Source of the DNA: Escherichia phage JLBYU40 | Sequence record: NC_105514.1 | Reading direction: 5' to 3' (one strand) | DNA length: 64,000 bases | Shown here: piece after piece, positions 1 to 64,000 of the stretch | Numbering within the stretch: position 1 is the first letter of the stretch | Layout of the letters: every line of letters begins with the position of its first letter | Made by a program: the position numbers and the translations under genes | The notes under the pieces: model-generated | The model's input: only the letters and a program-made list of their open reading frames with translations | What the model was told of the DNA's origin: nothing | Database searches by the model: none

Positions 1-15
1 TTTCAACTTTAATTA

Positions 16-750
16 TTACGCAACTTTTAATTTCTCAATATATTGTTGCGGGCTGCAACTATATTCTGCGCGTTCTTCTTCGGTCATACCTTCCCAACAT
101 AATTGCAGGCGGTCGGCTAGGAACTGATAATCATTATCATCCTCAAGAGATTCATCAATAAAGGTTTCACCTATCAATGTCACGCCGATTGATAGAATAT
201 CGTTAACGGCTTGCGCATCCAGCGTTTTAAATCCGTATGATGCCGCCGCTGATAGCACGCCTTTATGATCATCAATCATTGTAAAATCAGCGTTCGGATA
301 TAATTGTTTAAATAATTCAAAATAATAAGATTTATATACTGCGTCCTTGCTGTGGTATATTTCGCTAACCTTATCAGCTTCAAAATATTTGTGTAGTGTA
401 TCGCGGGAAAATACACGGATATTACTATCCCCACGCCCTCGCAATCCTTGTTTACGCAAATAATAATAATCCGACTTGCTCATCAGTCGAGCGGTACAGA
501 TAATGTTTAACGTGTTAACATCATTCATGCACTGGCGCATATATGTAACAAGGGGCAATAGTGTATCTTGCATTATTAAATCATGTTTGCAGGCTTCATT
601 TTTATACTTATTTAAATCTAAATTGCCCTCGCTATCAAAGCAAGGCGCTACACGATGAAACGAATTAATGATAGTGCCGTCCAGATCCCAAATCATGACG
701 CGGGAAATATGCGGGAAATTACGGGTAATATTCGTTTTAACTTGATTCAT
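16..750 (-). CDS. dmp: HAD-superfamily phosphatase, likely 5'-deoxyribonucleotidase (T5 Dmp-like)
   Basis: 244 aa; N-terminal IWDLDGTI (HAD DxDGT motif); first gene of a dmp-A1-A2-like array. Confidence 0.6.
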   Translation of the reverse strand: MNQVKTNITRNFPHISRVMIWDLDGTIINSFHRVAPCFDSEGNLDLNKYKNEACKHDLIMQDTLLPLVTYMRQCMNDVNTLNIICTARLMSKSDYYYLRKQGLRGRGDSNIRVFSRDTLHKYFEADKVSEIYHSKDAVYKSYYFELFKQLYPNADFTMIDDHKGVLSAAASYGFKTLDAQAVNDILSIGVTLIGETFIDESLEDDNDYQFLADRLQLCWEGMTEEERAEYSCSPQQYIEKLKVA

Positions 751-830
751 TTTGTTACGTTCTCCATTTAAGGGATTAGATTAATTCAGCATTACCCGCT
801 ATTTATAAGCGGGTAATAATAAATTAACTA

Positions 831-1223
831 TTAAAGACCATAAGCCAACGCATCAGCGATAAAACTAACATCTTCACCCGATACACTGGAACGAATCCCC
901 GCACAAGTATATACTTTTGCGCTGATCAATTGATCATCAAGACAAGCGGGGCAAGGCGCGACAACTGCAAAGGCTAGGCCGGATTTTACGGCGTCGATGA
1001 TAATCGTTTCTTGTTTCACCGTGTCAACATAAACGCCTGCGGCCTTAATGTAACTACTTGCGCGGCCTTGCGTATAGGCAAAGGTAGTAACCTGCAAAGC
1101 GTCATTAAAGTCTAGTAGTTCATCAATAACGTGCCCTGCCTCGACGTGGTAACGTTCGCCGTTAGAATAAACCAGAACAATTGAGGACTGAGCGCGATCG
1201 AATGGAATATTTTGCTTTTTCAT
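831..1223 (-). CDS. hypothetical pre-early protein
   Basis: 130 aa ORF, co-oriented and tightly packed with neighbours. Confidence 0.45.
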   Translation of the reverse strand: MKKQNIPFDRAQSSIVLVYSNGERYHVEAGHVIDELLDFNDALQVTTFAYTQGRASSYIKAAGVYVDTVKQETIIIDAVKSGLAFAVVAPCPACLDDQLISAKVYTCAGIRSSVSGEDVSFIADALAYGL

Positions 1224-1261
1224 ATTTATATAACTCCAATTAGTTTAATAAGGGGTTTAAT

Positions 1262-1519
1262 TTATTTGATAATAATCTGCATCTGGTACGGCGTTAATTC
1301 ACCGTTTACGGGTAAATTATTATCGCTTAGCCACTCATAAAAAGCACCATCATCATCAAAAGGGACAATATCGTTATCACGGGAATCGACGGAAATAATA
1401 CCATCCGTATTAGTTTTGGCGGCTAGGATAGGCCCGAAGCTGTAAACTTTATCAGATTCCATTTCATCCGGTGAAATGAATACTTTTTCGTCCAATGTTT
1501 TGGGAAGAGTAACTTTCAT
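1262..1519 (-). CDS. hypothetical pre-early protein
   Basis: 85 aa ORF, acidic. Confidence 0.4.
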   Translation of the reverse strand: MKVTLPKTLDEKVFISPDEMESDKVYSFGPILAAKTNTDGIISVDSRDNDIVPFDDDGAFYEWLSDNNLPVNGELTPYQMQIIIK

Positions 1520-1536
1520 TTAATTTAGCTCCTATA

Positions 1537-1562
1537 ATAGCGGCTATATTTCAAGCCGCTAG
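1537..1562 (-). terminator. intergenic hairpin after the A1-like gene
   Basis: 8-bp stem TAGCGGCT/AGCCGCTA with 8-nt loop. Confidence 0.35.
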
Positions 1563-1575
1563 GGGAATAATTTAA

Positions 1576-3330
1576 TTACGCGAAAAATTTACCGTTTTTA
1601 AAGTCAATCAAAGTACGCTGACCGTTTGCATAGGTAATTAAATGCGTTTGCGTCCAGCTTGACGCGCCAACGTTGTAACCCATATCCAGACTACCAGCTA
1701 CGCCAGCGGTATAAACGCCGCCATAAATGCTTGCCGTATGAGTATGCCCTGTGTTTAATTTGCCCAATTTCTTAAATTGTTTCGGGTTGCCACGGCTGCC
1801 GTTAATGCCATTGTGACCGTGTACGCCGCATTCAATGCCTGCAATTTTAAATGATTGGTCAGTTGTTAGAAAAATGGCGTTAAACTCGCAACCTGCAACC
1901 TTACGCAGCGCATAATCTAGCACGTTGAAAGTATCGTCTTTTTCTGCAATAGCTCCATAAATCGCGGCATTTAGGCGGTGATATAGTTCCGCGTTTGCGG
2001 GGTCGTCTTTAATGTTAGCATTACGATCATCCAGCCAACGGGATAGCGCCAAATCGTGATTCGATTCAACAATGATCGTTTGACTAAAATCACGTTCCAT
2101 CGATTCCAGCACGCGCCCCGTATCGATAAGATCATCCAGAACTTTATCACGTCCGGCGGCATACTGTTTTGCTAGGAATACACCCGAAGCGCGGTTGTGA
2201 TGGTTGCGTGATGTAAAGTCGTGAACGTCATGGATAAACTGATATTTTGGTTTAAGAATATCAAGCAAGCTATTTTCGCCAGCCCATGACGCGGCGGCGC
2301 AATCGTCATCTAATTTTTCAGCGTGAATATCACCATATTGCAAGCCTAAAACATGCCCCGATGTTTCATAACATCCGGCGGGAGTGGCGCAAACATTCAG
2401 ATCATAAAACACGCCGCTTTCGTCCATTGTTTCAAGCTGGCGAACAAAAAATTCCCCGTCGTCGTCGAACTCAACAATCAGCGCCCCGAAATTATGCAGT
2501 GCTTCCGCTTTCTGCCCTGCTTTCTGCTGAATGTAATTTTTGAGCGTTGCCGTTCCGGTTGAATACATGCGGCGCACAATTTCACCTTTTAAAGCTGGCA
2601 CGCTTTCGGCGGTGATTTTAGCGTGACCAATTGCCAGACCTTCAAGATTAAGCGCGGTTGCAGTTTCAGCGAATCCAGATAGCGGATAGTCTGCGGTTGG
2701 CAAAACATTAATTTCAGCCATGAAAGCAAAACGGCGATTATTCAAAAACACGTTTTTGCTGCAAATATATTTATCGAACGCGGAATCATATTTTATTCCA
2801 TCCGCGCCCTCGCCATTTTGGAATCCGTTTTTATTATAAATATACTTAGAAACAAGCAAATCAGCGCCACAATATTTAGCATATTGTTCGAGCGAGGACA
2901 AAAAGTTTTTATGCGGGAACGTATTATTCTGAATCGATGTAATAATAAAGCGTTTACCCTGCTTTACTTCCCATTGTTCAACCGTGCTAGAAACAATCCC
3001 CGCCGCTTCTGGGCGCTCATCGTTTTTAATGGCTTTTGCTGCTTTCGCCGCTTTCGGTTTAGCTGGTTTATTTGCTTCCAACCAATCACAAATGGCGGTC
3101 GAGTGTTTTGTTGTATCGTAGACCGCTTTTGATATATCGTCGCAGACCTCCAGTTTAGTGGCGCGCAGACGTTTACCATAGAAATTAAAGTCAGCGGCCA
3201 TTTTCAGGATAGCGGTTTGTTTTTCTGCGGAAATAATCATAGTATAAAACTCCATTAAAGGGACTAGGTTAATAACGGCAATATTGCCAAATATAACGCC
3301 TATTATTTGAGGCGTTATAATTTGCAACAT
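1576..3330 (-). CDS. A1: pre-early A1-like protein with C-terminal metallophosphoesterase motifs
   Basis: 584 aa; C-terminal GVHGHNGINGS...GHTHT calcineurin-like motifs; size and position match T5 A1. Confidence 0.55.
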   Translation of the reverse strand: MLQIITPQIIGVIFGNIAVINLVPLMEFYTMIISAEKQTAILKMAADFNFYGKRLRATKLEVCDDISKAVYDTTKHSTAICDWLEANKPAKPKAAKAAKAIKNDERPEAAGIVSSTVEQWEVKQGKRFIITSIQNNTFPHKNFLSSLEQYAKYCGADLLVSKYIYNKNGFQNGEGADGIKYDSAFDKYICSKNVFLNNRRFAFMAEINVLPTADYPLSGFAETATALNLEGLAIGHAKITAESVPALKGEIVRRMYSTGTATLKNYIQQKAGQKAEALHNFGALIVEFDDDGEFFVRQLETMDESGVFYDLNVCATPAGCYETSGHVLGLQYGDIHAEKLDDDCAAASWAGENSLLDILKPKYQFIHDVHDFTSRNHHNRASGVFLAKQYAAGRDKVLDDLIDTGRVLESMERDFSQTIIVESNHDLALSRWLDDRNANIKDDPANAELYHRLNAAIYGAIAEKDDTFNVLDYALRKVAGCEFNAIFLTTDQSFKIAGIECGVHGHNGINGSRGNPKQFKKLGKLNTGHTHTASIYGGVYTAGVAGSLDMGYNVGASSWTQTHLITYANGQRTLIDFKNGKFFA

Positions 3331-3528
3331 TTAACTAATCGGCATTAGACTAGAACTAACACCACAAACAACGGCGGCAATAAAGCAAAGTAAGCCTAAA
3401 CGCTTTGCCAATTTAGATTTACGTTTAAAATAATATGAATCTAAATCATTTTGAAAATAAGCGAATAGTAATGAGGCCGCCATAATAAATAAACCTAGAA
3501 TTAACGATTCAGTAGGGTAAAAGATCAT
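3331..3528 (-). CDS. small membrane protein
   Basis: 65 aa, two hydrophobic segments; start abuts A1 stop. Confidence 0.4.
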   Translation of the reverse strand: MIFYPTESLILGLFIMAASLLFAYFQNDLDSYYFKRKSKLAKRLGLLCFIAAVVCGVSSSLMPIS

Positions 3529-3582
3529 TTTAATAACTCCTGATTTAAGGGAAGAAAATAACTATCGCTAAACAGTTATATT

Positions 3583-3609
3583 CTTGCCCCCTCACTAGAA
3601 GGGGGCAAG
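3583..3609 (-). terminator. strong hairpin after the A2-like gene
   Basis: 9-bp G/C stem CTTGCCCCC/GGGGGCAAG. Confidence 0.45.
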
Positions 3610-3618
3610 GTATAACTA

Positions 3619-4026
3619 TTATTCGCCTGCGGCTTGTTTCACTTCATCGGCAACGCCTAACAGTTGCGCTACGGCGTCCAGCGTTTCAAGTTTTGCACTT
3701 TCCAGACTTGCCAGATCGTCGGCGTCTTTAATAATGCCGGAATCGATAGCATGTTTAGCAATAACGCGCACGTAATGCGCTTTGCGGATTGAGCTACCGC
3801 CGCCAACTTTACGCGGCTTATCGCTTTTCTGATACGCTTTTGCGCTGGTCAATTTTGACCGAACGGATACGGGAGAAGCCGCGCCAACTGCTTTTGCAAT
3901 TTCTTTTAAACCGTCGCTATTTGCGAAATCTAAACCGTTTTCATTGATTAACTGCTGGTACATAGAAACAGCTTTCTGAGTGTTTTCTTCATTCCATGAG
4001 AATTTTGCGGTTTTAACGTTAGTCAT
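3619..4026 (-). CDS. A2: pre-early A2-like protein
   Basis: 135 aa; synteny downstream of A1-like gene; strong hairpin terminator follows at 3583-3609. Confidence 0.45.
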   Translation of the reverse strand: MTNVKTAKFSWNEENTQKAVSMYQQLINENGLDFANSDGLKEIAKAVGAASPVSVRSKLTSAKAYQKSDKPRKVGGGSSIRKAHYVRVIAKHAIDSGIIKDADDLASLESAKLETLDAVAQLLGVADEVKQAAGE

Positions 4027-4124
4027 GGTAAAAACTCCTATTAGTTTAATTTAAGGGATAAGATTAACATAATGTTAATCATTATATTCCCCATATTTCA
4101 GAGGAATATAAAGTTAACACTAAA

Positions 4125-4376
4125 TTATAAAACAGCTTCCCATTTTTCGTTGCGTTGAACAACCTTTACAACGTCGCCGGATTTAACGCGAACGCTAAAA
4201 ACGGTTTTGCCGTTGTTACTACGTTCATTTTCAGCGTATACCGCGTCGATTGTATCAAACGGCATAAGCGCCGCACCTTTAATACGTTCGGCTTTTCCGG
4301 TTAATTCATCCGTTTTAGTAACGAAAGGAATAAAAACGGATTGACCAATTTTTGGCGCGGTAATAACGTTTTTCAT
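4125..4376 (-). CDS. hypothetical protein
   Basis: 83 aa ORF. Confidence 0.4.
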   Translation of the reverse strand: MKNVITAPKIGQSVFIPFVTKTDELTGKAERIKGAALMPFDTIDAVYAENERSNNGKTVFSVRVKSGDVVKVVQRNEKWEAVL

Positions 4377-4412
4377 AGTATAAACTCCGAGTTATTTGGT
4401 GGATTGTTCCGC

Positions 4413-4439
4413 ATTACCTGCTGGAAAGTAGCAGGTAAT
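4413..4439. terminator. intergenic hairpin
   Basis: 10-bp stem ATTACCTGCT/AGCAGGTAAT with 7-nt loop. Confidence 0.4.
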
Positions 4440-4574
4440 AAGTAACAATCCGCTCGCCAGTATAATCGATTTAAAGAACTCCACGTAGGCCGCTATATCC
4501 CAGTTAGGGGGCGGGATGCATTATGGTAAGCACCGACCGTCAAATTTTATCAAGTTATCGCTCTTATCGAACTG

Positions 4575-4598
4575 GGTACATCTTAAAACCTATCGGCT
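4575..4598. repeat. left arm of 24-bp inverted repeat
   Basis: GGGTACATCTTAAAACCTATCGGC; 23/24 match to the reverse complement of 4841-4864. Confidence 0.7.
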
Positions 4599-4604
4599 AG
4601 GTTG

Positions 4605-4808
4605 TCAAACTATTTTTTGCAGTTTTTTATGATTTTCTTTCAGGTCAATCATAATATTGCGCCAGATCATTTCCAGACCTTGCTGGCGGCCTTTCTTGTA
4701 CTGCTTAAATCGCCATTTTACCGATCTTTGCGCTACTGTCAACAATTTTTTAGTTTCGCTATCCAGTGCCTTGCTAGGTTTACCAGTGATCAATAAAGTT
4801 TGTTTCAT
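4605..4808 (-). CDS. small basic protein flanked by 24-bp inverted repeats
   Basis: 67 aa, K/R-rich; bracketed by near-perfect inverted repeats at 4575-4598 and 4841-4864. Confidence 0.35.
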   Translation of the reverse strand: MKQTLLITGKPSKALDSETKKLLTVAQRSVKWRFKQYKKGRQQGLEMIWRNIMIDLKENHKKLQKIV

Positions 4809-4840
4809 ATCGTCGATTCCTTATATTATATAAGTTTACC

Positions 4841-4864
4841 GCCGATAGGCTTTAAGATGTACCC
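4841..4864. repeat. right arm of 24-bp inverted repeat
   Basis: GCCGATAGGCTTTAAGATGTACCC. Confidence 0.7.
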
Positions 4865-5581
4865 AATTTTTAAAGAGCGTGGCGGTAAACTTCCCGCCGT
4901 GTAGTTCGTCATTGCCGCCCTACGAGGTAAATACTAGCAAATACCAAAAATGGCGCAACCTTATTTTTGTAAAGAAACGTAAAGACACGATTCACCGGAT
5001 GGCGTGCGGCGACCTGGGCGCGGCGCATTAAAATTAAAGGAAACGGGCGCGCGAATACCACAAAACATAGCAGATAGGCAAGTAATTTTTTCATTTATAT
5101 TTGCTTTGCCCTACTTGACAAAATCTAAAAAGCTCAGGGTAGCGATAAACGGGCTATCCCTTTATGATGGGATGCCTGAAAAATTTACCGCGTCAGAAAG
5201 CGTTTTAGGCGGCTTATTTTCGATTTAACAAATATTTAACAAAAGCAAAATTGAAAAATAGTTGAAAAAGGTCTTGACTTTTAAAAATCAAGACTAAACG
5301 AGTTATTTTATAAAATTAATTAATTGACTTTTGTTTGTTGTTGTGTATTAGAAAGATAGCAGACTAATAATTACTAGAATGATAATCATGCTGGTGGATT
5401 GTAACAGCCTGAACCATTAGCAGACTATTAATCACGGAAAATCTCATTAGCCAACTAACTATTTCATGATATATAATATACTTATAAATTAATGAGAAAT
5501 AATAAGTATAATAAATAATAACTACAGTAAATAATAACTATAAGAAATTATCGGCCTAAGTGAGAACCACTATCATTTAAG

Positions 5582-5689
5582 TTATCCACAAGTTTATTAA
5601 CAGCACAAAATGATTTGACACGATAGGCGGCGATATAAAGACTTATCTACAGACTTATCCACAGGTTATCCTACTGTATAAATATACAG
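5582..5689. repeat. left arm of ~110-bp imperfect inverted repeat with DnaA boxes
   Basis: TTATCCACA at 5582-5590 and 5655-5663, TTATCTACA at 5643, palindrome CTGTATAAATATACAG at 5674-5689. Confidence 0.65.
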
Positions 5690-5956
5690 GGTAAATGGGT
5701 AGTATATTATAAGGATGTCGATTTTAAGCGGCCTAAAACGCTTTCTAACGAGCTAAATGCGGTGGGGTAATATTAAAGTAAAGCCTTCACCCGTCGCCCT
5801 GGTGGCTTCGCCGTGTTTTGCTCTTTATTACACCGCTGCGCGGTTATCATAAAAATATGCGCTAGGCAAGGAAAATAAAAAGGTAAAATAATCTTTGCCT
5901 ATGCTAGAAAATTACCTTTATCATTCACTCACCGATTAACGAGGGAGGCTGAACAA

Positions 5957-6967
5957 ATGAGGCTTTATAAACCTGATAATGCCACCGTTTTAAAAGGTGC
6001 ATTGCGCAACCTGCTGGACGGTAGCAAGTCAACCAGCATTAAACATTTTATTAACAAGGTTGAAACTATTCATCAAAACTTTTTTGATGAATATGACGCC
6101 TATGATATGGATAGTTTTCTACCCTTATATAAGCAAGGGGCAACGCTAGTTTTATATAATCGGGATTGCCATATCTTTACAGGCAGGGGAGCGGGACCGG
6201 ATACCGATTTTATTGTTGCGCAGGGCAATACTATTGTTGCGTATCATAGCAATTCAGGCCGTCAATCATTTAATATAAATGCTTTTGAGCTTATTGGGCT
6301 TGATCTTATAAACGGGCTTTCTAGCATTGAGGGATTTTTAGATGTTATCTGGAAGTATTTACCCGCTGGATGGTATAAGCCGGATAATGACGGATCTCAA
6401 TATACCGCTATAATGGCTTTTGATGGCGATGGTAATTTTTTGTTACCTTCGAAATTATACCCTTATGTATATAATGATCTAATAGAAGAGGCTGGTTTTT
6501 CTTTCTGGAAAGATGATGATCAGCCCATTGACAATATAGAAAACCATGCTGTAAATTCTAACACTCAAAGCGTTAACACTCAAACTACTGAAAACAAAGG
6601 AAAAAATACCATGACCAAGATCGCTAATATCGTTGCCGCTAATAAATCCGCCGTTGTAAATGCTGCAAAACTGGAAGCGGGTAAAATTGCACTGACTCAA
6701 ATTACGAAAGTAGCGGCTAAAAAAGCACCGTTCATGATTAAAGGTTATATTGATACACCTATCGGTCGAGTAGTGATTGCCAACCTGCTGAGCGTAGCGG
6801 TTGACCAGTATGCCCCGAACAACCAGAAAGCGAAAGCGGTAGCAGGTGCAGCTATGGAAGCGGCTATGTTAGAAATGGTACAAAGTTTCAATATTGCTGA
6901 AATGATTGATGAAATGGTAAAAGGTATTGATATTTCTACTTTTACTACTAACACTGAAAGCGAGTAA
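5957..6967 (+). CDS. hypothetical pre-early protein (336 aa)
   Basis: RBS GAGGGAGG upstream of ATG; first gene of plus-strand cassette between inverted-repeat arms. Confidence 0.55.
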   Translation: MRLYKPDNATVLKGALRNLLDGSKSTSIKHFINKVETIHQNFFDEYDAYDMDSFLPLYKQGATLVLYNRDCHIFTGRGAGPDTDFIVAQGNTIVAYHSNSGRQSFNINAFELIGLDLINGLSSIEGFLDVIWKYLPAGWYKPDNDGSQYTAIMAFDGDGNFLLPSKLYPYVYNDLIEEAGFSFWKDDDQPIDNIENHAVNSNTQSVNTQTTENKGKNTMTKIANIVAANKSAVVNAAKLEAGKIALTQITKVAAKKAPFMIKGYIDTPIGRVVIANLLSVAVDQYAPNNQKAKAVAGAAMEAAMLEMVQSFNIAEMIDEMVKGIDISTFTTNTESE

Positions 6968-7084
6968 TAAATAATCTAATGTAAAGTTTTGTAAAGGCCG
7001 CCTTTTATGGTGGCCTTTTTTGTTATAATGCCTTTACACCGTTTGAGGACGGTTGAAAATTTCCCAAAAAATTGGAGGCTTAAA

Positions 7085-7315
7085 ATGGTTGCATATTCTT
7101 CTTCTGACGCTCTTTTCACTGGAAAAGGCTGGGTATCAAATCGCTGGATCATTCAAGAAATGGTGCAAGAATACGGCATTGCTAAAACTTACACTACCAT
7201 TCAGGCGCTTTATGATAATGATCAAATCGATCAGCAAACGGCTGGCTTTTTGCTGGATACCCTGAAGGCGGAACATTGCACCAAAAAACAAGCCGCTAAA
7301 ATTATTTTAATGTAA
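7085..7315 (+). CDS. hypothetical protein
   Basis: in-frame ATG at 7085 preceded by RBS TGGAGG; the longer 7007 start lacks an RBS. Confidence 0.45.
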   Translation: MVAYSSSDALFTGKGWVSNRWIIQEMVQEYGIAKTYTTIQALYDNDQIDQQTAGFLLDTLKAEHCTKKQAAKIILM

Positions 7316-7513
7316 TTAATAACGGGGCGTTACTTTCGCCCCACTAACTAGGAGAATGAAAATGGTTATTTTTCGAGCTATTTTAGCGGGTATCTTGGGC
7401 GCTATTTTATCGTTGTTTGCAATAGCTTTCGGTGTTCACGCCGTTATTATCGGCGCGGGGATTGCCATTTTTTCTTATTTGCTGGGCTGCATGACTAGTA
7501 AAGGAGAATAAAA

Positions 7514-7726
7514 ATGATCCGCAACGTTTCTCTTGCTCGTTCGAAAGGCTTTAAGCTGGTGGACGTTAACACGTTCGAGCGTGAAGATTGTAAAATCGAA
7601 TATGTAGCGCGGAATAAAAACGCTTTTCGTGTTACCGAGAAAAAATTCGATAAGCGCGGCAACGTGATAGCTGAAACAGTTAAACATTTTGCCACCTTTT
7701 ACGCTGCGTTTCGTGGGGTACTATGA
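7514..7726 (+). CDS. hypothetical protein
   Basis: 70 aa; RBS AAGGAGA upstream. Confidence 0.45.
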   Translation: MIRNVSLARSKGFKLVDVNTFEREDCKIEYVARNKNAFRVTEKKFDKRGNVIAETVKHFATFYAAFRGVL

Positions 7727-7849
7727 AAAGCGTTATCATTATTATCCTTGCAATGGTTGGCGGTTTTACCGCCACCTTATTTAAAAATGATCCCCTTTTA
7801 CTGGGGATTTTTATGCTTTTATCTGGCTATCTGATTGGGAGGTTATAAA

Positions 7850-8194
7850 ATGGTAATTTATGAAGGCAATCGTTTTGTTGCTAATTGCCGTCCTGCATTG
7901 CTAGCAAATTACTTAAATCAGCTTTCACCAGCTTATAAGGGCGTCATTAATATTTACGAGGGCAAAGCGCATTATAAGATTAATGCGGTCGTTGCCCGTG
8001 AACTAGCGTTTCAATTTTTGACCTTTGCATCTTGTGACGTTCAGGTCATGGGTGAGGCGTTAATTGCAGAAAATGATGATGATTTTATTAACATTTTTCG
8101 CAAGGTATGCACCGAGCGCCTGATAATGAAAGGCGCATATATTCAATCCACTGCGGATAGTATTGAAACAGCGTTTCGAAAGGTGGCGCAATGA
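7850..8194 (+). CDS. hypothetical protein
   Basis: ATG at 7850 preceded by RBS GGGAGG; internal start of the 7835 ORF. Confidence 0.45.
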   Translation: MVIYEGNRFVANCRPALLANYLNQLSPAYKGVINIYEGKAHYKINAVVARELAFQFLTFASCDVQVMGEALIAENDDDFINIFRKVCTERLIMKGAYIQSTADSIETAFRKVAQ

Positions 8195-8367
8195 AAAAGT
8201 TTTTAATAGCTGGCATGTTTCCCTTGTTGCCTTATGTAATTTGCTGGGCTTTATATGCTCATGGTGCTAGTGTTCCCGGTGTGGTGTCATTTGGTGTATC
8301 GGCGGGCTTTCTAGCTGGACTATTGGCAAGCGTATATTTACGCAAATAATTAATAACGGGGGTTATT

Positions 8368-8562
8368 ATGAGCAATAAAATTATTGTAACCAAAACTACC
8401 ACAATGGTTGACGTTTTTTATGTGCCCGATACGCCGGAAAACCGGCAAGCGGTCGAGCGTGGCGAGTATGATAAAGTGATTTATGATCACGATGGTTATT
8501 ATCAGCATTTGGTCGATTCCTACGGGGAGGAGGAGAAGATCACGCATCAATTACCTGACTGA
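8368..8562 (+). CDS. hypothetical protein
   Basis: 64 aa; RBS-like GGGGG upstream; last gene of the cassette. Confidence 0.45.
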   Translation: MSNKIIVTKTTTMVDVFYVPDTPENRQAVERGEYDKVIYDHDGYYQHLVDSYGEEEKITHQLPD

Positions 8563-8705
8563 TAACAAGCGGGGAGCAGATCCCCGTTTTTCACGCCTCC
8601 AGATAAATACCCCTCTGTTTTAGTATCCCCACCAAAATTAAACGCGTTAGAATGCGATTCAGGACGGTTTAGCGGTATATTAGAATTATTCACTACATAG
8701 GAATA

Positions 8706-8813
8706 CTGTATAAATATACAGTAGGATAAGCTGTGGATAAGTCTGTTAATAATGCCTCAAAATGGCTAGGATTTTGTCAAGTCAAATCGTGCTGTTGATA
8801 AGTCTGTGGATAA
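8706..8813. repeat. right arm of ~110-bp imperfect inverted repeat with DnaA boxes
   Basis: same 16-bp palindrome at 8706-8721; TGTGGATAA at 8732-8740 and 8805-8813; shared AACAGCAC...GATTTGAC blocks. Confidence 0.65.
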
Positions 8814-8829
8814 CTTAAATAGCAGTGTT

Positions 8830-8876
8830 TCTCACTTCCATTTTTAAATGCGAGTCATTATCATTTGCATTTCACT
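8830..8876. repeat. 47-bp direct repeat, copy 1
   Basis: TCTCACTTCCATTTTTAAATGCGAGTCATTATCATTTGCATTTCACT. Confidence 0.7.
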
Positions 8877-8933
8877 ATCTAACCGATAATCATTCCACTT
8901 TTTAAATGAGAATCATTTCACTTCCTGAATAGT

Positions 8934-8980
8934 TCTCACTTCCATTTTTAAATGCGAATCATTATCATTTGCATTTCACT
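8934..8980. repeat. 47-bp direct repeat, copy 2
   Basis: identical to copy 1 except one base. Confidence 0.7.
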
Positions 8981-9046
8981 TTTTAAATGAGATTGATTCT
9001 CATTATCATTCGCATTCAAGCGGGCAGGGCAATTGCCCTGCGCTTT

Positions 9047-9647
9047 TGTGCAAATCCGACATTGCTCCACTGGTGTTACGTGTGGGCATGTATGTGCGAA
9101 TCCGACAATTTTTGGTAGTGTGCAAATCCGACCCGAAAAATTTTTATAGTGTGCAAATCCGACAATGAATTTTCCCAAAAACTCCAGCAATCCGATGCTG
9201 CGCATCAATCCTGTGGAATTAGCTAGAATATGTGCAAATCCGACATGGGTTTATTTGTGCGAATCCGACAAGATTTTTGTGACTTTGATTGGAGGGTGTG
9301 TGATTGTATGGGTTTGAGGAGAAGATGAGAGAGTGAGAGAAATTTGAGGGAACTGTGAGAGGGGCGCAGGATTGGTGCGGAGCACCTGATTTGCGGGGAT
9401 TTTGGGGAAGAGTTGAGAAGATTTGGGTTAATTTGAGATAGGTGCAGAAAAAGCGAAATTTTATTAGCTAAAGGGGGTAAAATAGCTTGACAAGTGAAAA
9501 TTTCTGTGGCTCAAAAAACACAAGCAATCATGGGCCTTCGGCCCGAAATAATGCTGCTATTTTCAGGAGAGTAAGAGTTCCTAAAAACTTAGGCGTTTGT
9601 GCAAATCCGACCATAAATTTCTAGAAATGCAGTGTGCAAATCCGACA
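9047..9647. repeat. iteron array: 8 co-oriented copies of TGTGCRAATCCGACM
   Basis: copies near 9047, 9093, 9118, 9150, 9230, 9256, 9598, 9633. Confidence 0.7.
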
Positions 9648-9690
9648 GTAATTTCTGGAAATGTGTTTTCAAAAAATGTTTCCTAGAAAT

Positions 9691-9763
9691 AACCGCCCTC
9701 CCTATAACCGCCCTGTATTAAACCGCCTAGTATATGTTCCTAGAAACTTAGGAGAACCGCCCT
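9691..9763. repeat. cluster of four AACCGCC(C/T) repeats with CTAGAAA palindromes
   Basis: AACCGCCCT at 9691, 9706, 9755 and AACCGCCTA at 9721. Confidence 0.6.
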
Positions 9764-10110
9764 AGAAAGAGCGGTATCTCGTGAGAACTCTGGAGTTTCT
9801 AGGAAAGTGTTATGCCATCCTAGCAGATGAGCGGCAACAGGTGTATCATCTTGAACACAGATATTGCCTTTAAATATTATAAGGTAAATTAAAAGTAAAG
9901 TAGCCCCCATTACATGTGTGCTTACTCGTGGGGCGCGTGATTAATTACGTAAGTCCTCGACTGTCATACCCCTGTTGCTCGGTCGCAAAGAGTTAACGAA
10001 GTCTCGTGTAATAATCATCGCCCCTAGAGTTCAAAACAAGAGTTGTTTTTAATCTATGTGATTATTATAACATGTGCCGCAATGAGTTGTCAAGAAGATT
10101 TTGTTAACGT

Positions 10111-10338
10111 TTATACATCCTCTTCGAGATTGGTATTGGGATCGTAAATTTTCTTAGCTCCTGTATTTAATAGGAATCGCTCTGCAAGTTGTGGGTGAAT
10201 ATCAAAGAACTCTGTGCATCCTTCGAATCCCTTTAAATTACAGCGGTATTTCTTAAAGTAGATATGTGCAGCGGCTTCTAGATCTCTAGGATTATGGGTT
10301 TCATAGATTCCCATACACGTATAAATCGTCAAAACCAC
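10111..10338 (-). CDS. hypothetical protein
   Basis: 75 aa ORF. Confidence 0.35.
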   Translation of the reverse strand: MVLTIYTCMGIYETHNPRDLEAAAHIYFKKYRCNLKGFEGCTEFFDIHPQLAERFLLNTGAKKIYDPNTNLEEDV

Positions 10339-10454
10339 GATAAACTATCTTATCTAAGTTTAGTGTTTGAATCCTATTATGTGGGTTCATACTAATACTG
10401 ATCTTTGTTCTCTTAGGGATCTTCGTCAGATCCCTATTTGCAAGAATATATACT

Positions 10455-11171
10455 TTATATAGTGACATTCTTTCTAGCCTTGAGTTTGATACCGAGAGAT
10501 GCGAAGTAGATATAAGTTGCTAAATAGGACATAGCAGATCCTGTCTCTTCGTAAGACAGAGTCCCTTTCACGTACCGCTCATATTCTGGCTCTAGATTAA
10601 TAATCGTAGTACTTGGCAATCCTAGCGAATTACATAATGATTTGAATGTTTCTTTATCTCTATGAATCGCATAGTGAATGGCTTTCTCTGTAGGAGTTAG
10701 TTCTAGATCTTTGGTAATGGCTACGTGCAAACTCGCTATAGTCATGCCAATTCCACGATACGTTTCTTCCTTATTAAGGGAAGGTTTCTGTTTCTCTAGC
10801 TCAGGAAGATGTGCAAATTCTCCTTTCTTTCTAGGAATCTTATCATCACTAAGTAATGCTGTTAAGAAATCTGTTTCTTCATAGGCTGGGAGCACTTCAT
10901 CAATCAATACTAGAATAGAACTAGCATTGATACCTTTCGCACTAGGATCTAAAGATTTTAACGCTTTATTAGTTTCAACGTAGGAGCCTGCTAATACTAC
11001 CTTTGAGCTATTCCTATCATATTTAATTTTATTAGCTTCCCAACGTGCAGGACGATAATCAGATAGGAACATTACAGCATACTTCTGTTCATCAGTTAGC
11101 TCAGAGAAACATTTCTGGTTTGATTCTTTTGCTAATGCAATAAGATGCTTTAGTTTTTCTGCTTTATTCAT
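10455..11171 (-). CDS. hypothetical early protein
   Basis: 238 aa ORF. Confidence 0.5.
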   Translation of the reverse strand: MNKAEKLKHLIALAKESNQKCFSELTDEQKYAVMFLSDYRPARWEANKIKYDRNSSKVVLAGSYVETNKALKSLDPSAKGINASSILVLIDEVLPAYEETDFLTALLSDDKIPRKKGEFAHLPELEKQKPSLNKEETYRGIGMTIASLHVAITKDLELTPTEKAIHYAIHRDKETFKSLCNSLGLPSTTIINLEPEYERYVKGTLSYEETGSAMSYLATYIYFASLGIKLKARKNVTI

Positions 11172-11173
11172 TG

Positions 11174-11563
11174 TTAAACCTCTTGAGCTTTATCTTCTGT
11201 ATAGAAATCTTCGGTAGCTTGATAGTGTAATGTAAAGAATTCAAATGACAAGCAATCTGATGCTGTATTTTGAATGTATCTTAATTCATTAATAAAGGAT
11301 TCTTTGAAGATCTTACGGTTAGGTTTTAGTTCTATCAGTTGGTTAATAAGCTCACCGATTAATTCTATTGCATCATCTATATACTCATCCATAAATACTG
11401 GGGATTCATAGATTATTTCCTCAACTCCATTAGTAACTAAAGCTACTACAATTACCTCTCCGGCAGTTTCTTCAGGGTAGAGATAACCTGCATCTATTTT
11501 ACGAACAGTAACACGAGTTTGACTAGTAATTTGACGATTTATAGCAATAATATAATGTAACAT
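11174..11563 (-). CDS. hypothetical early protein
   Basis: 129 aa; 2-nt gap to downstream gene. Confidence 0.5.
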   Translation of the reverse strand: MLHYIIAINRQITSQTRVTVRKIDAGYLYPEETAGEVIVVALVTNGVEEIIYESPVFMDEYIDDAIELIGELINQLIELKPNRKIFKESFINELRYIQNTASDCLSFEFFTLHYQATEDFYTEDKAQEV

Positions 11564-11625
11564 AAATTCTCCTAATATGCCTCCCCCTAATAGAAGGTCT
11601 GGAGAGGCGTAGACCTATAAATTAA

Positions 11626-12246
11626 TTAGTAATCTCTTTTATCCTCATTAATAGCAGCCCCTAACGCCTCCATAATAACATCTTCTAAACTTCCATGTTT
11701 ACTAGGATTATTAAAATGAATAGTGCAAATAGAACTCCTAGAAACTCCAGCATCCGCAGGTGCTACGCTTCGCATATCAGATTCAAAAGCTTCTTGGGTA
11801 TGTTGCAACTGTACAGAAGGGCCGTAATCTTCACCAAACTTATATGACTTCGTACTACTTACCACACCCCCACAAGGAACATTGTGCATATCCGACATTA
11901 ATCTTTTATCGGAGTTACTCAGCATTGAGATTGGCCCTGACTGCCACGGATCTCGAATAGTCACAGGAGTACTAGGACGGTTAACCTCAGTCTTCACAAG
12001 TTTATAACCAGCATCTATTAATGTGTTAATAAGGTTATCAGCTGGAATGCGAGCCGTGCCAAAAATCTTACGAGCATCTTCGAGCTTACCTTCAAGATCT
12101 TTACAGGCTCTAAGGTCAGTGTGTGCAAATGTTAGCTTCATAGATTTGAACTGTACAGTGGCAGTTAAGTCTTTAAAGCTATAATCCCATGTGTTCAGTT
12201 CATGATCTGGTACTACTTGAATAGCTTGTTGTGTATTAAAAGTCAT
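11626..12246 (-). CDS. hypothetical early protein
   Basis: 206 aa ORF. Confidence 0.5.
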   Translation of the reverse strand: MTFNTQQAIQVVPDHELNTWDYSFKDLTATVQFKSMKLTFAHTDLRACKDLEGKLEDARKIFGTARIPADNLINTLIDAGYKLVKTEVNRPSTPVTIRDPWQSGPISMLSNSDKRLMSDMHNVPCGGVVSSTKSYKFGEDYGPSVQLQHTQEAFESDMRSVAPADAGVSRSSICTIHFNNPSKHGSLEDVIMEALGAAINEDKRDY

Positions 12247-12431
12247 TATTTATTCTCCAGTTTGTCTAACAGTTTATGGGCTGCTAGGTTATATTGTTTA
12301 AGCTCACGATTAAGGATTTGGTTTTCACATTTTAACTCCAAATTCTTATTATTAAGAATATTACAGATTAGTAGAAGTGCTAGTATAACTAGCAGGGAAC
12401 CCACGAGCATTAAAAGAAAAAGAGTTTCCAT
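12246..12431 (-). CDS. small membrane protein
   Basis: 61 aa, one hydrophobic helix. Confidence 0.4.
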   Translation of the reverse strand: METLFLLMLVGSLLVILALLLICNILNNKNLELKCENQILNRELKQYNLAAHKLLDKLENK

Positions 12432-12664
12432 TATTTAATTCCCATATAGCGTTTGAGGTATATGATGAAGTCTTCTGTTGTATGTTCTACGCTACCCTGA
12501 ACCACAAACAACTTTAAAGCCTCTCGCTGTAATTTAAGAGCAGCCAACTCACCACGTAATTTTGTTATATCTTCCGCTAGTTCTCTAGCTCTGCGCATAA
12601 TAGCAAATGATACAAATGTTACAATAAATAACATAACTGCTAAAATAATTACTATGATCTCCAT
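12431..12664 (-). CDS. small membrane protein
   Basis: 77 aa, N-terminal hydrophobic helix. Confidence 0.4.
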   Translation of the reverse strand: MEIIVIILAVMLFIVTFVSFAIMRRARELAEDITKLRGELAALKLQREALKLFVVQGSVEHTTEDFIIYLKRYMGIK

Positions 12665-12942
12665 ATTAACATCCAGCTCTTATCGTATATTTGGGCATGT
12701 TCTACTAATTCATTTATCGATATAGAATTATCGTAGATACCCTCTAGTAAACGTTTTCTGTCAAATTTATCAACCAAATACTCTGTGCCATTTATCACTA
12801 CCCTATACAGCTCTGGAACTAAGGAGTGTTTGTTTGGTATTGGGCGACTACCTAAGTCTATTTCATTATATCCCCACGTTGTTTTAAATAGTTTGTTACT
12901 AAGTGCTGCTAGTGGGTTTGACCATACAATATAGCTACTCAC
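12652..12942 (-). CDS. hypothetical protein
   Basis: 96 aa ORF. Confidence 0.4.
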   Translation of the reverse strand: MSSYIVWSNPLAALSNKLFKTTWGYNEIDLGSRPIPNKHSLVPELYRVVINGTEYLVDKFDRKRLLEGIYDNSISINELVEHAQIYDKSWMLIWRS

Positions 12943-13423
12943 TACTTATCTCCATTCTTAGCTTTGAAAACTTATTATACCAAACTATATGATTATCGTC
13001 AATTACAAATTTATGGTAACATGCTGGTACGGTATAAGTTCCATAATCCGTGACACGCTGCACAACCTTGTGTGCACACAGTCGACAACCATGCCCTTCT
13101 AAATGAGATCTAGCAGTCTGCCAGTAATAACCATCGTGATCTGGACAATAGATCTCGACTTGCTGTTGCATTGTCTTATAATTTACACGCTCATATCCGA
13201 AGAAAGCCCCGTGAGCTGCAACGGCTTTCTTGATAAATATAAGGTTTAGTGCTTCTTGCTGGAAGTCGGGATGTAGCTGCTTAATCTTAGTTCTATTAAT
13301 AGATCCATCCGATTTAATGAACCTATTTATTGGAAAGTTGTTAGCTTCCTCGATTAATAATTCATTTACTTTCTCTCTCATATTAGATACTCTCACAACT
13401 AAGATGGAAACATTCGTAAGCAT
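12935..13423 (-). CDS. hypothetical Cys/His-rich protein
   Basis: 162 aa; CPDHDG...HLEGHGCRLCAHK suggests metal binding. Confidence 0.45.
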   Translation of the reverse strand: MLTNVSILVVRVSNMREKVNELLIEEANNFPINRFIKSDGSINRTKIKQLHPDFQQEALNLIFIKKAVAAHGAFFGYERVNYKTMQQQVEIYCPDHDGYYWQTARSHLEGHGCRLCAHKVVQRVTDYGTYTVPACYHKFVIDDNHIVWYNKFSKLRMEISSE

Positions 13424-13661
13424 CCCCAGTAAACTCTTTATCTAGTAGTATACACTTAGCCTGGTCTTCGGGTACTCCAGCATCTAATAATTGTTGTTTA
13501 CTTGGCTTTTCAGCGAATACTTTTACAAAATACTCACCATCCTGATTATACTCATTTATATCTCTGGTAAGGACATATACTTGCATTTGAAGTTCCTTGA
13601 AAACATAAAAGGCCAGAACAATTAAGTCCTGGCCTCTAGAATTAGTGAAGTTGTTTACCAC
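13383..13661 (-). CDS. hypothetical protein
   Basis: 92 aa ORF. Confidence 0.4.
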   Translation of the reverse strand: MVNNFTNSRGQDLIVLAFYVFKELQMQVYVLTRDINEYNQDGEYFVKVFAEKPSKQQLLDAGVPEDQAKCILLDKEFTGDAYECFHLSCESI

Positions 13662-14079
13662 TTCGTAACATAGTGGCCGTTTCCATAAGACCTAGTGTAG
13701 TATCACGCTTATTGATCTGTTTACCGAGTTCATCGGTACGTTTACCGATGTAAGCGTTAATAGCCATATTCATAGCTGAGGCGAGATCTTCTTTGGTTAT
13801 CTCTTCGTCATCTAAGGCTAATTTAGCCAAAGAATCAAATGTGCTAGAGAGTCCTATAAGATCGGAGGTTTCTTTGGCCAAAATAGGATTAATATTATCT
13901 ACTGTTACTTCTAGCATGGAGTTAACAATATCTTCTCCGTCTACTAGACCAGATTCAATATTACTCTCCCACTCCTTCATCTGCTCCAATAATGGATTTT
14001 TCTTTTCTGTCATGGTAGAGGTTTCCTGTGTCAGTTGGTAAGAAGGATGATTGAGCTTTAGGCGGATGTTGTTTAGCAA
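13642..14079 (-). CDS. hypothetical protein
   Basis: 145 aa ORF; true start may be an internal Met. Confidence 0.4.
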   Translation of the reverse strand: MLNNIRLKLNHPSYQLTQETSTMTEKKNPLLEQMKEWESNIESGLVDGEDIVNSMLEVTVDNINPILAKETSDLIGLSSTFDSLAKLALDDEEITKEDLASAMNMAINAYIGKRTDELGKQINKRDTTLGLMETATMLRSGKQLH

Positions 14080-14422
14080 TCCAGTTAAGAATCAGTACAC
14101 GACTAGGAACAATATCAGTGTTGTACCAGAAATCATGAACCCATTGACGAGCATCCTCAAACTTACCAAATTTATATTCTTTCTTAAACAATTCAAACCC
14201 AAAACAATCTGGTGTAAAGTCTACTTCACGATATTGAACTACTTTAGAACCAGTTAGGTCTTGGATCGCTGCATTAATTTCTGTATGCGAGAATTTTGTT
14301 TCGTGAAACTTATTAAAGAATCGGTAGTTGAAGCGTCCGTTCGTTTCGACAAACAACTGGATGAAAAGATCGTTAAATTGGTTATCAAACCAGTAATTCT
14401 GTAGTTGTTGTAGTGCTGTCAT
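13961..14422 (-). CDS. hypothetical protein
   Basis: 153 aa ORF. Confidence 0.45.
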   Translation of the reverse strand: MTALQQLQNYWFDNQFNDLFIQLFVETNGRFNYRFFNKFHETKFSHTEINAAIQDLTGSKVVQYREVDFTPDCFGFELFKKEYKFGKFEDARQWVHDFWYNTDIVPSRVLILNWIAKQHPPKAQSSFLPTDTGNLYHDRKEKSIIGADEGVGE

Positions 14423-14619
14423 TTACGAACTCCGTTAATTGCCACGATGATGCCTTCATACATAAAAGGAAGTAGTTCAGAAGTGTAGAAGATATTTTCC
14501 GTTATTCCTAGATGTCGAAAAAGTATATTAAATAATGCTGTTAGAAATACAATCTGGGGCAGTAATACAAAATACTCAGTTACAATCTTTGGTGCCCGAT
14601 AAACAAGACGTTTTATCAT
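14419..14619 (-). CDS. small membrane protein
   Basis: 66 aa, hydrophobic. Confidence 0.35.
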   Translation of the reverse strand: MIKRLVYRAPKIVTEYFVLLPQIVFLTALFNILFRHLGITENIFYTSELLPFMYEGIIVAINGVRK

Positions 14620-14718
14620 TGTTTTTAAGTCTCCTTATTACTTTGGCCTGCTCCACAATAATGAAAACTGCGAGCACTAATAGTGCTATTAGCCCCGCAG
14701 TAATTGGTACTAAATCAA

Positions 14719-15096
14719 TCATGGGAGACGCCATACGTAATTAGCTGTCTGTAGAACCTTAGGTGTGTCATCATGATACATTACTACAGACTTTGGTGAA
14801 TAGCTATCAGCTAGCTCTTTACGAATCATCTTACATTCTTCACCAGTATCGATATTTTTAACTATCACTTTCATATTAAGAGGTGTTAATACAGAAAGCG
14901 GTTTCCAGAAGTCCTCAATCTCAATTCCTACCTTTTTCTCGATTACCATGAGGACTTCTAGTGTATCATCTGGAATACTAATATTATTATTCACAAACTG
15001 TAATATCTCATGTAAGGTATTTAATTCATTAAAATTAAGCTTCATCTTTAAGAATATCCTCAACCATATCACAGGACTGTTGCAATTCGTCAGCAA
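14719..15096 (-). CDS. hypothetical protein
   Basis: 125 aa ORF. Confidence 0.45.
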   Translation of the reverse strand: MLTNCNSPVIWLRIFLKMKLNFNELNTLHEILQFVNNNISIPDDTLEVLMVIEKKVGIEIEDFWKPLSVLTPLNMKVIVKNIDTGEECKMIRKELADSYSPKSVVMYHDDTPKVLQTANYVWRLP

Positions 15097-15280
15097 TGCG
15101 CTTAATATCGGTCTTCGTCACTCTACCGATTAACATCACCAGTAACATAGAAAGTATAATAAGTGGGACTGGAATAACAAATAAAGCTACCTTAACAACA
15201 TTCTTTGGCGTCCATGTGTGGTACTTAGTAACCAGTACACCAACCACAATTAGATAAAACGCTAGAATAAACATCATCAT
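15035..15280 (-). CDS. small membrane protein
   Basis: 81 aa, two hydrophobic helices. Confidence 0.4.
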   Translation of the reverse strand: MMMFILAFYLIVVGVLVTKYHTWTPKNVVKVALFVIPVPLIILSMLLVMLIGRVTKTDIKRIADELQQSCDMVEDILKDEA

Positions 15281-15558
15281 TTTTTAATCTCCGTAATTAT
15301 CTGAGCACGCATTACTTTATTAGGTAGTTTTGTATTCCCAGCAATTGCTTCAATATTGTTTAGTTTTTCTTTTAGAATATCTGAGCGTCTCTGTGCTAGT
15401 TCAATATCTTGTTCTTGTTCTATTAAGCGGCAGTGAAGTCCACTATTAGTAGTAAGCATACTCTCTATATTTTTTCGCATGCTTACAATACCAATAACCC
15501 CACCAATCGCTACTAGTGTCATAAGCACTAGCAATCCAATGAGAATTTCAGTTAACAT
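15277..15558 (-). CDS. small membrane protein
   Basis: 93 aa, N-terminal TM helix. Confidence 0.4.
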   Translation of the reverse strand: MLTEILIGLLVLMTLVAIGGVIGIVSMRKNIESMLTTNSGLHCRLIEQEQDIELAQRRSDILKEKLNNIEAIAGNTKLPNKVMRAQIITEIKK

Positions 15559-15721
15559 TAAATGCCCCTACATTTTTCGTTATTTGGCGTTACTTTGCAA
15601 ATCTCTACGTTTAGCTCATGAAGAGACTTGTCTACTTCAGTTAAGCGTATGTTAAGAGAAACCATATTATATATTAGTATTCCTATAAGGAATGACAGTA
15701 TTGAAATTGATACTCTTTCCA

Positions 15722-16018
15722 TTATTTCTTACCTTTCAGTTGCTTAACTTCACGCTCAAAAGATGCTGCACGACGTTCGGCAGTCGCTTGATGCTCTTTA
15801 GCAAAACGTGCTTCCTGTTTTGCAAGGTTGAATGCCATAGCATTCTTATTCAGAGAATCATACATCTTTTTCATTGCCGGAATAGACATCTTCATGAGCT
15901 GACCCTCAAATCCTTGCATGTCGAGGAGAATTGCTAATACATTGGCCATTTCAGTCTTGGTAAGGTTAGAGGCGTCGAAGTCTTTAGTCATGTTTTCCAT
16001 TAGAATTTCCTCTCTCAT
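15722..16018 (-). CDS. hypothetical protein
   Basis: 98 aa; directly downstream of early promoter 16033-16061. Confidence 0.5.
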   Translation of the reverse strand: MREEILMENMTKDFDASNLTKTEMANVLAILLDMQGFEGQLMKMSIPAMKKMYDSLNKNAMAFNLAKQEARFAKEHQATAERRAASFEREVKQLKGKK

Positions 16019-16032
16019 TAATTTATGAACTT

Positions 16033-16061
16033 ATTATACAGAATTTTAAGGCTTAAAGCAA
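16033..16061 (-). promoter_or_regulatory. early promoter (TTGCTT-17-TATAAT family)
   Basis: minus-strand -35 TTGCTT (plus AAGCAA 16056-16061), 17-bp spacer, -10 TATAAT, conserved A/T leader. Confidence 0.55.
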
Positions 16062-16078
16062 CTGAATTTTTTAATTAC

Positions 16079-16510
16079 TTACCAATCGTTAACAACGCCG
16101 GAGAACTCAGAAGCAAAAACTTTTTCAAATTTCTCTGCAATTTCAGGATGATCTTTGCAGATCAGCTCAATACATGCTTCTGGAGTCATTCCTTCATCTT
16201 CAGGATCACCATAGTATTTATCCCAAAGATCATCGGGAATGATATGCTCCGCCAAATCTTGGAAAGAGACTAACTGATAACGTTCTGCCTCCTCAGCGAT
16301 AAGAATTTCGCACAGATCTTTATCTATATCGCTACGATAATCCGCAATTAATAAGGCATTGCAAGCATGACACTCCCAAACCATCAAGCGTTCAGAAATA
16401 GGATTAGACTTATCCTGTACGTAAGACTGAAACAGGGTTCGGAAAGTTGCCTTAACTTGTTCAAACTTATCTGCTGCTGCGAAAACTAGAGCTTTATCAA
16501 CTTTGTTCAT
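16079..16510 (-). CDS. hypothetical acidic protein
   Basis: 143 aa; downstream of early promoter 16541-16569. Confidence 0.5.
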   Translation of the reverse strand: MNKVDKALVFAAADKFEQVKATFRTLFQSYVQDKSNPISERLMVWECHACNALLIADYRSDIDKDLCEILIAEEAERYQLVSFQDLAEHIIPDDLWDKYYGDPEDEGMTPEACIELICKDHPEIAEKFEKVFASEFSGVVNDW

Positions 16511-16540
16511 TTTGATTCCTTCTCATCAATTTATAAAGTA

Positions 16541-16569
16541 ATTATACAGAAACTTAAGCATTTTAGCAA
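16541..16569 (-). promoter_or_regulatory. early promoter
   Basis: -35 TTGCTA, 17-bp spacer, -10 TATAAT; leader ATAAATTGATGAGAAGG. Confidence 0.55.
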
Positions 16570-16677
16570 ATAAAACTTTTAATTAAAATGCCTAATCCTG
16601 TGCCAATAGCAATACAAATGATTATAAGTATTGCTATCGCCTGTATGATTCGTTTAATAATAACCTCAGCTATATAC

Positions 16678-17271
16678 TTAGACATTTATATCGCCACGCA
16701 ATACAGCAGCTACGTCTTCTCCTATTTGTAATACCTCGCCGGTAGTACAATTAACCACTCTATCGTAACTAGTAAACTTACCAGACACAATATCCTCTAG
16801 TGGAATTGGAGTTCTACTCATTTCAAATGAGACATTAATATAACGTGGATCACGTAAAGAAGTAGTATGTACATGTCCGTGAATATTTAGTTTGCCACGA
16901 AGTTCATTGGGATGCAAAGGGCAGTGAGATAGCCAAAACTTTTTGCCACCTCCAGTCTGTTTGCCTAGAGCTTGAATATCGTCATAAACTTCCGCTAAGT
17001 CCCTAATACTCAGTCCTTGACGCTCCGCATCATGATTACCCATAATGAGTTGATTAGGGACATTGTGGATAACCGACTTTAATTTGGCCAGACCTTCACG
17101 ACCTACTGCAATATCTCCTAGCAAAATAAGTTTTGTTCGTTTACCAATATGCTTGGATAAAGTATCTAGAATATACTCATCGTGCTCTTTCATGTTCTTA
17201 AACCACGGACGGAAACGTAGTGCTCCAGGGTGGTCTAAGTGCAAGTCTGACCAGAATTTAACCTTCATCAC
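16678..17271 (-). CDS. metallophosphoesterase (calcineurin-like)
   Basis: 197 aa; motifs DLHLD, GDIAVGREG, GNHD, GHVHT. Confidence 0.6.
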   Translation of the reverse strand: MMKVKFWSDLHLDHPGALRFRPWFKNMKEHDEYILDTLSKHIGKRTKLILLGDIAVGREGLAKLKSVIHNVPNQLIMGNHDAERQGLSIRDLAEVYDDIQALGKQTGGGKKFWLSHCPLHPNELRGKLNIHGHVHTTSLRDPRYINVSFEMSRTPIPLEDIVSGKFTSYDRVVNCTTGEVLQIGEDVAAVLRGDINV

Positions 17272-17555
17272 TTACTCCTTTTTTGTATTAAATTATCAAC
17301 CCAGGTAGTTAATACTCTAGTTTTAAACTCCTCGGGAGTCTCTCCTTCCTTAAGGTCTACCTCATTAAGGTAGGTAGTAAGCCTTGTTTCTATCTCTATT
17401 TCAGCAGGAGAATTAAAACAAAAATTGACTGCTATTCCAGAATATATTACTCCGGTATCCCCTTTGACGAAAGCATTAACTAATGCTCTCCAACGAAGGG
17501 CATCAATACGCATTGCTCGTAATTCTTCTCGTACTTCTTTCATTCTATCATTCAT
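17268..17555 (-). CDS. hypothetical protein
   Basis: 95 aa ORF. Confidence 0.4.
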   Translation of the reverse strand: MNDRMKEVREELRAMRIDALRWRALVNAFVKGDTGVIYSGIAVNFCFNSPAEIEIETRLTTYLNEVDLKEGETPEEFKTRVLTTWVDNLIQKRSK

Positions 17556-18430
17556 TAAAGAATCCTCTGTACACCGCAGCTATCAATTTTGTCTGTGGTA
17601 AATGTGGTGATTTTGCCAGTTTCATCGTTAACTTGCGCAACCGTCAACTGCCCGTTGAAAACACCGCCAGTATCAAGATAAACACGGTTCTGGTATAAAA
17701 TCGGGTAGGGTACTCCAGTATGCCCATGAAATACAAAGTCTACTCCATTAACTGGGGGTACTTCTACCATGTATTTTTCCTTAAATCCTGCATAACGCTG
17801 GAAATACGGGTGTTCCTCCCCATTTTTGGACAAGTAGAAGCCTATTTCTTGGATTACATCTCGATCCCATAAATATGGTTCAATATGGTATCCAGGATGG
17901 TCATGTGGGTCTTCCTTAGCTGCTTCTACTTGTGCAATAAGATTATCCCATACTGGGGTTTCTACTTCATTACCACATTCTTTGTACGTAAAAGGTACAC
18001 CACCATGAACAACACCAAACTTCTTACCACGATGTCTAACAGTTAGGAATACTGGCATTTTTTCAGCCATATCTTCGGCAATATTTTTAATTGTGTCTGC
18101 ATCTAGTTCATTCATGGCCCACATACCCCCATTATACATCCAATTAGTCCAATCTCCCACAATCATAAATTGATCATGATTACCACGGACACTGATAAAA
18201 CGTGGATTATATAGGAATTTGGCTAAAACTTGTAGGTTTTGTGTGCCTCGGTCAATTAAGTCACCAACACATACTACGCAATCTTTTTTGCTATTATAGC
18301 CAGCCAATTTCAACGCATCTTCTAGCAAATCATTGCATCCATGAATATCACCAACGAAAAACAAGTTGGCATCATCCGGCACTACTAGAGTTTTATGTAC
18401 ATTAAATTCTTTTTTCATAATTATTCCCAA
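17555..18430 (-). CDS. Ser/Thr protein phosphatase (PPP family)
   Basis: 291 aa; GDIHG, GDLIDRG, RGNHD motifs. Confidence 0.7.
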   Translation of the reverse strand: MGIIMKKEFNVHKTLVVPDDANLFFVGDIHGCNDLLEDALKLAGYNSKKDCVVCVGDLIDRGTQNLQVLAKFLYNPRFISVRGNHDQFMIVGDWTNWMYNGGMWAMNELDADTIKNIAEDMAEKMPVFLTVRHRGKKFGVVHGGVPFTYKECGNEVETPVWDNLIAQVEAAKEDPHDHPGYHIEPYLWDRDVIQEIGFYLSKNGEEHPYFQRYAGFKEKYMVEVPPVNGVDFVFHGHTGVPYPILYQNRVYLDTGGVFNGQLTVAQVNDETGKITTFTTDKIDSCGVQRIL

Positions 18431-18666
18431 ATAACAGTTAAAATAGTTGTGCCATAATCATTAGATAGTTGGAGAGTATAACCCTCTTTATAGAGGGCTT
18501 TTATAGCTTCATAACTAATTTCATCACGATTAAACTGCACAAAAGAACCCCCAATTCCCACAGAAGAAACTATTCTCTTTTTAACATACTTATATGGTTT
18601 CTTTCTGCTATTAAGGAGTGCAGCTCTATTTATCCTGGCTAAACATTTTGCTTGTTCCGCTAACAT
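18421..18666 (-). CDS. hypothetical protein
   Basis: 81 aa ORF. Confidence 0.4.
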   Translation of the reverse strand: MLAEQAKCLARINRAALLNSRKKPYKYVKKRIVSSVGIGGSFVQFNRDEISYEAIKALYKEGYTLQLSNDYGTTILTVIWE

Positions 18667-18670
18667 TTAA

Positions 18671-19075
18671 TTATCTCCAGTGGTTAGTATGCTTCTCAGC
18701 TTCTGTATCATTTGGCTCAAAGACAACATGACAATCAATAGCTTCCCAGAAAGCTTCACGGATTAAAGAGTTTTTAGCTATAATATCCAACTCTTCCCAT
18801 TCTTCTAATGTTTCTAGATCTGTATCAACTTCGGTATCACAGCCAACCAGCCCCAAAGAAACAACAATAGTAACGCGATCTTCACGTTGTTCGGGATAAA
18901 CATCAGCATATTCCCAAGCAGCTTCTTCAACATAATATTGTTGTTCCTTTTCTGGAAGTGACTTATACTTTTCTTCTGTAATACCCATCTCAACGGCGCG
19001 AGTACCACAAACTACATTGTTATTAATAATTAGATATGCATAGTTCATCGTAATACTCCTATTTCTTGGGGGCAA
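18671..19075 (-). CDS. hypothetical acidic protein
   Basis: 134 aa ORF. Confidence 0.45.
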   Translation of the reverse strand: MPPRNRSITMNYAYLIINNNVVCGTRAVEMGITEEKYKSLPEKEQQYYVEEAAWEYADVYPEQREDRVTIVVSLGLVGCDTEVDTDLETLEEWEELDIIAKNSLIREAFWEAIDCHVVFEPNDTEAEKHTNHWR

Positions 19076-19126
19076 AGATAGTCATTAATATGACTAAAAT
19101 CCGTACAAAGATAGATGATGTAATCA

Positions 19127-19345
19127 TTATCTCCACCGTGGATAGTCATTACAGGTATATTTAAATTCAATTTTCTGAGTAGGAGTAAATATCATATCAC
19201 CATTGGTGCTAATAGATGTAAGAGTAGTAGATACTGTTCGCATTTCTTGCGTTTGTACACAGTTCTGGGCTGCCATTTCTTGGGCATCCTTAGCTTTATA
19301 ATAGGCTTGTACCACTACCTTACCCAAGTGATTATATAATATCAT
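19127..19345 (-). CDS. hypothetical protein
   Basis: 72 aa ORF. Confidence 0.4.
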   Translation of the reverse strand: MILYNHLGKVVVQAYYKAKDAQEMAAQNCVQTQEMRTVSTTLTSISTNGDMIFTPTQKIEFKYTCNDYPRWR

Positions 19346-19445
19346 TAATTAATCCTCCCATCAATTTATATAAGTATTATACCAAAATTTTTAGCAAAAA
19401 GCAAGTAAAATAAAAGCCTGATCAGCTAAGATCAGGCTTTGTTTA

Positions 19446-19736
19446 TTAGTCCTCTGGATTATCATCCAGGAAATTTTTAATAGCTTCGTGCATAGTTTCT
19501 TTACGAAGCTGACGTCCAATCAGAATATGATTAGCTTCTACTCGACCATTAGGTAAGCGATCCGCCAGAACTACTACAGGAACTTGGCGTACGCCAAATT
19601 TCTGCATTAATTCTGTATTATCAGTCTCTTTATGGACTTCCAAATTATATTCATTGACTACTTTATCAAATACTGGCTCAAACATTTTGCAAGGATTGCA
19701 AGTAGAACCTTTCAATAGATATACTAATTTACTCAT
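19446..19736 (-). CDS. thioredoxin/glutaredoxin-like protein
   Basis: 96 aa; CNPC (CxxC) near N-terminus. Confidence 0.5.
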   Translation of the reverse strand: MSKLVYLLKGSTCNPCKMFEPVFDKVVNEYNLEVHKETDNTELMQKFGVRQVPVVVLADRLPNGRVEANHILIGRQLRKETMHEAIKNFLDDNPED

Positions 19737-20160
19737 AGTTATTAATGGCCTCTAAGAAGTTTTTCATAGTTTTTACGGTTGCGGTGCTCAGATCAAGATT
19801 TACACCCAAACACTCGGTTAATGCTTCCTGATAAGGAGCCTTTAATCTGCCTTCTGGGACTTCTACCTTCTTATATTCTTTATTTTTGACCTTTTTAATC
19901 ATAGTCTCTAGTACAAGAAGCGGTAATTTAGCACCTTCAATATCAGTACCCAAAAGTTCAGTTAAAATTTTATTAAGATCAAGACGAGTTAACTTTTTGC
20001 CCTTAGACATAGATGCACCTACCTTTGTATCAATAGATTTTTCCGCTTTCTTTTCGAGCTTTTTGTACTCAGGAGAGTCATGATCACGGAGTGCAATGTT
20101 TAGCTCGTAATGTGGTATACGAAAATGTTCCGCCATTTGAGTATAGAAACGATCAGACAT
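19729..20160 (-). CDS. hypothetical protein
   Basis: 143 aa ORF. Confidence 0.45.
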   Translation of the reverse strand: MSDRFYTQMAEHFRIPHYELNIALRDHDSPEYKKLEKKAEKSIDTKVGASMSKGKKLTRLDLNKILTELLGTDIEGAKLPLLVLETMIKKVKNKEYKKVEVPEGRLKAPYQEALTECLGVNLDLSTATVKTMKNFLEAINNYE

Positions 20161-20235
20161 AATATATACCTCTCTTAACTAATTTATGTATATATTATAT
20201 AATAACTGGGGCTAAAAGTCAACTACTTTTTTATC

Positions 20236-20652
20236 TTAATCTACTGCATGTATAAATCTTTTCCTAACTAGATACATAGTTATTGGGTAAATTGAGTACA
20301 TAAGTATCGGGGAGAAAAGGGTGAAATACGCTGTAACTCCCCCAGCTAACATCAAAGGTATTAATGCTAGAGTAAGGGCCATAAGAATCATGCCGAATGA
20401 AACAGCCAAAGCTATGGATATGGGATTCTCTAGTTCCATCCATAACCAACAATATTTCGTATCTCTATGGCAATTGCATTTACAAACGCCGAATGAACCC
20501 ATAATTATATACTCTAGTCCGTGAATAACCTTTACTAATAAGCTATTTCGGGTAGTTAATGCAATGATAGTAAAGACTATCATTAAAACGAATACTACTA
20601 GACTTATTTTCCAGATACCTAGCAGCATCATAGTGAATAGTTCTGCAAACAT
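20236..20652 (-). CDS. multi-pass membrane protein
   Basis: 138 aa with about four hydrophobic helices. Confidence 0.45.
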   Translation of the reverse strand: MFAELFTMMLLGIWKISLVVFVLMIVFTIIALTTRNSLLVKVIHGLEYIIMGSFGVCKCNCHRDTKYCWLWMELENPISIALAVSFGMILMALTLALIPLMLAGGVTAYFTLFSPILMYSIYPITMYLVRKRFIHAVD

Positions 20653-20729
20653 GGCTTTCTCCTATCTTCAAAAATTATTAAAGCCCCCTTTGCCTAAAAA
20701 GGCGGGAATATTCCCGCCTCAGTTATTAA

Positions 20730-21143
20730 TTAAACTAGTTCGACATGACCGCCATCATAGGTACCACGTTTTATTTCGTCGTGATAATCTCCTGAAGCAT
20801 TCCAATCAGCACCAAAACGAAGTTTAATGCCTAGTTCTTTACCAGCTTGTTCAAAAGCCTTTTTAACTGCCCAAAATGCTTCTAAGTCATTCCAATCAAT
20901 TTTGCCATTAATGTATGGAGCAAAATCAAGGGCATCCCCAGTAATATGCTTGCTTTTACTAGGATCTTTTAAAAATGAAGTACCATTAGCAATATTCTGG
21001 GCACTTTGTGCTACTGTACGAATACCCTGTACGATCGTGAAATCATATGGAGATAATTCTAAAGCTCTACGAGCTACTTTTTGTAGCTCTGGCTTAACGG
21101 TAGCTAATTGTTTTTCGCTATTTTTACCAAATTTAAAACTCAT
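20730..21143 (-). CDS. lys: endolysin, likely L-alanyl-D-glutamate peptidase (T5 Lys-like)
   Basis: 137 aa; H..D...H-type zinc peptidase residues; immediately downstream of putative holin. Confidence 0.65.
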   Translation of the reverse strand: MSFKFGKNSEKQLATVKPELQKVARRALELSPYDFTIVQGIRTVAQSAQNIANGTSFLKDPSKSKHITGDALDFAPYINGKIDWNDLEAFWAVKKAFEQAGKELGIKLRFGADWNASGDYHDEIKRGTYDGGHVELV

Positions 21144-21796
21144 ATTGATCTACCTAAAGATCTCTGTTGTGGAGAACAGAGCTTTGTTAAATACTCGTTA
21201 AATTTCTCAGAATCGGCCGCATCTACAGGATTATCTTTCCAAGCAATACCAATATATCCAGCATAGATATTGTTTAGATTGAAATACGGACAAGTGTATA
21301 TGTAATTAAAAGTAACGTTCTTAAACGCAGGTATATTTAACCCCATGTATTTATTTACTTTTACACTTAAATCCGATGCGTAGTTAAAGCCCTCTAAGTG
21401 ACGTCTATATAGCTCAGACGTTTTATTTACCGCTTTATCGGCCAAGTCAGCCCTATCTAATTGCGCATTGCTTTCCCATGCAATAATGTTAGAATAATCA
21501 TTAATGGCATCGGGTTTATACTTGACGACAAAAACAGCATCCGCACCCGTTTGAGAAAAGAGTACCATGCTCTTTTCTCTAGCTACATTAGGAAAGTTAT
21601 CTATCCTTTGAGTTTGAACATCCTGTAGAACCGCAGACGTGGAGAAAGTCTTTAAGAATGACATCACCTCGCTAGTATTACTAACAAATAAGAAAATAAT
21701 GACAGCAACTAAGATAGTTAGCAGACGTTTAAGAAGCGATGCTGGATCTTTCGCTTCTTGGAGCAGTACCGTTAATAATTGTAAGAACTTTTCCAA
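21140..21796 (-). CDS. putative holin
   Basis: 218 aa with one N-terminal TM helix; 4-nt overlap with endolysin start. Confidence 0.45.
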   Translation of the reverse strand: MEKFLQLLTVLLQEAKDPASLLKRLLTILVAVIIFLFVSNTSEVMSFLKTFSTSAVLQDVQTQRIDNFPNVAREKSMVLFSQTGADAVFVVKYKPDAINDYSNIIAWESNAQLDRADLADKAVNKTSELYRRHLEGFNYASDLSVKVNKYMGLNIPAFKNVTFNYIYTCPYFNLNNIYAGYIGIAWKDNPVDAADSEKFNEYLTKLCSPQQRSLGRSI

Positions 21797-21952
21797 TTGT
21801 AACCTCCTCTAACCAGTACCATTATACTAATTTTGGAGGAAAATTACAATGTGTTTTTAAAGATCACTTCTGGAGCATAAAATTTTGTCGTTGTCAAGAA
21901 GAATTTTAGATAAAAGAAAAGCCAGGGTCGTTAAACCCTGGCTTAAAACTAC

Positions 21953-22552
21953 TTACTCTTCGTTGTACCCATCGAATTGAGGTAACTGGGCTTTATTATA
22001 TTGCTCAGATCGATATTTTGCCAAGATTTCAATACGCTTATGGATTTCTTTGCTATCTAGATAGATATTTTTGTTGTCTTTTACCATCTCGTCGATTTCA
22101 TCTATTGAGAAGAATGGATAGTAGACATCTAGCATCATATCTTCTACGAACTTGTTGTAAGATTCATAGGCTTTCTTGATTTCTTGACCTTTCTCACAGA
22201 ATCCGCCAGAGAACGTGTGTCCCATTAACGTAGCATGTGGATGTACTACCCATCCATGACAGGATAGGAAAATTGTGCAGTAAGCAGAAGCACTAGGACC
22301 AATCAGATGTCCTATAACTGTTCCACGGCAATTAGCAATTAAGTTAGATAACTGTGCAGCAGTATCAACATAACCACCCGGGCCATTGATCATCAGATTA
22401 ATTTCGTCGTCCTCATTTGCCTGCATAAGTACCATTGATAAATCACGGTATTCATCCGGCGGGCCTAATTCTTCATCAAAGAAAAAGGTATACTCATTAG
22501 ATTGGCGAATGGAGTGAAACAGGTTAGTCTTTTCTTCTTTTTTATTAGTCAT
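21953..22552 (-). CDS. ClpP-like serine peptidase
   Basis: 199 aa; INGPGG (cf ClpP INSPGG) and GPSASAY Ser-motif-like segment. Confidence 0.45.
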   Translation of the reverse strand: MTNKKEEKTNLFHSIRQSNEYTFFFDEELGPPDEYRDLSMVLMQANEDDEINLMINGPGGYVDTAAQLSNLIANCRGTVIGHLIGPSASAYCTIFLSCHGWVVHPHATLMGHTFSGGFCEKGQEIKKAYESYNKFVEDMMLDVYYPFFSIDEIDEMVKDNKNIYLDSKEIHKRIEILAKYRSEQYNKAQLPQFDGYNEE

Positions 22553-22564
22553 AGCGATCCTTGA

Positions 22565-23317
22565 TTATCCAACTAGTGGTTCTAGCTCTAAGTCACAGAA
22601 GTTATAAACTTCTAGTTTAAGGTTATTGATACCATCGAATTTATTAACTAATTCGTGAGTAATATATTTTGCAGGAATACCACTTTCAGATGGATGATCT
22701 GATTTAATAGTGAACTTCTGCTCAGCGGGTACTACATTTACTATCAAAGAATCCATATCTAAATGGTTTGTTTCTCTTAGTAACTCTCCTTCATTGGGGA
22801 ATCTAACATCTGTTATTACGGCGACGTCTGGGTCGTCTTTAGCGATGGATTGCTCCAGAATTATGAGCCAAATGCGTTCATGCACCAGCTGCCTTCCTAG
22901 CTCTGTTCCTACGAGCTGTAACATTTTTCTCGGAGAAATAAATAAACTATAAAGACCATCTTCTTTACTCTCTGAGATAAGTTGTTGAGGATTAAGATAT
23001 TTTTCCTCAAAAATAGGCCAAACGTACGAGAAGTCTTCAAACTTATCGATACCATACTTAACCCACACATCTCTGGCTCGCTCCAATTGAGATTGTGTGA
23101 CTGTAAACCATTGGTCAATCTCTTTTCCCTTGCGCTCTCCTAGAAACTCTGGAGTTACACCGAGGATTACGGATGCAAGTTCATAAACGGGCTTAGCAAA
23201 ACTATAACGACGAGAAAAACACGTTGGATACGTGTCATTACACCAATCGATAATTAATTTTGCAACGGTATCTTTTCCCGAACCAGCTTCACCATGTAAA
23301 CCGACTAATACTGACAT
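22565..23317 (-). CDS. dnk: deoxynucleoside monophosphate kinase
   Basis: 250 aa; P-loop GEAGSGKDT; T5-like position. Confidence 0.6.
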   Translation of the reverse strand: MSVLVGLHGEAGSGKDTVAKLIIDWCNDTYPTCFSRRYSFAKPVYELASVILGVTPEFLGERKGKEIDQWFTVTQSQLERARDVWVKYGIDKFEDFSYVWPIFEEKYLNPQQLISESKEDGLYSLFISPRKMLQLVGTELGRQLVHERIWLIILEQSIAKDDPDVAVITDVRFPNEGELLRETNHLDMDSLIVNVVPAEQKFTIKSDHPSESGIPAKYITHELVNKFDGINNLKLEVYNFCDLELEPLVG

Positions 23318-23670
23318 TAATCTTTCCTATTTGTAATGGGTGGATAGTAAACTAAGCAACGTTTTTCTTGTAAACCTTGACGATAGAAGCAGACCATACC
23401 AGTCAGTCGTGAAATGTAAGAGTAAACTGCTTCCTCACATTTTGCTTTTGCATTCCAATCTTTGTATGGTATAACAACTACTACGCCGTCTTCTCCATTT
23501 GTAGCTAATTTCTTTTCAAACCTAAAGTTAAAGCTACAAGGTTGAAGTCCTTTAGGCCAGTCTACATGAGCTTGCTTTAACTCATGAGATGGCTCTGGTT
23601 TTATTTCTTCTGCACAGCCTGTGATTGTGATTGCGGCTGCGAGCAGTATTCCAAGTTTCCAGTTAAACAT
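23317..23670 (-). CDS. lipoprotein, candidate o-spanin
   Basis: 117 aa; signal peptide ending ITGC (lipobox-like); start overlaps the upstream gene by 70 nt. Confidence 0.4.
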   Translation of the reverse strand: MFNWKLGILLAAAITITGCAEEIKPEPSHELKQAHVDWPKGLQPCSFNFRFEKKLATNGEDGVVVVIPYKDWNAKAKCEEAVYSYISRLTGMVCFYRQGLQEKRCLVYYPPITNRKD

Positions 23671-24050
23671 GCTAATCTTTCCTCGAACTCTTTATTCTGC
23701 TTTTTAGCAATTAATGTTACCAATCCAGGCTTTGCAGCGATAACATCTTGACGACTAAGAGCTTTATCTAGCTGCTTAATCTTTTTGTCTAGATCTGCTT
23801 GCGAAATATTATTCATTGTGAAATACTGATTCATTCTAGTCTCACGAAGTTCGCTTTCAGCTTTCACCTTGTTAAGGGAAGTCTCTAGAGAAGAAATCTT
23901 TTTAGTAGCTACCGCAAGATCTCCCGCCAAAGTCTCCACTTTATTTACTAAGTGATAAGCACCGAACCCGATGCCTATCGCTAGACCTGCTCCCAGGATA
24001 TACCACTTACCGTGCCATATTCCTGAAAGAAGTTTTTGTATCAAATCCAT
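23601..24050 (-). CDS. N-terminal-anchored coiled-coil protein, candidate i-spanin
   Basis: 149 aa; N-terminal TM then coiled-coil; overlapped Rz/Rz1-like arrangement. Confidence 0.4.
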   Translation of the reverse strand: MDLIQKLLSGIWHGKWYILGAGLAIGIGFGAYHLVNKVETLAGDLAVATKKISSLETSLNKVKAESELRETRMNQYFTMNNISQADLDKKIKQLDKALSRQDVIAAKPGLVTLIAKKQNKEFEERLACLTGNLEYCSQPQSQSQAVQKK

Positions 24051-24705
24051 GCGCTGCTAACCTGTCTTTATCTGATACTTTAATTATATCAGGCTCACCA
24101 GTTCCTAGTACACCAAAGATATACTGTTCGAGAACTTGGTGTAAACGGTATAAGTTACTTTCAATTTCCTGCCACGGAATACCGGACTGATGGAAACGAA
24201 TGTTAGTCTGAATTACGAAGTTACGAACATCATCGTTATCGTTCTTTTTAATACCTTTCACATATGCAATCGGTACACGCAGTTCGGATAAGATACGTTC
24301 TGCTTTAGGTTTTGCTTCAGCTAGTAGATCACGCATTGTTTCACGAACATCTCCACGACTCTTATCCATTAAGTAAGAGCGAGCATGTAACCCCATCTCT
24401 TCCATTTTATCAAACATAGTGTCGAGATTAAACGTTTTGAAGCTAAATGCTGGATGCCAGCAGTACAGCTCGTGTAACCAGTAAACTTCACCTGCAACAA
24501 ATAGGGGGTTTACGAAGTATTCGAAATCACCACGGAAAGATAGCGAACCATCACGAAATACCTGGCGAGTATGCACAATGTTCTTTTCTGCATCATCGGT
24601 TACTTTAACCAGTAACTCCTCAGTTTTACGTTCCCACACACGATCTGGGTCGAACAAACTGTTCTGCAAATCATACACATCGGCGAACTTAGAAATAATC
24701 CTCAT
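24007..24705 (-). CDS. hypothetical protein
   Basis: 232 aa ORF. Confidence 0.5.
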   Translation of the reverse strand: MRIISKFADVYDLQNSLFDPDRVWERKTEELLVKVTDDAEKNIVHTRQVFRDGSLSFRGDFEYFVNPLFVAGEVYWLHELYCWHPAFSFKTFNLDTMFDKMEEMGLHARSYLMDKSRGDVRETMRDLLAEAKPKAERILSELRVPIAYVKGIKKNDNDDVRNFVIQTNIRFHQSGIPWQEIESNLYRLHQVLEQYIFGVLGTGEPDIIKVSDKDRLAAHGFDTKTSFRNMAR

Positions 24706-24859
24706 ATTTAATCCTCTTGCCTCAATCTATAAACATATTATACAAAAGTTTGGGCATCTAAGCAACTAAAATTTTATTATAAAAATAGCCCAGTCGCAAA
24801 AGTGCAGGCTGGGCTTTGTCATTATTTGCTTTTGCTAGTAAGTTGATTTAGTATCAATC

Positions 24860-25240
24860 TTATGTAATATTAGTTTCTCTAGCTTTACGCAGTACCCCTG
24901 CATTTCTCCACAATTTGATGTCAGCAACTGTTTCCTTATATGGGGCAATGGTAGAACCAATTGGGCCAGCAACTAATAGTCCAAAGAACCCTACAATACG
25001 CATGTAGAACAAGCATTCTTTGGCTGTCATATTATTTACTGCTTTTTTCTGCTTTTCATCTTTAAACTTCTGTTCTTGATCATCAATACGTAGATACTTA
25101 ATAAACCATTCAGCAGAATATTCGTCCAAATGTCTAATAATAGCTATCGCATATCCAGCACCGATTAAAAACCAAGTTGTAACAAGAATTAGTAATATAG
25201 TCATATTATCTCCAGTTAGGGCTAGCAGCCACCTCACCAC
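24860..25240 (-). CDS. membrane protein
   Basis: 126 aa, several hydrophobic helices. Confidence 0.45.
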   Translation of the reverse strand: MVRWLLALTGDNMTILLILVTTWFLIGAGYAIAIIRHLDEYSAEWFIKYLRIDDQEQKFKDEKQKKAVNNMTAKECLFYMRIVGFFGLLVAGPIGSTIAPYKETVADIKLWRNAGVLRKARETNIT

Positions 25241-25314
25241 TTACCGCACTAAGGGGCACGACTCCCTTATCCGTAACAGTTGCAGGTGACGCAACTCGGT
25301 CCTACGCGAGTTCT

Positions 25315-25599
25315 TTAAGTATTCTGCATTTCAGCTTTAAATTTTTTCATATTACGAGTTTTTCTATAAAAGAAAAACACAGATGTTGGGCCTAGAAGAA
25401 TATCCACAATAAATATCACAGATCTAGCACATCTGAGTAATGTTTTATCATCAAGAGGTGGCAGATCTAACGGTCGAGTTTTATGTATAACGTATAATAT
25501 TACATCTCTATTCTTAGAAATATACAGATCATCAACCAAGCTGTAAATAGCAACCACAGACCCAATGACGAACCAAAGAGCAAACGGAGAAATAATCAT
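25315..25599 (-). CDS. membrane protein
   Basis: 94 aa, two hydrophobic helices. Confidence 0.4.
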   Translation of the reverse strand: MIISPFALWFVIGSVVAIYSLVDDLYISKNRDVILYVIHKTRPLDLPPLDDKTLLRCARSVIFIVDILLGPTSVFFFYRKTRNMKKFKAEMQNT

Positions 25600-25892
25600 T
25601 TCAGATCCTTTTCATTAATTAGAATATTAGTAAACAGTGGAGTAACTCCTAGACTCATAGTGGGTCCAAACGTATTCATGGCTACCCACATTTGCATTGT
25701 GATCATCCCATCTTTAATCTCTGGATCTTTATATTCTTCGATACGTTTTTTGGCAAAGGCAACTACATCTGGGTTATTTTTATTTTCCTGGATATAGGCA
25801 TGCCAAAACTGGGTATTCTCACTACGTAGGAATGTTAAAATATCCTTAGTTGCTGGGATCTGTACTGTGCTATTGATGTTTAGTCTTTTCAC
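25596..25892 (-). CDS. hypothetical protein
   Basis: 98 aa ORF. Confidence 0.4.
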   Translation of the reverse strand: MKRLNINSTVQIPATKDILTFLRSENTQFWHAYIQENKNNPDVVAFAKKRIEEYKDPEIKDGMITMQMWVAMNTFGPTMSLGVTPLFTNILINEKDLK

Positions 25893-26289
25893 GTTCTTCT
25901 CTCCGACGTTTGCGTTCTTTCATCATATGAGCTGCTACAACTTCATGGTAGTAGTCATTAATGTTATCTTCTGGCAAGAAATGCTTAATAGTCATTAGCT
26001 GACAAATAACTCGATGAAGATGGTTATTTGGTAGACACAATTTTATACCTGCAACAAATCCAGAGAAGCCGGGAACACTAAACATGGGTTGGGCTTCTAC
26101 TCTACCTTCAGAGTTGATATTAAGCTCAATTGAGATACCCATTTTCATACTATAAAGCTGGCAATATTCTCCATTACCAGACCTTGACCAAACAGTAAAA
26201 TCCTCATCAATTTGATCTTGGATTTCTGTAATTGCAAATTTAATTCTAGGGTCTAAATTATTCATCTTCACCTTCAAAGTCGCAATCAT
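25870..26289 (-). CDS. hypothetical protein
   Basis: 139 aa; basic C-terminus. Confidence 0.45.
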   Translation of the reverse strand: MIATLKVKMNNLDPRIKFAITEIQDQIDEDFTVWSRSGNGEYCQLYSMKMGISIELNINSEGRVEAQPMFSVPGFSGFVAGIKLCLPNNHLHRVICQLMTIKHFLPEDNINDYYHEVVAAHMMKERKRRREEREKTKHQ

Positions 26290-26623
26290 AACGACAAGTA
26301 AAAGAATCAGAACTATTAGTACGTTGAGTGGTTATTTCACCGCGTTTGCTAATAGTAACGGCTGGAGTAGAAAAGTTTTTGTTAGTATAGATTTCTACTT
26401 TACCATTACGTTCTTTAACATCACGAACTTTACCATACTCGGTAATAATGCCGTTCTGTTGGACTTTAACACTGCCATTTTTCATAGAAACTTTGGTAGA
26501 TGCCAGAGAACCGAAACTAACTGCGGAGATCATCAGTGCAATAATAAACTTATTCATCTTCATCCTCCCCACTACAATCACGACATACATCATAATCGTT
26601 GAAAGAACGTTCGTGAGCTTCAC
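26258..26623 (-). CDS. secreted/periplasmic protein
   Basis: 121 aa with signal-peptide-like N-terminus. Confidence 0.4.
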   Translation of the reverse strand: MKLTNVLSTIMMYVVIVVGRMKMNKFIIALMISAVSFGSLASTKVSMKNGSVKVQQNGIITEYGKVRDVKERNGKVEIYTNKNFSTPAVTISKRGEITTQRTNSSDSFTCRYDCDFEGEDE

Positions 26624-26831
26624 ACCACCAAGAACAAGAATCGCAGAGGAACATTTCGGTTTTCTCCAGTGCTTGACCTAAAAGATCATCAGCTTCCTCA
26701 GCAGTAATCTTCAATCCGCACACATCTGCCACACGTTCTTTAATTAAACGACCTGCTTCGTGGTAAGACATACAGGTTCCCGCAACATCATGTTCAAGAA
26801 CATGAATGGCACAGTCTAGGCGATTTTTCAT
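26550..26831 (-). CDS. Cys-rich protein
   Basis: 93 aa; several Cys pairs; downstream of early promoter 26862-26890. Confidence 0.45.
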   Translation of the reverse strand: MKNRLDCAIHVLEHDVAGTCMSYHEAGRLIKERVADVCGLKITAEEADDLLGQALEKTEMFLCDSCSWWCEAHERSFNDYDVCRDCSGEDEDE

Positions 26832-26861
26832 TTCAAACCTCTCTCATCAATTTATAAATAT

Positions 26862-26890
26862 ATAATAGCAAGAAAAGAGAGGTTTAGCAA
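26862..26890 (-). promoter_or_regulatory. early promoter
   Basis: -35 TTGCTA, 17-bp spacer, -10 TATTAT; leader ATAAATTGATGAGAGAGG. Confidence 0.5.
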
Positions 26891-26907
26891 ATGAATTATT
26901 TCAGAAT

Positions 26908-27255
26908 TTAGTCATAGCACCACCATAATCCACGCTTACGCATGTCATGATCGCGATTATAGTCGTAATTTTCTGGATCTTTCATCACGCGATGTAGTTC
27001 TTGGCGATTCCCTTGACGAACCATTTTATTAGAATGCCACTTAACATTCTTACTAATAGAATTCCAGTTATAACCATCCTTTTTCTCATTACGAATGGTT
27101 GCTTCCTTCATTTCCTGTTCTACATCATCCCAGGATTTAGCATAAATAACACGAATCCAGTAGCCATTTTCTTTTAGGAAAGAATATTCTTGAGAGAATT
27201 GCTCTTTAGACTTCCACCACTGATCACCAGATTGTCTACGATAAGTACGGCTCAT
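26908..27255 (-). CDS. hypothetical Trp/basic-rich protein
   Basis: 115 aa ORF. Confidence 0.45.
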   Translation of the reverse strand: MSRTYRRQSGDQWWKSKEQFSQEYSFLKENGYWIRVIYAKSWDDVEQEMKEATIRNEKKDGYNWNSISKNVKWHSNKMVRQGNRQELHRVMKDPENYDYNRDHDMRKRGLWWCYD

Positions 27256-27376
27256 ATTACCTCCATTAAGTCTTTTAAATTAACCTAATGTGGATGAATT
27301 TTATTATACATAAACTATCTCCCTGTATACAGAAAAACCCCAGACTACTTATTCAATAGCTGGGGTTTGTTATTAA

Positions 27377-27691
27377 TTACAGATCGGGGCGTTCATCTTC
27401 GAAACAGCCTGAGCTGATTCCTTCTCCGAATCCTACAAAGCCATCAAATTCATCATTTGAGATGCCAATAATCATTGCTTCCATTTTCCTGATCTCCGAG
27501 GTTTTCATACCTGCTTTACTATTCTTATAGTATTTGCGAGGGTTCCCACACATCCAACAAGAACAGATGCAAGGAGTAGTAGTGACAATACCTAACCGCT
27601 TGGGGCTTTCTTCATGTGGGAAGACTGTCCAATACTTCTTGCGATTGTTCTTCACACGTTGCCGGTGATGGCGTCTTAATGCTCGATCCAC
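27377..27691 (-). CDS. Cys-rich basic protein
   Basis: 104 aa; CICSCWMC cluster. Confidence 0.4.
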   Translation of the reverse strand: MDRALRRHHRQRVKNNRKKYWTVFPHEESPKRLGIVTTTPCICSCWMCGNPRKYYKNSKAGMKTSEIRKMEAMIIGISNDEFDGFVGFGEGISSGCFEDERPDL

Positions 27692-27772
27692 ACATTTCTC
27701 CTAAAACTTGGGAGATAAATGGAGTTTGCTCGACTACCTTGCGTAGCTGGGAGAAATCGTATCCAAACCCCA

Positions 27773-28141
27773 TTACATCGCCTGAGTAAATGTACGACTA
27801 ATAACGTCGTTCTGTTGTTCACGAGTCAGTGCGTTAAATCGAACAGCGTAGCCAGATACACGGATAGTTAATTGAGGGTATTTTTCAGGATGTTTCTGTG
27901 CGTCTAAAAGCTGATCACGACTTAACACATTGACATTTAGGTGCTGACCGCCTTCGATTTGAGGGGCGACTTCCACTTTGACTTCACGGAAGGCTTCGGG
28001 ATCGAATTGTGGTGTGATACCTTCTAGATCTTCAACTAGAACTTTCTGTTTAAGTTCACCGTTATCGGAGTATAGCTGAATGATCTGATTTTCATGAACG
28101 AGATTGATTACGCCAGATTTAAGATTTTGATATGCTTTCAT
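27773..28141 (-). CDS. autonomous glycyl-radical cofactor (GrcA/YfiD-like)
   Basis: 122 aa; C-terminal RVSGYAVRF glycyl-radical motif. Confidence 0.6.
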
Positions 28142-28183
28142 TAGATCTCCCTGATGTTAGAATTTGGCTCAGCTCTTTATTCT

Positions 28184-28378
28184 CTATAGTTTACCACGAT
28201 ATACAGAAACTGTCTTACCAGTTTGGTTCATAACGTATGCTACTTCATCTTCTTTTAAGAAGATTGCTTGATCTATTCCAGAAATAGCTATGCTTTTATT
28301 TCTGGGATTAAACCCTACGCTTTTACCAACATGGATCTGCTCACCACCATCAGTGGACATTATTTTAACTGTTAACAT
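28184..28378 (-). CDS. hypothetical protein
   Basis: 64 aa ORF. Confidence 0.35.
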   Translation of the reverse strand: MLTVKIMSTDGGEQIHVGKSVGFNPRNKSIAISGIDQAIFLKEDEVAYVMNQTGKTVSVYRGKL

Positions 28379-28415
28379 AATTGCTCCTATATTTAGCTAT
28401 CTCTAGCTCTTTTAA

Positions 28416-28491
28416 TGGTAGTTAGTAGTGGATTTGAACCACTGTAGTCGCTCCGTATGAAGGAGGTGCATAACCACTCTGCCAACTAACT
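28416..28491 (-). tRNA. tRNA (anticodon CAT; Met, fMet or Ile2)
   Basis: hand-folded: 7-bp acceptor AGTTAGT/ACTAACT, T-arm, encoded CCA, anticodon loop TTCATAC. Confidence 0.55.
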
Positions 28492-28587
28492 GTTATGTTT
28501 TACTAGACTAAGTAAGTATTCTTTATACTCTTTAGACCAATTAGCTTTTTTAAACTTTCCTGGACGCATAGTCTTAATTCCTAAATT

Positions 28588-28664
28588 TGGTACTCCGGGA
28601 GGGATTTAAACCCCCGATCTCTCGGTTATCAGCCGAGTGCTTTAGATCGCTAAGCTACCGAAGC
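28588..28664 (-). tRNA. tRNA-Ile (GAT)
   Basis: acceptor with two G-U pairs, T-arm, CCA, anticodon loop CTGATAA. Confidence 0.55.
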
Positions 28665-28665
28665 A

Positions 28666-28893
28666 TTAACATTTTACAGCAGAACGTTTGCCATTTCTAG
28701 GTGCACCTGGAAGTCGTGCACGTTCTGCCATTCTTCGCTTAATCTTTGAGATATCTTCTAGTGTTTGTTCTTCAGGCTTAATACCTGAAACACTACACCA
28801 CTGATTACCATCCCATGCGGTAATGATCATAACACCGTTACTCATGATCTTTTCTGTGAAAGTAATCCTCATTATAGCAACTCGTCTAAGCAA
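28666..28893 (-). CDS. hypothetical protein
   Basis: 75 aa ORF. Confidence 0.35.
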   Translation of the reverse strand: MLRRVAIMRITFTEKIMSNGVMIITAWDGNQWCSVSGIKPEEQTLEDISKIKRRMAERARLPGAPRNGKRSAVKC

Positions 28894-29165
28894 GAGGTAT
28901 ATTTAAGTTTACCATCTTTATCTACTTTGATTTCGACTTCCGCTCGTGGTACTTGACGAACTACACCATGAATCATCTTATAGTTAATAGACTTAGACGG
29001 TTCATAATCTTTTGTGAAGACTTGCTTAATCGTTACTACCTTGTACCCATCACGCGGTGTTAACACAACAACTTGATCACCTTCTTTGATCTTCCAAGAG
29101 CTAGGAAATTCATAGGTATAGCGTTGACCACCAGTTTGGAACACAACAGAAAGATAACGTTTCAT
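28872..29165 (-). CDS. hypothetical protein
   Basis: 97 aa; downstream of early promoter 29195-29223. Confidence 0.45.
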   Translation of the reverse strand: MKRYLSVVFQTGGQRYTYEFPSSWKIKEGDQVVVLTPRDGYKVVTIKQVFTKDYEPSKSINYKMIHGVVRQVPRAEVEIKVDKDGKLKYTSCLDELL

Positions 29166-29194
29166 TTGGTTTCCCTCTCATTAATTTATATAAA

Positions 29195-29223
29195 TATTAT
29201 AACAAGAAATAAGAGAGAAAGCA
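29195..29223 (-). promoter_or_regulatory. early promoter
   Basis: -35 TTGCTT, 17-bp spacer, -10 TATAAT; leader ATATAAATTAATGAGAGGG. Confidence 0.55.
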
Positions 29224-29232
29224 AATGAATTT

Positions 29233-29427
29233 TTAATAAAGTTTAGTCACTTCATAAACTATACTACGAGATTCTTTATTTCGTTCTATTAAATTAGTAT
29301 ATGCTTTTTCAGCTTCATTTTTAGTATTAAAGTCTATAACGTGGGAGGTATTCGCTCTATTTGATTGACTATACCAGATAACTACTAACAGTTTAAACAT
29401 AATAGTCCTTAAATTGGTGCTGGGCAC
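29233..29427 (-). CDS. hypothetical protein (start uncertain)
   Basis: 64 aa ORF; listed start overlaps a tRNA 3' end, so the internal Met near 29400 is more likely. Confidence 0.3.
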   Translation of the reverse strand: MPSTNLRTIMFKLLVVIWYSQSNRANTSHVIDFNTKNEAEKAYTNLIERNKESRSIVYEVTKLY

Positions 29428-29501
29428 AGGATTCGAACCTGCAGCGGGATTACTCCTCCTGATTACAAATCAGGTGCATTCAACCATTCTGCCAACCCAG
29501 C
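29415..29501 (-). tRNA. type II tRNA, anticodon unresolved (canonical register TGT)
   Basis: perfect acceptor, GGTTCGAATCC T-arm, CCA, ~15-nt variable arm; anticodon stem CCTGA/TCAGG with loop TTTGTAA. Confidence 0.45.
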
Positions 29502-29666
29502 AGAACCCGTTATTTCAACGGGATTTCTTTTTCAATAACAGGAGACTTATCAGTCATAACTGCCATTGCCATTTGTTGTAGAAATTCAAAGGTGAAGGCT
29601 ACACGTTCTTCACCAATCTCTACTTCTACACGTTTCTTTTGTTTGTCGATCTTGACTTTTAGGTTA

Positions 29667-29918
29667 TCAGCCATTAGATAGTACAGTACTGGTAGTTGGC
29701 AATACTACAGATGAAGCAACAGTATTTAAATGCTTTCTCCAGTCTAGGTTAAATTGTTTTCGAAACTCTTCATAAGGTTCTTCTGGATAAAAGCTAAAAC
29801 CTCCTTTCTCATCATTCAGGATAACAGTGCCGTCAGTTTGTTCGTATGCTCGGTATGTTTCTCCAATAACAATAACTCGTTTATCAGTACTTTTATTACG
29901 GAACTCAAAAACGTGCAT
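29667..29918 (-). CDS. hypothetical protein
   Basis: 83 aa ORF. Confidence 0.4.
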   Translation of the reverse strand: MHVFEFRNKSTDKRVIVIGETYRAYEQTDGTVILNDEKGGFSFYPEEPYEEFRKQFNLDWRKHLNTVASSVVLPTTSTVLSNG

Positions 29919-29934
29919 AACGTTTCCTTAAAGT

Positions 29935-30010
29935 TGGAGCGGCTAGAGGGAATCGAACCCTACTCAGCGAGGCTTGGAAGGCCTGCGGCACAACCCGTAT
30001 GCTTAACCGC
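29935..30010 (-). tRNA. tRNA-Gly (TCC)
   Basis: acceptor GCGGTTA/TAGCCGC, T-arm GGTTCGATTCC, CCA, anticodon loop CTTCCAA. Confidence 0.55.
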
Positions 30011-30018
30011 TTATTATT

Positions 30019-30094
30019 TGGCTGGAGAAGGAGGAATCGAACCTACCATTAACGGAGTCAAAGGCCGTTGTGCTAACCGTTACACTACTCTCCA
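30019..30094 (-). tRNA. tRNA-Gln (TTG)
   Basis: U1-A72 acceptor, anticodon loop CTTTGAC, CCA. Confidence 0.55.
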
Positions 30095-30100
30095 ATTATT

Positions 30101-30176
30101 TGGCTGGGATGCCACGGATCGAACGTGGAACCTTCGGAGTCAGAGGCCGACGATCTGCCAATTGATCTACATCCCA
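30101..30176 (-). tRNA. tRNA-Gln (CTG)
   Basis: U1-A72 acceptor, anticodon loop CTCTGAC, CCA; close paralog of the previous tRNA. Confidence 0.55.
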
Positions 30177-30188
30177 ATAATTTTTATT

Positions 30189-30383
30189 CTACGGAAAAAT
30201 TGTTGTTGGCTCAGATTCTTCCAAACGTTTGCCTTCATGATCTACTCGAATAACTCCGCATCCCTCGCAAATCACAACAGCACCGTAGCCTTCTTTAACT
30301 TCAGCTTCTGTAATCAAACCAGAAAGATCACCAGTATCTCTGCCCCACATATCAATGGAGCATTGTTTGCAGAAATCAGCCAT
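30189..30383 (-). CDS. hypothetical Cys-containing small protein
   Basis: 64 aa ORF. Confidence 0.4.
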   Translation of the reverse strand: MADFCKQCSIDMWGRDTGDLSGLITEAEVKEGYGAVVICEGCGVIRVDHEGKRLEESEPTTIFP

Positions 30384-30408
30384 ATTTTATTTCCTATTTA
30401 AGTTAATT

Positions 30409-30485
30409 TGGGGTGGCTAGTGGAATTCGAATCCACATAGGCCTGATTCACAATCAGGATCATTAACCAATTATGATATAGCCAC
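30409..30485 (-). tRNA. tRNA-His (GTG)
   Basis: perfect acceptor, D, anticodon (loop TTGTGAA) and T stems; discriminator C; CCA. Confidence 0.65.
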
Positions 30486-30853
30486 AATTGAAAACTCGCA
30501 GGGTTAGCGAAACCATCCTCAATTAGCATGTTCTAGAATACTAATCAAGTTATCTCCTATTGCACGCAGCTCAAGACGAGTACGAATTTTCAATTGTGGC
30601 GGCTCTCCGAAACTCTTCTACTCTAGCCTTAGCAGCTTACTCCCGAACGCATGTCGGGAAAGTCTTACTAAGAGCATCAAATAGCACCGTTACACTTTGA
30701 GCCATTGATGTATCAAGGAATAGAAGGACTTGAACCTTCATGAGTTAGACCATTTAACTCAACCGCTTTTAAGGTATATTTCTAGGAGTGGATGTTCCTA
30801 GTAAACCTATTGGGCAGTCCCGTCTACCAATTCCGGCATATTCCAAGAATTAT

Positions 30854-31105
30854 TTAAAACTTATAGCCTTCAGGAACCTTATCTTTAACACCGTCATACT
30901 TAGCCTGAATGTAGTAGTCTGGTACATGATCTTTTGGCAGATTTTTATTAGTATCATGAACCTCAGCTCTAGCTTCTTCTTCAGAATCAAAGCCACGATA
31001 CCAGATTTCACCGCCCCACCCACGTTCACTTTCAGTATACTTAACAATATGTTTCATAAGGTTTTCCTTATAAGTTGGAGGAAGGTAATGGAGTCGAACC
31101 ATCAC
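30854..31105 (-). CDS. hypothetical protein
   Basis: 83 aa ORF between tRNA blocks. Confidence 0.45.
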   Translation of the reverse strand: MMVRLHYLPPTYKENLMKHIVKYTESERGWGGEIWYRGFDSEEEARAEVHDTNKNLPKDHVPDYYIQAKYDGVKDKVPEGYKF

Positions 31106-31165
31106 CGTATCACTACAGCGGGCTAGTTTTCAAGACTAGTTGCGTACCACTACGCCCTACCTTCC
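31076..31165 (-). tRNA. tRNA-Ser (TGA), type II
   Basis: acceptor GGAAGGT/ACCTTCC, anticodon loop CTTGAAA, long variable arm, CCA. Confidence 0.55.
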
Positions 31166-31172
31166 ATTTGTT

Positions 31173-31263
31173 TGGCGGAAGAGGAGAGATTTGAACTCTC
31201 AAGCCGTTTTACCAGTCAGCCACTTTCCAAGCGGTTTTCGTCGCCAATTCGATTTGCTCTTCC
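31173..31263 (-). tRNA. tRNA-Ser (GGA), type II
   Basis: perfect acceptor, T-arm GAGAG-TTCAAAT-CTCTC, CCA, long variable arm; 4-bp anticodon stem with one G-U, loop TTGGAAA. Confidence 0.45.
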
Positions 31264-31299
31264 AATAATAAGATGATGCCTCTATCACACCAGGCAGTT

Positions 31300-31372
31300 A
31301 CGCCTCGCTGGGATTCGAACCCATTAAAACAGCTCAACCGAGATAGTAGGTTTAGTTTACTCTGACCATCAA
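31300..31372 (-). other. tRNA-like element (T-arm only)
   Basis: canonical T-arm (rc of CTGGGATTCGAACCC) in a slot between two tRNAs, but no complementary acceptor or anticodon stem found. Confidence 0.2.
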
Positions 31373-31375
31373 ATT

Positions 31376-31452
31376 TGGTGCGTGACAAGGGATTCGAACC
31401 CTCAAAACCCGACTTCTAAGGACGGTATGTATGCCAATTCCATCAATCACGC
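31376..31452 (-). tRNA. tRNA (anticodon TAG, Leu-type; short variable loop)
   Basis: good acceptor, T-arm, CCA; anticodon stem has one U-U mismatch, loop CTTAGAA. Confidence 0.4.
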
Positions 31453-31457
31453 GTATT

Positions 31458-31531
31458 TGGTGGAGAAAGAGGGAGTTGAACCCTCGTCTTCTGCGTGCAA
31501 AGCAGATGTTCTACCATTAAACTATATCCCC
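31458..31531 (-). tRNA. tRNA-Ala (TGC)
   Basis: G3-U70 pair in acceptor, anticodon stem TCTGC/GCAGA, loop TTTGCAC, CCA. Confidence 0.6.
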
Positions 31532-31769
31532 AAATTCTTTAGTTTACTAAGGCTATTAGCTCGGCGTAACTACAGCACCTTCGCTTCGAGCGGAAGTAAC
31601 CGCGTCATCTCGCAAACCCGATACACTATTCAGTTGCCGCTGAATCTAGTGGACTAATCTAGAACCTCTCCCAAATCGTAGGGATCGTGCTTTTTGGCAG
31701 CCAGTCCTAGGTCGAGCTAATACCTTAGTGAACTATGATGAGGATTTCTCCTCATCAATTTATATAAAT

Positions 31770-31798
31770 ATTATAACAAGAAATTAAGCATCAAGCAA
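31770..31798 (-). promoter_or_regulatory. early promoter driving a noncoding leader plus tRNA block
   Basis: -35 TTGCTT, 17-bp spacer, -10 TATAAT; about 200 nt without a plausible ORF before tRNA-Ala. Confidence 0.5.
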
Positions 31799-31816
31799 AT
31801 GAGTTTTTCTTGAAAT

Positions 31817-31895
31817 TGGTAGATCGCCTGGGACTCGAACCCAGAACCTTCCGATTAAAAGTCGGATGCTACTAAACCTATTGAGCTAGCGATCT
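31817..31895 (-). tRNA. tRNA-Lys (TTT)
   Basis: perfect acceptor, anticodon stem TCCGA/TCGGA, loop CTTTTAA, CCA. Confidence 0.6.
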
Positions 31896-32084
31896 ATTAA
31901 TAACTATTGTATACTTCTTTAATAGAGTGAACTTTCAAGTAAGGGTGATTAGTACTAAACTCTATCATTACTTCATCCCAATTTTTACCATAATGAGCAA
32001 GTAAGGATTTTGATGTATTCTTACCTAAACGTTTGTCACTTACTACTAATCGAAATACTTTCATTTCGAAATCCTCTATTAAAG

Positions 32085-32162
32085 TGGAAGCGGGTGCAGG
32101 AATCGAACCTACCTCTTTCTAGCTTATGAGACTAGCGATCTCTACCAGAGATCTAACCCGCA
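32085..32162 (-). tRNA. tRNA (anticodon CAT; Met, fMet or Ile2)
   Basis: unpaired 1-72 (U-U), D-stem GATC/GATC, anticodon loop CTCATAA, CCA. Confidence 0.45.
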
Positions 32163-32168
32163 ATTGTT

Positions 32169-32246
32169 TGGTCTCCGTGGGAGGATTTGAACCCCCGACC
32201 CTATCGCCCCAAACGAAACGCTCTGGCCAAACTGAGCTACACGGAG
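32169..32246 (-). tRNA. tRNA-Pro (TGG)
   Basis: perfect acceptor, D-arm GCTC/GAGC, anticodon loop TTTGGGG (stem with one U-U), CCA. Confidence 0.5.
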
Positions 32247-32619
32247 AATATTATTTCTTTAACCACAGCAAAGATAAGCCCAGCATACTAAAACCGCTAA
32301 CTAATCCGATACATTTTTCTTCTATAGTAAAAGTATCTAGATTAAATGCTGTTATAGCTATTGGCATACACCATAATGCCATAAAAACTTGAGATATCTT
32401 GTGTTTCATTTTGCTTTCCTTCTCTTCACTTTATAAAATATATTATACAGATAATAAAGCAGAATAGCAAATGAATTTTTAATAAATTTACTTATTGTGT
32501 AGGCCACCTGGAGGCTACCAACCCCACGGCTGACAAAGAAGTTTGCGAGACCTCTCTTAAATGCCAGAATAGACCCGCCGGTCTATCGGAACCTACATAA
32601 TAAGTAAACTTTATAGTGT

Positions 32620-32740
32620 CATTCTAGACAGGACTCGAACCTGTTATCACTTGTGCGGACTTACGAGAACCATTCTTTCACTCGAATCGAACGAGCTTCT
32701 GCCCCCGCCAAGCTGGTTTCCCCATCAACCACGCTAGAAT
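32620..32740 (-). other. oversized tRNA-like element (~120 nt)
   Basis: canonical T-arm (rc of ACAGGACTCGAACCTGT) but the only complementary acceptor partner lies ~115 nt away; no CCA. Confidence 0.2.
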
Positions 32741-32862
32741 GTTTGATTGTTTTCAGTGCAAGAGTCCGAGTCTTGGACACGACCGCTTCGCAAGTACATA
32801 GGCGGCTTATCATGAGTCAGCACTTCCGAATTGCTAGCTTCGTGTTCTGCACTGAAATTTTG

Positions 32863-33210
32863 TTAATTTAATAGTAAAGTACGATCTACTTCACCATTAA
32901 TTGTTCGGCATTCTTCTGGGATTGCTGGTGTAGTCTTATATTCCCACCATTCAGAACCATCATATTCACCACGTTCTAACCAAGTTCCATCGGTAAACCA
33001 TACGTTACCATAAAGCAATTGTCCGCCGAAACCAGAATCATATTTAAAGTCTAGATTATCTAGAAAATCTTCAATATCTTTTTCTGTATAACCTACGGGT
33101 AATACCCAAACTTCTTTATCCCCATAATAACCGAATTCTATCTTAATACACTTAACTTCAGAATTAGTATTCTTTAGGGCAAGTAACAATTCTTCTTTAG
33201 CATTAATCAT
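32863..33210 (-). CDS. hypothetical acidic protein
   Basis: 115 aa ORF. Confidence 0.45.
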   Translation of the reverse strand: MINAKEELLLALKNTNSEVKCIKIEFGYYGDKEVWVLPVGYTEKDIEDFLDNLDFKYDSGFGGQLLYGNVWFTDGTWLERGEYDGSEWWEYKTTPAIPEECRTINGEVDRTLLLN

Positions 33211-33236
33211 AGCGTATTTCTCGTGCTAGTTTAGTT

Positions 33237-33313
33237 TGGCGCGACCGATGGGATTCGAACCCACATTCTCTCCCGTGACAGGGGAGTACCATTACCAAGC
33301 CAGCCCCGGTCGC
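33237..33313 (-). tRNA. tRNA-Asp (GTC)
   Basis: perfect acceptor, anticodon stem CTCCC/GGGAG, loop CTGTCAC, CCA. Confidence 0.65.
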
Positions 33314-33322
33314 ATAATTCAT

Positions 33323-33508
33323 TTACTCAGCTTTGAGTTTTTCAATAGCTGCATTAAGTTCCTTAAGAAACTCTTTTCGTACATTAAGACGATTAAGACT
33401 TACTAGTATATCATGTTTAAGTTCTTCGATGTATTTCTTCTCAACTTCAATATTGTTGATAGTGCTATCACGATGAACTTCTAGCTGTGCAATTACGTTC
33501 TTGGACAT
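33323..33508 (-). CDS. hypothetical coiled-coil protein
   Basis: 61 aa ORF. Confidence 0.35.
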   Translation of the reverse strand: MSKNVIAQLEVHRDSTINNIEVEKKYIEELKHDILVSLNRLNVRKEFLKELNAAIEKLKAE

Positions 33509-33610
33509 GCTTGTTTCCTCAGTTATTAATGAAAATGGTATCTGTGGCTGAATTCGATGTCAGCAATGATAGCTGGTTGGCTACCGGTTTACTTAACTCT
33601 ACACAGAATT

Positions 33611-33688
33611 TGGCGGTTCCTGCTGGATTCGAACCAGCAACCCTCAACTTAACAAGATGCCGCTCTAACCAATTAGAGCTAAGGAACC
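33611..33688 (-). tRNA. tRNA-Asn (GTT)
   Basis: perfect acceptor and T-arm, CCA; anticodon loop TTGTTAA but stem has two mismatches. Confidence 0.45.
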
Positions 33689-34183
33689 ATATAAGTCAGA
33701 ACTAGAGTTAATACGTTCTAGATATTTACTAAGATCTCTAGAATTTATACTAAACCACTCATGTTCTTTTAAATCTTTGAAATACTGGTGAATTAGTTTT
33801 TCACCTTTTCGTTTGTCAAACCAAAAAGACCAATGCTCTAACTTATAATCCCTATAAGGGGAATAAGTCTGATATTGAGCTAATCTCTCTTTTGGATTTT
33901 GACTCATACCTATTTTATACTGATTTTTCCATGCAGGATTACTAATACAGTATACAAAACCTTCAGAAATAGGAAGTTTATTTTCCTGCTTAAACTTTAT
34001 AAAGGAAAGTGCAGCAAGTTTTCTCGAATACATAGTATTTGTATTCTTTTTGGTATTACCATTGGTTCCTGAAAGATTTATATATTCTTCCATAAATCTT
34101 TGGATTAGTTCTGCGGTTATATAGAAGGGCTCATTAGTAACAATACCTTTCTTTACCAAACTATCAAAAACTCTTGTATGCAC
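33665..34183 (-). CDS. T5orf172-domain (GIY-YIG-like) protein
   Basis: 172 aa; GFVYCISNP...YKIGMSQNPKERLAQY resembles the T5orf172 motif; 3' end overlaps tRNA-Asn by ~24 nt. Confidence 0.55.
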   Translation of the reverse strand: MHTRVFDSLVKKGIVTNEPFYITAELIQRFMEEYINLSGTNGNTKKNTNTMYSRKLAALSFIKFKQENKLPISEGFVYCISNPAWKNQYKIGMSQNPKERLAQYQTYSPYRDYKLEHWSFWFDKRKGEKLIHQYFKDLKEHEWFSINSRDLSKYLERINSSSDLYGSLALIG

Positions 34184-34204
34184 TACTTCTTTCCTTTAGT
34201 AATT

Positions 34205-34280
34205 TGGACGACCGCATGAGATTTGAACTCACATAAAAAGGATTTGCAATCCTTCGCCTAAGCCATTCAGCCAACGGTCG
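34205..34280 (-). tRNA. tRNA-Cys (GCA)
   Basis: acceptor with terminal G-U, anticodon stem AAGGA/TCCTT, loop TTGCAAA, CCA. Confidence 0.55.
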
Positions 34281-34357
34281 GTTTATCTTGTTCTGTCATG
34301 TTGCTTCTCCAGTTCAATTTATGTAATTATTATACAGAACTTTTGGAAACTAAGCAA

Positions 34358-34627
34358 CTACATTTTTAAGAATTTGATGCCTTTCTTTTTCTTCTTATAT
34401 TTCCACGTTAATGGATTCTGCCGATTGTGAACGCTTGAGATCTTCGTCTCGTCAAAGTTCTTCAATATCATGTAATCACAAGATAATTGTTCTAATGGAA
34501 TGTGATCACCGTCAAAAGCATATACATAAGGCTGTTGACTAACACGATAATGATAGACTTTGTTAATTCTACGTTTTAGCGACTTATCAGCGCAGTAAAT
34601 AAAGAAGTTTTCAGGATGCATCAGCAT
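34358..34627 (-). CDS. hypothetical basic protein
   Basis: 89 aa ORF. Confidence 0.4.
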   Translation of the reverse strand: MLMHPENFFIYCADKSLKRRINKVYHYRVSQQPYVYAFDGDHIPLEQLSCDYMILKNFDETKISSVHNRQNPLTWKYKKKKKGIKFLKM

Positions 34628-34638
34628 CTCCTTCGATT

Positions 34639-34713
34639 TGGTGCACCCTGTTCGTATCGAACGAACCTCTCAAGCTCTTCAGGCAAGCGCTAATCCATCT
34701 CAGCTAAAGGTGC
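34639..34713 (-). tRNA. tRNA, probably Phe (GAA)
   Basis: good acceptor, T-arm, CCA; anticodon loop CTGAAGA but stem has two U-U mismatches. Confidence 0.4.
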
Positions 34714-34719
34714 AAATTT

Positions 34720-34796
34720 TGGCAAACCTACTAGGACTCGAACCTAGACCGTACGGTTTTGGAGACCGACATGCTGTCCAGTAACACTCTAGGAAT
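34720..34796 (-). tRNA. tRNA-Trp (CCA)
   Basis: anticodon arm CGGTCTCCAAAACCG as in bacterial tRNA-Trp; perfect T-arm; acceptor has two U-U mismatches; CCA. Confidence 0.5.
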
Positions 34797-34804
34797 GCAG
34801 AAAT

Positions 34805-34881
34805 TGGCGTCCTGTGCGGGGATCGAACCCGCAAATCCTACCTTGAAAGGGTAGTGACTTTACCAGTTTGTCTAACAGGAC
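34805..34881 (-). tRNA. tRNA-Glu (TTC)
   Basis: perfect acceptor, anticodon stem CTACC/GGTAG, loop CTTTCAA, CCA. Confidence 0.65.
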
Positions 34882-34888
34882 TTAAATT

Positions 34889-34979
34889 TGGTGTTGGATG
34901 ATGGAGTCGAACCACCCGAGACCCTTCCGAGTCGGCAGATTTACAGTCTGCTTCGCTACCTCTACGATACTAATCCAAC
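34889..34979 (-). tRNA. tRNA-Tyr (GTA), type II
   Basis: anticodon arm GCAGACTGTAAATCTGC, long variable arm, CCA. Confidence 0.65.
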
Positions 34980-35107
34980 ATATTTAAAAGTATTCAAATA
35001 CTAGTTTAAACACTTTTAAATATGTTTCCGAATTAGATAACTATTATATCAAGTTTTAAGGCACTGAGCAAGTCAAATTTTAAAGAACTTGCTCAGTGCT
35101 GTATTAG

Positions 35108-35383
35108 TTAGTCGAACTTAGGAGTGACAGTTAAGGAGAACGGAAGTTCGAAAACTTCTTCGCCCTCATTACTAACGGTAACTACACGACCTTTAAGTTC
35201 AGACATTAAAATATCAATATCAGCTTTTGCATCTGGAGCCATGCCAGCTTCAATACATTTAGCTTTAACTTCCGGTAAAAGCTCTACGTTATAGAGATAG
35301 AGCCACTCAATCTCACCTTCCCAGTCTTCCCAGGATTTGCAGATTGCACTTTCAATACCAGTTGCTACAACACGATTTTGCAT
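35108..35383 (-). CDS. hypothetical acidic protein
   Basis: 91 aa ORF with early promoter upstream. Confidence 0.45.
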   Translation of the reverse strand: MQNRVVATGIESAICKSWEDWEGEIEWLYLYNVELLPEVKAKCIEAGMAPDAKADIDILMSELKGRVVTVSNEGEEVFELPFSLTVTPKFD

Positions 35384-35473
35384 TAATTAACTCCTTCATC
35401 AATTTATATAACTATTATACCAGAAATTTAAAGTAAAAGGCAAGTACATTTTTAAAAATTCTGTTTGGAGGAG

Positions 35474-35680
35474 CTAAACTCCAGATTTTTCGGCCAAGTC
35501 TAGACTAATAAGAGTTATAGCCATAATTGCTGCACCGTGTTCTTTTTCTCCGGTGTTTTTAGCAGAGTCTATAATATCCTTAATCTGTTCGTAATAACTT
35601 TTTACTTCTTGTTCAATGCCTGCCTCGGCTATCATGCCTTTAGCCATGAATCGTTGCATGGTAATTTCAGGATTAGCCAT
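35474..35680 (-). CDS. hypothetical protein
   Basis: 68 aa ORF. Confidence 0.4.
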   Translation of the reverse strand: MANPEITMQRFMAKGMIAEAGIEQEVKSYYEQIKDIIDSAKNTGEKEHGAAIMAITLISLDLAEKSGV

Positions 35681-35855
35681 GTTGTTTCTCCAGTTTCATT
35701 TTTAATAGTTTACAGATGAAATCAACGTCTTCATCTGTGCCTAAGTCTCTATCCTCAAGGGTCGCCTTGAAGTTTTTCGTCAATTCCATGAGGATGACTT
35801 CCCTAGAACGACGTGTTGGCGGAGGTGGATGTCTATACATCTTATTTCCTTAATT

Positions 35856-35932
35856 TGGTAGGGGTGGTGGGATTCGAACCCACAAAACCTGAATTTTAAG
35901 TCCAGTACCTATGCCAATTCGATTACACCCCC
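35856..35932 (-). tRNA. tRNA (anticodon TAA, Leu-type; short variable loop)
   Basis: acceptor GGGGGTG/CACCCCT, anticodon stem CTGGA/TTCAG, loop CTTAAAA, CCA. Confidence 0.45.
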
Positions 35933-36148
35933 GTGTAATTTAGTCAATTACTTTTGAAGCTTCAAGGTAGTCGATATAGTGTACGTTTTCTACCGTAATC
36001 ATATAATCTGCCACTTTATCCATAGCTTGGGCTTCAGAGGTAGCTCTGGCTAACCTATATCCTTTTTTATATTCATCAGAGTATTCTCTATCTTGAATAA
36101 ACACAACATAAACTACGTATAATTCCACTTGTAACCCCCTAATTAAGT

Positions 36149-36226
36149 TGGTGGCTCCCCGAGGATTCGAACCTACGTACCTTCCGGTTATGAGCCGGGT
36201 GCTCATACCATATGAGCTTGAGAACC
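36149..36226 (-). tRNA. tRNA (anticodon CAT; Met, fMet or Ile2)
   Basis: acceptor with two G-U pairs, D-arm GCTC/GAGC, anticodon loop CTCATAA, CCA. Confidence 0.5.
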
Positions 36227-36232
36227 AAAATC

Positions 36233-36321
36233 TGGCGGAAGAAGTGGGAATCGAACCCACAAGGCTATATTTCAAACCGACAGATTAGCAATCTGCTGCA
36301 ATACCGTTATGCTATTCTTCC
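36233..36321 (-). tRNA. tRNA-Ser (GCT), type II
   Basis: perfect acceptor, anticodon stem GCAGA/TCTGT, loop TTGCTAA, long variable arm, CCA. Confidence 0.6.
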
Positions 36322-36342
36322 GAATTTATAAGATATATTATA

Positions 36343-36862
36343 TTAGAAATTTAGCTTCATAGCAAGAAAATTTTTCAAGTTTTCGGTAGACATCTCATCT
36401 ACATCTACAGGAGAAACAAAGCCGTTTAATTTTCTAGCAAATTTTTCACCATCGGGATCATTGTCTCCAACAGCTACCAATTTAAAAGGTAGTAATTTCA
36501 GTTGCTTTAATAACGCTTTTCCTGGAGAAGAACCCAACATTGCTAGGGCTGGATAACCAGCGTTATGTAACGCAACTGCCTTAAATACAGATTCAGCAAT
36601 CAATACTACTTTTTCATCTCCATTGAGAGTTTCTAGTCCCCATACACACTGGGTAGTAGAATAAGTAAAGTATTTAGCTTCAAAGGGGCACTTACCATGA
36701 CCTTTTGGAGCAGAAGGATTATAAGTTTGATAGCCCCTCAACATCCCAGAGAAGTCATACAACGGGACTGTTAGCCATCCTTCTGGACTTAACCAGCAAT
36801 GATATTTATCTGTATCAAATCCCCTAGATAAGAGGTGCTGTGTTAGCTCATCAACATTCATA
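36343..36862 (-). CDS. Toprim-domain protein
   Basis: 173 aa from the Met at 36862 beside an early promoter; IAES...VAVGDNDPDGEKFA resembles the Toprim E + DxD signature. Confidence 0.45.
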
Positions 36863-37036
36863 TTTGGTTCCTCTCTCAAATTTATAGATATATTATACAG
36901 AGAATTTAGCATTCAAGCAATCAAATTTTTTAACTTTTTAGAGGAAAATCATAGGGCGCTTAAGGGTAACAGATAAGTGGTGAGGACCAAAATTTGTGAC
37001 CCCACTAAAAATCCGGGGGCAATTTTTAAAGACCCC

Positions 37037-37065
37037 TTGACATTTTCGCTGGGGTAGTGTAAAGT
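37037..37065 (+). promoter_or_regulatory. sigma70-type promoter of the plus-strand island
   Basis: perfect -35 TTGACA (37037-37042), 17-bp spacer, -10 TAAAGT preceded by TG; unlike the phage early promoter family. Confidence 0.5.
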
Positions 37066-37127
37066 ATATGTTATGGATGAGTGATCAAAGAGACACACAT
37101 TTTCTATATACTAGGAGGTGTCAAAAA

Positions 37128-38114
37128 ATGACAGAAGAAGTAGCTAAGAGTCCTGAGACCGTCGCTAGCGTTGCAGCAGAACTGCACCGTCACGAGGAAT
37201 CAGATAAGAAAAAGTGGGAGAAGGTCAGAGCCTACGAAGAAAAACATCGTGAACACGATGATGAAGAAGATGACGATGATGAACATTGTCATAAATATGG
37301 AAAACATAAAATGCAAGAACCAGTAAACGTATTCACTAGTGGCTTCCCTGGCCTACTGGGTGGTTACCCAGCAAACGCAGGTGCTTTCGGTGGTGAAGGT
37401 ATGGGACTATTCGGAGCTATCCTAATCGGTGCTCTATTAACAGGTGGATTCGGTGGTTTCGGTGGATTCGGTGGACGTGGTGTAGTTGGTGAAGGTACCG
37501 CAGTTGATGCAGTACTTCAGAACCAAGATACCGCTAGTATTCTAGCAGCTATTAACACTACTCGTACAGAAGCTAATCAGGGTACTGGGGCTGTGTTAAG
37601 CGCAGTTAACAATGGTTTTAGCCAGACATCCCAAAACCAGAGCCGTGATACTCAGTCTGTACTAACTACGATTTATGGTACAGGTGCTAATCTGTCTAAT
37701 CAGATCTGCCAGGAAACTCGCAACGTTATTCAGGGTCAGTTCGATCTTTCTCGCCAGATTGATCAATCTTTCGCAGCTAACCAGATAGCTCGTGCACAAG
37801 ATAAATTTGATTCTGCACAGATCGCTTTCCAGCAGACTTTACAAACTAATAACCAGTTTGCCGCTGTTCAGGCTCAGATGTGTGCTAACCAGAACTCTCT
37901 GGAACGTCAGATCGCTGAATGTTGCTGTGAACTTCAGACTGCGATCGCTGGTGTAACTACTGCGCGTATCCAGGATGAGTTAGATGCATGTCGCCTACGT
38001 GAGGCAATCGCTGCGGGTAATGGTGCTAACGATCAGGTAATTAATCAAATCGCTGTAAGTCTTGGTGCAATCACTCAGACTCTGGCTGGTCTGCAGGCTA
38101 AACTGCCGGCTTAA
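37128..38114 (+). CDS. glycine-zipper membrane protein with acidic/His-rich N-terminus and Q/N-rich C-terminus
   Basis: 328 aa from ATG 37128 (RBS TAGGAGGTG); GLFGAILIGALLTGGFGGFGGFGG segment; CCC motif; GC visibly above flanks. Confidence 0.55.
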   Translation: MTEEVAKSPETVASVAAELHRHEESDKKKWEKVRAYEEKHREHDDEEDDDDEHCHKYGKHKMQEPVNVFTSGFPGLLGGYPANAGAFGGEGMGLFGAILIGALLTGGFGGFGGFGGRGVVGEGTAVDAVLQNQDTASILAAINTTRTEANQGTGAVLSAVNNGFSQTSQNQSRDTQSVLTTIYGTGANLSNQICQETRNVIQGQFDLSRQIDQSFAANQIARAQDKFDSAQIAFQQTLQTNNQFAAVQAQMCANQNSLERQIAECCCELQTAIAGVTTARIQDELDACRLREAIAAGNGANDQVINQIAVSLGAITQTLAGLQAKLPA

Positions 38115-38135
38115 TATTAAGGGGAGGAGCCCATT

Positions 38136-38552
38136 ATGAGTAAATATGGTTTTGTAAATAACGGACTTAATCAAAGTATGGGCTCCCAGCAGCCCATTCC
38201 GGGTCTGGATAACCCCTACTTACAACAATTGCAACAGCGTTTAGCAGAAGCGCAACAGATGCAGCAACAACTCCAGCAAAACCCTGGAAGTGTGAGTCCT
38301 ATGCAAATGATGCAGCAAATGAGCGGGCAGTCGCAAATGCCTCAACAAATGCAGCAACAGGTGCCTCAGCAGCAAGTTCAGCAACAAACCCAACAACCGC
38401 AGGTTTCTGCGGAAGGACAGGCAGTACTAGCCCTTTTCGAAGACTTCGCAAAGACAGAGGATGGGAAACAGCTTGTATCACTTATGGGTAAGTTTAATAG
38501 CTTCTGCCAAAGCCAGGTTGCAAAAGCTCAAAATAGTGGTAATAACTCCTAA
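38136..38552 (+). CDS. glutamine-rich low-complexity protein
   Basis: 138 aa; RBS GGGGAGGAG; long Q/M/P-rich stretch. Confidence 0.5.
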   Translation: MSKYGFVNNGLNQSMGSQQPIPGLDNPYLQQLQQRLAEAQQMQQQLQQNPGSVSPMQMMQQMSGQSQMPQQMQQQVPQQQVQQQTQQPQVSAEGQAVLALFEDFAKTEDGKQLVSLMGKFNSFCQSQVAKAQNSGNNS

Positions 38553-38561
38553 GGAGGAATT

Positions 38562-38756
38562 ATGTGTTGCAGAAAATCTGTTTCGTGCTGCCCAATGCCT
38601 GTAGCACGTTGTTGCTCTCCAGCAATGTTTACGCAAATACCGGCGTTCAATCCGTTTGCCTTTAAGCCTACTCTTATCCTGCCCCCTAGAGTAGATTTTC
38701 AGTCAAGATTGGCCTCCCGTATGGGTAGTTGCTGTAACAAGAGTATATGGTTCTAA
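38562..38756 (+). CDS. small Cys-rich protein
   Basis: 64 aa; RBS AAGGAGG; four CC doublets. Confidence 0.45.
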   Translation: MCCRKSVSCCPMPVARCCSPAMFTQIPAFNPFAFKPTLILPPRVDFQSRLASRMGSCCNKSIWF

Positions 38757-38769
38757 GGAACCAAACAAT

Positions 38770-38810
38770 AAAGCCCCTAGTCGAAAGACTTAGGGGCTTT
38801 TCTTTTATCT
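38770..38810 (+). terminator. Rho-independent terminator of the plus-strand island
   Basis: ~11-bp GC-rich stem with GAAA loop followed by TTTTCTTTTATCTT. Confidence 0.6.
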
Positions 38811-38851
38811 TAAATACAGAAAAGCCCTGCGCTCTCTAGGAAACGCAGGGC
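38811..38851 (-). terminator. Rho-independent terminator for the SPFH gene
   Basis: 9-bp stem AGCCCTGCG/CGCAGGGCT with a T-run on the minus strand. Confidence 0.55.
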
Positions 38852-38876
38852 TTATTTCAGATGTTACATGCGGGTA

Positions 38877-39824
38877 TTATTTATTACGCATATCCATAAT
38901 CATTTGGCCATCATAGCCAGTGCCAACCACAGTCTGCGGTACACCACCTTGGTATTTCTGAGCACGAATCATTTCAACTTCCAGTTGCTTCCAGCGAATC
39001 ATCTCAGGAGTAATGGTACGTTGCAATGCGGCGTTAGCTTCAGCTTCTTTCTTAGCTGCATATAGTTTAGCATCTGCGTCACGTTCATTGGCAATAGCTT
39101 GGTTGTTGCGAGCTTCACGGTCTGCTTCTGCTTGTTTAACTTTTTGCTGTGCTTCCTGTTCAACGCGAGCCAGTTCAGCTTTCGCAGCATTAACTTGCTC
39201 TTCACGAACTTTGGTATTCTGTACCTGTTCCATGATTACCGGTGGCAAAGTAATATCCTGAAGGAATACCTGCTTAACTGTATAACCATATGGGCGTGCA
39301 TACTCTTCAACTTCCTGTTGAATTGCAGTTTGCAATTGAGCCTGAATTTTAGCATCAAACAAATCTTGTGCTTTAGGTACAGACTTACCAAACTCACGAA
39401 TAGTAGACAGTAATTTTTCAGTTACATACTTGTCTAGTGCCTGATCCTGAGTACCTGCGTTAATACGGTTAATTGGTGCCTTAGAACCATCAAACTGCAA
39501 CATAACAGTCAGGTCAACAGTGGATTTAAACTTATCCTGGCTAGGAACCTGAAGTTTATCTAATTTTACAGCAATATCTTTTGTACTAAAAGTGTCGAAA
39601 GATGCAAATGGGTTTACAAGATGGAAACCTGGTAATACTGGGTTAGGATCTACTTTACCCAGAAATGTTTGGGTTTTAACCGTACCATCAGAAACAATAG
39701 TATATGAATTAAAAGCTAGGATTAAACCTGCTAAACCAACTACAGCACCAATACCCCAACGTTTAATAGTACGAATTACTTTCTGCTCAGAAGTCAGTTC
39801 TTTCATATTTTTAGTATTAAACAT
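38877..39824 (-). CDS. SPFH/band-7 (prohibitin/HflC-like) membrane protein
   Basis: 315 aa; N-terminal TM helix, SPFH-like core, long charged coiled-coil C-terminus. Confidence 0.6.
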   Translation of the reverse strand: MFNTKNMKELTSEQKVIRTIKRWGIGAVVGLAGLILAFNSYTIVSDGTVKTQTFLGKVDPNPVLPGFHLVNPFASFDTFSTKDIAVKLDKLQVPSQDKFKSTVDLTVMLQFDGSKAPINRINAGTQDQALDKYVTEKLLSTIREFGKSVPKAQDLFDAKIQAQLQTAIQQEVEEYARPYGYTVKQVFLQDITLPPVIMEQVQNTKVREEQVNAAKAELARVEQEAQQKVKQAEADREARNNQAIANERDADAKLYAAKKEAEANAALQRTITPEMIRWKQLEVEMIRAQKYQGGVPQTVVGTGYDGQMIMDMRNK

Positions 39825-39858
39825 ATATTTCCTTTGTTTTAGTTACAGTTAATAAAAT

Positions 39859-39933
39859 TGGCCGAGGTGACAGGATTCGAACCTGCATAAAGGAATTTAG
39901 AAGACTCCTGCCTCTCCCTTAGACTACACCCCG
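39859..39933 (-). tRNA. tRNA-Arg (TCT)
   Basis: acceptor CGGGGTG/CACCTCG, anticodon stem GGAGT/ATTCC, loop CTTCTAA, CCA. Confidence 0.5.
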
Positions 39934-40435
39934 TTTAAGTATTTTTAAGAACTCTCGTAAAAACTCTTAAAAATACAGACGATACCGGGAGAGTCATAGG
40001 TCTCACTCATTAAGTATTTCAAGACAAAATACAGTAACGTCTATTATTTTCCAGTTTAAGTCAGGGTGACTTAGTGGTTATGTCCTGCGGTATATTGAGG
40101 ACTCGGTTAGGCTTGGGGTCATGACTTCCCGCCTTTTGCTGCTACTCAACAGGAGTTATCGCGAATTACCTGTGCTATTGTGCACCATTAGTGACATCTC
40201 TCATGCCAGCATTTCCCACTTTGTGGATAGCTTGAAAAACTACTCCGATATGGAGAAAGAACTTCACTATCCTAGAATACCTTCTAAAGTTCTTCTTTAG
40301 CCTGGACATAGTTAAATCGTAATAAAACTATTCAGCAGACCGGTTGGTTAGTCTGGAACCAACTACCGCGTGGTTTAGGCAGTGCGCAACTAACCTCGGA
40401 AGCTTTTACGTTAAAAGCATCAGTTATCCAGTTCT

Positions 40436-40507
40436 TACCGACCGTAGGATTCGAACCTACATCTTCCACCAGTTACGGCTTGATAATACCAATTATACTA
40501 GGACGGC
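40436..40507 (-). tRNA. tRNA, anticodon unresolved
   Basis: perfect T-arm, acceptor with one U-U mismatch, no encoded CCA; no convincing anticodon stem by eye. Confidence 0.3.
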
Positions 40508-40730
40508 AGTGTTACTACATAAGTGATTTCCACACCCCACTATTTATAAATTAGAGAAGAGTTTAGGGAAGAGGTTTCAGACGCCTCATTTTACACGTTC
40601 TAGCCACTAACCGGGATTGCCGCCCCCTGTGTACTAGTTTTACAACTAACCCACCGACTCTATTCAATGCACTCCGGTTGGGATTCTGCACTCAGCGTAA
40701 TCGGCTCGCTGTTCCCTAATTTATGAATAT

Positions 40731-40759
40731 ATTATACAGAATTTATAAGCATTTAGCAA
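40731..40759 (-). promoter_or_regulatory. early promoter
   Basis: -35 TTGCTA, 17-bp spacer, -10 TATAAT. Confidence 0.5.
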
Positions 40760-40767
40760 ATGAATTT

Positions 40768-41202
40768 TTAGAAAAATTCACTAGCGATCAAAGCAGTTGT
40801 TTTACCGTCATAACGTCCAGGAAATTCTGCCTTAATAGTTTTCATTAATAGAGCTTTGGTAATACCTGGGTTTAATTTAACCAGTTCTGCAAAATACTCA
40901 CGAATTTCAGTTTCAGTCAGTTGACTTGGCTGATACTCTTGCAGCATGGAATAAAGCAGTTGCTCATAGTCTACATCAGTAGGAACTTTCGTACCAACTT
41001 TAATAGCGCGCTGCTTTGCATTTTCTAGAGCCTTAATCTGAGCTTTCAGATAGGCTACAAACTCGGTTCGAGTAACAATGTCTTTATCAATACGTTGCAG
41101 GTCGCCAATCATGGTCTGAAGATTAAGTGCCCGCTCTTTATCACCGTGAGTACGTGCTAGACTAAGCAGTCCACGAAGGGTCATTAGGATATTTTCACCC
41201 AT
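40768..41202 (-). CDS. hypothetical protein
   Basis: 144 aa ORF. Confidence 0.45.
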   Translation of the reverse strand: MGENILMTLRGLLSLARTHGDKERALNLQTMIGDLQRIDKDIVTRTEFVAYLKAQIKALENAKQRAIKVGTKVPTDVDYEQLLYSMLQEYQPSQLTETEIREYFAELVKLNPGITKALLMKTIKAEFPGRYDGKTTALIASEFF

Positions 41203-41440
41203 TATTTCATCCCCAATGCTTGGTTAAAAGATTGTTCTGTCATAACTGCTGAGACTTTGGCGAAATCAAACTTTTTAGGGTTCGTAGTGATTTCAGCAAC
41301 GTTAGAAGTTTTAACAGTTTTCGTAGTACGAATACCGCGAGTGTTAACACCAATAATTACAACTGATTTCATATTTCGCTTCCTCTCATTAATTTATGAA
41401 AGTATTATACAGAAATTTAAGTATTTAAGCAAGTAAATTT

Positions 41441-41908
41441 TTAAGTTTTAGTGACAACAGGTTTATAAAACGTATGTCCCTTAATCTTAGTTGTTTTCTT
41501 AAACTTCTTTGTCCAGTAAGGTTTATCTTTACCACTATGGAAGTATAGTGCTCCATGTGTAGGATCTTGTGGTAAATCAACGTAGTATATCACTCTAGCT
41601 AAATTCTTAGCGGTTTGCCAAGCCTCATCAGTTTTATCAACTTTTGGTCTCTTAGATACCCAAGAGAACTGGTTAGACTGATATACTACTTTACAGTAGG
41701 AATCTGGGAATTTACCGGAGTTTACACGGTTTTTAGTAACATGTGCAATCGCCGTCATTCCCTTTATGCCCTCACCACGACTTTCGAAATAGATATTTTT
41801 AGCAATGCAATCTATTTCTTTTGCATCGTGCGATGCCTGACTACTAAAGCTGAAGGTAAGGGCAGCTACTAAAAGCAAAGCTGCCTTCATTCTTTTTACT
41901 ACTGCCAA
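41441..41908 (-). CDS. secreted cell-wall hydrolase (SleB-like)
   Basis: 155 aa; signal peptide; IAHVTKNRV...FPDSYCKVVYQSNQFSW resembles the SleB hydrolase core. Confidence 0.5.
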   Translation of the reverse strand: MAVVKRMKAALLLVAALTFSFSSQASHDAKEIDCIAKNIYFESRGEGIKGMTAIAHVTKNRVNSGKFPDSYCKVVYQSNQFSWVSKRPKVDKTDEAWQTAKNLARVIYYVDLPQDPTHGALYFHSGKDKPYWTKKFKKTTKIKGHTFYKPVVTKT

Positions 41909-42213
41909 TCATATTCAACACGATTGGGATTTTCTTTATACCCTAAGTCAAGCAAATCATTACGCATATTTTGCTTAGCTACTGGGTTCGAGGTTACTAG
42001 TACCACTTTCTTTGGTCTCTGCCCAAATTCTAAGAGTAAACGAAGAATTTGATAACCTTCCATACCATCTACAGCCAAGTCATTATCCATATAAACGAAA
42101 TGGCCTGTGGTATCAGTTTTATTCAGAAACTCTACAGCGGCTTCTGGGGTTCGAATGATAATGTCCATTCCGTGAAGATTGCGCACGTCATCAATCAAAA
42201 TATGAAAAGTCAT
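41899..42213 (-). CDS. hypothetical protein (possible receiver-like fold)
   Basis: 104 aa; weak resemblance only. Confidence 0.35.
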   Translation of the reverse strand: MTFHILIDDVRNLHGMDIIIRTPEAAVEFLNKTDTTGHFVYMDNDLAVDGMEGYQILRLLLEFGQRPKKVVLVTSNPVAKQNMRNDLLDLGYKENPNRVEYDWQ

Positions 42214-42655
42214 AATAGCCTCGTTTCATCAATTTAAAAATATATTATACACATAATTTAGTAAATTAGCAAATACATTTTTAAATTGTGAAACTAGTAA
42301 ACCGATAAACAGCCTAGAGGCGCCACAGGCCATATCTTATGAGCCATGTACCTTTGATCTAGGGTTTGAATCATCAATGAATACTTTGCATCTTTTAGCT
42401 TTAGAAGTTTAGAAGTTTGAGTTCTTTAAACTTTTCAGCTTTCATACTTAAATGTTGATCTTTGAAGTTGTGTCGGTAATATCAACGACGCTTTGTTTTT
42501 ACGTGTCAGATTAAATGTCTGATGTAATAAACATAATCTCCAATAGATTATACTTTATAGTATGGTCAGCGGTCTTATTTAACCTCGTATTTCAACCGCT
42601 GCTGCGAGGTAAGATGCTTGGGCTTTCGTCTACCGATTTACTAGCTTTTAAATTA

Positions 42656-43294
42656 TTACTCTACTTCAATGAAGGTAGAGGCGTTAGACTCGGACAGAAC
42701 AAAGTCAACATTTGTTGCAAAGTCCTGATATTCCTCGTCATGCTGTTTAATCAGCTTTTCCAGTTCCAGCGGATCAATCAAGAATGGGGTATTCTTGAGT
42801 TCCAGCAGGTTGAGCTGCATTTTAACTTCATCTTCGGAAGTTTTCTTATCGCGGGTAGCCATGCTATCCTGCAAACGCTCATATTTAGCATCAAACTGTG
42901 CTTTCTGCGTATTAAACTTAACCGTAGCGGCATGGAACTGCTTACGCATGTTAGCCAGCAGTTGGGCTTTAAGTTCCATAGAACGCTTAGCTTCAATTGC
43001 TTCCGCAACGGTCATCTTACGAGAGCCAATCTCAACGATTGTTTCAGCATTGCTTTTAATCAGAGCAGCTTTGATACGATCACGCTGGGACATCATATCC
43101 AGGAGAGATTGGAAATCTGCCTTAATACGAGCAGACAGATCGTCTACTTCGATTGCAGCGCCAACTACAACCTTATTTTTATCCTTACCTTCACCAACAG
43201 CGATCAGAAGCTGCTGTTCAGTAGCTTTACGGATTTTAGCTTCCAGAGATTTGATAGTTGCCAGAGCGCGGGTTTTAGAAATACGAGTAGTCAT
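42656..43294 (-). CDS. hypothetical coiled-coil protein
   Basis: 212 aa; plus-strand ORFs here are antisense shadows. Confidence 0.5.
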   Translation of the reverse strand: MTTRISKTRALATIKSLEAKIRKATEQQLLIAVGEGKDKNKVVVGAAIEVDDLSARIKADFQSLLDMMSQRDRIKAALIKSNAETIVEIGSRKMTVAEAIEAKRSMELKAQLLANMRKQFHAATVKFNTQKAQFDAKYERLQDSMATRDKKTSEDEVKMQLNLLELKNTPFLIDPLELEKLIKQHDEEYQDFATNVDFVLSESNASTFIEVE

Positions 43295-43570
43295 TATTTG
43301 CTTCCTTATATGAAGTTTGAGATTTGAATTTGTTTAAAGTTGGTCTATTACAGACCAATTGCCAGCAGAGTGCGCAGAACAGTATCGTTACTGTTATCAA
43401 TTTTAGGATTAGCACGATTTAGCAGATCAAAGATTTTCTGGACACCTGATTGACGTTCAGCCATACGACGGATACCCAGATTACGAGTAGCTTTCTTACC
43501 ATTTTTACGAACATTTTTAGATACTGGCGTATTTGTTTTCCTTTTATTGTTTTCTCAAATTTATGAATAT

Positions 43571-43599
43571 ATTATACAGAATTTTGGGGCCGGAAGCAA
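43571..43599 (-). promoter_or_regulatory. early promoter
   Basis: -35 TTGCTT, 17-bp spacer, -10 TATAAT. Confidence 0.5.
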
Positions 43600-43600
43600 A

Positions 43601-44302
43601 TCAAATTTTCATTTTTTCGATCATAGCTGCAACACAATAGCTTTCAACTAAGGCATCAAATGCAGGATCATGCTTAACCGGATAGATCCCATAACGAATA
43701 GTGTCCATCTTCTCCATTTTAGCTATTGCCCAGCTAATAGCTTCGGTCTCTAGAGCCTTATAACTGTATCCAGCTTGCATCCAGAGATTACGAAGAGATC
43801 GAACATTACCCAAATTCCAGAATTTCCACGGAACTACCTCTTCATTGGTTCCAGCATGGAACGTGTTTGCAGAGTAGATAGTCATATCAAATTCTGGGCC
43901 ATTGCCATAATACAAAGCATTTTCGCCTAGAGCCAACTCCATAATATTTTGAGCCATAGAGAAGGCAGCATAGTTAGAGCCGAGCTTATTAGTACAGTGA
44001 TGTTTACCATTTTGGAAGGCAATCAGTTTTGGATTACGTTCCTTCATAGCTTCCATTATGTGAATAGCAGAGGGGCTATTTTTAGCTTGATCCATCCAGA
44101 ATGCTAGAGTAGATGCTGTAACTTTGGCACCAGAATTAAGCTGATCCTGCACATCCAAAGTAACAAATACTAAGTCAGGGTCTTTGTCAATCCCATGCAT
44201 AGCCACAAAAGCGAAAGAAGGCATTGCGATATGAGTAGTACCACAATCTCCTGGAGTTCCTAGAGATTCAATATCTAGCATACCAAATGGTTTTACTTTC
44301 AT
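43601..44302 (-). CDS. putative DEDD-type 3'-5' exonuclease
   Basis: 233 aa; FGMLDIESLG (DxE) and C-terminal HDPAFDALVESY (H-x4-D). Confidence 0.45.
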   Translation of the reverse strand: MKVKPFGMLDIESLGTPGDCGTTHIAMPSFAFVAMHGIDKDPDLVFVTLDVQDQLNSGAKVTASTLAFWMDQAKNSPSAIHIMEAMKERNPKLIAFQNGKHHCTNKLGSNYAAFSMAQNIMELALGENALYYGNGPEFDMTIYSANTFHAGTNEEVVPWKFWNLGNVRSLRNLWMQAGYSYKALETEAISWAIAKMEKMDTIRYGIYPVKHDPAFDALVESYCVAAMIEKMKI

Positions 44303-44330
44303 AACTTATCCTTTATTGTGTAGAAAACTA

Positions 44331-44567
44331 TTAAAGAGCTGTCTCTTTAATAGACTCCCACTTCTTGGGGTCTTTAAAACCAGGAAGCATATCCTCACTG
44401 ACATCCCAGTTCTCTTCCATAGAGAAGTCGGGCCATTCATTCCAGCTACCTTCCAGCTCTTCATAACAGGCATCCATTACCTCATGAATAGAAAGTCGTG
44501 TATAATCCCTAGCTGACTTATGGGTGCTAGCACGGTTAAAATCATTCTTTGCTACAAAATTACGCAT
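44331..44567 (-). CDS. hypothetical acidic protein
   Basis: 78 aa ORF. Confidence 0.4.
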   Translation of the reverse strand: MRNFVAKNDFNRASTHKSARDYTRLSIHEVMDACYEELEGSWNEWPDFSMEENWDVSEDMLPGFKDPKKWESIKETAL

Positions 44568-44608
44568 AGTTTCTCCAAATAAGAGGGGCCTTCGCCCCCT
44601 GATTTAAA

Positions 44609-44824
44609 TCACTTGCCCAGCAGTTTAAGGATATTTTCCATAATAGTTTGGGCAGATTTTTCACTCTTGTTGGTTTCAGCCAACTTTAAAGCGAGTTCTT
44701 CCTGCTGTTTCTGAATATCCGCAGCAATTTTTTGATCAGCCTCAATACGAGCTTGAAGCTCATCAGTGATAGTGGTAAAGGAAGCAACGATTTCAGTAAC
44801 AGAACGTGGTTTCTTAGAGAACAT
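44609..44824 (-). CDS. hypothetical coiled-coil protein
   Basis: 71 aa ORF. Confidence 0.4.
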   Translation of the reverse strand: MFSKKPRSVTEIVASFTTITDELQARIEADQKIAADIQKQQEELALKLAETNKSEKSAQTIMENILKLLGK

Positions 44825-44887
44825 AAAAATATCCTTGATTAGTTAGAGAATTAGTAGATTGTAGGGGCTTCTGCCCCTATTTATCTA

Positions 44888-45403
44888 TTACTTCGCTTTA
44901 CGCTTGCGAGCTGGTTTAGCAGATTTACGAGCAGAATCACCCGTGAACTTAATGCCTACACCGTAACACAGAGCACGAACGTTATCTTTGCTATACTCTA
45001 CACCGAAGATATTTGGCTTAACAGAACCAAACTGTCCACGAGTATCACGCAATACATCTGCCGTTGGTTTGCGTTTCTGGTTAACTGCTTTCTCGTAATC
45101 TTTCATGGCCATGCCATTACGAGGGAACAATTCTGCTCCAGCATTGAAACTCAGTGCTACTGGAACAGATTTGTGACCGTAACCCTGTACATAGGTCACA
45201 AGGCGGGCTACAGAACGAGTTGCGTTCTTAGCCTTCGGCTTTTGACGAATCGGAGCCGGACGATTCAGTGCCTGTGCAGCTTGAGCATCAGTAGGGTGCT
45301 TGCGCAGGTGGCGTTCCAGACGAGCTTTGCGGTTAGCCTCAGTCTGAGGGAAAGTTTTAACTGTAGTAGCTGCTTGAGTTTTTGCGTTTTTCTGCTTAGC
45401 CAT
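44888..45403 (-). CDS. basic, probably nucleic-acid-binding protein
   Basis: 171 aa, K/R/A-rich termini. Confidence 0.45.
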   Translation of the reverse strand: MAKQKNAKTQAATTVKTFPQTEANRKARLERHLRKHPTDAQAAQALNRPAPIRQKPKAKNATRSVARLVTYVQGYGHKSVPVALSFNAGAELFPRNGMAMKDYEKAVNQKRKPTADVLRDTRGQFGSVKPNIFGVEYSKDNVRALCYGVGIKFTGDSARKSAKPARKRKAK

Positions 45404-45441
45404 TATTTATTTTCCTTTTTGTTTATCAATTTATGAAGTAT

Positions 45442-45470
45442 ATTATACGAGAATTTGAAGCGTTTAGCAA
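45442..45470 (-). promoter_or_regulatory. early promoter
   Basis: -35 TTGCTA, 17-bp spacer, -10 TATAAT. Confidence 0.5.
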
Positions 45471-45486
45471 ATGAATTTTTTAAAAA

Positions 45487-45765
45487 TTATCTACCAACCA
45501 TCTTGGCTTGTTCTGCATCGGAAACATATTGATACGCTCCTTTATTATACGCTGGAGCAGTACACATTTTCTTACGCTCAATCTCTTCTTGAGCTTTTCT
45601 TTCGCGTTCAGCTAATTCTTCGTCCAGATAAACTAAACGTTGTTCTGGAGGGGGTGGAAGACGTGTCTCTGGCTCACCAATATTAGCCTTTCTTATTTGA
45701 CGAGGTGATTGTGCACGTTTTCTCAATGGTTTAAATCCTAATGAATTTGAGTTATAAATCCGCAT
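45487..45765 (-). CDS. hypothetical protein
   Basis: 92 aa ORF. Confidence 0.4.
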   Translation of the reverse strand: MRIYNSNSLGFKPLRKRAQSPRQIRKANIGEPETRLPPPPEQRLVYLDEELAERERKAQEEIERKKMCTAPAYNKGAYQYVSDAEQAKMVGR

Positions 45766-45841
45766 AAAGCCCTCCTCACTTTCAATATGAATATTATACT
45801 AAATTAGAGGGCTTTAAGCAAGAAGATTTTTAATTTATTTA

Positions 45842-46330
45842 TCACATCTCGGCCATTTCAGCTTCAGTAATAACTGTGTTACACAATGCATCTACAGCTT
45901 CATTACCACTAATACCAGAATGTCCTTTAACCTTAATAAAGGTAGGATTAGTATTGTGAAAGTTGATATACTGCTGTGTTAATTTAAATGCTTCCTGCCA
46001 AAGTTCTAGATTAAGAGGGACTTCACCATCTGCTTTCTTCCAGCCTTTCCTTTGCCAAGAAAACATCCAACTTTCCATACCATTTTTGCAATAAGCAGAA
46101 TCAGTATAGATAACAATTGGTCTATTATCTTTTTTAACTGACCAACGTAGAGCCTCTACAATAGCCGTGAGTTCCATCTCATTATTTGTAGTTTTAGGAC
46201 TATATCCAGATTTAGAACCTAAACGATCGTCGTTATCATCATAGACAATAAAACCCCAAGCACCTGGACCTGGATTAGACTTACAAGCACCATCTGTATA
46301 AATGTGGAAAACCGACATTATACCTCCCAA
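45842..46330 (-). CDS. rnh: ribonuclease H
   Basis: 162 aa; YTDGAC...GPGAWG, TNNEMEL, YTDSAY RNase HI motifs. Confidence 0.7.
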   Translation of the reverse strand: MGGIMSVFHIYTDGACKSNPGPGAWGFIVYDDNDDRLGSKSGYSPKTTNNEMELTAIVEALRWSVKKDNRPIVIYTDSAYCKNGMESWMFSWQRKGWKKADGEVPLNLELWQEAFKLTQQYINFHNTNPTFIKVKGHSGISGNEAVDALCNTVITEAEMAEM

Positions 46331-46599
46331 CTAATTTTAAGACCCATGTCTACAAAGGCGGCTTCTCGGTAGTATTGTGAGAGATGATACCCCTTATCCG
46401 ATAAGGTTTTTAGTACCGATTTAGCTGCTCCTGGCATTTCTCTAGGATTATATAGCCATCTAGCGTAAGGATTATCTCGAATAATTACTTCTGTATTTCC
46501 AGACTTAGCAGCTTCTACAATCTTTTCTTCTATAAACTTTAGAAATGCGGGTACTTCTGTTAATCCTGCAAGTTCTTGGGCTTCTTTGGCTGAAATCAT
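46318..46599 (-). CDS. hypothetical protein
   Basis: 93 aa ORF. Confidence 0.45.
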   Translation of the reverse strand: MISAKEAQELAGLTEVPAFLKFIEEKIVEAAKSGNTEVIIRDNPYARWLYNPREMPGAAKSVLKTLSDKGYHLSQYYREAAFVDMGLKISWEV

Positions 46600-46692
46600 T
46601 GTATACCTCCAATTTATAAAATATATTATATTTAAATTTCACTAAATAAGCAAATGAAATTTAAATATAATAGCCCCGAAGGGCTATTTAAG

Positions 46693-47532
46693 TTAAGAGG
46701 ACATTTTAGCTTTAAGAGCCGGATGCGGATCATATCCTTCAAGCTGGAAGGACCAAGCTGCCGTATTATTTTCTAATAAATCGTAAAGATCTACAAACTC
46801 TGGCATTACTAGAGTAGGTAAAGCACGAGGTTTACGTTTTACCTGCTCTTCTACCTGTTCCATGTGGTCATTATAGATATGAGTATCACCGCCACTAAAG
46901 ATAAGATAACGAGGTTTTAATCCTGTCAGTTTTGCTAATATGTGCGTTAATAAAGCATAACTAGCAATATTGAAAGGTAAACCGAGGAAACAATCTACAG
47001 AACGTTGGGTCCATTTAAGATCTAGGTATCCATCGTTACTTACATAGCACTGGAAGCCGTAGTGACATGGTGGTAATGCCATTTTATCAAGTTCAGCTAC
47101 GTTCCATGCAGAAACTAGATGTCTGCGGCCATGAGGATTATTCTTGAGTCCTTCAATAAGTTCTATAATCTGATCTCTCCCACCAAAGTTGCGCCACTGT
47201 TTACCATATACTGGTCCTAGATTACCCTTATCATACCCCATACTTATAGCTTGGTCTTCATAATTTGGAGTCCAGATGGTCCACTGTCCTTCGTCACGAC
47301 CAAATGTGAATACACGTAGATCATGGAGATTTGTGGAACCAGACAAGAACCATAAGAGTTCTCCTACTACTGATTTCCAGGCCAGGCGTTTAGTAGTTAC
47401 AGCCGGGAATCCCTCACGTAGGTCGAACTTAGCATAGGAATCAAAAATCGAAACTGTGCCCGTTCCTGTACGATCGTTACGTGGTTCACCTAGTAAAATT
47501 ACATCTGTCAAAATTTTTAAGTATTGTTGCAT
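46693..47532 (-). CDS. thyA: thymidylate synthase
   Basis: 279 aa; catalytic-Cys motif PPCH and RLAWKSVVGELLWFLSGSTN. Confidence 0.8.
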   Translation of the reverse strand: MQQYLKILTDVILLGEPRNDRTGTGTVSIFDSYAKFDLREGFPAVTTKRLAWKSVVGELLWFLSGSTNLHDLRVFTFGRDEGQWTIWTPNYEDQAISMGYDKGNLGPVYGKQWRNFGGRDQIIELIEGLKNNPHGRRHLVSAWNVAELDKMALPPCHYGFQCYVSNDGYLDLKWTQRSVDCFLGLPFNIASYALLTHILAKLTGLKPRYLIFSGGDTHIYNDHMEQVEEQVKRKPRALPTLVMPEFVDLYDLLENNTAAWSFQLEGYDPHPALKAKMSS

Positions 47533-48065
47533 TAATAAGTAACCAATTCCTGTACAAATCGCAGGCTGTTATCACTGTTTGCGCCAGTTGCGTAAACTAA
47601 ACGAGTAGATTCATAGTTGTAATCTAGAATCGTATTATCCAGATGTACATCTGCCTCTAGTTTTTGATCACTAAAGATTGTGGATACAAAAGCACTTTCA
47701 ATATGTCCATGAATATACATTTCTAGAAGAAGGTTAGCCCCACCTAGAACTACTGTCTGCTGATCTTTCAGAAATGTAGGTAAAGCATCCCCAATCTTAG
47801 AAATTGGAGTGTAAATATCATGTGTAATATCGTCTGGCAGTGGACGATCAGCACGAATAAATAGGTCAGAAGCTCCAATCATACGTTCTCTAACGGCGTA
47901 TGGAAGAGCTAAATAAGTACCCGCACCAATGATGATGTTATCTGGATTCAACACGTCCAGTTGAGAATAGAAAGCATCTAGTTCTTCTTTGAAGGAACCC
48001 CATGGAAGTTTACCGCGGAGGCCGAACTCCCCATTCGGCCCAACTGCATACATTGCTGTAATCAT
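47532..48065 (-). CDS. frd: dihydrofolate reductase
   Basis: 177 aa; GKLPW and N-terminal fold motifs; start overlaps thyA stop. Confidence 0.7.
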   Translation of the reverse strand: MITAMYAVGPNGEFGLRGKLPWGSFKEELDAFYSQLDVLNPDNIIIGAGTYLALPYAVRERMIGASDLFIRADRPLPDDITHDIYTPISKIGDALPTFLKDQQTVVLGGANLLLEMYIHGHIESAFVSTIFSDQKLEADVHLDNTILDYNYESTRLVYATGANSDNSLRFVQELVTY

Positions 48066-49207
48066 AAGAAATCTCCAAATTCATTACCTAGATCTTTCAG
48101 AGTATCAGCAGAGGTCTCAGTTACCTGACCTACACGGTAAGCTGCACCAATCTGGATTTCTTGCGGAGCAGGCTGTAGAGAAGTAGTATCCAACCAGTTC
48201 ATGATCCATGGAATAGGGTTTTTGGTGATTACTGGTAAGTGACTAGGCCATTCTACACCGATGTGCATAAATGCATTACGTCCCACAAAGTACAGATATT
48301 CTTCTAGAAGTTCTGCATTCAAGCCAATCAGACTACGACCTTTGAAAATGAAATGACCCCATTCAATTTCAGTTTTCAGAGTTTTCAGGAGCTGTGCTGG
48401 TGCTTTAGCCACTGCTTCATCTACCAGATCTTTGTCAAACTGCTGAAACATAATCTGGATGATTGCTTTGGACATCTGAGTGTGCAGAGCTTCATCTTTA
48501 GCGATTAATTGCAGATTTTTAGCAATACCTTGCAGAATATCGTTCTCTGCTAATGCAAAGGTACATGCAAAGGATGCGTAAAACTGCATTGCTTCCAGAC
48601 CATAGATAGCAAAGTAAGCGTCTAATAGTTTAGCCTGAGTTTCACGTTTAACTTCAGGGAACTCCGTTTCTGGATATGTATTGTCGCCACGATGATCGCG
48701 TACTGCGATGAAATACTGACCTAACTGGTACAGTTCATCGAATAGTTCAACAGAATCAGCGATGCGTGCGAATGCTTCTTGGTTTTTGGTTACAGAATCA
48801 ATAAATTCTGCTGGGTCAGTCAGCACATTACGAATAATATTGCTATAAGCACGACTATGCAGGTCTTCAAAATAGCTCCACTGTTTGAGCATACCTTCCA
48901 ATTCTGGACGACTTACAAGTGGCATAATAGCTGCTTCAGGGGCACGACTGATAAAGGAATCAGTTTGAGTCTGCCATGCTAGGTTCAGGAGTGTAATTTC
49001 CTGAATTTCCCGTGGGAGGTTAGGCCATTGTTTCTTATCTGCTTCCAGACTGATTTCAGTTTCAGTCCAAAATTGAGAGCGTTGCAGAAGTGCCAGACGT
49101 TCTAGTTCTGGATGTGCTACACGTACATAATCTGCGATACCGAGAGAATCTCCCAGGAAAAGGTCAGCATTAGTATGATCCCAATTCAGGTTTAGTAAAG
49201 TAGTCAT
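48062..49207 (-). CDS. nrdB: ribonucleotide reductase class Ia small subunit
   Basis: 381 aa; di-iron/tyrosyl-radical family signature; 4-nt overlap with frd. Confidence 0.75.
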   Translation of the reverse strand: MTTLLNLNWDHTNADLFLGDSLGIADYVRVAHPELERLALLQRSQFWTETEISLEADKKQWPNLPREIQEITLLNLAWQTQTDSFISRAPEAAIMPLVSRPELEGMLKQWSYFEDLHSRAYSNIIRNVLTDPAEFIDSVTKNQEAFARIADSVELFDELYQLGQYFIAVRDHRGDNTYPETEFPEVKRETQAKLLDAYFAIYGLEAMQFYASFACTFALAENDILQGIAKNLQLIAKDEALHTQMSKAIIQIMFQQFDKDLVDEAVAKAPAQLLKTLKTEIEWGHFIFKGRSLIGLNAELLEEYLYFVGRNAFMHIGVEWPSHLPVITKNPIPWIMNWLDTTSLQPAPQEIQIGAAYRVGQVTETSADTLKDLGNEFGDFL

Positions 49208-49313
49208 TGATTTTCCTCTTTCTCACTATTTCAGGAATATTATAGCAAATCTGGTAGCGATTAGCAAGTAAAATTTCAAAGAAAAAGGAGACCCGAAGAT
49301 CTCCTTATTTTTA

Positions 49314-51644
49314 TTAAATAGTACAACCGCCTGATGCACAACCGGCTGCTTCTTCTCCTGCACCACCACCATTAGCGGTGTTGAAGTTTGCGTAGTAGAA
49401 AGTCTTCCACCCATACTTAACAGCAGTCATGAAATCACGAACTACTACTGGACCAGGAATGATTTCATTCTCAAACTTGGTGTAGTCATAGTACATATTC
49501 GTACTGATAGACTGACTGAAGAATTTCTGCATAGTTGCTACCCATTTGATCCACTCGATACGATCTACATCATAAGCCAGTTTATAGCTCATTAACGTTT
49601 CCCAATCGGTTGCACCCGGAGCAATTGCAATTACTTTATTCACTGCACTACCCTTGATAGATACAATCTTACGAGGCGGTTCAATAGAGTTAGTAACACC
49701 TAACAGAACAGAAGAACTTTCTCCCGGCATCTGAGCAGTCAGAACAGAGTTACGCATACCATATTTCAGAATATCTGCACGTAGAGACTCCCAATCCATT
49801 TCTAGACCTACGGATACCAGTTCATCAACAGTTTTCTTGTACGTGTCGATTACCAGAATTCCTTTAGATGGTTTAGTACGATCAAACCACTCACATGCAC
49901 CCTGTTCTTTAGCTAGGCGTACAGAGGCTTTATGTAGGAAGTAGGACAGTTTTTCAGCCTCACGGTGAATCCAGTTACGGGCTTCAATACCTTCGTAAGC
50001 CAGACCTTCTGCTGCCATTGCACCTGCTGCGTTCATTAGGCCAATACCAACATTACGACGTTTCTTAGCCGTATATTCCATAGTTGGGAACGGATAATCC
50101 TGAATTTCGATAATTGTATCAACGAATTTCAGAAGGATGTAGCAAGTTTTTTCCCACTCAGCTAGAGATTCCATGCGTCCAAGTACAACACCACCTAAGT
50201 TACACAGAGATACTTCACCAATATCCTCCGGCTTCATTTGATCAAGCTGCTCTTTTGTCTTATACAGCTCTGTAATGTGATGGAATGGGCGTGTAGGCTG
50301 AGTAATCTCAACACAAAGGTTTGTCATACGGATCGGATCAAGGAAATTACCGTGACGATTAGATTCCCCGATGTGATGAGCATACATACGTCCTGTTTCC
50401 ATTCGGATACGTAGCCAAGTATCTAGGATTTCTTTTGCAGAGACTTTAGGAGCTGCAGGAACTGTTTTTCCTTCGTGGTCGATCTTTGTAAGAGATGCCA
50501 CACGTTTCTCCGCTGCCACGTAGATTTCTTCAAATTTAGCCTCGTCATCACTATAAAACGCTTCATGAACTTCTGGAGCATAGAAGTATGACATTAGCGT
50601 AATATCTTCATTTTTCAGATAACGTTTTAACAAAAGATTGTTGAAGCTCAGAGAATAATCCATCTTATCGATTTTATTCTCATCTGTAGCACGTTGTTGC
50701 TTAACCTGCATTAATTGAATGATTTCAGGGTCGAAGTATGGATAAGACACTGTAGCAGAACCACCACGAGTTTGCTGAGTATTGGCCTTTACTGAGCGGT
50801 CAATGTGTCGATAATATGGCAGTTTTCCGGAATGCGGGAATGCCCCATTTCGCACCGGATCAGCAATTGATCGGCTTTCAAGATGATACCCGATTCCCGC
50901 TCTGGCTGCGACCATTTTGAAGACGATGTGCTCGGCGGTGTCGATTGAATCCAACGTGTCAGTGGAATCCACGAGGCAGCAACTAGCAAATCCACGGTCA
51001 CTAGAGCGCAGACCAACCAGTGGCGGCGTAGGAACGTTGATTTTGTGGAGCGACATTGCGTTGTAGAGGTCGATTGCATCTAGAATTGTCCAGTTAGGTT
51101 GAGATAACATCGCCATTGCCATACCCATGTAGGCAAACTGCGGGGTTTCGTAAATTTCACCAGTGGCTATGTTACGACGGGAATACTTATCAAAGAACTG
51201 CTTCAGCCCACCACTAGTAAAAAGACGGTCACGATCATGGTCGATAACCTGATTCAGAGCTTCAAATTGCTCATCGGTAATCCATGCACTCATGTCTTCC
51301 CATGCACCTACGCTAACCATGTGGTCATGGAAGAAGCGTAGAGAAGGTGGTTCGAAAGAGTCATAAAGGCGTTTACGCATTTGCGCAAGACGTAATTCCT
51401 TTGCTGGCACATCGTATGCTGGGTTATCTTTGATAAGACTTTCAGCAGCTTTAATTAATGCGTCCATCAGAGTGTCGGAATCTACAACCCCTTTAGGTAG
51501 AGTTTTTTGAGCAGCCATAGTAATGGCTGACCAGCTTACATCAACTGTTTTGCAACCATACTCTGCCCAACCATTGAGTTTTTCAGGAGCAAAGTCTTCT
51601 ACAGTACCGTCACGTTTAATTACTTTTTCAATGCGATGGCTCAT
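49314..51644 (-). CDS. nrdA: ribonucleotide reductase class Ia large subunit
   Basis: 776 aa from the Met at 51644 (RBS AAAGGAAAG); ATP-cone VIKRDGTVEDF; C-terminal Cys pair; the longer 51749 start is probably not used. Confidence 0.75.
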   Translation of the reverse strand: MSHRIEKVIKRDGTVEDFAPEKLNGWAEYGCKTVDVSWSAITMAAQKTLPKGVVDSDTLMDALIKAAESLIKDNPAYDVPAKELRLAQMRKRLYDSFEPPSLRFFHDHMVSVGAWEDMSAWITDEQFEALNQVIDHDRDRLFTSGGLKQFFDKYSRRNIATGEIYETPQFAYMGMAMAMLSQPNWTILDAIDLYNAMSLHKINVPTPPLVGLRSSDRGFASCCLVDSTDTLDSIDTAEHIVFKMVAARAGIGYHLESRSIADPVRNGAFPHSGKLPYYRHIDRSVKANTQQTRGGSATVSYPYFDPEIIQLMQVKQQRATDENKIDKMDYSLSFNNLLLKRYLKNEDITLMSYFYAPEVHEAFYSDDEAKFEEIYVAAEKRVASLTKIDHEGKTVPAAPKVSAKEILDTWLRIRMETGRMYAHHIGESNRHGNFLDPIRMTNLCVEITQPTRPFHHITELYKTKEQLDQMKPEDIGEVSLCNLGGVVLGRMESLAEWEKTCYILLKFVDTIIEIQDYPFPTMEYTAKKRRNVGIGLMNAAGAMAAEGLAYEGIEARNWIHREAEKLSYFLHKASVRLAKEQGACEWFDRTKPSKGILVIDTYKKTVDELVSVGLEMDWESLRADILKYGMRNSVLTAQMPGESSSVLLGVTNSIEPPRKIVSIKGSAVNKVIAIAPGATDWETLMSYKLAYDVDRIEWIKWVATMQKFFSQSISTNMYYDYTKFENEIIPGPVVVRDFMTAVKYGWKTFYYANFNTANGGGAGEEAAGCASGGCTI

Positions 51645-51682
51645 TTGGCTTTCCTTTTTATAGTTATCAGGATTTAAGGAAT

Positions 51683-51711
51683 ATTCTACTTTATTATCGG
51701 TCATTAGGCAA
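51683..51711 (-). promoter_or_regulatory. candidate nrdA promoter
   Basis: -35 TTGCCT, 17-bp spacer, -10 TAGAAT, about 40 nt upstream of the proposed nrdA start. Confidence 0.4.
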
Positions 51712-51786
51712 ATAAAATTTTCTGATAGAAAAGGCCCGAGTATTTTCATACCCAGGCCCTGTATATTACCAGTCTAGCTTTTTAGC

Positions 51787-52008
51787 TTATTCAATTACTT
51801 TAGCTCTAGCTACTTCTTTTAATAGAATATCTATGGAGGTGCTCAGCTCGTTATAATTGAATGGTTTATTTGGATTTGAGGTTACAATTTTCCACGCTAG
51901 GGTTGTCTTAGGACTTTCTTCCCCTTCCTTACGTGTAATCATATTAGCAGCACTCAGTGAAGTACGATGTATTTTAGTTTTACGGCTCAGATGAACGACG
52001 TTTCCCAT
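51787..52008 (-). CDS. hypothetical basic protein
   Basis: 73 aa from internal Met (MGNVVHLSRK) with RBS; the listed longer ORF overlaps phoH. Confidence 0.4.
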   Translation of the reverse strand: MGNVVHLSRKTKIHRTSLSAANMITRKEGEESPKTTLAWKIVTSNPNKPFNYNELSTSIDILLKEVARAKVIE

Positions 52009-52009
52009 A

Positions 52010-52771
52010 TTACACCTTCCCCATGTCTTTAAAAATATCATAGAATGCTTTAGACTCAACAGAACGAACGTTATCAATCAATTCGATCATTGAGAAGGGG
52101 GCATTTTCGTATTTCTCATAGACTTCCATAAGGAGTGCTAGACCTGAGTCGCCTTTAATGTCTTTCTGGGCTATATCTCCGCAGATAATTAAACGGCAGT
52201 CTTGTCCTACACGAGTTAGGAGACAAATCATTGCCTCAACGGAAATATTCTGAGCTTCATCGACAATTACATAGGAGTTGTTGAAAGTTCTGCCACGAGC
52301 ATGTTCGATAGCCAAAAATTTAATTTTCTGACGTTCGACATACCCTTTATATGCATGATCGCCAATGGCCCATTTCATACCATCAGCTATTGGCTCCAAC
52401 CAAGGCTCTAGCTTTTCCGCTAGATCACCAGGAAGCATACCAAGAGACTTACCTAGAGGTTCATTAGGACGTACGAGAATCACTTGCTCAATATCTGAGT
52501 GAATGTCTACTAGTTCCTGAGCTGCAAGAACGGACGGAATAAAGGTTTTACCAGTACCTGGCTCACCGATACCCACAGTCACTGTGTTGTTCTTGATCAT
52601 ATTGATATATGATTTTTGCTCGCGGTTTTTACCTACTAGGGATTTAGCAACTGGGTTAGCGTAATCATTAGAAAAATCAGCCTGAATTACGTTATTCTCA
52701 TATTTGTTGCCACGCTTTCTTGAACCATTGCGGTTCTCTCTTTTTTGACGTGCTTTTCCCATAAATAACAC
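52010..52771 (-). CDS. phoH: PhoH-like ATPase
   Basis: 253 aa; Walker A GEPGTGKT and Walker B VIVDEAQN. Confidence 0.75.
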   Translation of the reverse strand: MLFMGKARQKRENRNGSRKRGNKYENNVIQADFSNDYANPVAKSLVGKNREQKSYINMIKNNTVTVGIGEPGTGKTFIPSVLAAQELVDIHSDIEQVILVRPNEPLGKSLGMLPGDLAEKLEPWLEPIADGMKWAIGDHAYKGYVERQKIKFLAIEHARGRTFNNSYVIVDEAQNISVEAMICLLTRVGQDCRLIICGDIAQKDIKGDSGLALLMEVYEKYENAPFSMIELIDNVRSVESKAFYDIFKDMGKV

Positions 52772-53056
52772 TCCTATAGTGTACTTCGCTAACAGAGGAT
52801 CAACAAAAAGATCTTGTTTATCAACTTACAAATATATTATACCAATATATACAGTAAAAAGCAACTACAATTTTAAATAAGCCTATGATATTGCATTTAA
52901 ATAAAAAATTTGCTTGCTTTTAACGTGAGATGTGTGATACTAGATAATCATTTTATATCGCGTGCACGAGTGCGTGATTATACAATTTTTAATAGAGATT
53001 GGCAAATAAAATTTTTTGACTCAGATCATGTTATAGAACTTTATAGTAAAATATTG

Positions 53057-53085
53057 TTGACATCCGCCCTCGAATGAGTTATAAT
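53057..53085 (+). promoter_or_regulatory. consensus sigma70 promoter upstream of nrdD
   Basis: -35 TTGACA, 17-bp spacer, -10 TATAAT; FNR-like TTGAC-N4-ATCAT at 53016-53029. Confidence 0.55.
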
Positions 53086-53114
53086 AGTAGTCTTAGTTAG
53101 AGAAGGAGGGTGTA

Positions 53115-54989
53115 ATGAATCGTAATGAAGAACTAAAATATAAAGAAATGCAGGCGTTAATTAGAAACTGCAAAGAGATTATCGAAGGGTCAGCAGATGA
53201 AGAGCTGCTGTTTAATAATGCTAATAAACCCTCAGAACGTTTCCCTACACAAAGGGATATGCTTGCAGGTGAATTGAGTAAGTATCTAATTCTAGAAGAA
53301 ATGCCAATTCAGATTCGAAATGCTCATATGATTGGGGATATTCATTTCCATGATGCTGATTATGCTGCATTAGGCATGACTAACTGTTGCCTGGTAGCTC
53401 TGGAAGATATGTTGAAGAATGGTATGAAGGTTGGTAATGCTGAAATTAGCACTCCAAACTCTATCACTACTGCGGCGGCTATTACTGCTCAGATTATCAC
53501 TCAGGTTAGCTCCCATCAGTATGGTGGTACTTCTGTAGATCGCCTTGATGAAGTATTAGCCCCTTATGTTCGTAAATCCTATGACAAAAATCATGCGTTT
53601 GCAAAACGCTGGACTAAGGATGAGGCCAAAGCATCCGTAATGGCTACGGAGATGACTGAAAAAGAAGTCTATGATGCTTGTCAGGGTCTAGAGTATGAGA
53701 TCAATACGATGTTCAACTCTAATGGTCAGAGTCCATTTATTACCTTTGGTTTTGGTCTAGGAACTTCTTGGGAAGCTCGTCTAGTACAGAAAGCAATACT
53801 GAAAGTACGTATGGATGGTTTAGGTATCAATAAACGTACAGCTATCTTCCCGAAACTGGTATTTGTACTTCGTGATGGAGTAAATATGAAACCAGGAGAT
53901 GTTAATTATGACATCAAGAAGTTAGCTATGAAATGTACTGCTGAACGTATGTATCCAGATTATATCAGCTATGACAAAGTTGTAGAAGTTACTGGAGACT
54001 ACAAAGTTTCTATGGGCTGCCGTTCATTCCTAGCTGCTACAGAAGATGGTGAAACTGCAGGTCGTAATAACTTAGGTGTTGTTTCTGTAAACTTGCCTAG
54101 AATTGCTATCGAAGCTGAAGGAAATATTGACCTATTCTTTGATTTGCTTGAGCTACGTGTAGATACAGCATTAAAAGCGTTGGAGTGGAGAGTTGATCGC
54201 TTAAAATACATTCAAGCTAAAGCTGCACCCATCCTCTATATGTCAGGAGCCTTTGGGTTACGCTTAGGGCCTGATGAATATGTATTTGATCATTTCTATA
54301 ACCGTGCTTCTGTATCTCTAGGGTATATTGGTTGCCATGAAATGCTACAGTTCATGTTTGGCAAAGATGTAGACACAATGTCCGAGACCTGCATTAAGTT
54401 TGTTCAGCGTGTATTGCAGTACATGCGAGATAGAGTCGATCAGAAGAAGGAAGAAACTAAGTTAGGTTATAGCCTGTATGCTACACCATCAGAATCCCTA
54501 TGTGATCGTTTTTGTCGTCTAGACCGTGAATATTTCCCGGAGCATGAAGATATTCTGTCTAAAGGATACTACACTAACTCGCACCACCTTGATGTAGAAC
54601 GCAAAGTTGCTCCCAATGTGAAATTTGATTATGAATCTAATTTTACTCCGATTGCTTCTGGTGGGTGCATTTCCTATGTAGAACTACCAGATATGAAACG
54701 ATTCCCAGATGCACTGGAATGGGTTATTAATTATGCTGCTAGTAAAGTTCATTACTTCGGTATTAATACTCCAGTGGATTCTTGTGGTAAATGTGGATTC
54801 TTAGGTGAAACAATAGCATCCGAAGATGGATTTAAGTGCCCTATCTGTGGTAATCATGACCCCGAAACTCTTGAAGTAACTCGTCGAGTTTGTGGGTATC
54901 TTGGAAATCCAGGTGCTCGTCCATTTAACCCGGGCAAACAGCACGAGGTTATGGGCAGAGTGAAACATCAGGATATTCGAGCTAAATAA
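53115..54989 (+). CDS. nrdD: anaerobic ribonucleoside-triphosphate reductase (class III)
   Basis: 624 aa; C-terminal RRVCGYLG glycyl-radical motif and CxxC zinc ribbon. Confidence 0.75.
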   Translation: MNRNEELKYKEMQALIRNCKEIIEGSADEELLFNNANKPSERFPTQRDMLAGELSKYLILEEMPIQIRNAHMIGDIHFHDADYAALGMTNCCLVALEDMLKNGMKVGNAEISTPNSITTAAAITAQIITQVSSHQYGGTSVDRLDEVLAPYVRKSYDKNHAFAKRWTKDEAKASVMATEMTEKEVYDACQGLEYEINTMFNSNGQSPFITFGFGLGTSWEARLVQKAILKVRMDGLGINKRTAIFPKLVFVLRDGVNMKPGDVNYDIKKLAMKCTAERMYPDYISYDKVVEVTGDYKVSMGCRSFLAATEDGETAGRNNLGVVSVNLPRIAIEAEGNIDLFFDLLELRVDTALKALEWRVDRLKYIQAKAAPILYMSGAFGLRLGPDEYVFDHFYNRASVSLGYIGCHEMLQFMFGKDVDTMSETCIKFVQRVLQYMRDRVDQKKEETKLGYSLYATPSESLCDRFCRLDREYFPEHEDILSKGYYTNSHHLDVERKVAPNVKFDYESNFTPIASGGCISYVELPDMKRFPDALEWVINYAASKVHYFGINTPVDSCGKCGFLGETIASEDGFKCPICGNHDPETLEVTRRVCGYLGNPGARPFNPGKQHEVMGRVKHQDIRAK

Positions 54990-55031
54990 GCTAATCAGCT
55001 GGGTTGCTAGTCGACCTGGCTTTTATTTTAT

Positions 55032-55060
55032 TTGCTTTCAGCCAAAAATTTATATATAAT
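55032..55060 (+). promoter_or_regulatory. plus-strand early promoter
   Basis: TTTATTTGCTTTCAG...17...TATAAT then ATAAATTTGAGAGG leader; near-duplicate of the promoter at 62722-62750. Confidence 0.55.
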
Positions 55061-55088
55061 AGATTTATAAATTTGAGAGGAGAAAGCT

Positions 55089-55370
55089 ATGAGCGAGTTG
55101 CTTCCTAAAGTAGATGTCTCCCATCTTGGAGAGCCTAGTGAAGAACGTAAGGCTCTAGATTGGTTGGGTGGATTTGATTATCGTCGTGTTGTTGCAACAT
55201 GGAATGATAAGAAAGTTAAGAAGTTTCGGGTACATTATGTAGGTAAAGACAAGTGGCTCTGGATTGATTATGAAGAATCAAAGGGGTCTACTAAGGCTGT
55301 GAAAATTTATTGTATGTATGGGTATTATTATGCTCACTGTGATAAGAATGAATTTACAGTACAGAACTAA
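55089..55370 (+). CDS. hypothetical protein
   Basis: 93 aa; RBS GAGAGGAGAAAG. Confidence 0.5.
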   Translation: MSELLPKVDVSHLGEPSEERKALDWLGGFDYRRVVATWNDKKVKKFRVHYVGKDKWLWIDYEESKGSTKAVKIYCMYGYYYAHCDKNEFTVQN

Positions 55371-55379
55371 GGAACAAGA

Positions 55380-55583
55380 ATGAAAAACGTAAAACATCTT
55401 AAATATCGCTTAATTTACAACGGACGTATGGAAACAGAAGATCTGGCCCAATTAGCTATTAATTCTAATGAGGTTACGGTGCGTGCTCTGGCAATTGAAA
55501 AGTTGCGTGCCTCTTATGAAAATCGTGTTATGGAACTGGAGGAGAAACTTTATGGACTTCTTGAATCAGAATCTAAAAAGTAA
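55380..55583 (+). CDS. hypothetical protein
   Basis: 67 aa ORF. Confidence 0.4.
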   Translation: MKNVKHLKYRLIYNGRMETEDLAQLAINSNEVTVRALAIEKLRASYENRVMELEEKLYGLLESESKK

Positions 55584-55746
55584 TCCAGAAAACATGCTTA
55601 TTGAGCAATGGAACTTTGGTTATAATGCTGGTGTAGCTACTTGTATTGCTAGATTGGATACGCTTATTAAGCAAGAAAAGGTACGCCCTGAGGAAGCAAT
55701 TTTACTCCAAAATATTATCGAAGGATTTAAGCAAGGAATCGTATAG
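55552..55746 (+). CDS. hypothetical protein
   Basis: 64 aa from ATG 55552 with RBS GGAGGAGAAA; internal start of the longer listed ORF. Confidence 0.4.
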   Translation: MDFLNQNLKSNPENMLIEQWNFGYNAGVATCIARLDTLIKQEKVRPEEAILLQNIIEGFKQGIV

Positions 55747-56582
55747 TGCGTAGATTAGTTATTATTAGCGGTGCAGGTTTGAGTGTTGAAAGTGGTGTAC
55801 GAGCTTTTCGTACTGATACTGCTAGTGGTAAAGCATTGTGGGATGATTATGATCTAGAAGAAGTATGTAATATTCATGCCTTTCGTGGTAATTTTTATCA
55901 TAAAACCCATATGTTTTACAACAAACGTCGTGAAGAGCTAAAAACTGTTGAACCCAATCTTGCACATTTGCGTATTGGTGAATGGTATAAACAATATCCA
56001 GGTCAAGTAGTAAACTTGACTACCAACGTTGATGACCTTATTGAGCGTGCTGGCGTTCCACATAGTGACATTCTGCACATTCACGGATATTTAAAAGAGG
56101 TTGTTGTAGCTGATAGCTACAATAGTAGCAATAAACGGATTATTGATGTAGGGTATAATTCTATTGATCCAGATGATTATAAATGGGTTAAACCTAATGT
56201 AATCTTCTTTGGAGAACATGCTCCTGCATACGCAGAAATGTATAATGTTTTTGATGGTATTACCAGTCAAGATATGATCATTGTGGTTGGTTGCTCTAAT
56301 CAAGTAATTAACTTCTACTGGGAATTATTTCCTGTTCTTAATTTGACTGCTGCCAAACTAATGGTAGTTAACTACTATGATAGTGCCATAGCAGCAGAGC
56401 CAGGCTATCAAGGTATGACTCGTAGTGAGATGTACCAACTGGAAGATCGTGGTATTCCTTACTGGAGTAAAGGTGCAGTAGATGCTTTTAGTGACCCTGA
56501 TTTTATTGCTCGTGTGGAAGCCCATTTAGAGGGTAGACCTTATGTGCCGGAGAGAAGGGGAAACAGATATGTCCATAGTTAA
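55746..56582 (+). CDS. Sir2-like (sirtuin-family) NAD-binding protein
   Basis: 278 aa; GAGLSVESGVRAFR, TTNVDDLIERAG and HIHGYL sirtuin-type motifs. Confidence 0.6.
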   Translation: MRRLVIISGAGLSVESGVRAFRTDTASGKALWDDYDLEEVCNIHAFRGNFYHKTHMFYNKRREELKTVEPNLAHLRIGEWYKQYPGQVVNLTTNVDDLIERAGVPHSDILHIHGYLKEVVVADSYNSSNKRIIDVGYNSIDPDDYKWVKPNVIFFGEHAPAYAEMYNVFDGITSQDMIIVVGCSNQVINFYWELFPVLNLTAAKLMVVNYYDSAIAAEPGYQGMTRSEMYQLEDRGIPYWSKGAVDAFSDPDFIARVEAHLEGRPYVPERRGNRYVHS

Positions 56583-56751
56583 ATCTGTTTATACACATCC
56601 CGATGATATATTTGTATGGGCGGACGGTAGTTGGTGCTATCGCTGTGAGCTGTGGGAAATGGACTATAAATCCGATGACTATGGTGTCATATATGTTGAT
56701 ACGGCTGAGTATGATACGTTCTTAGAAAGGAACAAAAATGGAAATAAGTAA
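56569..56751 (+). CDS. hypothetical acidic protein
   Basis: 60 aa from ATG 56569 with RBS AGAAGGGGA. Confidence 0.35.
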   Translation: MSIVKSVYTHPDDIFVWADGSWCYRCELWEMDYKSDDYGVIYVDTAEYDTFLERNKNGNK

Positions 56752-57244
56752 TACTCCAATTATTTTTCTAGATATTGATGGGGTGCTCAATTCGAGCATC
56801 TCCCACCATCATGCGCCTGATCATGAAAAGATTTTCTTTGGAAGTGACTGGGTTTTCAAACCGCTTCTCAAGGCTTTTCAGGACTTTATTCGTCCTTCTC
56901 CGATAATGATTGTTGGAGTATCCTCATGGTTCCCTGTCAGGAATGAGATGGAGAACGTTCAGATTATGACCGGATTAGGTCTTATCGATCGTTTTCTTGG
57001 TACAACGGATTTTACTGGTGGTGGGCTATCTAGGGGTAATTCTGTTCTTCGCTTCGTTGAAAAGCATAAGCTCAAACATTGGTGTGTGCTGGATGATGCT
57101 GGTGCTATGATGTACCAGTATCCAACGGTTATAGTCAACGGTAGAACTGGAATAAATCTTCAAGATTTAAGAGCTGTTAGCTATATGCTAGAATTTAGCC
57201 CAGATCTTGAAATGTGTAAATCCTTACAACAATTTAAGGTGTAA
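56738..57244 (+). CDS. HAD-like hydrolase
   Basis: 168 aa; N-terminal IIFLDIDGVLN (DxDGV). Confidence 0.45.
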   Translation: MEISNTPIIFLDIDGVLNSSISHHHAPDHEKIFFGSDWVFKPLLKAFQDFIRPSPIMIVGVSSWFPVRNEMENVQIMTGLGLIDRFLGTTDFTGGGLSRGNSVLRFVEKHKLKHWCVLDDAGAMMYQYPTVIVNGRTGINLQDLRAVSYMLEFSPDLEMCKSLQQFKV

Positions 57245-57246
57245 AT

Positions 57247-57675
57247 ATGTTCAATAATGTATTCTCTAAAGAAGCTAACCCAATTTTGGTTAACTTTTGG
57301 CGTACTCTCCCGGCTAGCCTGTATAATGAGGCTATTAACTCCTTGAAAATATGGTGTGAAAATAATGAAATCTCCTTTGCTTTTAAAGATGATATTGATG
57401 AGGCCCCCTGTATTGGTTTAGTTGTGCAGGTAGAGGATGGTCTTGAAGAGATTGTGGGCTGGAAAGAGTTAGACGAAATGGGCTTAGTTTTTGCGTTAAA
57501 TTATAAGCTGTTTATGCCTGCTAAGCATCGCCTCGTTGTTAACCATAAAACTAGTGAATCTCCTGGTTTTCAGGTTAATGAACGTTATGGTTGGTCTTAC
57601 TCACCGGAAGAAGTAAATGAGGGGATTCAGAAACTTCGCCGTTTTGGTTATCAGATTCCGGGTTTAACTGCTTAA
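57247..57675 (+). CDS. hypothetical protein, paralog A
   Basis: 142 aa; shares D(D/E)PCIG...W(K/N)EL(D/S)(E/A)MGL(V/I)(F/V)ALN(Y/F)(K/S)LF(M/H)P and ...Y(Q/V)(I/P)PGL(T/N) with the next ORF. Confidence 0.5.
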   Translation: MFNNVFSKEANPILVNFWRTLPASLYNEAINSLKIWCENNEISFAFKDDIDEAPCIGLVVQVEDGLEEIVGWKELDEMGLVFALNYKLFMPAKHRLVVNHKTSESPGFQVNERYGWSYSPEEVNEGIQKLRRFGYQIPGLTA

Positions 57676-57684
57676 GGAGGCAGA

Positions 57685-58077
57685 ATGGAACAAGTATATT
57701 GGCGTCAGATTGATCCTAGTTTGGTGAAGCGTGCGGAGAAGCTGCTACAACGTTGGTTGGGGGTAAGACAAGCCTCCTTCACTTTTCCGGAGCAGCAAAT
57801 AGACGATCCCTGTATTGGTGTTTTCCTATCAGGCTACGCTAGGGAATGGGAATTGGATTGGAATGAATTGTCTGCTATGGGCTTGATTGTTGCCCTAAAC
57901 TTCTCTTTGTTCCATCCACGTGGTTTGGCCATATGTCGTGTGCCTGATGACGGTTGTTCGCCCCATCTTTTACAGGTGGAAGATGATATTTGGGAGTACA
58001 CTCCAGATATTCTCACAGAAGCTAAAGAACAATTAAATCGTGTTGGGATTTATGTTCCGGGCTTAAATGATGAATGA
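57685..58077 (+). CDS. hypothetical protein, paralog B
   Basis: 130 aa; tandem paralog of 57247-57675; RBS AGGAGG. Confidence 0.5.
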   Translation: MEQVYWRQIDPSLVKRAEKLLQRWLGVRQASFTFPEQQIDDPCIGVFLSGYAREWELDWNELSAMGLIVALNFSLFHPRGLAICRVPDDGCSPHLLQVEDDIWEYTPDILTEAKEQLNRVGIYVPGLNDE

Positions 58078-58168
58078 TTTTTATTAGCTGAAATTTGTAA
58101 TCCGGGCTATTAGTGCTCGGATTATTACATAATCTTTCCAGTCGATTGACAGTCAAAATAAATTGTCG

Positions 58169-58197
58169 TTGACAATTTGGATGGATTATGTAATAAT
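58169..58197 (+). promoter_or_regulatory. candidate promoter with palindromic TTGACA repeats
   Basis: GATTGACAGTCAA...GTTGACAAT with an A/T-rich -10-like AATAAT at 17 bp. Confidence 0.3.
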
Positions 58198-58216
58198 ATA
58201 TGTATTGGAGGTGAGG

Positions 58217-58669
58217 ATGTCATTCACACAGCAAGAACTTTTAGATAACTTCCGATATGAAGATGGTAAGTTATTTAGAACTACAGGAAGAAATGCAGGG
58301 AAAGAATGTTGTGTTTCTACGGGTAACGGATATTATCGTATATCTCTAGGGAATAGGACTATGCTTCGGCATAGAGCAATATTTTTAATGCATCATGGAT
58401 ACTTACCTGATTTAGTAGATCATGTGAATACTATAAAAGGTGATGATCGTATTGAAAATCTTAGAGAGCAGACAGTGTCCGGTAATCTAAGAAATATCAA
58501 ATATAAGAAAGGAATGCATGTTTACCCTTCTGGTAGTAAGAACTGGCAAGTAGTATTTACTATTAACCGTAAACGTATAGTTAAAGGAACATATGACAAC
58601 TATGAGGTTGCATGTTCTATGGCCAAGATGTTTAGAGGTCAATTATACGGTAGGGAATCAATCCAGTAA
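58217..58669 (+). CDS. HNH homing-endonuclease-like protein
   Basis: 150 aa from ATG 58217 (RBS GGAGGTGAGG); HRAIFLMHHGYLP...VDHVNTIKGDDRIENLR. Confidence 0.55.
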   Translation: MSFTQQELLDNFRYEDGKLFRTTGRNAGKECCVSTGNGYYRISLGNRTMLRHRAIFLMHHGYLPDLVDHVNTIKGDDRIENLREQTVSGNLRNIKYKKGMHVYPSGSKNWQVVFTINRKRIVKGTYDNYEVACSMAKMFRGQLYGRESIQ

Positions 58670-59204
58670 AATTTCATTTGCAAGGGAGTATTATTTTATA
58701 GTATAATATTCCCATAAATGAGAGACATTAGTAAAAATTGATTTTGCTAATTTTTCTTGTTTACAATCCGCGATACGGAACAGTTAGGCTGCCCCATTAA
58801 GGGTTGTTTTAACTGTTACGTGTTAGTTTTTAAACAAATAGTTAATAGAATACTTAGCGATCTGCGTCCCATAGGAACCCTGGTAAGGCCTCGAAGCAAC
58901 CTAGTATGAGGTGGTTGTGAAGTGAGATGGGAGGAGTGAAAAACTCCGAGACGTGATTCTGTAAGTTATATTGCATCTAGTATGAGCTAGTATATGAAGC
59001 ATTAGGTGAGCAAATCTGGCTTAGCGGCCATCCTCAAGGATTTGTGCGGTATAACAAAGCAGCAGCGCAGCGTGAAAGTGGAAGTTGCCACCCCACTTCA
59101 GTATTTGCGATTAATTTGTTGAGAAATTGACAGTAACAGTTGTTCTATTCTTTCTGAATAGTCCTAAAGAAAACTTATTTCATTTCCAACACAGGAGTAT
59201 TGTT

Positions 59205-61991
59205 GTGTTTTCAATCCTACAAGGTCATGCAGGATTTCATCGCGATTTAGCCACAGGCAATTGGCGAGAAGTTAAAGCAGAAGACTATCTTTTTGCTAAA
59301 AGATTTTCCTCAAAGCATCCTGAAGGTAAACCAGCTTCAATGCCCTTCAAGTTTGATGTAATTGATGAAGTTGATCCTCAAACCCTAGTAGAAATGCTTC
59401 CTCTTATGAGACGTTTAACGTCTGACCCTCATATCGTTGCGGTACGAGGTCGATGTCTTGCACCTAAAAATAATGTGCGACGTAAGAAGGGCAACTTTAA
59501 TGTATCTAACCCAAGTCATATAATTGCAATGGACGTGGATGGTATTGTAGATACAGGTGGTTGTAACAAGTTTGATCTTGTTGGCATGGCCCGACATATT
59601 ATTAGGATGTTAAATAGTATTAGTGAGGATATGTTTCCTCTTGATGCAGGGTTTATCGCTCATGCATCATCTTCGGCTGGGCTAAAACCAGGTATCCGAA
59701 TGCACTTAATACTAGAATCTAATGTTAAAGTAACTCAGGGTCAAATCAAGTTCTTATTTACATCTATCAATGAAAGTAGTAGACAAAAGTATGGCTTTGA
59801 TATTGCCGACTTAGCTTATTACTCTTCCGTACAGCTCCATTATTTTGCAGATCCGTTATTTACAGATGGTATAGTAGATCCGTTTAAAGCGGAGGGTGCT
59901 TCACGTCTGGTATTTGTTAAGGGTTCTAAAGTAAATTTACCCAATAATCTGGTTGACTATGAAACAACTAGAGGCGAGTTTAAAGAGGAGTTTTACTCTT
60001 TACTCGATCAAATTAAAGGTAAAAAAGCCGCCTCCGATAAAGTAGAGGAAACTATCAGCGAACTAGAAGAAGCTGAGGATGGAGTGTATCTACGTATTAT
60101 TCCTAAACTCTATCACAGGGCTTTAGAGGATGGTGTTGATTTTGCATGGCTAGAAAAAGAAATCCGTCCAGCCTTATCAGAGTATATTGCAACTAAAGAT
60201 AATAGTCGTAATATTCAAGACTACTTTAACAACGGTCGTAAGCAGGCTCTGAAAGCGTTTGTTAATAATTCTAAACGTGATATACCGGATGTTTTAAAAG
60301 GTATTCCACTTAAAAAGCTAGAAACTAACTCTCTAGAGACTGATAACTTCTTGAAATTAAATACTGTACCACCAGAAGGTTATATGACTTTTGTAAAAGC
60401 AAGTCTAGGTACAGGTAAAACTACGGCGGTTGTGCGTTGGCTGGATTCAGGAGTTATTAAGGGTAATTTCTTAGCAATTACCAATACTAGGGCACTAGTG
60501 TCTTCAAATGCTAAGAAATTTAGTGCAGGACAATATGATAAGTCTGTAGATATGCTTAATTTTAAGCGCGGTGCTATTGACCGTATGTCCACAACTATTC
60601 ACTCTTTACATAAGTTCAAGAGTTTTATTGGTCAAATTGATGCAATCTTTATCGATGAATGTGATGCTGTAATGAATGACCTATTATTCGCCCCGGTTGT
60701 TAAGCAACGTCGCGAGTGTATTCAGGTTCTTCGGGATATTCTTGCAACTGCAAAAATCATTATATTATCTGATGGTGATATTAGTGCTGAAACAATTGAA
60801 GCATATGGTTCTTTGATTGAGTTTGATAAACCGGTTGCATTTTATAATCATCACCGTAAGATGCTGTCAAAAGCTCATGCTTATGAGTTCCCTGATGAAT
60901 CTAGTATTTGGGTTGCACTTCAGACTTCTCTAGAGATGGGTGAGAAATCTATTCTGGTATCTGACTGTGGGCCGGATGAGCTGAATGAGAAGGGCATGGC
61001 ATTGCGTCATAATACGGGTGCATTAGTTAAGGAAATCCACTCAAACTCTACGTCTGATGTAGATATTAGACGTATCCTGGATTACACAACTAATGAGTTA
61101 ATTGACCAACAAATTGATTGCTTATTATGTAGTCCATCCGTAACGAGTGGTGTTGACTTCAACTATTTTGATAACGTATTCGTTATTACTAGAACCAGTA
61201 ATCAGGCGCCAAACATGCGTTTCCAAGCAATCAGGCGCGACCGTGGTGCTCAGAACATCTATTATTTTATTGATAAATCCACTAGTGGATTCTCCGCAGG
61301 TTCCGAACAATATAATATTGATGAAGGTTGGCTGGAGTTAGCACAGCAATTATACGCACGTCGCAGAGAGCTAGAATCTAGGAACTATACTAGTACTTTA
61401 CGTTATTACTTGCTTGATCAGGGTGCAACTATTGATATTTTCAGCGAAAGCTGGGGAACTATTGAAGGTGCTGGTAAAGAGTACACAGAAGAGCGAATTA
61501 AAGCTATTCTACATTCAACTCCGGATTATTGTGCTCCACGTCATGCGGATGCGTATGAAGCTAAACTACTTCTTGTTCGCTATTATCATCTCGAGTCTAT
61601 TAAAGATGTAACAGTTGAGCATGTTGAACAATATATCAAAGATAAACCAAATGATCGAGCTGCATTCTTCCATAAGATGCATGAGATGTTCTGGGAAGAT
61701 ATTAAGAAGTGTTCAAATGTGACCATTAAACCATTCATAGAAGCTCTGAAAGGTAAGAAGAAGGATTTCTTCCTTAAAACAGGTCAGAGTGCTAACCCAA
61801 AATATGCTAGAATGTATCTTGGTATGATGGGTATTGGTAAGGATATGAACACTGAAAATATTGTAGACTGGTACAGAACCTATTGTAAAATCGAGTGTAT
61901 GCCAATTCCTTTCAAATTCATGACAGAGGAAGAGAAGGCTATGGCAGAAGAAGTAATGTCCGAACTTGGAGCAACCAATGAAGATGCATAA
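59205..61991 (+). CDS. large Walker A/B NTPase, helicase/replication-initiator-like
   Basis: about 928 aa from GTG 59205 (RBS AGGAG); ORF track gives 954 aa from a TTG; Walker A GTGKT, Walker B FIDECD. Confidence 0.5.
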   Translation: MFSILQGHAGFHRDLATGNWREVKAEDYLFAKRFSSKHPEGKPASMPFKFDVIDEVDPQTLVEMLPLMRRLTSDPHIVAVRGRCLAPKNNVRRKKGNFNVSNPSHIIAMDVDGIVDTGGCNKFDLVGMARHIIRMLNSISEDMFPLDAGFIAHASSSAGLKPGIRMHLILESNVKVTQGQIKFLFTSINESSRQKYGFDIADLAYYSSVQLHYFADPLFTDGIVDPFKAEGASRLVFVKGSKVNLPNNLVDYETTRGEFKEEFYSLLDQIKGKKAASDKVEETISELEEAEDGVYLRIIPKLYHRALEDGVDFAWLEKEIRPALSEYIATKDNSRNIQDYFNNGRKQALKAFVNNSKRDIPDVLKGIPLKKLETNSLETDNFLKLNTVPPEGYMTFVKASLGTGKTTAVVRWLDSGVIKGNFLAITNTRALVSSNAKKFSAGQYDKSVDMLNFKRGAIDRMSTTIHSLHKFKSFIGQIDAIFIDECDAVMNDLLFAPVVKQRRECIQVLRDILATAKIIILSDGDISAETIEAYGSLIEFDKPVAFYNHHRKMLSKAHAYEFPDESSIWVALQTSLEMGEKSILVSDCGPDELNEKGMALRHNTGALVKEIHSNSTSDVDIRRILDYTTNELIDQQIDCLLCSPSVTSGVDFNYFDNVFVITRTSNQAPNMRFQAIRRDRGAQNIYYFIDKSTSGFSAGSEQYNIDEGWLELAQQLYARRRELESRNYTSTLRYYLLDQGATIDIFSESWGTIEGAGKEYTEERIKAILHSTPDYCAPRHADAYEAKLLLVRYYHLESIKDVTVEHVEQYIKDKPNDRAAFFHKMHEMFWEDIKKCSNVTIKPFIEALKGKKKDFFLKTGQSANPKYARMYLGMMGIGKDMNTENIVDWYRTYCKIECMPIPFKFMTEEEKAMAEEVMSELGATNEDA

Positions 61992-62496
61992 ACCAATGCC
62001 TCCTATGGCATTTATCCTAGAAAAGCTTAGGTATGACGAAAGTACTGGGGACTTAATTTGGTTATCTGGCCCAAGGAAGGGAAAGATAGCGGGCTCCAAA
62101 ATGAAAACTGGGAGACAGTTAGAGTTTATGATAAATGGAGAGCATACAGCTTACTTAGCCCATAGAATAATCTGGTTTATAAAGACAGGCGAAGATCCTG
62201 GAGATAAAACTATCGACCACAAAGACGGTGATAGTTTAAACAACTTGTGGGATAATTTACGTAAGGCTACCTATTCCGAAAATGGAAAGAATAAGAAGTG
62301 TTCTACTAATTCTACCGGATTCACTGGAGTTGTAAAACGAGGTAATAGGTATATGGCCTACGCTTACTGCAATGGAAAACAGCATATTTTTGGTAGACGA
62401 GATACCCCGGAAGAAGCCCATCAGCTATACCTTAGGGGAGTTAAAGAACTGTTTGGTGAATTTAATCCCTCGGAGAGATATGACAGTGAAGAATAA
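61966..62496 (+). CDS. HNH endonuclease with AP2-like domain
   Basis: 176 aa; IDHKDGDSLNNLWDNLR then GFTGVVKRGNRYMAYAYCNGKQHIFGRRDTPEEAH; start overlaps upstream stop. Confidence 0.55.
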   Translation: MEQPMKMHKPMPPMAFILEKLRYDESTGDLIWLSGPRKGKIAGSKMKTGRQLEFMINGEHTAYLAHRIIWFIKTGEDPGDKTIDHKDGDSLNNLWDNLRKATYSENGKNKKCSTNSTGFTGVVKRGNRYMAYAYCNGKQHIFGRRDTPEEAHQLYLRGVKELFGEFNPSERYDSEE

Positions 62497-62713
62497 AAAA
62501 TGGGAAACAAGGAAGTTCCCCGTAAAAGAGCGTAAAGTTCCTGTTTACGATACTTCGGAAAAGCTATGTAGGGTGGTACCGCACAGATTAGCTGGCATCC
62601 CTAACATATCCGAATGGTTACTTAAACAACGGAAAACAAACGTGTCTCTTCGCATCGGCTTTGAGTTAGATAAAGTCTATGCTGAACTTGCTTCTTTGCT
62701 CAAGGAATCGTAA
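62480..62713 (+). CDS. hypothetical basic protein
   Basis: 77 aa from ATG 62480; the longer listed ORF overlaps the HNH gene. Confidence 0.35.
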   Translation: MTVKNKKWETRKFPVKERKVPVYDTSEKLCRVVPHRLAGIPNISEWLLKQRKTNVSLRIGFELDKVYAELASLLKES

Positions 62714-62721
62714 AAATTTAT

Positions 62722-62750
62722 TTGCTTTCAGGAAAATTTTTCTGTATAAT
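62722..62750 (+). promoter_or_regulatory. plus-strand early promoter
   Basis: -35 TTGCTT, 17-bp spacer, -10 TATAAT, then ATAGATTCATAAATTTGAGAGAGAGGAG leader. Confidence 0.6.
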
Positions 62751-62783
62751 AGATTCATAAATTTGAGAGAGAGGAGTTTAAAT

Positions 62784-63488
62784 ATGGCTGGTTCTCGCAG
62801 AAAGAAACATATCCATGAAATCCCGGATGAAGTCTTTAAAAAAGTTATAGAGCATCTGGAGAACGGTGGTACTAAGAAAGCAGCATGTGAAATGCTTGGC
62901 GTATCATCCAATCCAACTATGGAAAGGATGATTGAAGAATGGCAAGACCGCCAGATTCAAGTTGCCGAGATGAAGAAAAAGAAACGTGGTACACTCATTG
63001 AAGGTATTGAGTTGGCCAACGTTATTGAACAGTATCTATCTGGCGATTCTTTTGAAGAAATTGCCGACCGTAATTACCGCTCTGTAGCAATGGTTAAATC
63101 TGTTCTGGAACGCTATGGTGCTTTGCTTCGTTTGAACGATATTGTAGACCCATTGAATCCTCCAATTATTCCTGATGATGCTGTGGCAGAAGAATTTGAA
63201 GTTGGTGAGCTTGTTTGGGTTCCTGGATACCAGTGTATTGGTGAAATCAAAAAAGCAATGGATAATCCTGTTGGTTGTTACCGTGTTTGGCTTCTATCAG
63301 AAGGCAAACAACAGAACGTCCATTATATGAATTACGAGCTGGCTTCTGTTAAACATCTGGAAAAGTTAGGGGTAGACGTAAAATCTCTAGGGTATAAATG
63401 GACTCGTGAAGAAATTATCACACTGATTAATGAAGCTGTTAAGGCTGCCTTGAAACTTGATAAAGAAAAAGGAAAACGCCGTGAGTAG
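62784..63488 (+). CDS. hypothetical protein, possibly DNA-binding
   Basis: 234 aa from ATG 62784 (RBS GAGGAG); the longer 62679 start lies within the promoter. Confidence 0.5.
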   Translation: MAGSRRKKHIHEIPDEVFKKVIEHLENGGTKKAACEMLGVSSNPTMERMIEEWQDRQIQVAEMKKKKRGTLIEGIELANVIEQYLSGDSFEEIADRNYRSVAMVKSVLERYGALLRLNDIVDPLNPPIIPDDAVAEEFEVGELVWVPGYQCIGEIKKAMDNPVGCYRVWLLSEGKQQNVHYMNYELASVKHLEKLGVDVKSLGYKWTREEIITLINEAVKAALKLDKEKGKRRE

Positions 63489-63732
63489 ACTAACTGATTT
63501 ACTTAAAGATGGAGAAGTAAAAACTCTGTATCGTAGAAGCTGGGATAATGATAATAATGGCTTAGTGTTACTAACTTTAGATGCTGACTCAGATGTAGCT
63601 ACTCAGCATACCTGGGTAGCCGGTAACTATCCATATAGCGAGGTTGTTTCATTAACAGTATGCGAAGCTATTGCTGACGATTGGGAGGTTGCCAGCATTG
63701 ATGATATGCTCGCTGTTGGCCTGGTGGAGTAA
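63481..63732 (+). CDS. hypothetical acidic protein
   Basis: about 83 aa from in-frame GTG 63481; the ORF-track start is a TTG. Confidence 0.35.
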   Translation: MSRLTDLLKDGEVKTLYRRSWDNDNNGLVLLTLDADSDVATQHTWVAGNYPYSEVVSLTVCEAIADDWEVASIDDMLAVGLVE

Positions 63733-63835
63733 CTACTTAAAAATTTCAGTTGCTTAATCCTACAATTCTTGATATAATATTCTCATAGTTTGAAAGAACT
63801 ATTCTGTTTAATTCTTAATTAAGGAAATATAAAAT

Positions 63836-64000
63836 ATGACTACTCCAACTCAGTGGACTGATGAACTGTTCGAAAAAATGTCTTCCGAATACGTTGCTCG
63901 TATGGAGCAATTCCCAGAGGATGAACGTCCGGGTGTTAGCATGGAAATTGTTAGCGAAATTGCCCAGGAAAATGGTGTAACTCCGAACGGTTTTCGTATG
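63836..64000 (+). CDS. hypothetical protein, 5' partial (runs off window)
   Basis: ATG 63836 with RBS AAGGAAAT; open to the window end. Confidence 0.45.
   Translation, partial: MTTPTQWTDELFEKMSSEYVARMEQFPEDERPGVSMEIVSEIAQENGVTPNGFRM

Follow-up and report, generated by a model that had tools for sequence, protein, structure and literature searches.

The T5.080 protein of T5-like phages is a stand-alone SPFH/Band 7 membrane protein shared by several families of virulent phages and uncoupled from the adjacent gene island

We find that the gene at positions 38877..39824 (minus strand) of the window, by which we mean the whole analysed stretch of 64,000 nucleotides from Escherichia phage JLBYU40 (NC_105514.1), encodes a 315-aa protein of the SPFH/Band 7 superfamily, and that this gene stands alone, with no neighbour conserved across phage families or bacterial chromosomes. 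The ORF, taken from the ORF list, has 315 codons and an ATG start. We regard it as highly probable that its product is an oligomeric SPFH membrane scaffold acting by itself. The explanation that on balance we think probable as a whole is that the protein, known in phage T5 as T5.080, is a single-pass SPFH homo-oligomer of the inner membrane, forming a periplasmic cage that adjusts the membrane proteostasis of the host.

The protein is 99.4 % identical in amino acids to T5.080 of phage T5 (AY543070, 39791-40738), and the region of the window around it has 97-98 % DNA identity to the T5-like phages slur09, BB1 and Kenya-K37. Judged by this similarity, the window comes from a T5-like phage (Tequintavirus) and carries in this gene the orthologue of T5.080. 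A chance ORF or a decaying gene is ruled out by the identity to T5.080, by conservation throughout the alignment of homologues and by dN/dS values of 0.009-0.12.

The gene is already catalogued and its SPFH/Band 7 annotation is already present in several GenBank records, which name it 'SPFH domain / Band 7 family protein' or 'band 7 domain-containing protein'. Other GenBank records use 'PHB domain-containing protein' or 'protease regulator', and some of the phage homologues are called 'prohibitin family'. Most RefSeq records, on the other hand, carry the name 'lipoprotein', which is also the name of PHROG 200, a family that the protein matches with an E-value of 1.7e-86. This label is wrong because the whole protein sequence contains no cysteine and so has no lipobox; its hydrophobic segment of about 21 residues has the length of a signal-anchor. 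We found no functional study in the literature on T5.080, on SPFH proteins in connection with T5, FtsH or anti-phage activity, or on prohibitin in connection with superinfection exclusion. T5-like phages lie outside the coverage of the HIDEN-SEQ preprint, and a paper on Erwinia jumbo phages notes that little is understood of what SPFH proteins do in phages (PMC7760394).

Three defining features make the protein a member of the SPFH/Band 7 superfamily: a Band_7 profile match, the fold with its long helices, and the N-terminal anchor. Residues 52-225 (39150..39671, minus strand) match positions 13-176 of the 176 in the Pfam profile Band_7 (PF01145), with an E-value of 2e-17 and a score of 64.2 bits where the cut-off is 23.6 bits. 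This significant match comes from the HMM search that the initial annotation of this DNA had proposed as a check on its description of an SPFH/band-7 membrane protein with an N-terminal TM helix and an SPFH core, a description with which both the profile and the structural comparison agree. An NCBIfam search returned no family at E<=0.1, the HflK and HflC equivalogs included.

For the structural comparison, an AlphaFold2 monomer model was built from 24 homologues (mean pLDDT 77.7). In this model residues 12-38 form a helix, residues 41-192 an alpha/beta domain, residues 195-270 one uninterrupted helix and residues 273-290 a further helix. When the model is compared with the PDB by Foldseek, the whole chain aligns to erlin1/2, PHB1/2, stomatin, HflK/C, QmcA and flotillin with E-values from 2e-14 to 8e-8 and identities of 13-20 %. 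At E<=1e-3 there are 63 PDB fold matches; the first 37 in the list are without exception subunits of SPFH cages, aligned over 266-318 columns. From sequence alone, the best PDB match is QmcA (E-values of 1.8e-6 and 5.5e-7), followed by the prohibitins at about 1e-4.

The long charged helix (195-270), of roughly 76 residues, and the second helix (273-290), which together lie at 38955..39242 (minus strand), belong to a helical tail of about 95 residues that is modelled with a pLDDT of 75-91 over most of its length. A, Q, E, K and R account for 72 % of residues 206-270 and 38 % of these residues are charged, which bears out the long charged coiled-coil tail described before. On the model, together with composition and the alignment to cage subunits, helices 195-290 correspond to the CC1/CC2 wall and cap helices of SPFH cages. 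They are followed by a C-terminal motif (Y..GGVPQTVVG..Y.G.MIMDMR) that is conserved in the alignment of homologues at residues 291-315 (38880..38954, minus strand) and has a pLDDT below 50 in the monomer model. This segment may be an oligomer cap, perhaps becoming ordered only in the oligomer.

The only hydrophobic stretch of the protein, at about residues 23-43, reaches a maximum KD19 of 1.79 (residues 25-43) and, from hydropathy and the modelled helix 12-38, is assigned as an N-terminal transmembrane signal-anchor (39696..39758, minus strand). A hydrophobic anchor at this end is conserved among the homologues. The 22-residue N-tail ahead of it is rich in K and R (6 K/R against 2 D/E), and the N-flank of the transmembrane segment is more positive than its C-flank in 20 of 26 homologues. 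This charge bias suggests a cytoplasmic N-terminus and a periplasmic SPFH dome. HflK/C, the prohibitins and the erlins have an N-terminal anchor and place their dome on the non-cytoplasmic side of the membrane, and QmcA faces the cytoplasm. We also weighed the opposite topology, with the protein as a cytoplasm-facing homo-oligomer of the stomatin/QmcA type that works without an NfeD partner. It would fit with QmcA being the best sequence match in the PDB and likewise the product of one SPFH gene, and with stomatin being among the top fold matches. However, the K/R-rich tail precedes the transmembrane segment in most homologues, the erlin and PHB structures that head the fold matches are oriented non-cytoplasmically, and no NfeD-like gene is adjacent, since Pfam finds no NfeD-family member among the flanking ORFs. 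We consider the cytoplasmic orientation unlikely.

A point against our explanation is that HflK/C, prohibitins, erlins and flotillins each assemble from two different paralogues. The gene studied here is single, both in the window, where it is flanked by a tRNA-Arg gene and a terminator, and in the other phage families, and it has no paralogous partner. From a single SPFH gene without a paralogue we infer a homo-oligomer.

Mapping of the T5 annotation onto the window gives the order promoter P16-17, RNAX, tRNA-Arg, T5.080, terminator. The T5 early promoter P16-17 (40713..40779, minus strand) is 97 % conserved and contains TTGCTA-17-TATAAT at 40759-40731. Between this promoter and the tRNA gene sits the region homologous to T5 'RNAX', which is a stable RNA in T5 (39934..40712, minus strand; T5 annotation, 91-98 % identity by blastn). 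A tRNA-like element is also seen within the RNAX region, at 40436-40507. The tRNA-Arg(TCT) gene (39859..39933, minus strand) is identified by ARAGORN, by the Rfam tRNA model with 49.3 bits and by the T5 annotation. It lies directly upstream of the SPFH gene, with which it shares the strand and, according to the T5 annotation, the transcription unit. A direct reading of the sequence places a Shine-Dalgarno motif AAGGA at 39830..39834 (minus strand), 5 nt ahead of the ATG. The unit ends at an intrinsic terminator (38812..38853, minus strand) with a stem of 13 pairs and a T-run, found by a terminator scan and as inverted repeat I3 (38822-38853). The annotation of the major single-strand nick of T5 maps to 38820-38844, inside this terminator. 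The orthologue of T5.080 is an early-expressed accessory gene with its own promoter-to-terminator unit.

To estimate how widely the gene is spread we searched phage records by tblastn and found the protein in 724 of them, 437 at >=80 % identity. The T5-type A1 protein is found in 440 records at >=80 %, a number that the 437 for the SPFH protein match, and the SPFH gene is kept in about 99 % of T5-like records. Beyond the T5-like phages, the T4-like ones of Klebsiella, Cronobacter and Enterobacter (Slopekvirus, Pseudotevenvirus) have a protein of 72-78 % identity and Proteus phage P59 (Grimontviridae) has one of 75 %; T4-like phages of Aeromonas follow with about 60 % and Vibrio phages, one of them N4-like, with 28-41 %. 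The gene is common to at least four or five families of virulent phages, and horizontal transfer spread it over several of these families.

HMMER, run exhaustively against 1.84 billion representative proteins, yielded 955 relatives at E<=1e-3, of which 170 reach E<=1e-10. With only 955 relatives at the permissive threshold, the protein belongs to a small, divergent clade within the very large SPFH superfamily. Some of its homologues are chromosomal. Those of Morganella and Providencia have 57-61 % identity to the phage protein and 89-94 % to each other, while more distant ones (33-41 %) occur in methylotrophic (Methylococcaceae, Methylophagaceae) and other Gammaproteobacteria. These bacterial homologues are stand-alone genes amid housekeeping genes (FolC, AccD, Ndh-like and others), and we found neither an NfeD nor a protease partner beside them. 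A conserved partner of the bacterial homologues was considered and rejected, as synteny holds within single lineages only. A blastn search of 5,426 complete E. coli genomes and a tblastn search of the PLSDB plasmids did not find the SPFH gene.

Convergent with the SPFH gene, on the plus strand, lies a cassette of three genes at 37018..38756 that forms a separate unit. It comprises promoter P12 (37018-37092), the glycine-rich membrane protein T5.077 (37128-38114), T5.078 (38136-38552) and T5.079 (38562-38756), the last gene before the gap. Exactly 120 bp separate the stop of T5.079 (38756) from the end of the SPFH stop codon (38877), and this gap contains two perfect hairpins with 10-bp stems, each followed by a T-run and one for each strand, which correspond to the two terminators annotated in phage BB1. 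The one that serves the island (38770..38810, plus strand) consists of inverted repeat I1 (38770-38800) and a T-run, and the 'efficient bidirectional terminator' of T5 maps onto it at 38770-38806. The measured gap and the facing hairpins agree with the initial annotation, which had placed the end of the gene 120 bp from the island with back-to-back terminators.

The same annotation had gone further and suggested that the SPFH protein may act with the neighbouring glycine-zipper protein, read here as joint action with the convergent island T5.077-T5.079. One argument for this reading is physical adjacency, with 120 bp between the units and the terminators facing each other. Another is that all T5-like records with the island also carry the SPFH gene, but this co-occurrence is trivial because about 99 % of T5-like phages carry the SPFH gene anyway. 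Looked at from the other side, T5.077 and T5.078 are found in 221 records each compared to 437 T5-like records with the SPFH gene, so that about 220 island records stand against about 437. The Epseptimaviruses S133 and phiR2-01, in which a local tblastn finds no island, carry the SPFH gene alone, as do the phages of Proteus and Vibrio and those of the T4-like type. The reverse case is Pseudomonas phage RSP, where homologues of T5.077 (54 %) and T5.078 (46 %) lie side by side and the 63-kb record has no SPFH gene anywhere. In phage Stitch the SPFH gene and NadR have the island between them, on the other strand, and it looks like an inserted cassette there. The promoters are separate as well, P12 for the island and P16-17 for the SPFH gene, and so are the terminators. 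Co-occurrence across related phages was the check that had been proposed for the joint reading, and the SPFH gene and the island are found apart, the outcome that the initial annotation had named as refuting it. On this uncoupled distribution we reject a common function with the island, and we give the joint reading almost no credence.

Other neighbours of the SPFH gene point to a possible link with NAD+ salvage, in which the SPFH protein would support the PnuC transporter or an NMN adenylyltransferase (NMNAT). In S133 and phiR2-01 a NadR-type NMNAT and then PnuC come directly after the SPFH gene on the same strand, and in Slopekvirus and Pseudotevenvirus the SPFH gene is followed by an NMNAT of the CTP_transf_like+NUDIX type. 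The Epseptimavirus enzyme, however, has a different architecture (CTP_transf_like+AAA_28) and the two types have no mutual similarity detectable by BLAST. Furthermore, T5 and the window carry the SPFH gene with neither NadR nor PnuC, and the neighbour is missing in the Aeromonas, Proteus and Vibrio phages. We consider the salvage link very unlikely. For the same two reasons, dissimilar NMNATs and phages that lack such a neighbour, we also reject a transferable module of SPFH gene and NMNAT.

Two further candidates for a partner in phages were examined. Small ORFs near the SPFH gene (Stitch83, ORF097c/099c of phage 31, gp115 of P59) were rejected since they have no similarity among themselves. 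Within 2 kb of the SPFH gene, T5-like phages and Proteus phage P59 have a cREC_REC gene and, after it, one for a SleB-type cell-wall hydrolase (Hydrolase_2). These two genes were rejected as conserved partners, the pair being missing near the SPFH gene in T4-like and Vibrio phages.

The gene is dispensable in the laboratory and yet under strong purifying selection. According to its annotation, the classical mutant T5st0, which is viable, has lost all genes from T5.069 through T5.080 in a deletion of 8.5 kb, and tblastn finds no match to the SPFH protein in it. In a genome-wide CRISPRi-ART screen of T5, T5.080 was scored 'Not Fit', meaning that its knock-down has no effect, and T5.077-T5.079 were scored likewise (PMC11879866, supplementary file 16). 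The dN/dS ratio is 0.009 between the window and T5 (dS=0.29, dN=0.003), about 0.06 between the window and the Epseptimaviruses, and 0.10-0.12 both between the window and Proteus phage P59 and between two T4-like phages. Dispensability, retention in about 99 % of T5-like records and low dN/dS together form the pattern of an accessory gene whose benefit is hidden by laboratory conditions.

The domes of HflK/C, the prohibitins and the erlins enclose a patch of membrane and govern which membrane proteins meet proteases of the FtsH type. We propose that T5.080 would be made early in infection from the P16-17 unit and would insert into the inner membrane of the host as a single-pass protein with its N-terminus inside. 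Its homo-oligomers would then, most likely, build a ring or dome round a patch of the inner membrane. The resulting periplasmic cage could segregate inner-membrane proteins and govern their access to FtsH or to another membrane client, and the quality control of the inner membrane would thereby be shifted in hosts (E. coli, Salmonella, Klebsiella) that have no SPFH paralogue of this kind. The link to FtsH is drawn by analogy with HflK/C and prohibitin, a reasonable analogy also for the other suggestion of the initial annotation, that the protein may modulate a host membrane protease; a client of the FtsH type specifically is a tentative suggestion that we think less likely than not. A wider proposal is that virulent phages of the Demerecviridae, Straboviridae, Grimontviridae and Schitoviridae and unclassified Vibrio phages exchange a periplasm-facing, prohibitin-like cage encoded by a single gene and install it in hosts without this paralogue, where it would either take over the proteostasis of the inner membrane by capturing FtsH or another client or serve as a shield against abortive-infection effectors or superinfection; as stated, we find this unlikely.

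One alternative to a cage that adjusts proteostasis is a role in membrane integrity. The SPFH assembly would stabilise or repair the inner membrane, as flotillin- or PspA-associated SPFH proteins do, and keep the infected cell energised until lysis, the threats envisaged being depolarisation by DNA injection or abortive-infection effectors that attack the membrane. Fold and architecture are indeed those of scaffolds that organise membrane microdomains, and early expression would suit such a role. So would the location of the gene within hypervariable accessory regions and its being dispensable in a defence-poor laboratory strain yet conserved in nature, which is the pattern of conditional or counter-defence genes. 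However, neither the SPFH protein nor any of the three island proteins matches a PADLOC model at E<=0.1, the SPFH protein has no known anti-defence homologue, and we found no experimental link in the literature. If the SPFH domain is periplasmic, moreover, it cannot act on the cytoplasmic leaflet, where repair of the PspA type takes place. We therefore regard a role in membrane integrity as possible but improbable.

Accessory early membrane proteins of virulent phages often exclude superinfection, as do Imm and Sp of T4. A cage could conceivably serve this end by sequestering or masking an inner-membrane component that other phages need for the entry of their DNA. In T4-like phages the SPFH gene adjoins rI / rI.-1, which are superinfection sensors, and in phage PhiSH19 an unrelated SPFH gene adjoins a gene annotated as superinfection exclusion protein (PMC3220722), an adjacency that may be read in the same sense. 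Such anecdotes of adjacency are nevertheless the sole basis for superinfection exclusion, and the neighbours change with every family. In T5, moreover, exclusion is already served by Llp (PMC9586334). We hold superinfection exclusion to be quite unlikely and retain the cage that adjusts membrane proteostasis as our preferred explanation.

What we describe is an annotated gene re-identified, with two corrections, one to the 'lipoprotein' label and one to the supposed link with the island, and the identification itself will not surprise specialists. SPFH cages are a present focus of structural biology, and the structures of HflK/C-FtsH, prohibitin, erlin, stomatin and flotillin from 2022-2026 are among our fold matches. 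T5.080 offers a convenient test case in this field as one self-contained gene of a model phage that recurs in several unrelated families of virulent phages. It makes a reasonable experimental target because it has spread horizontally, is under strong constraint, can be lost in the laboratory and has a predicted periplasmic orientation; since the constrained gene is nevertheless deletable, mutants (T5st0) and knock-down data already exist. If T5.080 captures FtsH or protects the membrane, it would be a new kind of tool for host takeover. The exchange of cages among virulent phages would, if true, be a previously undescribed mechanism of host takeover or counter-defence based on an SPFH cage.

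Compared with known SPFH systems, T5.080 resembles HflK/HflC of E. coli, which form a cage round FtsH, in its single N-terminal transmembrane segment, SPFH domain, wall helix and conserved C-terminus, and in a full-length fold match to 7vhq, 7wi3, 9cz2 and 9paw (E-values of 5e-12 to 1e-8). The topology of HflK/HflC, with the N-terminus in and the domain facing the periplasm, is the one that the charge bias suggests for T5.080. The identity, however, is 16-18 % only, and HflK/HflC are a paralogous pair whereas T5.080 is single, phage-borne and absent from E. coli genomes. We rejected orthology to HflK/HflC since the equivalog models were not reached and there is no paralogous pair.

The erlins and prohibitins provide the best structural matches (9vvj with an E-value of 2e-14; 9o9z and 8rrh at about 1e-12), and the prohibitins also give weak yet significant matches in sequence (PHB2 8.6e-5, and PHB1 1.6e-4 by profile). 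They share with T5.080 an N-terminal anchor, which in them is of type II, and a non-cytoplasmic dome, the latter predicted in the case of T5.080. In contrast to it they are eukaryotic hetero-oligomers, with 15-19 % identity to T5.080, and they have clients of the m-AAA/FtsH or ERAD type, while none is known for T5.080.

QmcA of the SPFH-NfeD pair QmcA-YbbJ of E. coli, already noted as the closest PDB entry in sequence, is similar in length and layout and is a homo-oligomer of one SPFH gene, as we infer for T5.080. The two differ in that no NfeD gene lies beside T5.080 or its homologues, which led us to reject membership of a pair of the QmcA-YbbJ or YqiK-YqiJ type, and in that the charge bias of T5.080 predicts the opposite orientation.

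The homologues of Morganella, Providencia and the methylotrophs are the same in length and architecture and are likewise stand-alone genes, but they are cellular genes in conserved housekeeping neighbourhoods. SPFH proteins are also common in phages and giant viruses, as seen in BFVD, where fold matches with E-values of 3e-18 to 1e-8 include proteins of Vibrio phage pVa5, Rhizobium phage Pasto, Streptomyces phage StarPlatinum and giant viruses. These viral proteins share the fold of T5.080 but have 13-22 % identity to it and therefore belong to different SPFH subfamilies.

The T5.077, T5.078 and T5.079 orthologues form an island (37128-38756, plus strand) convergent with the SPFH gene, and none of the three proteins has a match in Pfam, NCBIfam or PADLOC; T5.079 is also without a PHROG match. 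Homologues of T5.077 and T5.078 are adjacent in Pseudomonas phage RSP (MK443266; locus L075, 16466-17392), with 54 % identity over the C-terminal half of T5.077 and 46 % identity for T5.078. The DNA of this 63-kb phage shows no similarity to that of the window, and the T5.077-T5.078 pair therefore travels as its own unit. In the genome-wide T5 knock-down screen CRISPRi-ART, all three island genes are scored 'Not Fit', meaning no knock-down effect (PMC11879866).

The composition of the island proteins is odd. T5.077 has an acidic, His-rich N-terminus and a very glycine-rich hydrophobic stretch (…GGFGGFGGFGGRG…), the remainder being rich in Q, N, S and T. T5.078 is rich in glutamine, and the 64-residue T5.079 has its eight cysteines in pairs, as four CC doublets.

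Also in this region is the T5.076 orthologue (36343-36912, minus strand), a primase-like protein with a Toprim domain only (PHROG 849; Pfam Toprim_2, weak match) and labelled 'anti-defense, Known, Semi-Fit' in the supplementary table of the same screen (PMC11879866). Between the island and the SPFH gene, the sequence context of the T5 nick, annotated in T5 as 'major DNA single-chain interruption', is conserved at 38820-38844 (…GAGAGCGCAGGG…), within the stem-loop of the SPFH-gene terminator (minus-strand hairpin 38822-38853).

On the other side of the SPFH gene, the RNAX-homologous region (39934-40712) contains a tRNA-like element found by Rfam at 40436-40507 on the minus strand (35.5 bits for a gathering score of 29, E=4e-5), where ARAGORN calls no tRNA. 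The T5 annotation for this stretch reads 'RNAX, stable RNA with unknown functions'. Further on lie two minus-strand genes, for a cREC_REC protein (cyclic-phosphate processing receiver, 41899-42213) and, directly 3' of it, a Hydrolase_2 protein (SleB-like cell-wall hydrolase, 41441-41908) whose T5 copy has a signal-peptide-like N-terminus. The same order is found in locus L008 (5194-5532 and 5638-6015). The pair lies less than 2 kb from the SPFH gene in T5-like phages and in Proteus phage P59, which has RtcB and STAND/AAA ATPase genes on the opposite side; around the SPFH gene of T4-like and Vibrio phages the pair was not seen.

In two phage lineages an NMN adenylyltransferase gene directly follows the SPFH gene, with different architectures: a NadR-type gene (CTP_transf_like plus AAA_28) together with PnuC in Epseptimavirus, and a CTP_transf_like plus NUDIX gene in Slopekvirus and Pseudotevenvirus (L003/L004, 6208-7942; L009, 1491-3225; L005, 6077-7138; L006, 5063-6118). 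Neither arrangement is found in the window.

By way of PHROG 200 and numerous RefSeq entries for T5-like and T4-like phages, the name 'lipoprotein' has spread to this family, although the protein is an SPFH protein without any cysteine. SPFH genes are also carried by a 178,077-bp contig named 'Flagellimonas marina' (NZ_JBHSCL010000010.1, L010) and by a 174-kb contig named 'plasmid, Klebsiella pneumoniae' (protein P0028), with 73-78 % identity. Both contigs match T4-like phage genomes in size and probably represent phage DNA deposited as bacterial or plasmid sequence.

A chromosomal SPFH homologue is found in Morganella (L019-L022, about 9100-11200), beside a gene for a small glycine-rich peptide, one for an HlyD-like protein and a further, large one clustered with ABC-type exporter-sized proteins. 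The layout is similar to that of export clusters for microcins or bacteriocins, for which it is a candidate.

Follow-up and report, generated by a model that had tools for sequence, protein, structure and literature searches.

RNAX of T5-like phages is probably a single large, multi-domain structured non-coding RNA

Between an early promoter and a tRNA-Arg gene, the T5-like Escherichia phage JLBYU40 carries roughly 790 nucleotides without a credible open reading frame (ORF), raising the question of what this locus encodes. An earlier note on the window, meaning the whole 64,000-nt stretch of sequence record NC_105514.1 that was analysed, had described two GC-richer non-coding blocks flanking the last tRNA and had proposed them as candidate stable small RNAs. 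Its statement that no credible ORF is present was borne out, as the ORFs in 39934-40724 encode only 25-60 amino acids and none is conserved; each of the five ORFs that reach 42 aa or more, on either strand, is interrupted by stops or frameshifts in other genera, some of them already in T5. The enrichment in GC is weak, with fractions of 0.416 and 0.455 in the two blocks against a window mean of 0.391 (s.d. 0.034 in 470-bp windows), and 21% of the 470-bp windows are as GC-rich as the larger block or richer. Taking together the annotation, the covariation and the conservation described below, we conclude that 39934-40724 on the minus strand is probably the gene for RNAX, a single large multi-domain structured non-coding RNA of T5-like phages.

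The locus has a counterpart with an existing label, since "RNAX, stable RNA with unknown functions" is the GenBank misc_RNA entry in T5, BF23, phage 5, DT57C and DT571/2 (rnaX-annotated records AJ604531 for Salmonella phage 5, NC_005859 for T5, AJ604530 for BF23, and KM979355). The phage 5 record AJ604531 is matched with 100% coverage and 99.1% identity, with the annotated rnaX, tRNA-Arg and promoter lying beneath the match, and the layout of promoter, rnaX and tRNA-Arg is identical in T5, DT571/2, DT57C and BF23. The annotated boundaries run from promoter P16-17 to exactly the 5′ end of tRNA-Arg, on the same strand as here. The word "stable" is taken from the depositors' annotation and from nowhere else. 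Structure, family and any mention of an embedded tRNA-like element are absent from the GenBank rnaX annotation and are supplied by the present analysis. Full-text searches of the accessible literature found no paper on RNAX, and T5 and the Demerecviridae are unmentioned in a survey of phage structured RNAs.

The earlier note had placed its blocks between tRNA-Arg, an unresolved tRNA and an early promoter, and all three were located on the minus strand, within a window that holds 22 tRNA genes. The early sigma-70 promoter P16-17 (40731-40759, minus strand), which bears this name in T5, BF23 and phage 5 and is annotated in AJ604531 and NC_005859, reads TTGCTA-17-TATAAT with 10 of 12 matches in the promoter scan and is directly followed by ATATT at 40730-40726, the consensus discriminator of T5 early promoters (PMC7472727). 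Judging from these elements, transcription of RNAX would start near 40724. The tRNA-Arg(UCU) gene (39859-39933, minus strand) was identified by ARAGORN and by Rfam at 49 bits, and on the minus strand downstream of the promoter no terminator-like site was found until 38853-38822. P16-17 would drive an early transcript comprising RNAX, tRNA-Arg and an SPFH gene, with RNAX at its 5′ side. From this putative start to the base 5′ of tRNA-Arg +1, RNAX would extend over ~790 nt (39934-40724, minus strand), and covarying helices are distributed along its whole length.

The many short complementary segments that had drawn attention to the locus cannot be told from chance on energy, with an uninformative minimum free energy z-score of −0.64 for the whole RNA; what supports structure is covariation, which lay beyond the reach of the earlier note. 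The comparison set consisted of 22 non-redundant homologues, with a Proteus phage added for the core-domain tests, and the genera compared were Tequintavirus, Epseptimavirus, Sugarlandvirus, Hongcheonvirus and Novosibvirus. This comparison delineates one conserved architecture, supported by covariation and composed of a helix P1 with or without a 5′ domain D1, a P2-P5 core, a middle domain with a palindromic loop, a three-way junction and a terminal hairpin.

The core is a four-way junction (40370-40540, minus strand) in which all helices, P2 to P5, covary. Helix P3 (40514-40527 with 40419-40432) pairs the two flanks of a tRNA-like element and, in the homologue alignment, contains 12 bp that are 99.6% paired and include seven double-change pairs. 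None of 500 shuffled alignments attained the real values, whether for paired cells, for double-change pairs or for the covariation score, and slid controls were only 33-41% paired. P3 and the P4 hairpin (40402-40418) were predicted independently by RNAalifold, and the U-G pairs in P3 are compatible with the minus strand only. Compensated variants mark both P2 (40537-40540 with 40370-40373), which occurs as GUGG/CCAC, AUGG/CCAU, ACGG/CCGU and AUGGG/CCCAU across genera, and P5 (40378-40398), which occurs as GGCAG/CUGCC, GACAG/CUGUC, GCUG/CAGC, GCUA/UAGC and UGGC/GCCA. For P2, an alternative partner in a second AACCAC copy (p660-663, equal to 40077-40074) was less favoured than p364-367, because phage L009 and the Proteus phage compensate at the latter. 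A GUGU/ACAC pairing within the core was rejected, as in L005 and L015 its U-to-C change has no compensating partner.

The tRNA-like branch within P3 (40436-40507, minus strand), which is the "unresolved tRNA" of the earlier note, retains an acceptor stem, the D-loop GG and a canonical T arm, and it scores above the Rfam tRNA gathering threshold (35.5 versus 29 bits; 29.7-38.3 bits in homologues). ARAGORN made no call on 40436-40507, and the Rfam tRNA alignment of this segment leaves 18 nt, corresponding to the anticodon arm, unaligned. Instead of a canonical anticodon arm with a 5-bp stem and a 7-nt loop, the branch closes the 6-nt loop GUAACU with a stem of only 3 bp; a 7-nt loop (UCA) is found in L005 and L015 only, the branch of DU_PP_V carries a hairpin with a 3-nt loop, and that of Klebsiella phages has a long extra arm. 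There is no free acceptor end, as the stem is followed by AAGA and both ends continue into P3; CCA is encoded in the neighbouring tRNA-Arg and not here. Of 20 distinct sequences, 12 have a non-standard G-A pair at 1-72; the 5-68 pair is mostly mismatched. An unrelated hairpin replaces the whole branch in L006, L014, L068, L085 and the Proteus phage. The element is thus a swappable, tRNA-like side branch of P3.

These features bear on an alternative in which the locus gives rise to at least two small stable RNAs, a 5′ species of ~215 nt and a 3′ species of ~500 nt, that are released at the tRNA-like element by RNase P and 3′ processing and act independently. The element exceeds the Rfam tRNA threshold and retains the two features that RNase P recognises, acceptor stem and T arm, and the T5 annotation lists several small stable RNAs, with rnaX bearing the tag T5s08. 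The missing CCA, the G-A pair at 1-72 and the mismatch at 5-68, however, make the element a poor RNase P substrate, and in the five phages that lack it both flanks are nonetheless conserved. Moreover, the flanks are paired by P3 and the core is closed by P2 across the element, so that RNAX would remain one particle even if nicked. We therefore regard separate RNAs as unlikely, and favour a single RNAX. Of the original proposal of stable small RNAs, the non-coding, structured and depositor-labelled stable RNA stands, while its division into two gives way to one fold of ~790 nt: P3 pairs both blocks, the long-range helices P1 and P2 unite them, and the supposed last tRNA, far from being a decoding tRNA gene, is a branch inside RNAX that can be replaced. 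Automatic annotations put "hypothetical proteins" on the RNAX stretch. We advise annotators to drop these calls inside the locus, together with those of tRNA-Sec and tRNA-OTHER.

On the 5′ side of the core, helix P1 (40712-40724 with 40546-40558, minus strand) comprises 13 bp, 94% paired with three double-change pairs, and closes an optional domain D1 (40559-40711). Within D1, the hairpin P1a (40693-40711) presents the loop GCCGAUU, which by base-pairing with AGUCGGU at 40653-40659 may form a pseudoknot. P1a together with this candidate pseudoknot reaches 98% pairing, and each contains one compensatory change from C-G to A-U, the only compensated position behind the pseudoknot. D1 is missing in T5, DT57C, DT571/2 and L004, where P1 is retained as a bare hairpin, and in L044 its place is taken by an HNH endonuclease gene. 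As D1 is absent from T5 and the tRNA-like branch from several phages, neither can be indispensable for the core function.

The middle domain (40074-40369, minus strand) is variable, with large lineage-specific insertions in Klebsiella phages, and contains several covarying hairpins; all five pairs of the helix 40098-40102/40082-40086 (p635-639/651-655) are double-changed, and the helix 40214-40219/40149-40154 (p518-523/583-588) has four double-change pairs. Embedded in this domain is a palindrome hairpin (40110-40133) whose 8-nt loop AGUCAUGA includes the self-complementary GUCAUGAC at 40118-40125. This palindrome is found exactly once per sequence in 44 of 44 sequences, those of Pectobacterium and Proteus phages among them, and the closing stem around it covaries (GGC/GCC, GGU/ACC, GAC/GUC, GUGAC/GUCAC and UAGAC/GUCUA). 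The GUCAUGAC loop is a candidate site for loop-loop self-association or for protein binding, and a palindromic loop could equally be the site of a dimeric protein.

Next to the middle domain, on its 3′ side, lies hairpin H1, AGUCACCCUGACU (40058-40072, minus strand; 98% paired), followed on its 3′ side by the conserved single-stranded segment AAACUGGAARAUA (40043-40057), both near-invariant in the 22 representatives. The adjoining three-way junction (39977-40042) combines an outer stem, GACGUUACUG/CGGUAUCGUC, with two hairpins and a conserved UUAAU at the junction, and its architecture is shared by three unlike sequence classes, the outer stems of which are GACGUUACUG/CGGUAUCGUC, CAGUAG/CUACUG and GACGGAAGG/CCUACCGUC. 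The terminal hairpin (39939-39976), with 17 A/U-rich base pairs and 97% of its cells paired, is the most conserved stretch of RNAX, at 92-100% identity with Pectobacterium phage DU_PP_V included. Covariation can confirm neither H1 nor the terminal hairpin, since neither of them varies. A promoter within the terminal hairpin was rejected on sequence inspection.

Only five nucleotides, UUAAA, separate the terminal hairpin from tRNA-Arg +1, where a cut by RNase P would free the 3′ end of RNAX, and the long terminal hairpin would then shield this end to yield a stable RNA. The path from RNAX to tRNA-Arg is interrupted by ORFs in Epseptimavirus (169 aa, in several phages) and in Sugarlandvirus (108 aa), and RNase P therefore cannot set the 3′ end there. 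The same interruptions weigh against a second alternative, namely that the locus is a cis-acting leader, a giant 5′ untranslated region or precursor scaffold whose sole purpose would be to govern how tRNA-Arg and the SPFH-family gene are processed, stabilised or expressed and which does not act in trans. In its favour, RNAX always precedes tRNA-Arg and the SPFH gene in the same orientation, no terminator-like site intervenes, and its terminal hairpin adjoins tRNA-Arg. Yet the next downstream gene changes from tRNA-Arg in Tequintavirus to these ORFs in the other two genera while RNAX is conserved, a multi-domain fold of 0.6-1.35 kb far exceeds known leaders, and the depositors' label is that of a stable RNA. 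A role confined to cis control thus appears improbable.

The conservation of RNAX extends well beyond the phages in which it is annotated. Matches were found in more than 500 phage records, the locus is syntenic across five Demerecviridae genera with a size of 0.6-1.35 kb among relatives, and its motifs are invariant in these five genera even though the adjoining protein is just 35-41% identical. A covariance model of the core domain (R1) scored 67-172 bits at RNAX loci versus less than 29 bits for real tRNAs, and detected the core domain in Pectobacterium and Proteus phages. Outside this family, the core motif GGGGTG-N2-GAA-N14-AACACTGCC gave six matches in 185,579 prokaryotic genomes, all of them attributed to chance as they lack a second RNAX motif, and 5,426 E. 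coli genomes contained zero RNAX matches. Aeromonas phage 4L372XY, which was picked via a shared SleB hydrolase, lies outside the Demerecviridae and is without RNAX. An IMG/VR metagenome match, L094, was rejected as chance.

Could RNAX be a divergent member of a described family, such as GOLLD, ROOL, tmRNA, RNase P RNA, group I or II introns or the Y RNA YrlA? Its size, phage origin, tRNA neighbours and embedded tRNA-like element recall GOLLD and ROOL (Rfam RF01998 and RF03087), and its tRNA mimicry recalls YrlA and tmRNA. When the window (E ≤ 10) and seven diverse homologues (E ≤ 5) were scanned with the 4227 families of Rfam 15, only tRNA and chance-level matches were returned, with none to GOLLD, ROOL, tmRNA, RNase P RNA, introns, Y RNA or 6S RNA, and an ARAGORN search for tmRNA was empty, which makes membership of a described family very unlikely. 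Among the checks that had been proposed for the locus, the Rfam search gave tRNA matches only, and covariation across T5-like genomes revealed compensatory changes in many helices. That the stretch is a nonfunctional spacer of decayed tRNA genes, mobile-element relics or unannotated small protein genes is scarcely tenable: despite the mosaic nature of the T5 tRNA region, the insertion of a homing HNH endonuclease ORF at this locus in some phages and the hypothetical proteins of automatic annotation, the compensatory changes effectively refute it, the motifs stay invariant beside a diverged neighbouring protein, every ORF is broken in relatives and only one tRNA-like match lies within RNAX.

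How, then, might RNAX act? By analogy, we tentatively suggest a GOLLD/ROOL-like architectural RNA or ribonucleoprotein that self-associates and uses its tRNA mimic to titrate tRNA-handling factors. The model for such a particle would be GOLLD and ROOL, and copies of RNAX would associate with one another by way of the invariant loop GUCAUGAC. Where the tRNA-like branch is present, RNAX would expose a mimic of the tRNA elbow and acceptor, which would bind or titrate enzymes that process or modify tRNA, ribosomes, or defence nucleases of the host that target tRNA. A bolder version, which we consider doubtful, would make RNAX the Enterobacterales-phage nanocage counterpart of GOLLD and ROOL, composed of RNA only or of RNA with the T5.081 protein, assembled through GUCAUGAC kissing loops, displaying tRNA-like elbows and serving as a decoy for tRNA-directed host factors. 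The targets of such a decoy might include, for example, anticodon nucleases of anti-phage systems early in infection. T5.081 as a partner of RNAX is a lead only; its similarity to YqeY and the GatB tail, which would have cast it as a tRNA-binding partner, is weak (Pfam 20.9 bits versus a cutoff of 27; PDB 1ng6, E = 0.056), and its gene also occurs in phages without the tRNA-like branch. If the nanocage reading were true, E. coli and T5 would offer a genetically tractable model for giant phage RNAs.

RNAX has stood in the annotation of T5, a classic model phage, for about two decades as a label only. What is new here is that RNAX is an ornate structured RNA that covaries across more than 500 genomes and five Demerecviridae genera, and joins the few non-coding RNAs of very large size in bacteria and phages while being absent from Rfam. 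As T5 and E. coli are easily manipulated, experiments can address directly what such RNAs do.

Several known systems share individual features with RNAX. MALAT1 reportedly acquires the 3′ end of a long non-coding RNA through an RNase P cut at a downstream tRNA-like element, mascRNA; the analogue in RNAX would be the abutting tRNA-Arg, but this is a real tRNA, and a U-rich triple-helix element is not evident. The Y RNA YrlA mimics the acceptor, T arm and D loop of tRNA without a decoding anticodon, but RNAX gave no Rfam Y RNA match and no Ro60/Rsr gene lies near it. Species 1 and 2 of T4 (rnaC and rnaD) are stable RNAs in the T4 tRNA cluster and, like RNAX, are phage RNAs transcribed and processed together with phage tRNAs, but at ~120-140 nt they are small compared with the multi-domain RNAX of 0.6-1.35 kb. 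ROOL is an ornate phage and prophage RNA of ~600 nt with pseudoknots, found near tRNA islands, and GOLLD is a phage and prophage non-coding RNA of more than 800 nt near tRNA islands, with a conserved 3′ part, a variable 5′ part and, occasionally, tRNAs within its linker; both form homo-oligomers (PMC12286853). RNAX matched the covariance model of neither, including GOLLD at E ≤ 10 in the window and E ≤ 5 in seven homologues, and because no sequence or structure similarity was detected the analogy is contextual. GOLLD comes from Lactobacillales, mycobacterial and marine sources, whereas RNAX belongs to phages of Enterobacterales, and GOLLD is a 14-mer cage; for RNAX, the invariant palindromic loop is the sole hint of oligomerisation in comparison with either RNA. 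In context, RNAX shares with GOLLD its phage origin, its adjoining tRNA genes, a conserved 3′ and a variable 5′ part, its length of ~790 nt and its embedded tRNA-like branch.

The window is a T5-like phage sequence carrying 22 tRNA genes, all on the minus strand, and matches the tRNA regions of Salmonella phage 5 and BF23 at 99% identity. A 791-nt gap separates tRNA-Arg(UCU) (39859-39933, minus strand) from an early-type promoter (TTGCTA-17-TATAAT, 40759-40731, minus strand) bearing ATATT, the usual discriminator of early promoters in T5 (PMC7472727). This gap contains both noncoding blocks of the earlier note (39960-40430 and 40508-40720), whose placement between tRNA-Arg, a tRNA-like element and an early promoter was borne out by tRNA searches and the promoter scan. 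Since no terminator-like site was found on the minus strand downstream of the promoter before 38853-38822, past an SPFH-family ORF, a single transcript should span the gap, tRNA-Arg and this ORF. The SPFH/band-7 protein (38877-39824, minus strand) shares 75-80% identity with proteins encoded by phage genomes of ~175-180 kb, possibly T4-like to judge by size, and by IMG/VR phages of ~90 kb, suggesting recent horizontal exchange among unrelated phage groups.

In five records, AJ604531 (phage 5), AJ604530 (BF23), NC_005859 (T5, locus tag T5s08), KM979354 (DT57C) and KM979355 (DT571/2), the whole gap, bounded by promoter P16-17 and the first base of tRNA-Arg, is one misc_RNA labelled 'rnaX, RNAX, stable RNA with unknown functions'. 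Other genome records label the same DNA 'tRNA-OTHER', 'tRNA-Sec', 'tRNA-Ser' or 'hypothetical protein', and some leave it unannotated. A protein-coding reading is contradicted by the fate of the five ORFs of 42 aa or more on either strand, each of which gains stops or frameshifts in relatives, some already in T5 itself, in keeping with the earlier note's view that no credible ORF is present.

In blastn, 524 phage records matched the RNAX region (60-99% identity), and synteny is kept in five genera, Tequintavirus, Epseptimavirus, Sugarlandvirus (Klebsiella phages), Hongcheonvirus (Pectobacterium phages DU_PP_V and My1) and Novosibvirus (Proteus phages), with a shared order of a YqeY-like or SleB gene, the promoter, 0.6-1.35 kb of noncoding DNA, optional ORFs and tRNA-Arg. 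Searching 5,426 E. coli genomes gave no RNAX match, and the core motif matched nothing beyond chance in prokaryotic genomes. T5-like RNAX sequence of at least 94% identity also turns up under the names Listeria phage (LM 4-14-1, 5264 bp) and Campylobacter phage, in entries that are probably contaminated or mislabelled.

From 41 distinct sequences, reduced to 22 representatives, helices were detected with RNAalifold and a scan for covarying stacks (p-coordinates; window position = 40737 - p), revealing a core four-way junction of helices P2 to P5. P2 occurs in the compensated forms GUGG/CCAC, AUGG/CCAU, ACGG/CCGU and AUGGG/CCCAU, P4 is a covarying hairpin, and P5 takes the forms GGCAG/CUGCC, GACAG/CUGUC, GCUG/CAGC, GCUA/UAGC and UGGC/GCCA. 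The 12-bp P3, also predicted independently by RNAalifold, is paired in 99.6% of cells, and in 7 of its pairs both bases have changed; its frequent U-G pairs would read as C-A mismatches on the opposite strand, which shows that the RNA is read from the window's minus strand. With the core model taken as a whole, none of 500 column shuffles matched the observed paired fraction, double-change pair count or covariation score, and slid controls were 33-41% paired. The core covariance model, R1, scored 171.7 bits in this window, 110.8 bits in DU_PP_V and 67 bits (E = 4e-13) in the Proteus phage, with genuine tRNAs under 29 bits.

The two strands of P3 are the sequences directly 5′ and 3′ of the tRNA-like element, and the two blocks therefore belong to one fold. 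The earlier proposal of stable small RNAs is borne out as to structure by covariation and agrees with the depositors' label as to stability, but the predicted product is one large RNA whose blocks are joined by P3. The covariation search across T5-like genomes that the note had suggested recovered many covarying helices; the folding energy computed for whole RNAX did not improve on shuffled controls (z = -0.64), and the structural case rests on covariation. The blocks are GC-richer as described (0.416 and 0.455 against a window mean of 0.391, sd 0.034), but modestly so. Taken together, the earlier observation was essentially correct and its interpretation half right.

The tRNA-like element (40436-40507, minus strand) scored 35.5 bits with the Rfam tRNA model, which skipped the anticodon arm, and was not accepted as a tRNA by ARAGORN. 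Lineages possessing it retain the acceptor stem, D-loop GG and canonical T arm, whereas the 'anticodon' arm differs among them. In this window it has a 6-nt loop (GUAACU) on a stem of 3 bp; DU_PP_V has a hairpin with a 3-nt loop there, Klebsiella phages have a long additional arm, and only phage rutana (L005) and locus L015 show a 7-nt loop (UCA). CCA is encoded by the adjoining tRNA-Arg and not by the element, which is entirely swapped for an unrelated hairpin at loci L006, L014, L068 and L085 and in the Proteus phage. The element is a swappable branch of RNAX.

At the 5′ end, helix P1 (p13-25 with p179-191, minus strand) closes an optional domain, D1, which is missing in T5, DT57C, DT571/2 and locus L004, where P1 is reduced to a bare hairpin. 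Within D1, the loop of hairpin P1a (GCCGAUU) is complementary to a downstream AGUCGGU, forming a candidate pseudoknot; hairpin and pseudoknot each show one C-G to A-U compensation in Pectobacterium and Proteus phages. The sequence TATAATAKATTCATAAATTAG (40725-40736), comprising the -10 box, discriminator and first transcribed bases of the RNAX promoter, is present at most loci and recurs ~680 nt farther upstream on that strand (near 41398-41410), where the next early promoter lies (P-D/E33 in T5); early T5 promoters therefore have a common initial transcribed sequence, which in RNAX doubles as the 5′ strand of P1. At locus L044, an intact HNH_3 homing-endonuclease gene (160-aa ORF, L044:869-1351, minus strand) stands in place of D1, indicating that the RNA gene was invaded by a mobile element; segB is an analogous invasion of the T4 tRNA cluster. 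Some Epseptimavirus carry an HNH_3 ORF between the RNAX promoter and core, and the copy in phage rutana (L005:710-1200) is decayed.

The variable middle domain contains several covarying hairpins. A hairpin with a covarying closing stem presents an 8-nt loop, AGUCAUGA, containing the palindrome GUCAUGAC, which is present exactly once in 44 of 44 sequences. Hairpin H1 (40058-40072) and the single strand AAACUGGAARAUA are near-invariant, and a 3′ three-way junction is formed by each of three unrelated sequence classes. An ~87-nt insertion in T5 (NC_005859, 1987-2090) duplicates H1 (AGUCACCUUGAC), which accounts for the 719-nt length of T5 RNAX despite its missing D1. The most conserved piece is a terminal hairpin of 17 bp, separated from tRNA-Arg by 5 nt. 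Its 5′ strand UAUYUUU (hairpin, 39976-39939) is complementary both to its partner AAARAUA and to AARAUA in the conserved single strand upstream (40057-40043), the trio co-varying as A/U in Tequintavirus and G/C in Klebsiella phages; Epseptimavirus have a C-A mismatch within the hairpin yet pair perfectly with the upstream strand, which may represent an alternative pairing or switch. In Proteus phage M4H10_20 (L104:13646-14451), apparently the same modules occur in another order, with the GUCAUGAC hairpin 5′ rather than 3′ of the core junction and a separate T-arm-like hairpin, CUGGGUUCAACUCCCAG, elsewhere, suggesting module permutation. Overall, our comparison shows a conserved, multi-domain structure with optional peripheral modules.

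GOLLD, ROOL, tmRNA, RNase P RNA, introns and Y RNA were rejected as identities of RNAX for lack of a match: the Rfam 15 search, likewise suggested earlier, returned only tRNA in the window (E ≤ 10) and in seven diverse homologues (E ≤ 5). The genomic context points to early transcription of RNAX from P16-17, after which RNase P cleavage at tRNA-Arg +1, where the tRNA abuts, would generate the 3′ end and the terminal hairpin would shield it, thereby conferring stability. The invariant self-complementary loop would be the obvious candidate site for self-association, and the tRNA elbow mimic a candidate handle for tRNA-binding factors. T5.081, encoded just upstream and weakly YqeY-like (Pfam 20.9 bits, cutoff 27; PDB 1ng6, E = 0.056), is a possible protein partner, and the Proteus phage (35% identity) and DU_PP_V (41% identity) each encode a homologue upstream of RNAX; the link is weak because Sugarlandvirus have no annotated homologue at the corresponding upstream position and the gene persists in phages without the tRNA-like branch.

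The RNAX gene is already known as an annotation. Full-text literature searches found no paper describing it, and neither T5 nor Demerecviridae comes up in a large survey of structured RNAs from phages. It appears not to have been described before that RNAX has an ornate architecture supported by covariation, is spread across Demerecviridae, carries an embedded tRNA mimic of this nature and sits in a setting like that of GOLLD and ROOL. RNAX falls outside GOLLD and ROOL proper and is classed here as a new family among the large ornate phage RNAs that accompany tRNA arrays. By analogy, it might act as an architectural or decoy RNA of the GOLLD/ROOL type, a role we consider rather doubtful. GOLLD and ROOL are phage-encoded, adjoin tRNA islands and both assemble homo-oligomeric cages, GOLLD having a conserved 3′ part, a variable 5′ part and sometimes tRNAs in its linker (PMC12286853); RNAX is like them in its setting, a phage genome and a tRNA neighbourhood.

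Follow-up and report, generated by a model that had tools for sequence, protein, structure and literature searches.

Many T5-like phages carry, upstream of the promoter of their class III ribonucleotide reductase gene nrdD, an FNR-type dyad (core TTGA-N6-TCA) that, judged by its pattern of substitutions, is under purifying selection. On balance, we favour the reading that FNR acts at this dyad and thereby influences how nrdD is transcribed. Anaerobic regulation of the phage class III reductase by host FNR had been proposed in the initial annotation, and the comparison with relatives supports it. The phage probably reads the oxygen status of its host to time nrdD, given that relatives conserve an FNR-type site upstream of the nrdD promoter; What the analysis shows is the sequence, its statistics, conservation and spacing, and the boundaries of the unit; that FNR binds, that oxygen matters, and in which direction and how strongly nrdD responds are inferences. 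The DNA analysed (the window) is a stretch of 64,000 nt from Escherichia phage JLBYU40 (NC_105514.1), a T5-like phage of the Demerecviridae (Tequintavirus/Epseptimavirus). Its 52–55 kb portion is 98.7% identical to Phage NBSal003, and 444 phage records match. Searches of the literature for T5-like phages turned up neither FNR nor ArcA sites, no description of nrdD responding to oxygen, and no published start-site map or FNR binding or expression data for a T5-like nrdD.

The nrdD gene (nt 53115–54989, plus strand) specifies an anaerobic ribonucleoside-triphosphate reductase of 624 aa (Pfam NRDD, E = 4e-172; Gly_radical, E = 9e-23). Five nt before its ATG, direct reading shows a Shine-Dalgarno sequence, GGAGG (nt 53105–53109, plus strand), within a leader that is nearly invariant in the window's clade. 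Downstream is an intrinsic terminator (nt 54997–55034, plus strand; −14.1 kcal/mol, z = −2.2) with a 10-bp stem followed by a T-run, and the homologous terminator of T5 is annotated. A motif scan places a canonical T5 early-type promoter, TTGCTT-17-TATAATA, at nt 55032–55061 (plus strand), where it would restart transcription for the downstream genes; T5 likewise has a promoter feature after its nrdD terminator. As the hairpin and T-run close the unit and a new early promoter comes directly after, nrdD is, on this layout, an insulated and self-contained one-gene unit with its own promoter, Shine-Dalgarno sequence, coding sequence and terminator.

Upstream of nrdD lies a 343-bp divergent intergenic region (nt 52772–53114). 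Its minus-strand side leads into phoH (ATG at nt 52763; Pfam PhoH, E = 3e-61), a DUF7430 gene and nrdA, and includes a phoH-proximal canonical early promoter detected by motif scan (TTGCTT-17-TATAATA with a TG extension and ATATT discriminator; nt 52835–52864, minus strand). A 55-aa ORF (nt 52910–53077) was judged to be non-coding, as in relatives this stretch is disrupted by indels, a poly-T expansion, and insertions of 18 bp or of an HNH gene. Small ORFs are annotated in this intergenic stretch in some records. An Rfam search of the leader and intergenic region returned only a sub-threshold chance match, inside the phoH start region, and no riboswitch, and no NrdR boxes (acaCwAtATaTwGtgt, up to 3 mismatches) were found in or near nt 52772–53114. 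A search of the window and of T5 positions 40–75 kb revealed no NrdG-like radical-SAM ORF, and nrdG is absent from the gene list of the AKFV33 genome paper. Because a phage nrdG was not found, the phage NrdD probably depends on the host activase NrdG, which is encoded in an FNR-activated operon (nrdDG).

The sigma-70 core promoter of nrdD (PnrdD, nt 53057–53085, plus strand), identified by direct reading, consists of the −35 element TTGACA (nt 53057–53062), a 17-nt spacer (nt 53063–53079) and the −10 element TATAAT (nt 53080–53085), followed by the discriminator AGTAGT and a predicted +1 at about nt 53092. The initial annotation had described a perfect TTGACA-17-TATAAT at this position as a consensus promoter belonging to nrdD itself, and this description stands: PnrdD is the sole 12/12 sigma-70 match in the 64-kb window, in which five matches with at most one mismatch occur (1.0 expected), and the unit that it heads is closed by a terminator. 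It had also been described as unlike the TTGCTT early promoters, and indeed the early family of the window (TTGCTW-N17-TATAATA) has 25 matches (0.58 expected), with PnrdD not among them. The published consensus of the T5 early family (PMC3326045, PMC7472727) agrees with that of the window, and an ATATT discriminator is stated to be a hallmark of all known T5 early promoters (PMC7472727). PnrdD falls outside this family because its −35 is TTGACA and its discriminator is AGTAGT. The promoter itself is ordinary and already known, and so not new, since the T5 GenBank record (AY543070) already gives nrdD a promoter and a terminator, both as predictions. Across the 19 unique sequences of the window's clade neither hexamer changes while the spacer does, and between the window and phage FZ41 the spacer is identical at 4 of 17 positions.

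An FNR-regulated promoter would be expected to have a sub-optimal, activator-dependent core, and PnrdD does not: its −35, its −10 and the length of its spacer each match the consensus. Promoters that rely on an activator usually have a weak core, and a 12/12 core is expected to be strong without one. This feature favours a simpler explanation, that PnrdD is a strong constitutive sigma-70 promoter, that the palindrome upstream is AT-rich DNA resembling an FNR site by chance, and that nrdD is transcribed regardless of oxygen. We regard this explanation as unlikely, for reasons found in the score and conservation of the dyad.

The dyad, TTGAC-TCAG-ATCAT (nt 53016–53029, no strand assigned), was recognised by direct reading, weight matrix and conservation. 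It is centred at nt 53022.5, predicted to be −69.5, which is 2 bp off the canonical class I position of −71.5 when counted from the predicted +1; the non-canonical position is a further point for a constitutive promoter. The initial annotation located the dyad correctly and placed it about 30 bp upstream of the −35, a distance that proves to be 27 nt. This AT-rich gap (nt 53030–53056, plus strand) is, by comparison of relatives, invariant in length and variable in sequence, and ends in an A-tract, AAAATATTG, on which the alpha C-terminal domain of RNA polymerase may dock. The hexamer TTGACT (nt 53016–53021) was also considered as the −35 of another promoter and rejected, as no lineage has a consistent −10 and the conservation of the right half-site would be left unexplained.

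A simple consensus count (TTGAT-N4-ATCAA, up to 2 mismatches) gives 72 sites in the window against 63 ± 7.7 in shuffles, which is not above chance; the dyad matches the plain FNR consensus at 8 of 10 positions, so that a match of this quality is as common as expected of a chance resemblance. Consensus counting gave way to a weight matrix derived from FNR sites of E. coli, 63 in number and bound in ChIP (Myers 2013, PMC3688515, Table S6), a type of scan that had been proposed along with the initial annotation. The dyad scores 14.0 bits (E. coli background), within the range of the bound sites (11.8–21.3, median 15.4) and at their 27th percentile. It is the second-best match in 64 kb; the other top matches (nt 44732, 2080 and 41567) look intragenic, which leaves the dyad as apparently the only high scorer outside coding sequence. 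First-order Markov simulations give 1.09 sites as good as the dyad per 64 kb. The chance of such a score is 0.006 in 343 bp of the region's own composition, and 2e-5 at one fixed offset. A score within the bound-site range at p = 0.006 speaks against an accidental palindrome, and the window dyad taken alone would be suggestive but not compelling.

Regions upstream of nrdD were compared among 27 viral contigs, retrieved by a protein-based locus search, and 18 GenBank phages. These replaced an exact-pattern scan of viral contigs, which had returned 8 loci only. A metagenome scan with the NrdD alignment returned homologues of at most 54% identity, mostly bacterial, and these were of no use for the phage promoter. 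In the window's clade (19 unique intergenic sequences), none of the six positions of the TGA/TCA core is variable, compared with 3 of 4 positions in the centre of the dyad and 15 of 27 in the gap. One of the ten half-site positions varies, by a T to A change at position 14 that is directed towards the FNR consensus. Invariant half-sites with a variable centre and flanks are the footprint expected, on alignment evidence, of a dyad protein site, and they are at odds with a chance palindrome.

Beyond the clade, the 27-nt offset from dyad to −35 is identical in the window, STG2, NR01/AZ21, FZ41 and Eps7 despite diverged sequence, and the variant of L018 and SpoonbillGilly keeps it as well. When the window, STG2, NR01 and FZ41 are anchored at the −35, 7 of the 10 columns in the half-sites never change, compared with 9 of the remaining 70 upstream columns (Fisher p = 3e-4). 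The variants are TTGACTCAGATCAA in L018 and SpoonbillGilly (17.5 bits), TTGACCCAGATCAA in Eps7 (17.7 bits), TTGACTAAAATCAA in STG2 (17.5 bits), where the flanks are largely rewritten, and ATGATCCAGATCAA in Klebsiella phage FZ41 (16.2 bits, 27-nt gap), a Sugarlandvirus with an NrdD of 62% identity and a promoter that is again TTGACA-17-TATAAT. NR01/AZ21 carry a perfect dyad, TTGATAAAAATCAA (18.4 bits, 27-nt gap), in a region that differs in having an extra gene between promoter and nrdD, the promoter TTGACG-17-TATAAT and no recognisable divergent promoter. The sites of these relatives thus score 16.2–18.4 bits, and the window's version is the weakest variant. Stronger or perfect sites at an identical offset in diverged lineages are an argument against the constitutive explanation. 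As the lineages are related, the shared offset represents conservation and not independent invention. In Vibrio phage Luma, a perfect TTGATCTATATCAA (20.6 bits) lies directly upstream of nrdD, overlapping the −35 there. As many as 296 phage records contain the 63-nt module of dyad, gap and −35 (identity of at least 90%), and 46 contain its T5 version; a megablast search with the NR01-type module gave no match, with low-complexity masking the probable cause.

In T5 proper and the phages closest to it, the dyad reads TTAGC-ACAG-ATCAA (3.1 bits), with the left half-site destroyed, and SSP1 combines a T5-like broken dyad with an HNH gene insertion. Phages of the SP01/Shivani/DT571-2/Kenya-K44 type are without an FNR site and without an ArcA-like box. 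Since all of these do without it, the FNR-type dyad is dispensable, as would be expected if nrdD transcription were constitutive.

The conserved dyad could also be bound by CRP, another CRP/FNR-family protein or a phage protein, or be a structural element (upstream element, bend). CRP and FNR sites are related, T5 is known to modify host polymerase with its own proteins (PMC7472727), and the gap as a whole is 67% identical between the window and FZ41, with 7 of 27 gap columns invariant across four lineages, so that conservation extends to a module larger than the dyad. A CRP site was rejected because the half-site type and N4 spacing are wrong for CRP: position 2 of every half-site is T, as in FNR sites, versus the G of CRP sites. 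The TTGA/TCAA half-sites, their N4 spacing and the T at position 2 together form the FNR signature, and the variants in relatives move towards the FNR consensus. The FNR-matrix scan of the window found no second copy of the motif that might hint at the regulon of a phage regulator, and the host counterpart of nrdD is FNR-controlled. A partner other than FNR is accordingly considered improbable.

The minus-strand promoter nearest to the dyad, P2 (TTGCCA-17-TATAAT with a GC-rich discriminator; nt 52977–53005, minus strand), was detected by motif scan and is directed towards phoH, the DUF7430 gene and nrdA; a promoter on the minus strand is annotated at this place in T5 too. Within the clade, the −10 of P2 is invariant, while its −35 varies at 2 of 6 positions and its spacer at 14 of 17. 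Ten nt separate the dyad from the −35 of P2, and the centre of the dyad is at about −52.5 from the predicted start of that promoter. FNR might therefore bind the dyad with P2 as its chief target: from about −52.5, on the upstream element of P2, it would lower transcription of the aerobic reductase in anoxia, with or without helping PnrdD, and one site would act as a switch between class I and class III reductases. The proximity of the dyad and the presence of nrdA among the minus-strand genes fit this proposal, and in E. coli, FNR represses nrdAB, as well as ndh from −50.5 (PMC3688515). The comparative data point the other way. The distance from dyad to P2 is variable, being 16 nt greater in SE3 (a 16-nt poly-T expansion) and about 14–19 nt greater in FZ41. 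As the distance to PnrdD never changes and that to P2 does, PnrdD is taken to be the functional partner of the dyad. Moreover, NR01/AZ21 keep a perfect site without a recognisable P2, and phoH and nrdA have a further canonical early promoter downstream of P2. We give P2 as the chief target little credence, and PnrdD remains the favoured target of FNR.

In phages of other host genera, the position of the dyad is filled by boxes resembling those of ArcA. These were scored with a matrix trained on ArcA boxes of E. coli, 115 in all (Park 2013, PMC3798270, Table S3), the scores that follow being on E. coli background unless stated otherwise. ArcA-like boxes were found in Providencia phages PR1/PSTCR5 (−78 to −61; 24.2 bits, above every training site), Proteus phages Stubb/PM135 (−78 to −61; 20.9 bits), and Pectobacterium phages My1 (−79 to −62; 19.6 bits) and DU_PP_V (−78 to −61; 18.0 bits). 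All are centred at, or within 1 bp of, −69.5, and each is the best ArcA match in its 5.8-kb locus. The T5 type carries a box in inverted orientation (−95 to −78; 16.5 bits), inside its clade-specific 18-bp insertion. With a window-composition matrix, the corresponding scores are 15.2–20.7 bits, and on that scale an ArcA match in 343 bp would arise by chance with a probability of 0.003 for a threshold of 16 bits and 2.5e-5 for one of 20 bits. The intergenic region of the window itself has no ArcA box (two TGTTA repeats 11 bp apart) at 9 bits or more. Sites for two host anaerobic regulators thus appear, from matrix matches, to occupy one slot before the anaerobic reductase gene, which strengthens the idea of oxygen-linked control and is a further argument against a constitutive promoter with a chance palindrome. 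ArcA acts mostly by repression and how it activates is unclear (PMC3798270), a point against a strong effect.

A broader and more tentative proposal, which may well not hold, is that in the Demerecviridae the nrdD promoter has a constant 'oxygen-sensor slot' centred at −69.5, at which the sites of different host regulators are exchanged. The slot would be taken by FNR sites in most phages of Escherichia, Salmonella and Klebsiella, by ArcA sites in those of Providencia, Proteus and Pectobacterium, and possibly by an ArcA site in T5 by way of the 18-bp insertion. On this proposal, a strictly virulent phage would perceive oxygen by borrowing the regulators of its host. Because the slot separates the divergent nrdD and phoH-nrdA promoters, one bound host factor could switch between anaerobic (class III) and aerobic (class I) deoxynucleotide supply.

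The favoured mechanism for the window can be set out as follows. Host RNA polymerase would read a perfect sigma-70 core that is built differently from the standard early promoters. In an anoxic host, pre-existing dimeric [4Fe-4S] FNR would bind the dyad and, from its class-I-like upstream position, contact the alpha C-terminal domain docked on the AT-rich gap. This contact would raise or stabilise the recruitment of polymerase to PnrdD, which has to compete with more than 25 very strong early promoters, and the oxygen-labile NrdD would be made preferentially when it is able to work. Which way and how strongly FNR would act is uncertain, since the core matches the consensus and −69.5 lies outside the canonical activating positions. 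Among E. coli FNR-activated promoters, 19 of 23 have the site at −41.5 and 1 of 23 is class I, and upstream FNR sites can repress, as at ndh (−50.5) and yccA (−71.5) (PMC3688515).

If FNR control is correct, a virulent phage couples an auxiliary metabolic gene to the oxygen status of its host by way of the host's sensor, encoding no regulator of its own, and this would account for the presence of an aerobic as well as an anaerobic ribonucleotide reductase in T5-like phages. FNR control also bears on the performance of phages in the anoxic gut, and so on therapy and biocontrol with T5-like phages. The natural pairing of a consensus promoter with an FNR-type site at −69.5 would be useful for studying the action of upstream activators on an optimal promoter, and the apparent swap of FNR and ArcA sites at one position offers a clean comparative system. 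An FNR site before an anaerobic reductase gene is a well-known kind of element, as in host nrdDG; the regulator-swapping pattern might surprise specialists.

Among the closest known systems is the nrdDG operon of E. coli and Salmonella, which resembles the phage gene in specifying the same enzyme class and in having an FNR-type dyad upstream of a sigma-70 promoter. The upstream FNR site of host nrdDG is reportedly also non-canonical, at about −64.5. Two FNR sites and NrdR boxes are present at the host promoter, which co-transcribes nrdG, whereas phage nrdD has one dyad at −69.5 and a perfect core, with no NrdR box, no nrdG nearby and no homology between the promoters. The host operon is activated anaerobically by FNR (PMC2892513), and the E. 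coli nrdD site, TTGATGTAGCTCAA, is ChIP-bound (PMC3688515, Table S6).

Among phages, the T5 record (AY543070) has features at 53884–53958 and 55694–55729 that are the homologous nrdD promoter and terminator, with the same TTGACA-17-TATAAT, leader and terminator, and in the same order as in the window (promoter, nrdD, terminator, next promoter). The T5 nrdD promoter is a prediction, since cloned promoters in AY543070 carry names (P-N25, P-H207) and that of nrdD does not. Its annotation assigns no regulator, and the T5 upstream region differs in the loss of the left half-site and in the 18-bp insertion with the ArcA-like box. PnrdD shares with the T5 early promoters (PN25, PH207, PD/E20 type) the use of host sigma-70 polymerase, a location in the early genome region and AT-rich surroundings; the early family has features of its own, namely a TTGCTW −35, a TATAATA −10, often a TG extension, and the ATATT discriminator. 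Class I CRP/FNR promoters, in which the activator binds near −61.5 or −71.5 and contacts the alpha C-terminal domain, are similar to PnrdD in having a single dyad at a fixed helical distance and an AT-rich stretch before the −35. PnrdD differs from them in its centre at −69.5, not −71.5, and in a core that is consensus rather than weak. A parallel in principle is provided by the Spo0A sites of phages phi29 and Nf (PMC2731898), an example of sites for host global regulators in phage genomes, where a phage likewise reads the state of its host through a host transcription factor. Those sites concern the lifestyle decisions of Bacillus phages, whereas in the present case the phage is virulent and enterobacterial and would adjust a single metabolic gene to oxygen.

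The phoH–nrdD intergenic region carries, besides the nrdD promoter PnrdD (TTGACA-17-TATAAT, nt 53,057–53,085, plus strand), a second promoter of the TTGACA type, P2 (TTGCCA-17-TATAAT, nt 52,977–53,005, minus strand), which diverges from PnrdD and faces phoH and nrdA. At the P2 start lies a GC-rich tract of mostly alternating purines and pyrimidines (nt 52,957–52,976, ATATCGCGTGCACGAGTGCGTGAT), and the Providencia, Proteus, Pectobacterium and Klebsiella phage relatives retain a similar tract of different sequence. A candidate early-type promoter on the plus strand (nt 52,910–52,948) comprises an A-tract, TTGCTT (nt 52,914–52,919) and, as its -10 element, either a TG-extended GATACT (nt 52,936–52,941) or GATAAT (nt 52,943–52,948). 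It is convergent with P2, the predicted start sites being only about 20 bp apart, and is kept in distant relatives, with My1 having the version TTGACA-16-GATACT. Transcription from this candidate could read through into nrdD, or its activity could interfere with P2. Members of the early family at nt 62,722–62,751, 63,750–63,779 and 45,441–45,470 match the sequences of the classical T5 promoters PN25, PD/E20 and PH207, and P-N25 and P-H207 sit at corresponding map positions in the T5 record.

The place occupied by the FNR-like dyad of the window (nt 53,016–53,029) holds strong ArcA-box-like direct repeats, TGTTA-N6-TGTTA, in the nrdD loci of Providencia phages PR1 and PSTCR5 (L025/L027), Proteus phages Stubb and PM135 (L036/L037) and Pectobacterium phages My1 and DU_PP_V (L024/L026). 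They lie at about 1870–1930 in each locus, score 18.0–24.2 bits (E. coli background) and are centred at -69.5 or at most 1 bp off relative to the nrdD promoter. T5-type phages, from which the FNR half-site is absent, carry an ArcA-like box of 16.5 bits in inverted orientation within a clade-specific 18-bp insertion (at about 1883 in the T5 locus, L022). Elsewhere in the window, very strong ArcA-box-like repeats occur at nt 5225–5242 (minus strand, 24.0 bits), 6040–6057 (minus strand, 21.4 bits) and 21,184–21,201 (plus strand, 18.6 bits), all scored on the E. coli background; two of the three reach at least 16 bits on the window-composition matrix, against 0.15 expected. The first falls inside a long non-coding stretch (nt ~5100–5950), in which DnaA-box-like TGTGGATAA repeats are also present.

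Several relatives are rearranged around PnrdD. In Salmonella phage SE3 (L044), a homopolymer expansion, AAAAAAATTTTTTTTTTTTTTTTTTT, just upstream of the FNR-like dyad lengthens the distance from the divergent promoter to the dyad by 16 nt and leaves that from the dyad to PnrdD unchanged. In Shigella phage SSP1 (L046/L035), an inserted HNH endonuclease gene (minus strand, locus positions 327–818 in the phoH–nrdD intergenic region) takes the place of the portion containing P2 and the GC-rich tract, and PnrdD is intact. The promoter and nrdD are separated by an additional gene, whose annotation is endonuclease or hypothetical protein, in several T5-like lineages (SP01, Shivani and Kenya-K44 (L047, L050, L133), NR01 and AZ21 (L049, L051), and L020 and L030). 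This gene runs over the nrdD start, the NrdD N-terminus is replaced, and the promoter drives a two-gene operon. The upstream sequence of DT571/2 (L048) is of the SP01 type, yet this phage has no annotated extra gene.

Compared with the window gene (nt 53,115–54,986), nrdD of the T5 reference strain (AY543070, L136 13,962–15,683) encodes a protein with an in-frame deletion of 50 aa, equivalent to window residues ~393–442. Since family-wide invariant residues are lost with these 50 aa, T5 itself may have a defective nrdD; the FNR site is likewise missing from T5. The phage NrdD probably depends on the host NrdG; no NrdG-like activase, sought as a radical-SAM CxxxCxxC ORF, was found in nt 1–64,000 of the window or nt 40,000–75,000 of T5 (L136). 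The only ORF bearing the motif (nt 27,377–27,691, minus strand, 104 aa) gave no Pfam match.

A perfect FNR consensus, TTGATCTATATCAA (20.6 bits), is found in Vibrio phage Luma (L134, 1077–1090) immediately in front of a long NrdD homologue. The left half of the site also serves as the -35 element of TTGATC-17-TATAAT, an arrangement of site and promoter that differs from the geometry of the T5-like phages.
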